From Eledone cirrhosa (taxonomy: Eukaryota): a DNA stretch of 30,919 nt. The notes below the pieces were generated by a model. That model ran no database searches. It was not told the origin of the DNA and was given only the letters and a program-made list of their open reading frames with translations. The translations under genes and the position numbers were made by a program. The stretch covers positions 1-30,919 of the forward strand of contig CAXHJY010001437.1 in assembly GCA_964016885.1 (NCBI GenBank). The letters run 5' to 3'. Below are positions 1 to 30,919 of the stretch, piece after piece. The first letter of the stretch is position 1, and every line of letters begins with the position of its first letter.

Positions 1-536
1 CAATTAAAAGTCGATCCAGTGCTTGACAAACCCATCTTTTATAGATCCAGTTATTCTACATCTAATAAGGATGTAACTAAATGTAACAAAATATTTTCTC
101 GACACTTTTCCAGTTTATACTCAATTCATGATCTGCTCATATGAATACAAAATAACCAAAGAAATTAGGTCAATTAATTTGGTTTATTTATATATTATTA
201 TATTATATATTATTTGTCATCCTTCCGAGAACGACTAAAAGGATCTAAAGTTAAGAACAATATTCATAAAAACAATTTTTTTGCCGAGATTTAAATAGTA
301 AGATAGCGGAGATTATCAGATGTTATTGATAAGTCTTTTGTCTTGTAGGTCAATTCACAATACATGGAAATATGCTATATGCTTGTTGTGACGACAGGAT
401 GGCGCTGGGACATTATAGTAGTTCTGGCAGTAATATTGTAAAAATCATAATTATAATTTCAATAAATATTGACCCCTCTCTGATTAAAGACCAAGAAAAG
501 AAAGGAGAATTTTTATGCCTATGCATGTCTTCCTTT

Positions 537-874
537 ATACACACCGTACTCGATGAGTTACGTTCCTAGAGCACCCGCGAATAGTGAAAACCCACGTAAA
601 TTGGACGTGGTCCATAAAATGCCTATAAACATCAAAGTATAACGTAAAATATAGGCTGGCAAATACTGTATATTGTTATTAATTAATTTACCGTTAAAAA
701 GCGTGAAAAAAAATATATATTGCCACGATAAAAGCCATTAAAAAATCGCGGTAAATATTTACGATTCCGCGAATATGCGGCGGTTTCCACGAATAATTAT
801 TATTTGGGGTTTTAAGGAAAATTCCGCGAATAATCGGGACTGCGAATGCCGGAACCACGAACGTCGGGGGTTCA

Positions 875-877
<3 letters not shown>
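537..877. mobile_element. Tc1/mariner (Tigger/pogo-like) MITE relic
   Basis: Right end ...CGGGGGTTCACTG|TA (TIR CAGTGAACCCCCG followed by TA). Internal CCGCGAATA repeats are typical of Tigger-like MITEs. Left end is decayed and approximate. Confidence 0.55.

Positions 878-936
<59 letters not shown>
878..936. repeat. (TA)n microsatellite
   Basis: Direct reading of the sequence. Confidence 0.95.
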
Positions 937-938
<2 letters not shown>

Positions 939-1540
939 TAAAACATGTCTATAGAATCACAAGATAAAATATATACTATTTCCTCTCCCAATTAGCATAA
1001 TTAACTATATAAAAAATCGAATAGACCAGGCTATAAGAATGAGGCTTCTATGAAGAAATCTCTGACAAATAACCGAAACTAGCGCTTCGCGTCGGCCGTA
1101 GCGGAATATTTATCGAATATTTCGACAGCGTAATCGCCCAGATACAGTCAACTAAACAGAATTAGGTGTAAAATAAACTAGGAGATATATATATATATAT
1201 ATATATATATAATCCCTATAATAATATCTACAGTCTATTTTCCTTCCGTATTGAGTACTAAATTGAATAATAGTCTTACTGATCTTATTGGCATGATGAA
1301 AAGTAGGTCTGGCGAAATGTAGCAAAGATGGAGCAGAGACAAGTAGATGTGGGCTGCGTTTAAGAAATGCTATGGAGGGGATCATCAACCAAACTCCTGA
1401 CAGGTGACGAACATGTATAAGCTCTTCTGTGTAGATAACAATGATGATGTAGGTGGAATACATATGTGAATATATAAAGTAATGGAGATCGTTATAGTAT
1501 GTGATAGAATTATTAATATCAGAGTAATGATAGGCAATAT

Positions 1541-1762
1541 AATGGTTTCTACTTTAGGCACAAGGCCAGCAATTTGAAGGGAAAGGAAAGTCGATTAAAT
1601 CAACCCCAGTGCATTACTGGTACTTTATGTAATTGACTCCATAAGGATGAAAGGCAAAGCTAATCTCAGCAGCTGGATTTGAAATCAGAACGTAACGGGC
1701 CGTAACTCTATGCCACGAAGCATGGTGTCCAACGCTCTACCGATACTGCCAATCCACCACCG
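1541..1762 (-). mobile_element. tRNA-derived SINE, near full length (family A)
   Basis: Reverse complement matches the copies at 8976 and 13260: head GGTGGATTGGCAGTATCGG (A box), TTCAAATCC (B box), CTTTGCCTTTCATCC core, GGCCTTGTGCCTAAAGTAGAAAC tail. Confidence 0.85.
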
Positions 1763-1764
1763 TC

Positions 1765-1950
1765 ATGATAGACAATAGTTATCTTCACCTACACACCACA
1801 ATCACACAATCAGGCTTAACTAAAGAACAAAAGGTTCATTACTATGAGGACTTCTTGCAGACCTCCACAATAACAAATGATTATGACTTCATTTTCTTGA
1901 CTGATGACTTTAATGGACATGTTGGGGAGTGCTGCTATGACCATTCTGGA
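1765..1950 (+). pseudogene. Decayed APE endonuclease fragment of an RTE-like LINE
   Basis: Translation TQSGL...FLTDDFNGHVG resembles the APE motifs YAPQ.G and GDFNGHVG. Confidence 0.6.
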
Positions 1951-2082
1951 GTACAGTACAATTGTATATGGAATACTCAACCACTTTTACTAATAAAACA
2001 GTATAGGTAGTTCCATTTATCAAACAACTAGAACACTTGTTGAAACACATATGAGATCCATCAACATTATTAGGCGTTCATT

Positions 2083-2159
2083 CATCCTTACGGGGTCGAT
2101 AAAATAAAGTACCAGTAATGCACTGGATAATTGCTGGCCCTGTGCCTAAAGTAGAAACA
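2083..2159 (+). mobile_element. 5'-truncated, internally deleted SINE (family A) with 17-bp TSD
   Basis: CATCCTTACGGGGTCGATAAAATAAAGTACCAG core. Flanked by the direct repeat ATTATTAGGCGTTCATT at 2066-2082 and 2160-2176. Confidence 0.85.
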
Positions 2160-2830
2160 ATTATTAGGCGTTCATTAGACTTCTTATTTTCTACCTGCCT
2201 AACTAATATTTGCTTGACTTGATACAGTGGTAAATTCTAAACTAACAAAAAAAACAAAACAAAAAAACAAGACTCTATTTTTATTCCTGTTTGAAACAGT
2301 TTCACAGAAAACCCAAATCTCTTTTTCTTTTCTTGCTGCACATAACTCTTGATACTTCTCATTTGATTAACATAGAAATTCTGAGATGCTTCTTTATCTT
2401 GTTCGCTAGTTCTGGCATTTGTTTATCTATTAGTTTTCTCATAGAAAAGATGTTTCCACATGACAGTATCTATGGCTGAAGAGTTCTGAGAATTTTGTTT
2501 TGTGTTTCTTTGTTGTTTTCATCTTTGAGATTTGCATATCTAAATGAAATCTTCAAACCAATCATAAATTTCTCAGCAATCTCCTTGCACTACTTTTGGT
2601 TGATGGTCGACAATGGAATTACATAATTTGTTGGAGCTATCTGGATGAATAGTTATTTAATAGAAAAGTTCTGTTCCTAATATTCTCTTTGGCACTAATT
2701 ATGTTGTTGTCAAGACATAAAGGCTTTAATTTCTTCCATGTTTGTTTTGATTAAAGCAATCCAACTTTGTATACATATTTAAATGTTCATTGCATAAAAA
2801 ATAATAAAAGGTTTAATTACCTAAATAATA

Positions 2831-3710
2831 TATGTTGTATAAATGTGTAGTAAGATATATTTAATAATAAACAATACACATTTTAGCCATTGTTGTGATA
2901 TGTAACCTAATACACAACTGTCTTTTATAACTCTCCATTTGCAGATAAAAAGAGATTGACCAGAAAAGTTTTAACTCTAATTGGAATTTTCATCAGAGAC
3001 GCCACACTCTCTTCATCTGCCCGAGGAGAGTGATATAGCTTATACCTATCTATATATAGTTACTATATATCATGATTCCACCAAAACCTGTTAGTTTGAT
3101 TGACAATATATTCAATGAATTAATGAATCACTATACAGCGTATGCTGTATAATTTGAAATGTATTTTTTAAGTATATCTAATGATAAATAATAAAAAGAT
3201 CTAGCCATTACTGTGATATGTAAGTTAATACACTATGAAAAAAGCAAAAAGAGACATTTTATTTCTCTGTAGACAGAAAATGAGAGATGAGATTGACTTG
3301 ACTGGTTTTTATTTTAATTAGAGTTCTCATCAGAGACCATACACTTTATTTCATCTGCACACAAAGAGATATGTGGAGGCATGTGGCCTGCTGGTGATGA
3401 ATATCGAACTTATGATCACAATATCGTGGATTTGATTCCTGGACCAGGACCATGTGTTATGTTCTTGAGCAAAACATTTCATTTCACGTTGTTCCAGTAT
3501 ACTCAGTTGAAAATTAGTACCAGCAATAGCTGGGGGTTTAACCCTGTGATTGAGTAGCGTCCTGTCCAGGGGAAGTCTTGTACTCTCAGTTGCTTCATGC
3601 CACAGAAACCAGCCTAATGAACCTCAGGGATTGAGACAGACTTTAGAGATGAAAAAAGATATAGCTAATAGCTATTTATACACAGTATATATCATGACTT
3701 CACTAAATTT
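2831..3710. repeat. Old diverged tandem duplication (copy 1 ~2831-3090; copy 2 ~3141-3710, interrupted by a SINE)
   Basis: Collinear shared blocks: TAGCCATT..TGTGATATGTAA, GAGATTGAC, TCATCAGAGAC, TTCATCTGC, GATATAGCT, TATATATCATGA. Confidence 0.75.
3375..3645 (+). mobile_element. tRNA-derived SINE, family B (Meta/Deu-like central domain)
   Basis: Head GGAGGCATGTGGCCTGCTGG and decayed B box GATTTGATTCC. Central TGTTCTTGAGCAAAACATTT and CCCTGTGATTGAGTAGCGTCCTGTCCAGGGG..GCTTCATGCCACAGAAACC resemble conserved metazoan SINE domains (from memory). AGAGAT on both flanks. Confidence 0.7.
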
Positions 3711-4499
3711 CTAAGTCCAATTTGTACTATTATGCAAATTAAACTAATAGATACCAATTGTAACATATTTTTATGAGTTGGTCAGAGGCGGACAGGCAGT
3801 AACTATACTTTTGCAAGCTATACCAGACTAGTGACAATGATGCAGTTTGTGTTCAGCTTAAACATTTGTGGATCAATATTTGCAGAAAAAACCTGGGCGG
3901 CAAGAGAATTCCTATACTGAGTAGGAAGGAATAGGTAGGAAGTGCTTAATGTGAGATCAAGGAGTTGAGTCACTGTTAGGTTGGTGGGAAGAAGAGATAT
4001 GTGTGCGTTGGTGAATCTGAATAATTGAAAGACAAGATAGGATGGATGGATATGGTGGCTAAAGTGGGCATGGAGATGTGACTATTTAAGGACAACAAAG
4101 GGTTTGGGCTATATGGTAATTGTTGACAAGAGAATGAATAAATAATAACAGAAGAGGTGCGTGAAGGAGTAATATGGATAGGTGATGGAACCATTTGGAG
4201 AGCCAAGATTGATGGTCATCAGTAGGTAGCATAGCAAATAGGACAGAGTTATGATTGTTGAGGTGGGGAAAAAGATAGATGGGTAGTGGAGTGGAATTAC
4301 AGTGTCAGGGATAAAAATAATGGCAATGGGGGTAAGAATGATAGTTGCGTCAGGTGTAATCAGACCAGCTGCCACATCTCACTATAGGGTAGTAAATCAT
4401 AGGGCAGTAGGTGGGAGAGGGAATTTAATAGGAGTTTATTGAGAGCTTTGCTTATACTGGTGGGCCTATCATTTCCAGCACTATCATTTCTGCTGTGAG

Positions 4500-5460
4500 G
4501 TTCAGATTTCTGGGTTCAGTTATTACTACGTTATCCCATGTCTTCCTAGGTATTCTTCGTCTTCTACAGATTCCATCAACATTAAGGGTTCAATAGTTCT
4601 TTATACACCTAGCATCCTCAATATGCACCACATGTCCATACCATTGCACCTTCTCTCTTGTACACTACAGCTAATTTCTCTCACAACCAGTTTTACTCTT
4701 AACTCAACTGTACTCTGTAGCTCATATAGATTAACATTACATATTCAGTGGAACATACTCACCTCACTTCTTTCCATCTGCTATAGATTTTCTGCATTCA
4801 AGACCCATGTCTCACTAGCATGCAGCAAGCATAATATAGTATGTCCTTCATTCTGAGAGAAAAACCTTTTGTTGCTAGCAGAGGTAATAGCTCCCTGAAT
4901 TTCTTCCACCCAATTCTTATTCTGGCTACCATGCTTTCAGTACATCTTCTTTCATAACATATTAACTATGTCTAGTTTGCCTTCTGAGTGTGTTCTTACA
5001 GCTAACTACTCCTGTGCATCTACCACATACAATGTCTGCTTCTTCTGTCAGCCTGCCATTAATTCCATTATACTTCTTGTGTGTCTGTGGCTTAGATTGG
5101 ATATACTGTATGACATATCTAGAACAGCTCATGCCTCTGATCTTCATGTATACTTTTTTTCTTTTGACCCACCGCCACCCACTAGGTAACCTAATGTCTA
5201 GGCTCTCTTCTAACTATTTGCTATAGTTCTCTGCTGGTCCCTGTTAGCTACTCCCTCCATGCCTATCTCAGCTTTTATAGCTCTACCTACAGAACTTCTC
5301 TAAATCAGTGGCCTGTCGATGGCTTTTTCAATTTTCCTTCTCCACATTGTCTCATGTCTTAGGGTGTGAATAGGTCTTACAAATCATGAGCCTATTTTGA
5401 GTGGTACATTCTTCACCAGGGAGAGATTTCACATTTACCATTATCTGTCTATTCCATAAA
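4500..5460 (-). pseudogene. Decayed 3' part of an RTE-clade LINE ORF
   Basis: Minus-strand remnants LLHASETW, WYGHVVH, RRRIPRKTWDNVV and Cys-rich VCGRCTG. Many stops and frameshifts. Confidence 0.65.
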
Positions 5461-5670
5461 AGAATATAGTCTGGTTTGTGTGTTTAGCTAATTTACAGGT
5501 TATCAGATGGCTGGCCAGTTTCTTGAATTTATGTAGTATTCATTCATTATTTATTCAAAGTAATCCAACTTATTTTACTAACGGGATAAAAAAAACAAAA
5601 CCTTACGCAGTCCCGCAGACCTTCCTTTATTATAGTTTAGATTTTAACATTTGTTTTTTTCAATTTGGAT

Positions 5671-6120
5671 TTCGTGCCAACCCTTACCCATGCTCATGAA
5701 TCTTGGGTAAGGACCAAAAGAACACGATCGCGAATACAGGCGGCCGAAATGGGATTCCTCCGAAGGGTCTCTGGAGTAACGTTACTCGATTAAGTGCGTA
5801 GCTAGGAGATCAGAGTGTCACTCGAGGTAGAGCTGCTACTTCTCCGAATTGAGAGATCACTGCTCCGATACTTACGGGCATGTGGTTTGAATGTATGAGG
5901 AAAGAATGGCTGAACAGCTTTTACGGGCAAAACCAACCGGCAAGAGACCCAGGGGTAGACCCCAAGCAAGATGGTTGGATAATATCCATGAGATTGGCTG
6001 GTCACGTTTGGAGATCCAGCCGGATCAGTTGGAGATGGTTGCTTCTGACAGAACCCACTGGAAGGAGTGTTTGAGGACTCTGCCCCCACAACCCTCTCAG
6101 GAACGAAGAAGTGAACGAAG
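5671..6120 (+). pseudogene. 3' end of an RTE-clade (Rex3/Expander-like) LINE
   Basis: PTLTHAHESWVRTKRTRSRIQAAEMGFLRRVSG ... KPTGKRPRGRPQARWLD ... LRTLPPQP. Two stops and one frameshift. Confidence 0.85.
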
Positions 6121-6349
6121 AAATTTTTTTCTCTTTATATAAAAACTTTATAAGAGCTGGTAGTTTACCGTAAAACCATCTTAACCAGTGTGCCATCGAC
6201 CGGAAAGAACTTGAAAATGGATGTTCTAAGACATTTTGATAATCTATTTAATTTAAGTATTGGGCAATATATTAAAAATTAAATAACTCCGTATATATCT
6301 TATATGGACTGTCTACACGTATATATGTGTGTGTGCCAGTGTGTAAGGA

Positions 6350-6569
<220 letters not shown>

Positions 6570-6599
6570 CCAACCAACCAATAGGACCAAGACCTATCA

Positions 6600-7040
6600 G
6601 GTTGAGAACTTTAAGGTTGACACTCAACGTCTACACGATGAAAAGTAGATGAGGAGAGATTGTGGAGATTCTCAAGTGGAGGCGATTAAATATGGGCAAA
6701 GAATAAAGATATAAATTCGTTTGGTTGAGTAACCTCAATGAGATGAATGGAGCAAGCTTGTAGGAAAATAGGTGAAGTTATTAAGGTAGCCAGAGTGTGT
6801 GTCACAATACTTAAGCTTAGGCTAATTATTGGCAACATGAAAGTGACATATATTTCTACATGTGCACCACAGTCAGAACTAACAGATGAACTGGAAAACC
6901 TATTTTATGAGATCCTTCTGCAGACTAAACTCACCACTGAATAACACGAACTTATCATAACTAGTTGTGTTAATGGCCATATTGGGAAGTACCAGGATGG
7001 ATTCCAGGATGAGCGTGGAGGCTATGGTTTTGTGTAAGAC
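6600..7040 (+). pseudogene. Decayed APE endonuclease region of an RTE-like LINE
   Basis: TYISTCAPQSELTDE...NLFYE followed by VNGHIG...GGYGF. Homologous in kind to 1765-1950. Confidence 0.65.
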
Positions 7041-7390
7041 GTGAGTAAGACATGAGGAGGGATATACACACTACACATGCTAGCAGAAAACCACCCGAAT
7101 GGTGGTTTTTCTGCTAGTAGTTTTAAAACAGAAATGGATGCATGCATTGTATTTTTCAGTAAATGAATCCAGGGCCGTCTCAACGGCATTGAAAGGAAAA
7201 GCAATCCACTGGGGAACCCTACATACACAACCACTCCATACAATTATTCAGTGAGGCTACTGTTAGCTGCCCAGTAGAGTGCCTACGCCTTAAGACGGCG
7301 TGTGCGCGTGCATATAAATGAGTACACAACCTTTCTGAATATCGTGGTACTTTCAAATTTACCTCAAAACCTTGCGGCACACTTGTAGAT

Positions 7391-7510
7391 AACAGGCGAC
7401 ACACAAGTGTGTTACGGTATAGTGGTAGAAAACAGGCGACACACAAGTGTGTTACGGTATAGTGGTAGAAAACAGGCGACACACAAGTGTGTTACGGTAT
7501 AGTGGCAGAA
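7391..7510. repeat. Three tandem copies of a 40-bp unit
   Basis: AACAGGCGACACACAAGTGTGTTACGGTATAGTGGTAGAA at 7391, 7431 and 7471; one mismatch in copy 3. Confidence 0.95.
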
Positions 7511-7769
7511 AACATCTGCTCAAGACCATTTAGGAATAACCACTGATATTTAGAAATATATTTTAAATATAAAATAAAATAGCTATAACAATAACTAAAA
7601 TATCTTTTACCAAACTAAAAAAATAATACAACATAAATTTAGTCAAACTGACAACTTCAATAGCTATTTTACATCTTGGAATTGCGTATGTGGTCAGGAA
7701 GGTGTCTTATATTTACTAATATGATTTCTTTACTTTCGAAAGAAGGCGTTGTCTGTTTACTAATATGTC

Positions 7770-7967
7770 ATTTCACGTGAATTTGTACTAAAACCTCGAA
7801 AAAAAAAATTGCTTCTCTCCTCCTCCCACCCACTCTCCGTTACCTGCCCATTATGTCGCAGAAGAATTTCATTGGACCAGATTTGCCGACAGCAACGCCT
7901 TTCACGCTAACCACGTGAAACGTTTAGTGGTGAAAGCACGAGCTCATGATAGGATATGTGTGTAAGT
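7770..7967 (+). promoter_or_regulatory. Candidate promoter and non-coding first exon of the SLC7 gene
   Basis: Two CACGTG E-boxes (~7774, ~7912) and a CpG-containing patch. GTAAGT donor at 7962; candidate acceptor TTTTCAG ending 8509 just upstream of the ATG. Confidence 0.35.
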
Positions 7968-8532
7968 TTGGATCTATAACAATGAAAGCAACAAAAGAAA
8001 ACAAACTGTCAAGAGAAAGGAGAATAAAATAGATATTAATTGGGGGGTTTTACAGTAAGGAATTTTGCATGTTTGTCAGTACCTTTTTTTTGGTTGGTGT
8101 TTTGTTTCGTTGTTTTCCAACTAAACATTCAGATTGTAAATGCCACTGAAATCAAATGAAACCATTCGAAAATCTCAGTGTGATAAGTTTAAATTATTAG
8201 ATTAGTTGCTACAGATTATTGAACTTTTCTCATTATTCTGACACTGTTATTCCTGATACTCTATCTTTCCGCATTTATTTTAATAACAAGTAGTTATAAA
8301 TGTGCGCGGCTATCACTACTAGTGCGCAAAACACAGTCATACACAAATCAACTGCAACGAACTTACACATGTAAAACACATGCATAGATGTATCAATACA
8401 AAGTTGTATTGAGCTTTTAAATACATGAATATAAAATAAGAAGAATCATTGCAGATATTAGCTACTAAACAGTTGGTTTGGCCGATACACTACAATCCAT
8501 AGTTTTCAGCGTCTGTTAAAGAATTCTAAACC

Positions 8533-8727
8533 ATGGTTGCTGAAAATAATATTAAGTCTCCCCCTAGCCGATCATCCGATAATGGCTCTCAAACAAACGA
8601 TGGAAAAGGTCCCATAAAACTAAAAAAAAGAATTGGGCTCTTTTCTAGTGTTGGTATAATCGTTGGTACAATTATTGGATCGGGAATATTTGTCACGCCT
8701 CGTGGAGTCTACGAAGGTGCTGGTTCT
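8533..8727 (+). CDS. First coding exon of an SLC7 L-type/y+L/b0,+ amino-acid transporter light chain (APC superfamily)
   Basis: ACCATGG Kozak context. LKKRIGLFSSVGIIVGTIIGSGIFVTPRGV...GS is the LAT TM1 signature. Phase-0 donor GTAAGT at 8728. Confidence 0.93.
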
Positions 8728-8975
8728 GTAAGTATTTCTTTCCGCTTTCTGTGCATTCCTTAAAAGCTATAACATTTTTTTCTTTTTTTTTTTCATTCAG
8801 CTTTTAGTATGTTTATATTTGAACATTTCATGTTTATCATTTGATGGCTTATGCCAATGATTAGTTTACAAACATACCTTTCTCTCTCTCATGACATTTC
8901 AGTAATGGAACTTACATTTTAAATACTGCCATCATCCACGCCCGCTTTTACAAGCTAGCATAAATTGAACACATT

Positions 8976-9128
8976 GGTGGATTGGCAGTATCGGCAGAGA
9001 GTCGGACGTCATGCTTTGACGCATAGAGTTACGGCCCTTGCCATTCTGAGTTCAAATCCCGCCGAGGTTAACTTTGCCTTTCATCCTTACGGGGTCGATA
9101 AAATAAAGTACCAAAAGTAGAAACAATT
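8976..9128 (+). mobile_element. SINE family A (3' internal deletion)
   Basis: A box TGGCAGTATCGG, B box GAGTTCAAATCC, core CTTTGCCTTTCATCCTTACGGGGTCGATAAAATAAAGTACC. Confidence 0.9.
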
Positions 9129-9944
9129 AATATATATACTAACATATATATATATATTTATATATATATAACTAGTAATAAAGATACAGAGAAAATTATA
9201 TGGTAGGTGTGTTTCTTTTTATTGACAATACTGGCAACATGGCCATCGCCAAATATATTTTCTCTCGGGTCCCTGAAAAAAATTAATAAGCTGAATGGGG
9301 GCAGGGGCTTATTCAAGACCTGAGAGTGTGTGCGCGCGCGTGTGTGTGTACATAACATACTACAAATGTATCGCGTTCTCTCTTTGAAGTAGTCGTTCTT
9401 AACACCTCTGTGTGTTGTTTCATTAAATTTTTTTTTCTCTTCGTTCTTACCTGCTTTGACATTTACAAATAAAATTCTCCCAATTTTGCCCCCCCCCCCC
9501 CCCCCCCCCAAACTAGCACGTATGTATGTATTAGAGTAAACACAATCTAATCTCTGATATAGATAGGCACATGCAACTTCACATGCATTCCTTTTATAAT
9601 TGTCGTTATCAAGCTATAATTTTCTGGGACAATTATTGTACTATTGGTTTTGTTTTCACTATGCTCAAGTTTACCTTTTCTGCTCCAAGAACACAAATTC
9701 AGACATAGTTAGGTGTAGACAGGCTAGTTTATTTGTAACATCCTCCCTTCGTTCCAACACTATCTGGAGTAGAGCCGAATTGTGGCTTTTGTTACTAGAG
9801 CTACTAACATATTGGTATGGTCCCGTCACTCCTAATTGAATCGTAGGGGCGCCGCATTGACATACGGCGTTTCCTGGGCATTTTAAGAATGGCGGAGCCC
9901 ATCCTTCTCCGGGCCTGAGTACAGCAGATTTCTTCCAGAGAGAG

Positions 9945-10102
9945 GAAGAATCAACCCAAGTACTAAACTGGCACTTTTTTTTATTGACCTCGAAATGATG
10001 AAAGGCTAAGTTGACCTCGGCGGGATTTGAACTCAGAGAGCCAGAACGAATACTATAAAGAATTTTATCCGACGTTCTAACGACTCTGCCAATTCGCTGC
10101 CT
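9945..10102 (-). mobile_element. SINE family A-related copy
   Basis: GATGAAAGGCTAAGTTGACCTCGGCGGGATTTGAACTCAGA is the reverse complement of the B box and core. Confidence 0.85.
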
Positions 10103-10149
10103 ACTGACATATTAGAGGTCCAGAATTTACATATTTACTGTATTTAGTA

Positions 10150-10326
10150 AGGATTTCTAACACATAGGCACAAGTTCGGCAAATTTGACCGGTACTTTAT
10201 TTTATTGACCCCAGAGGGGTGAAAGACAAAGTTGGCTTCGGTGGGATTTGAACTCAGAAAGTAAAGAACCATAACGAAATGCTGTATTTTGACCGACTTG
10301 CTAACGATTCTAATAATCCACCTCCC
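10150..10326 (-). mobile_element. SINE family A-related copy
   Basis: GGTACTTTATTTTATTGACCCC..GGGATTTGAACTCAGAA in reverse orientation. Confidence 0.85.
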
Positions 10327-11829
10327 TTTAGTAATAATAACAATTGACACCAGACGTGTATTGACTTCAGCTATACAGAATATCTTTATGTTGAGGTCTC
10401 CAGATGACAATTTACTTTTATTTCCAATCTTTATCTTCCGCCAGGTTTCACCAATATATTCGTGGTCCAACAGTAATGTCTTTACTGTCATTAATTAACG
10501 TGTTTACTGTTTTTCTTTTGTTTTAGTTTTTAAATATTATTTCATATTATTCTGGTAACTACAGAATACATTATCTGCAGGTAATATATCGAGGACATAC
10601 TCTCATAATTTGCTTTTATATGGCTAGTGTTCTCAGTTTTTACTTTCGAGTTTACAAACACGATCTTATCAGTGAACAAGTTTACATTTTCTGAATATTA
10701 TTATGTTGTGTTCAATGCATCTCCCTCAAGGTTCGTCTTGCACATTAATGTTCATTGAAAGACTTACAATTATGCCTTCCAACGTTCTCTTCCCTTTTTT
10801 ATGACGATAGTATAATTCGTGGAGAATTTGCTTGTCATTTCAGGAGGGTCGAACAAAGGAGCCCTCAATATTTCGAGTCCTATGCGTATCTAAGGCAGGT
10901 TTTTAACAGATTTTCTATTTGATGGTTATTAATTTGCACATTTCTGGATTAGCTTTAAACTTGTATTTGCTTACCCATTAGTAGTTTCCGTAGATAACTT
11001 TCATAGGTTTTGGCCAGTATTGACCTAACTTAATAGCACTTAAGGAATGTCGTTGACATGTACATTTTATATAAACTTGCCCGAATTCCCAAATTTCCTT
11101 ATATAATTTTTGCCCGCGCAGACCACGAACAGTTTCATTAGACTCTTGTTTTTACCTCTCCTTAATTTCCTGACGAATTATAACAGAAAAGAAGAGTTTT
11201 CCTTGTTTCTTGAATTGGATGAGTGTAAATATGGAAGAAAGCGCCCATTGAGTGTACTTATTGTTAGATCCTTGTAATTATTTACAATGTTGTTCGAGAG
11301 TATTGTTTGCTCAGTATACTATCCGCCTTATTTCATAATTTCACAATAGTCTGAAGTATCACATTCATATACCTAGTGTGTGTGAGACTAAAATTCTAAA
11401 TAACAATAGGATGATGCTTCACTTTTTCCCATATGGCTATTATTAGACTATTCTTTTCAGTAAAAAACTGTGGTGAAACCTCATTCAGTTTTCAAATTCC
11501 GCTCGCCATTTTCTAATATATAGATATATATATATATATATATATACAGTAGAGACGTGTTAAAAAGGTATTCAACACGCTCTCCATAATAAATTGTCTA
11601 TATAAGTTGATCAAACATGGCTGTCGTTTAAGGTCCTTACACTGACATCGTTTTCTTTGTTGGACAAACTTTCGTGAGAATAAAAAAAACTCTAACAGGT
11701 TATTCTTGAAAATATGGCGTTGGTAGCGTACGAAATTTTTTATTTCATTTTTTCCGAATACCCGAATCTAGAATGGCAGTAGCAGTTTCGTTTTTTTTTT
11801 TTTTGTTTTGTTTTTTTGGCGTATATACA

Positions 11830-11938
11830 GGCGTTGGATTAAAAATGCGTCGGTATTTGTTCCGACTCACTGCGCTTTGCGTTCAAATTCCTATCGAAGT
11901 CGATAAATATAATGTCAGTCCAGTACTGGAGTCGACTC
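11830..11938 (+). mobile_element. Degenerate SINE family A fragment
   Basis: GCGTTGGA..GTTCAAATTCC..GTCGATAAA..GTACTGGAGTCGA. Confidence 0.55.
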
Positions 11939-12628
11939 TCTCGGGAAGAAATCGGCTACGTTTCACCTAGAGAGAAATGGGCTCCGCCAGGTGTAACGCC
12001 CAAGACGCACCGCGTATCATGACGACACCCTTATAACTCCATCAGGAGTTAAGGCCTCTTTATCTTTTTTTATATACTTAAGATAGTTGGAGCTTCTTGT
12101 TTATACAAATTAAACGAATAAGGCCGTAAAGTACGGATATGTGTTTATTATATGTCACAATGAATTTACACACAGAATTCCCCTTTGTCTGAGTCACGAC
12201 TGAATATGCCCTTCCTAACACCAACCACTTTACAGAGTGTATCAGGTGCATTTTATCACAACACCAGCACTAGTATTACGTATACATTCAATTAATTCCA
12301 TTGACAAATGTATGCAATTTAGACAGACGTTTTCAGTTCCGTTTGCACACCTCACACACTTACTTCCACACCAACACCATTGCTGGTTTATAGGCACGAC
12401 TTATTTATTGTCTCAGCAAAAATCAGGAGACCCCATTAATCTCAGCTCGCGTTTAATCTATATTCTGACACTAAAAATAGCCATGCGCTTATTCATTGGT
12501 TTTATGTTATGGGTCATGATATGATTCAACGTATTGTGAGACCCTTACCACACCTACACATTAACTGCCATTCACCACCAACAACAATACATACACATAT
12601 GCACGCACACCACTTTCTTTCTTTAGGC

Positions 12629-12847
12629 CAGGCATGTGAAACTGAGGGTCCCCCGAGGGCCACATGGGTCACATATGTGTTGTCTGAGGGCCACGCACGA
12701 CAAAAAATGCGCACATTACTATTTTTTATTTTTTATTTTATATTACGAAGATAAAACATGCCCGCGCTGTAAAAACCTTTGTGCGGGCCGCAGGTGTGCT
12801 TGTAACGAGTAGCATGCGGTCTGCGGGCCGCATGTTTGGTATGCCTG
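12629..12847. mobile_element. hAT (Charlie-like) MITE, 219 bp
   Basis: TIRs CAGGCATGTGAAAC and GTTTGGTATGCCTG. Perfect 8-bp TSD CTTTAGGC at 12621-12628 and 12848-12855. Subterminal GCGGGCCGCA repeats. Confidence 0.92.
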
Positions 12848-13259
12848 CTTTAGGCAATTTGTGTGTTTCGTGATCGTCGATATTTGTGTGAGTAAAGAGT
12901 GGAGTTGAAGTCTAAAGAACCAACAAACGCGGAGTGCTGCTAACAAGGGTAGTTAGTGTAGTTGTAATATAAGGACGAAAAATCAGATACATTTTATTCA
13001 GTGGTGTTCATATATGGCTGGATTAAGTAAAATAAACTCAGGTTTTTGGCATCAAGAGAAAAGGGGGACAGTATTTTATTCAAATTAAATGTATAAATGT
13101 ATAAAAATTGTTTTTGCAGACCTTATGTACGTGATGCACCATAATCTTTTAAGTGTTATGGCTTTTGCTTGATTGAATGTAGAACCCAAATACATAAAAG
13201 TATAAATTGTGTTACATATGACGGAAAAGTGTAGAGACTCATTATTGGAGGTGGCCAAT

Positions 13260-13482
13260 GGCGGTGGATTGGCAATATCAGTGGGGCGTTGGACATCTTT
13301 TGTGGCATATAGTTACGACTCTTTACGTTCTAGGTTCATATCCCGCCGAGGTTAACTTTGCCTTTCATCCCTACGGGGTCGATAAAATAAAGTACTAGTA
13401 ACGCACTGGGGTTGATTTAATCGACCCCCCCCCCCCCCTCCGCCAAAATTGTTGGCCTTGTGCCTAAATCAGAAACTATTAT
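13260..13482 (+). mobile_element. SINE family A, full length
   Basis: Head GGCGGTGGATTGGC, B box GGTTCATATCC, core and tail GGCCTTGTGCCTAAATCAGAAACTATTATT. Confidence 0.9.
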
Positions 13483-13660
13483 TTGAGGTGTCCGGGGTCG
13501 GACTTTCACCTGCCGAGGCCCTAAGCTATATCAAATTTGAGGTCCTTCTCTAAAATAAATTCGGGTAAAAACATTTAAAAATAATTATACGTGATTATTA
13601 TTTTTATTTTAATGTTAATAATAAAGATTTATATATATATATATATTTCGAAAATATTCT

Positions 13661-13705
<45 letters not shown>

Positions 13706-13844
13706 AAACAAAGAAAATTTCAATAATACGAAAGATTTCCTGGTGGAAGGTCAGGTGTACTCCGGGTTGGCATCCAGTTTCGGGGTGAAAATCCAATTAG
13801 AAAACCCAACGAATTTTAAGCATTGATATATATATATATATATG

Positions 13845-15635
13845 TAAAAGGTAAACAGAAATAACAACACAAACGGTACAGTGTATGGAAGGAATATATT
13901 AGGTTAACGCTTGATATAGCAGGAAGAGGGTCTAAACGTTTCGGACGTTAGTCCTTCATCAGAAAAAGGAATGAGAAATAAGATAGATTGAGGGAACAGG
14001 TGGGTTGGAATTGGAAAAATGTCTTTAGATAAAAATAATAGGTCCATTCATGTTGACATCTCTTGCAAAACTGTTGGTGCTGGCGTTTTGTGTATGATTT
14101 ATTTTTTAGAAAAGTGGATGATGGGGCGCGTCTATCTGAAATGGAAAAAAAAAACATTTTGTAAAAAGAGCTATACTTGTGCACGTGCGTAAGCGAGCGC
14201 GTGTGTTGTTATACGTCCGTACGAAGCTAAGAAAAAATGTGTGTGTATATGGGAGTAAAAGAGTGTGCATGTAAGTACGAAGCTATGAGCAAAAGTGTGT
14301 TAATATAAGGGTGTGTATGTGTGTATACAGAGCAGTGAAGGGAAAAGTGGAGTGAGCATATATAGTCAGCCTGTATTAGTTGTAAGAGAAGATATTAATG
14401 ATCAAGAGAAAGCGATAAGAATCTAGGGGTGTGATAATGGACGGGGTATTAGAGAAATTGAGGAGGTGAGTTGAGTCCAAGAGGGGAATAGGACCCGAGG
14501 AGGTGAATCAGACTTTGTTCAGTCCTGATGCGCGAGGCCTGTGTTCCATGGTGTAAAAGGACACCCAGGACTGAAACATGTAGGGAAGAATGACCAGGAG
14601 AACAGAAATGACGGGCGACAGGAGTATCCAAACCGAGTCGTATGTCCCACAAATGTTCGACAAAACGGTCCGCCATACGGCGTCCCGTTTGTCCGATGTA
14701 TAAAGACCCACAAAGGGAACACCGGAGGGCATAGACAACGTGGGTGGATGTGCAGGTGAAAGAGTGGCGGATACGGGAAGACCCGTTAGGGCCTGTAAGA
14801 ATGGTGAGGGTGGAAATGAAGAGACAAGTGTTGGAATGGGAACAAGGATGAGAGCCGGGTGGAGTCGTGGGAAAGGACGAGAAGGAACTGCGAACCAGGA
14901 GGTCGCGGAGGTTGCGGGTGCGCTTAAAAGCAGTAATGGGTGGGTTTTGAAAAAAGCGAGAAGTGACGGGGTCAGAAGAGAGGATGCGGAAAGAACGGAG
15001 AATATGTCACCGGAGTGATGGGGTGGTAGGTGAGAAGGAAAGGAACGCGGGTGTTGGGAGGGCGGGGTGAGGTGAGAGGGCTGTGGTGCGGTCTGTTTCA
15101 CGGGCGCGGGTGAGAGAAGCTTAGATCAGGGGGAGGGGGGGATATCCACGCTGGATGAAGCAGAAAGCAATGCGAAGGGAATGGGTTTCGAAATCGTCGT
15201 CCTGGCCACAGAGCCGACGAAGACGGAGGAATTGGGAATAGGGTATGGAGTGTTTGGTGTGGGTTGGATGGGAGGAGGTGAAGTCGAGATAAGATTGGGA
15301 GTCTGTTGGTTTAATGAAGATGGAAGTAGAGAGGGTGTGGTGAGAGTGATTAATAGATAGAGAGATATCTAGAAAAGTGACAGAAGAATCGGAGACGGGC
15401 GCGGTGAAATTGAGAGCAGGATGGAAAGATGGGACAAAAGAAAGAAAGCAATCGACCTGTTCTCGTGATAGAGAGGTGGCGCCGATACAGTCGTCGATAT
15501 AAGGACCGTATAGCTCAGGAGTCGGTCCAGCGTACTGGGAGAAGATCTGGGCTTCGACGTAGCCAACAAACAAGTTGGCATAGTTTGGAGCCTTTCTAGG
15601 TCCCACCGCTACCCCAGAGCCCTGCAGATACCTTT
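13845..15635 (-). mobile_element. 5'-truncated Penelope-like element (Neptune-type): RT C-half, GIY-YIG, 3' UTR/pLTR
   Basis: GVAVG..APNYANLFVG, YIDD, VTFLD, KPTDSQSYL..SSHP..SIPYSQFLRLRRLC. Then NLRDLLVRS and VVYALRCSLCGSLYIGQT..RFVEH..PVARHF..GH..GLN (stop at 14449). Bounded by (TA)n and (CA)n. Confidence 0.93.
13931..13966 (-). ncRNA. Minimal type I hammerhead ribozyme motif in PLE pLTR
   Basis: Minus strand: CUGAUGA-A-GGAC(UAAC)GUCC-GAAA-CG-UU with palindromic helix III AAACGUUU. Helix I is weak in this copy. Confidence 0.8.
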
Positions 15636-15674
15636 CACACACACACACACACACGCACACGCACACGCACACGC

Positions 15675-15716
<42 letters not shown>
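15636..15716. repeat. (CA)n/(CACGCA)n microsatellite
   Basis: Direct reading; abuts the PLE 5' truncation. Confidence 0.95.
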
Positions 15717-15719
<3 letters not shown>

Positions 15720-16112
15720 ATTTAGTGTTAAAGAATAAAAACTAATAACATAAAGTTGTTTTTTTTACTGAGGTCCCGGCGGTGTTGGGGCAGGCAAGGC
15801 TATAGTTTATTTAGCTTATAGGTGTGTCCAGCACAGGAGGTGTTCTTGTATTATGATGGAGTTTTATGTCTTTTATATTTACTGAACTAGATTTTTAAAA
15901 TATCTTCGTATCTCTACTGCAGTGATACATTCAGTCATATATATACTGTAGCTTACCTTTTTATGGTGTTGGGTGAAGTTGTCTGCGCTGTTTTCTTTTC
16001 AAAGAGCTGTATTGGCACATATTGTTTGTTCAGTCACTTCAATATCGTACTTGAAGTTTGCCAGATACTGGATTTTGTTTTAAGTATGTCTACCTACAGA
16101 TTCAGCCTTTAT

Positions 16113-16172
16113 AAATCGACTTTCCACTTCCTTAAAATTGTTGGTCGTGTACCTAAGTCAGAAACTATTATA
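16113..16172 (+). mobile_element. SINE family A 3' fragment
   Basis: AATCGAC..AAAATTGTTGGTCGTGTACCTAAGTCAGAAACTATTA matches 13419-13480. Confidence 0.75.
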
Positions 16173-16390
16173 ACTTTGTGAGGTTCGATGGGCATAATCC
16201 CTTGTTTCTTTGTAGTTGAAATTTGGTTATTGATGTTTCTTTTATAAGTATCAATACCTTTGTCCTTGCTTGTGTGCGGCAACCATGGTAGGGGCTGAAG
16301 TGTTTGTGACCTTCATATTAGTTTCATTTGTTGTCCTATTTGTACAGATGCTAGTGAGTTTTATTATACTTTCTATAATTTCTAAATGCA

Positions 16391-16449
16391 CATACATACA
16401 TACATACATACATACATACATACATACATACATACATACATACATACAT
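16391..16449. repeat. (CATA)n microsatellite
   Basis: Direct reading; further (CATA)n tracts at 16976-17034 and 17836-17886, the last followed by (CATG)n. Confidence 0.95.
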
Positions 16450-17863
<1,414 letters not shown>

Positions 17864-17914
17864 CATACATACATACATACATACATGCATGCATGCATGC
17901 ATGCATGCATGTAT

Positions 17915-18075
17915 TCGGGAAAAAACTCAAATAGAAAAAAAACAAGAAAGCAGTACAATGATGATAGGTATTAGTGTAACGCTTGATATAGTAGGAAAAG
18001 AGTATTAACGTTTCAGAAGTTAGTCCTTCTAAATAAAATGAAAGATAGAAGACGAAATAGGATAGACGAGAGTAA
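17915..18075 (-). mobile_element. Solo decayed pLTR related to 13845-14000
   Basis: TAACGCTTGATATAG(T/C)AGGAA..AACGTTTC..GTTAGTCCTTC is shared. The HHR core CUGAUGA is destroyed in this copy. Confidence 0.75.
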
Positions 18076-18134
18076 GAAAAGGAAGAAACGGAAATATGTG
18101 TGTGTGTGTGTATATATATATGGAGAGAGAGAAC

Positions 18135-18655
18135 AATTTCGTATTTCTAAAGAAATGTGGTTTTAGGAAGCCGTAGCTATGCAAACACCGGGGCTAACAC
18201 CCTCTGGTGGTGTCCAGCAAAAGCAAGGGCGACAACCGGCTATGCATTTCAGGGTTGACTGGCCTTCGTCAGGACGGTCCATCCCATCGCTTGCTCATAC
18301 AGGACTTGAAAACAGTCGAGAATATATACTTTTCTCGTCTGTGCAAATGAGGTGATTAATCTCATTTGCATATGAAGCTGCATAAGTTGACTCAACTTAT
18401 AATAGAAAAGAAATAAGATTTCGCTTCAAGCATAGCTTCTGCTTCTGCTGGACACCACCAGAGGGCGTTACCCCGGTGTTTTCATAGCTACGGCTTATTA
18501 AAACCGTATTACTTTAGAAATACGAAATTTCTATGCATATTGTATAAAGCTATGCTTGAAGACAAATCTTATTTCTTTTCTATTATAAGTTGAGCCAACT
18601 TATGCAGATTCAGAAGCAAATGAGATTAATCACCTCATTTGCACAGACCAGAAAA
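18135..18655. mobile_element. Non-coding HHR-containing unit with interleaved inverted repeats (A-x-B-A'-s-B')
   Basis: A 18135-18225 is inverted at 18440-18529; B 18330-18438 is inverted at 18547-18655. The HHR lies in x. Confidence 0.85.
18234..18279 (-). ncRNA. Type I hammerhead ribozyme motif
   Basis: Minus strand: GACCGUC-CUGACGA-AGG(CCAGUCAAC)CCU-GAAA-UGCA-UA-GCCGGUU. Helix I has 6 of 7 pairs; palindromic helix III AUGCAU; predicted cleavage after AUA. Confidence 0.85.
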
Positions 18656-18738
18656 CATTTAGAAGACTATACGCTATCAATTTTAAAGTAGTGACTATGT
18701 CGGCGAAAGAAGGGAGAGAAGCTGACAGTCTGTTTCGC

Positions 18739-18748
18739 TATATATACA

Positions 18749-18783
<35 letters not shown>

Positions 18784-18948
18784 ATATATACATATATATA
18801 TATATCTGTATATATACATATATATATATATTTGTATATATACATATATATATATATATGTGTGTATATATATACATATATATATGTATATATACATATA
18901 TATATATACATATATATATGTATATATACATATATATATATACATATA

Positions 18949-18988
<40 letters not shown>

Positions 18989-19526
18989 TCTATATATATA
19001 TATGTGTGTATATATATATATATATGTGTGTATATATATTCATATATATATATATATATATATGTGTGTGTATATATATTCATATATATATATATATATA
19101 TATATGTGTATACATATATATATATATGTGTGTATACATATATATATATGTGTGTATACATATATATATATGTGTGTATATATATACATATATGTATATA
19201 TATGTGTGTGTATATATATATATGTATATATATGTGTGTGTATATATATATATTTGTATATATGTGTGTGTATATATATATGTATATATATGTGTGTGTA
19301 TATATATATGTATATATATGTGTGTGTATATATATATGTATATATATGTGTGTGTATATATATATATATGTGTATATATGTGTGTATATATATATGTATA
19401 TATATGTGTGTGTATATATATATGTATATATATGTGTGTGTATATATATATGTATATATATGTGTGTGTATATATATATGTATATATATGTGTGTGTGTA
19501 TATATATATGTATATATATGTGTGTG

Positions 19527-19557
<31 letters not shown>

Positions 19558-19580
19558 GTGTGTATATATATATATGTATA

Positions 19581-19621
<41 letters not shown>

Positions 19622-19678
19622 GTGTGTATATATATATATGTATATATATGTGTGTATATATATATATATGTATATATA

Positions 19679-19711
<33 letters not shown>

Positions 19712-19946
19712 GTGTATGTATATATATATATATATATATGTGTGTGTATATATATATATATATATGTGTGTGTATATATATATATGTATATATATGTGTG
19801 TGTATATATATATATGTATATATATGTGTGTGTATATATATATATATATATATGTGTGTGTATATATATATATGTATATATATGTGTGTGTATATATATA
19901 TATATGTATATATATGTGTGTGTATATATATATATATGTATATATA

Positions 19947-19989
<43 letters not shown>

Positions 19990-20600
19990 ATATATATATA
20001 TGTATATATATGTGTGTGTGTATATATATATATGTATATATGTGTGTGTGTATATATATATATGTATATATGTGTGTGTATATATATATATGTATATATG
20101 TGTGTGTATATATATATGTATATATGTGTGTGTATATATATATGTATATATCTGTGTATATATATATATATGTATATATGTGTGTGTATATATATATATG
20201 TATATATGTGTGTGTATATATATATATGTATATATGTGTGTGTATATATATATATGTATATATATGTGTGTATATATATATGTGTGTGTATATATATATG
20301 TATATATATGTGTGTATATATATATATGTATATATATGTGTGTATATATATGTGTGTATATATATATATATGTGTATATATGTGTATATATATATATATG
20401 TGTATATATGTGTATATATATATATATGTGTATATATGTGTATATATATATATGTGTGTGTGTGTATATATATATATGTATATATATGTGTGTATATATA
20501 TATATGTGTGTGTGTATATATATATGTATATATATGTGTGTATATATATATATGTGTGTGTGTATATATATATATATATAGATGTATATATATGTGTGTA

Positions 20601-20682
<82 letters not shown>
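18739..20682. repeat. Complex (TA)n/(TG)n microsatellite array
   Basis: Alternating purine-pyrimidine sequence with GTGTGTATATATATATGTATATATAT-like higher-order units. Confidence 0.97.
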
Positions 20683-20686
<4 letters not shown>

Positions 20687-20946
20687 TAAAAGGAATTCCA
20701 ACTTTGTCTGATTTACTCGTTTAATTTACAATCCTTTAAAATTTATAATGGTATTAGAATGAAATAGTATGGTAGAATATTAAAAGTTAAGTGTTAATTG
20801 AACAAGTACTTTCATGCTTTCGTAATCTTCAGTTTCATATTGTGTGGTGACAGTCAAGTTTGCAATTTTCAACTGTAATGAGATGGGTAAATTGTGTGCC
20901 TTATGTACAGTGAAAAGTGGCTCCAGAATGCTAAATCTTGCAAACT
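20681..20946 (-). mobile_element. Inverted pLTR copy of the large PLE
   Basis: Reverse complement of 28419-28698 with scattered substitutions and small indels. Confidence 0.92.
20799..20837 (-). ncRNA. Partly decayed hammerhead motif in the inverted pLTR
   Basis: UGAAA-CUGAAGA-UUAC(GAAA)GCAU-GAAA-GUAC-UU-GUUCA; one extra mismatch each in helices I and II relative to the 28542 copy. Confidence 0.65.
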
Positions 20947-20950
20947 TTAA

Positions 20951-21060
20951 ATTTTAAAGGATTGTAAATAAAACGAGTAAATCAGACAAAGTTGGAATTC
21001 CTTTCATTAATATAATCTTCTATACACAATCATACACACCCGTGTATATTTATCTATCTA
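20951..21060 (+). mobile_element. Direct partial pLTR copy
   Basis: Near-identical (about 3 differences in 110 bp) to 28637-28746. Confidence 0.92.
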
Positions 21061-24764
<3,704 letters not shown>

Positions 24765-25921
24765 TACACAATCCTCTATTTTAAAGGAAATAGAAAAACA
24801 ATTTACAGACGGAAAACTTATAACTGAACATATAAACTCTGAAATTAAGAATTTAGCTGAAATTATACCAACAGTTATCAAAGATACAAGAGAAAGCCTA
24901 CCACAACCCCCTTGGATGTCAGAAATAAACGAAAGAAATTTGGAAAACAAAACACATCGAATAAGAAAAGAAATGTGGAAGACATGGAAAAAGTTCCTTA
25001 ACATAAGAAAACAAAATTTCTGGAGAACCAGAAGAAGAAACAAAACTCAGATGGGAACTTACATTGACAAAATTCAGGACCGACATCTCCATTTCTGAAT
25101 GTAAACAATCCCGCTACAAAGCCAAATATGAACCTATTGATGACCAAATTGAAGTTGAAATTTCAAAGCTAACGACTGGTATTATAGCTGAAAAACTACG
25201 AGAACTATGGATCGGAGATATCTCAAAAGAAGAAAACAAATCAAGAAAGGTATGGCAGCAGAAACAATTTTTTCTCGATGAATATGCTGCAAATTACGGT
25301 AAAGACTCTGGAACCCTGAGAAAAAGCATTAAAAGTGGACAATCTCATCAACACAACATACGCCAGAACACGTGCCAACACAAACACTCACCTTACCTTG
25401 AATCAAAGAAGAACTACGGTAATAACTCTTCGCTTTTTCTACAAAAACACCCTATCGCACACAACATGAACAAAAAGCACAAACACGATAGATATTCCTT
25501 TGACCAGACCATGAGAAGTAGTAAAACCAGGAGATCATTCTCAAGATCTCAACAGAGACTACCAACAAGGAATGTGGAAACAAAACGTAGAATAACCAGA
25601 TCACTCTCAAGATCTCAACAGAGATTGCCCACAAGAAACTGGACGAAAAAACGATCTAAACCTGAAAGCAAACCTAGGTCATTTTCCCAGATTGTTCAAA
25701 ATAATGCTAACAGGAAGAAAAATAATATACAGAATACCAAAAATAGGACAAAATACATAACGAAACCAAATATAATATCACGACCAAAAGTTCATCAAGC
25801 GAACACCAACAGGAATATAAATCCTGAACAGAGAAAAATCCATTTTTTAACGTCAGGACAACAAAAACCGGAAAAAGAAAAACTCCAGGAGGAAACATAC
25901 CCAAAACAGCTGTACACGTAG
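24765..25921 (+). pseudogene. PLE ORF1: helical/charged N-part plus basic Arg/Lys/Ser-rich C-part (5'-truncated, frame break near 25024)
   Basis: Open 24765-25024 in one frame, then [22 protein letters not shown]... from 25025 to TAG at 25921. Internal repeat RS(F/L)SRSQQRLPTRN occurs twice. Confidence 0.7.
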
Positions 25922-28153
25922 ATCCTAAAATAATTAATTTATCTAAAAGAGATCTTGACAATGATGAAATGCAAATTCTGTCAAAAGGACTGAAATTCAC
26001 ACCGACTCCAACAGTCAACCACCAAGAACTGAAGGAGGATACCCAAGAATTCTGTCGAAAATTACGTCTTGTAGAATTCTTCGCTGATAAAAATAATGAG
26101 AGTGATGAATCACTAGTAAAGAATAAATCAAATTTCACTCCGCCAAAAGGAAGAAATATCTATCTCGACCAGTACATTGACATCCTGTCTAAATTTCCTC
26201 TTAGACATAATACTAATGTTAGGCCAAACATTAACAAATCAGAAATGTCTGCACTTAAACGTATACAAAATGATAAAACAATAATAATTAAACAAGCAGA
26301 TAAAGGGGGTGCAGTTGTTATAATGGATACTGAATACTACAAGGATTTGGTTGAGGAACAACTGAAAGACAACATTCTATCATGAAATACCGTCAAATAT
26401 AGACCACAACATCATGAAGAAGATCAACAACCTGGCTTCAAAATACCACAACTCATTTACTGATAAGGAAAGAGACTACATCACCAATTTTGAGCCGAAA
26501 CCCAGCAACCTGTATGGCCTACCGAAAGTTCATAAGTCAAAAGAAATACAACTGGCAGTAAGAGAACAAAACAGTGAGTACATTAAATTATTACACCCAA
26601 AAGACTTAAAACTTAGACCTATTATAGCTGGTCCAACATGCCCCACCCACCGTCTAAGCAATTTTGTTGACATTATTTTGAAACCAATATGTATTCACAT
26701 ACCCAGTTTCATCTGGGATGATATCGACTTCCTGTCCCATCTTCCCAAAACCACGGAAACGAATTCACTTCTACACAGTTTTGATGTGGTAAGCCTTTAC
26801 ACCAACATTACACATGATTTAGGAATAAAGGCGGTTAAATACTGGGTGGAAAAACATAGAGAAGTGATTCCCATTAGATTCACAGCACCATTTATATTAG
26901 ACGCAGTTAAACTTATTCTGGAAAACAACACTTTCTTCTTCAATGGAAAGAATTACATCCAAATTAGAGGCACAGCGATGGGAACGAAGTTTGCTCCCGT
27001 TTACGCGAACTCTGTAATGGGATACTTAGAACAACAACTCTACCAAGAAATAGAGGAAAAATATAGTACTGACTTTAGAAAGTACATTGAAAAATCTTGG
27101 AAGAGATACCTTGACGACTGTTTCATCATCTGGACAGAATCTCTAGATACTCTGGATGAGTTCAATATCCTCCTGAATAACCTACACCCATCTCTCCAAT
27201 TCACAAAAGAGATGAGTAGGACCAAATTACCATTCTTAGATATAATGATAATCAAAAACGACACCACCATTACCACGGATATATATTATAAACACACAGA
27301 CACCCATCAATATCTGAATTTTAAGTCGTGCCATCCACCTCATACAAAACGCAACATCCCATACTGCCTAGCCAGAAGAATTTGTACCATTGTAGAAGAT
27401 ACGAATACCAGGTATAAACGCCTAACAGAACTAAGAGAATTTTTGCTCAAACAAAAACACCCATCTCTACTTATAGAAAATGGCATACAGCGGGCTATAA
27501 AAATACCTATACAACAACTTAGAACAACCCAAGGAAGAAGAAACCAAGAACTGGTCATACCATTTATAATGACACACAACCCATGTCACCAGAATATCTT
27601 CAACACTGCCAAAGCAAACCTACCGATCATTGCTCAAAGTAATGAATTAAAAGGCTTAATCACAGATCGATCTTTGACTCTTAGTAAAATACAGCCAAAA
27701 AATTTGAAGCAATTACTAACAAAAGCAAAGTTTGACCTTAACAACAAAGACCAATCATTCACTGTATCTAAATGCAATGATAGTCGATGCGGCACATGTC
27801 AATCCATACATGCCGGTCAATATATGAAAACAAAAACTGGAAAAATATTCCCAAATGCAAATATGAACTGCAAAAGCAGAAATCTAATTTACTGCATTAA
27901 ATGCCCGAATTGTGAAGAACTATATGTCGGTCAAACTGGAAATGCACTATCGGAACGTGCACGGGTACACCGTCAACAAATCAGAGACCCAAATGTCCGT
28001 CAGATACCCCTAAGCAACCACCAAGCAACATGTGGTCAGGGAATATTTATAATATTCCCATTCTACAAATTACACAGCCCAAGTGAAATCAAGAGAAAAA
28101 TCAAAGAAAAGAATTTTATTGATAAATTCAAACCCAAGCTAAATGAACAATAA
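25828..28153 (+). pseudogene. PLE reverse transcriptase + GIY-YIG endonuclease (one frameshift near 26374)
   Basis: IINLS..LSKGLKFTP, KQADKGGAVV, LYGLPKVHK, RPIIA, SFDVVSLYTNI, GTAMGTKFAP.YAN, RYLDD, LPFLD, CNDSRCGTC linker, NLIYCIKCPNCEELYVGQT..R..H..H..LN. Confidence 0.95.
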
Positions 28154-28366
28154 TAACGCTTAGGGGTATTACTTCTACTACCACTATGACCACGACCACT
28201 AACAACAACAACAACAACAACAACAATAATAATAATAATAAAAGTGATGTTGATGGTGATGATTAATAGAAAATGCTATTTTCATCATTTCTAAAAATAG
28301 CAAAACAATTGATGCTTTGGATATGATTATTGGTCGTTAGCATGCTCAACCAGCTGTGACGCTTAA

Positions 28367-28474
28367 ACCAATCAGCTTTAGTAATTCAGTGAAACTACAC
28401 ACTGATTGGTCGAAATACAGTTTACAGGGCTTAGCATTCTGGAGCCACTTTTCTCTGTATAAAATGTATAAAAG
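28367..28474 (+). promoter_or_regulatory. Candidate pLTR Pol II promoter
   Basis: Inverted pair ACCAATCAG / CTGATTGGT (CCAAT boxes) and TATAAAA twice, about 70 nt upstream of the HHR. AATAAA at ~28653 downstream. Confidence 0.45.
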
Positions 28475-28541
28475 GTAGTAAATTTACCCATCTCATTACA
28501 GTTGAAAATTGTAAACTCGACTGTCACGTCACCACATATTA

Positions 28542-28580
28542 TGAACCTGAAGATTGCGAAAGCATGAAAGTACTTGTTCA
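28542..28580 (+). ncRNA. Minimal type I hammerhead ribozyme in PLE pLTR
   Basis: UGAAC-CUGAAGA-UUGC(GAAA)GCAU-GAAA-GUAC-UU-GUUCA. 5-bp helix I, GNRA-capped helix II, palindromic helix III AAGUACUU. Confidence 0.85.
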
Positions 28581-28746
28581 ATTAACACTTAGAATTTAAT
28601 ATTCTATCATACTATTTCATTATAATACCATTATATATTTTAAAGGATTGTAAATAAAACGAGTAAATCAGACAAAGTTGGAATTCCTCTTATTAATATA
28701 ATCTTCTATACACAATCATACACACCCGTGTATATTTACCTATCTA

Positions 28747-30919
<2,173 letters not shown>

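What the first reader, a model, noticed from the sequence alone, without database searches (positions are those of the whole stretch)
18135..18655. About 320-nt non-coding hammerhead unit with a circularly permuted inverted copy (retrozyme-like)
Seen: the layout is A-x-B-A'-s-B'. On the minus strand, 18438 to 18135 reads B'-x(HHR)-A'. Directly beside it on the plus strand is A'-s-B', the end of the unit joined through a 17-nt spacer to its start. That junction is what a head-to-tail multimer or circular RNA template would give; the monomer would be about 109+104+91+17 = 321 nt. No coding sequence is attached. B holds two strong hairpins (TGCAAATGAG..CTCATTTGCA; ATAAGTTGA-C-TCAACTTAT). Known: metazoan non-LTR retrozymes are short tandem type I HHR repeats that yield circular RNAs and are thought to be mobilised by PLEs, which often leave inverted 5' structures. 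Inference: a non-autonomous retrozyme family inserted with a template switch.
Basis: partly seen in the sequence, partly recalled or inferred. Interest (0 to 1): 0.75.

Follow-up and report, generated by a model that had tools for sequence, protein, structure and literature searches.

The report
Decayed Penelope-style hammerhead repeat copy
This is an aged, truncated copy of an abundant 321-base non-coding repeat that carries a predicted self-cutting RNA motif and lands in TA runs as two back-to-back arms, the pattern of Penelope-type retrotransposons that likely copy it, so it is a new member of a known kind of element.

Summary
Observation confirmed; interpretation partly supported. The layout, 321-nt period and hammerhead (minus strand, AUA site at 18241) are real. 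The unit belongs to a dispersed non-coding family: 730 exact ribozyme cores and 1,167 exact 3'-region 26-mers genome-wide. Of 84 sampled loci, 54 are head-to-head pairs. Their 3' ends fall at two sites about 47 nt apart and usually run into (TA)n, one arm at each site in 35 of 39 pairs. Both arms share subfamily alleles, and copying passes the cleavage site 118 of 121 times. This is the Penelope-like element (PLE) footprint, and a coding PLE family in the window ends the same way. No coding partner, cleavage or RNA was shown. The window copy is probably dead: it has one hammerhead, with mismatches in helices I and II, and its right arm is cut where it abuts a second hammerhead repeat. A circular template is plausible but unproven, because one 11-unit array exists. 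Verdict: a new family of metazoan non-LTR retrozyme (non-autonomous PLE). The scan noted the same kind earlier in other families and genomes.

The parts
18135..18438 (-). Left arm: 0.95 unit, unit positions m1 (18438) to m304 (18135). Its 3' end lies just short of end site E1 and runs into CT/TA/CA microsatellite.
   Evidence: It differs from the per-column majority of family copies at 15 of 240 positions.
18235..18278 (-). Type I hammerhead: helix I strands 18278-18273 and 18240-18235, CUGACGA 18272-18266, helix II 18265-18251, GAAA 18250-18247, palindromic UGCA helix III, predicted cleavage after A18241. It has a U.C mismatch in helix I (18239) and a C.C mismatch in helix II (18254), where most copies pair.
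   Evidence: Covariation across subfamilies. This copy does not fold as a hammerhead (z -0.30), against -2.41 and -4.41 for two other copies.
18312..18342 (-). It is the only one of the three with compensatory changes.
   Evidence: (3 of 10 pairs changed on both sides).
18342..18400 (-). The two hairpins of B (18342-18370 and 18382-18400). They lie at and just 3' of end site E2 in the RNA sense; a role in protein binding is inferred only.
   Evidence: No both-side changes in 18 pairs.
18439..18439 (.). Head-to-head junction of the two arms (m1 against m214, one extra base).
   Evidence: In 54 sampled junctions only one pair of loci coincides within 3 nt.
18440..18655 (+). Right arm: m214-m321 then m1-m109 (0.68 unit). 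It is 3'-truncated and has no hammerhead.
18540..18587 (+). Segment between the family's two 3' end sites, E1 (about m315, 18540) and E2 (about m41, 18587): the ~47-nt PLE-type tail.
   Evidence: End clustering. Window coordinates are converted from unit positions.
18652..18735 (-). Fragment of a second hammerhead repeat family, lacking its usual 3' end. It meets the right arm at a shared 4-nt A/T run, probably a deletion breakpoint.
   Evidence: (1,622 first-look candidates).
18097..18134 (.). Mixed microsatellite at the left end, probably the insertion target. It adjoins a decayed copy of another PLE-type terminal repeat (about 17937-18095, minus strand).

Best explanation
This is an aged, truncated copy of a dispersed 321-nt non-coding repeat family with a predicted type I hammerhead, likely copied into (TA)n sites by the enzyme of an unidentified Penelope-like retrotransposon. 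Shown: the unit repeats head-to-tail with no coding part. Insertions are mostly two back-to-back arms with variable 5' ends and 3' ends at two sites about 47 nt apart, one arm at each site. Both arms carry the same subfamily alleles, and they read across the ribozyme's cleavage site. Inferred mechanism: copies with two hammerheads are transcribed and cut out a monomer, probably as dimeric ribozymes since helix III is only a palindromic UGCA; the monomer would be ligated into a circle. A PLE RT/GIY-YIG dimer nicks both strands of a TA run and starts reverse transcription at E1 on one strand and E2 on the other. The two cDNAs stop at variable points and are joined 5' to 5'. I put a circular template at about 0.5 and an uncleaved multimer at about 0.4. 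The window copy later lost the 3' part of its right arm and gained mismatches in its one ribozyme, so it is probably inactive.
For: Copy number: 3,286 first-look candidates; 730 exact intact cores and 1,167 exact 3'-region 26-mers, with reversed-pattern controls 0. Anatomy (84 distinct loci from the first 100 of the 1,167 hits, all on contig C1; 145 arms): 54 loci head-to-head; 125 of 145 arm ends at E1 or E2; (TA)4 within 40 nt after 89 of those 125, against 11% background; 35 of 39 pairs with two canonical ends are E1/E2 (binomial P 3e-7). A sample chosen on the ribozyme gave 12 of 27 loci head-to-head (counted by eye). Arms of one locus differ by 6.8% (36 pairs) against 9.1% between loci, and at subfamily positions by 29/285 against 7,239/15,257. 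Copying passes the cleavage site in 118 of 121 cases. Ribozyme: in 27 copies of young and older subfamilies the core positions are invariant and 91.7% of cells are paired, with both-side changes in 2 of 6 helix I pairs and 3 of 4 helix II pairs; slid controls give 20-44% (many rows were selected on the core motif). A coding RT + GIY-YIG family in the window has the same two ends about 50 nt apart at (TA)n. Literature: inverted 5'-truncated copy, one-sided 30-40 bp tail and (TA)n bias in PLEs (PMC8557442, passages); nicking of both strands, two internal RT starts bounding the tail and a predicted dimer (PMC11167929, parts 1-3 of 4 read).
Against: No autonomous partner was found: none of 50 GIY-YIG loci has the unit as its terminal repeat, and 78 GIY-YIG ends in 69 of 386 loci gave only separate insertions. 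That is under 1% of 10,596 candidates. Rfam did not recognise the hammerhead. Covariation is between related subfamilies, so it counts few independent events. Shared alleles between arms could reflect one subfamily being active at a time rather than one template. One ~11-unit array exists and could supply linear multimer templates. In the anole PLE, cleavage was not needed for insertion and unprocessed RNA was the main substrate (PMC11167929). No cleavage assay or RNA evidence was obtained here.
Confidence: 0.85

Rival explanations
1. The insertions are stumps (terminal repeats only) of a coding PLE whose 3' end is this unit, not a separate non-autonomous element.
For: The insertion footprint is that of PLEs (PMC8557442). 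The window's own coding PLE leaves such stumps at 20680-21063. Only a small share of GIY-YIG loci was examined.
Against: Arms longer than one unit continue upstream into more of the unit, up to 2.3 units and once about 11, not into an ORF. Six loci with a GIY-YIG fragment nearby involve different PLE families, orientations and junctions. Among 30 loci of an older subfamily there was one weak PLE hit, ending about 1.1 kb from the match.
Confidence: 0.1
2. The enzyme is the same, but the template is an uncleaved linear multimer from one or a few tandem arrays; the hammerhead is a passenger and no circle is involved. This differs from the best explanation only in the template.
For: The array at G000:C2:83.92 Mb holds about 11 units in 3.3 kb and ends at E1. 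Hammerhead mutants do not impair PLE insertion in vitro (PMC11167929). There is no pile-up of 5' ends at the cleavage site, which fits either template.
Against: Only 1 of 56 two-ribozyme loci exceeds 2.3 units. That array is old (units 6-14% apart) and mostly of one allele type, whereas the dispersed copies show two alleles at ten positions. Junctions are not inherited between loci. Helices I and II were kept through compensatory changes.
Confidence: 0.4
3. A local fold-back or DNA rearrangement (MITE-like or palindromic duplication) produced the inverted layout.
For: The right end of the window copy is a later rearrangement, and some loci have three arms.
Against: The arms are circularly permuted with fixed, unequal 3' ends and variable 5' ends across dozens of loci, and 30 of 84 loci were not head-to-head pairs. 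A MITE would have matched terminal inverted repeats.
Confidence: 0.03

Closest known systems
Metazoan non-LTR retrozymes (Cervera and de la Pena 2020, PMC7229834, passages plus sections 14 and 17 read; Li, Clavereau and Pollet, bioRxiv 10.64898/2026.07.22.740005, parts 1-3 of 5 read)
   Same: Non-coding unit of about 320 nt (170-400 nt reported), one type I hammerhead per unit, weak palindromic helix III, GC under 45%, thousands of copies, co-existing PLEs.
   Different: They are described as tandem repeats; here most insertions are two head-to-head arms of 0.1-2.3 units. The parts I read give no insertion-site anatomy for retrozymes, and 'cephalopod' and 'octopus' do not occur in the main text of PMC7229834. 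Circular RNA was shown there and is untested here.
Insertions of endonuclease-bearing Penelope-like elements, including non-autonomous ones such as MRC1 (Craig et al. 2021, PMC8557442, passages)
   Same: 5' truncation, partial tandems, an adjacent inverted 5'-truncated copy, a tail at one end only, (TA)n targets.
   Different: No ORF. The tail is about 47 nt rather than 30-40. No sequence link to a coding family was found.
PAc Poseidon element of the green anole (Frangieh et al. 2024, PMC11167929, parts 1-3 of 4 read)
   Same: Two internal start sites that bound the tail, AT-rich targets, both strands nicked and extended, and read-through of the hammerhead site.
   Different: In vitro no difference in start site between strands was seen. 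Here the two arms use different sites in 35 of 39 pairs.
PLE and canonical metazoan type I hammerheads (Cervera and de la Pena 2014, PMC4209133, passages)
   Same: Helix I of 6 bp, helix II of 4 bp, helix III of 1-2 bp with a palindromic loop, which is expected to act as a dimer.
   Different: AUA triplet and an A-U (often U.U) pair at the base of helix II in the young subfamilies; G-C in the older ones.

Membership tests
Metazoan non-LTR retrozyme | Type I hammerhead core with paired helices in each unit | tested here: met
   Core and helices I-III in family copies, with covariation; 730 exact cores. The window copy has two mismatches; Rfam gave no hit.
Metazoan non-LTR retrozyme | Short (170-400 nt) non-coding unit | tested here: met
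   Period 321 nt; longest ATG frame 58 codons; no PLE ORF joined upstream.
Metazoan non-LTR retrozyme | Head-to-tail tandem copies with at least two hammerheads | tested here: met
   Met for the family: 56 loci genome-wide and one ~11-unit array. Not met by the window copy, which has one.
Metazoan non-LTR retrozyme | Self-cleavage of the RNA | not testable with these tools
   Needs an in vitro assay.
Metazoan non-LTR retrozyme | Expression as linear and circular monomer RNA | tested here: inconclusive
   No RNA holder listed; the three runs laid are contigs of unrecorded kind.
Non-autonomous Penelope-like element | 5'-truncated copies with an adjacent inverted copy | tested here: met
   54 of 84 loci.
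Non-autonomous Penelope-like element | Two 3' end sites with a tail at one end only | tested here: met
   125 of 145 arm ends at E1 or E2; 35 of 39 pairs mixed.
Non-autonomous Penelope-like element | Insertion into microsatellite or AT-rich targets | tested here: met
   (TA)4 after 89 of 125 canonical ends against 11% background.
Non-autonomous Penelope-like element | Sequence similarity to the end of an autonomous PLE | tested here: inconclusive
   None in 50 GIY-YIG loci or at 78 GIY-YIG ends, out of 10,596 candidates.
pLTR of a coding PLE | Unit lies directly 3' of an RT/GIY-YIG ORF in some copies | tested here: not met
   Upstream of long arms is more unit; nearby PLE fragments differ in family and junction. 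The sample is limited.

The most novel reading that the evidence does not exclude
The insertion anatomy is a genomic record of a PLE enzyme dimer copying one ribozyme-made RNA circle from two fixed starts at once, one per target strand. A start module of about 100 nt is shared between repeat families that carry different hammerheads (72% over 104 nt), so this genome holds a set of circular-RNA parasites of one unidentified Penelope enzyme. That makes the long-proposed retrozyme life cycle directly testable.
Probability: 0.4. Interest if true: 0.62.

Novelty: new member of a known kind. Interest (0 to 1): 0.38.

Why it matters
Animal retrozymes are known, and their mobilisation by Penelope-like elements has been proposed from co-occurrence, shared hammerheads and pLTR similarity. 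This family adds evidence from insertion sites: two start points, strict pairing of unequal ends, TA targets and read-through of the cleavage site. It also supplies defined natural substrates for testing whether the template is a circle. I did not find such an analysis of retrozyme insertions in five literature searches, but the library lacks most subscription papers and the bioRxiv supplements could not be seen. The window copy itself is a fossil with no sign of function.

Tried and rejected
Rfam scans of the window (best 150 of 376 rows seen, all microsatellite matches to microRNA models) and of 18125-18735 gave no hammerhead. The repeat finder on the whole window was swamped by TA repeats. 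An exact pattern of the window's own ribozyme variant found only 2 places, showing that this copy departs from the family. No RNA holder was listed; laying three contig runs of unrecorded kind showed presence only and is not used. Search for an autonomous partner: 30 top GIY-YIG loci, 20 long-frame loci, 26 loci around hammerhead variants and 30 older-subfamily loci gave none. The window's coding PLE (26366-28153) has the same end anatomy but no sequence similarity to the unit, so it is not claimed as the partner. A pile-up of 5' ends at the cleavage site, expected for a cleaved linear template, was not seen. The RNAalifold run on region B was weakened by a 41-nt row that I included by mistake; the named-structure count on the same alignment kept that row. 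The PDB sequence search with the PLE protein found nothing. All-against-all flank comparison showed many shared repeats; I saw no common sequence joined to arm 5' ends in the printed flanks. Ten duplicate loci were dropped, and five. An argument that no long array exists was dropped after one was found.

Full report
Observation. The described layout is exact. A (18135-18225) is inverted to A' (18440-18529) at 90% and B (18330-18438) to B' (18547-18655) at 94%. Reading the minus strand from 18438 as unit position m1, the left arm covers m1-m304 and the right arm covers m214-m321 and then m1-m109, with a period of 321 nt. A type I hammerhead lies on the minus strand: CUGACGA from 18272, a 4-bp helix II, GAAA, a palindromic UGCA helix III and an AUA triplet ending at 18241. 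Rfam did not score it. Both named hairpins are present and no long reading frame is attached.

The family. The window is the start of contig C1464 of a 3.0-Gb genome. Earlier scan notes call it a probable octopus; I did not test that. The element has 3,286 first-look candidates, 730 exact intact ribozyme cores and 1,167 exact copies of a 26-mer from the 3' region, with reversed controls 0. Copies differ from the per-column majority by 3.9% on average (110 arms); the window's left arm differs at 15 of 240 positions. Older sister subfamilies at 68-80% identity exist. Across 27 copies, 91.7% of helix cells pair, with both-side changes in helices I and II and slid controls at 20-44%. Many rows were picked on the core motif and the subfamilies are related, so this supports the fold but counts few independent events.

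Insertion anatomy. I mapped 84 distinct loci taken from the first 100 of the 1,167 hits, all on contig C1. Of these, 54 are head-to-head pairs and 30 are single arms or other layouts. Of 145 arms, 125 end at one of two places, E1 (about m315) or E2 (about m41 of the next unit), some 47 nt apart. (TA)4 follows within 40 nt in 89 of those 125, against 11% at random. Among 39 pairs with two canonical ends, 35 have one arm at each site (P 3e-7). The 5' ends are scattered, with 28 of 54 junctions overlapping, and only one pair of loci shares a junction within 3 nt, so each inversion arose at insertion. The two arms of a locus are more alike than arms of different loci (6.8% against 9.1%; 10% against 47% discordance at ten subfamily positions). 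Arms pass the cleavage site in 118 of 121 cases.

Link to Penelope-like elements. An adjacent inverted 5'-truncated copy, a tail at one end only and a (TA)n bias are described for PLEs (PMC8557442, passages). The purified anole PLE protein nicks and extends both strands of AT-rich DNA and starts at two internal RNA sites that bound the tail; hammerhead cleavage was not needed (PMC11167929). The window itself holds a coding PLE (RT and GIY-YIG, 26366-28153) whose family ends at two sites about 50 nt apart in (TA)n and forms head-to-head pairs. It has no sequence similarity to the unit. I found no coding partner among 50 GIY-YIG loci or at 78 GIY-YIG ends in 69 of 386 loci; six family copies near such ends are separate insertions next to different PLE families. 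With 10,596 GIY-YIG candidates, that search is far from complete.

Circle or multimer. Only 5 of 84 loci have an arm with two ribozyme cores. Genome-wide, 56 loci match a two-core pattern; I mapped all 56. In 55 the longest arm is at most 2.3 units, and one is an array of about 11 units in 3.3 kb that ends at E1. Its units are 6-14% apart and mostly of one allele type. Read-through of the cleavage site argues against a cleaved linear monomer as template. A circle explains multi-unit arms in a family almost without arrays, but the one array, or arrays missing from the assembly, could supply linear multimers. No RNA data bear on this.

The window copy. Its single hammerhead has a U.C mismatch in helix I and a C.C mismatch in helix II where most copies pair, and it does not fold as a hammerhead (z -0.30, against -2.41 and -4.41 for two other copies). 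The right arm stops at m109, where it meets a minus-strand fragment of a second hammerhead repeat family (18652-18735) at a shared 4-nt run; both lack their usual 3' ends. A later deletion is the likely cause. Because the left arm ends near E1, the right arm probably once ran on to E2 and had its own ribozyme (inference). This locus could not release a monomer.

Comparison and verdict. The family meets the sequence-level features of metazoan non-LTR retrozymes (PMC7229834; bioRxiv 10.64898/2026.07.22.740005; hammerhead anatomy in PMC4209133) and of non-autonomous PLEs; cleavage and circular RNA are untested. It is a new member of a known kind. The added value is the insertion-site evidence for PLE mobilisation and the paired use of two start sites, which I did not find for retrozymes in five searches. 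An Octopus vulgaris repeat annotation does not use the words ribozyme or retrozyme in its main text (PMC13282606, word search). Earlier notes of this scan reached similar readings on other families and genomes; they are unchecked AI notes and I had formed this reading before seeing them. Interest 0.38.

Noticed in passing
window 25007-28750 (+), with a head-to-head stump at 20680-21063: A coding Penelope-like element (RT and GIY-YIG, with a CxxxxCxxC linker motif seen by eye, in several frames) with a hammerhead at 28547. Its family is young (close copies about 98% alike at the 3' end) and ends at two sites about 50 nt apart in (TA)n.
   Followed up: partly
window 18652-18735 (-); L373-L386, L183, L115, L152: A second non-coding hammerhead repeat family with a GUC site and 1,622 first-look candidates. 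It shares a ~100-nt stretch spanning the end sites with the older subfamily of this element (72% over 104 nt, E 1e-9), although the hammerheads differ.
   Followed up: partly
window 13830-15741 (-) and 17937-18095 (-): A second PLE family: RT and GIY-YIG fragments, and a terminal repeat with a hammerhead at 13962. A decayed copy of that repeat flanks the finding on the left.
   Followed up: partly
G000:C2 about 83,920,630-83,923,935 (L312:1031-4335): The only long array of this family found: about 11 units, some with internal deletions, ending at E1.
   Followed up: yes
G000:C1 143.35-143.80 Mb (L340, L341): Seven family copies spaced about 58-117 kb apart. The two fetched lie in 99.2% identical stretches, which indicates a large recent tandem segmental duplication.
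   Followed up: partly
window 16234-16764 and 17323-17934 (+): Two related frames that look like the C-terminal restriction-like endonuclease region of an R4/Dong-type non-LTR element followed by (TACA)n. This is recalled resemblance only; Pfam gave no hit.
   Followed up: no
one search hits; L236, L241, L245, L262-L281, L342-L371: Older sister subfamilies (68-80% identity) with G-C closed helix II and shorter loop 2. Many young copies carry U.U at the base of helix II. At least eight other hammerhead types appear in the fetched flanks.
   Followed up: partly
window 18740-20690, 21060-24780, 28750-30919: Kilobase-long (TA)/(TG) microsatellite tracts that swamp the repeat and Rfam scans with false microRNA matches.
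   Followed up: no
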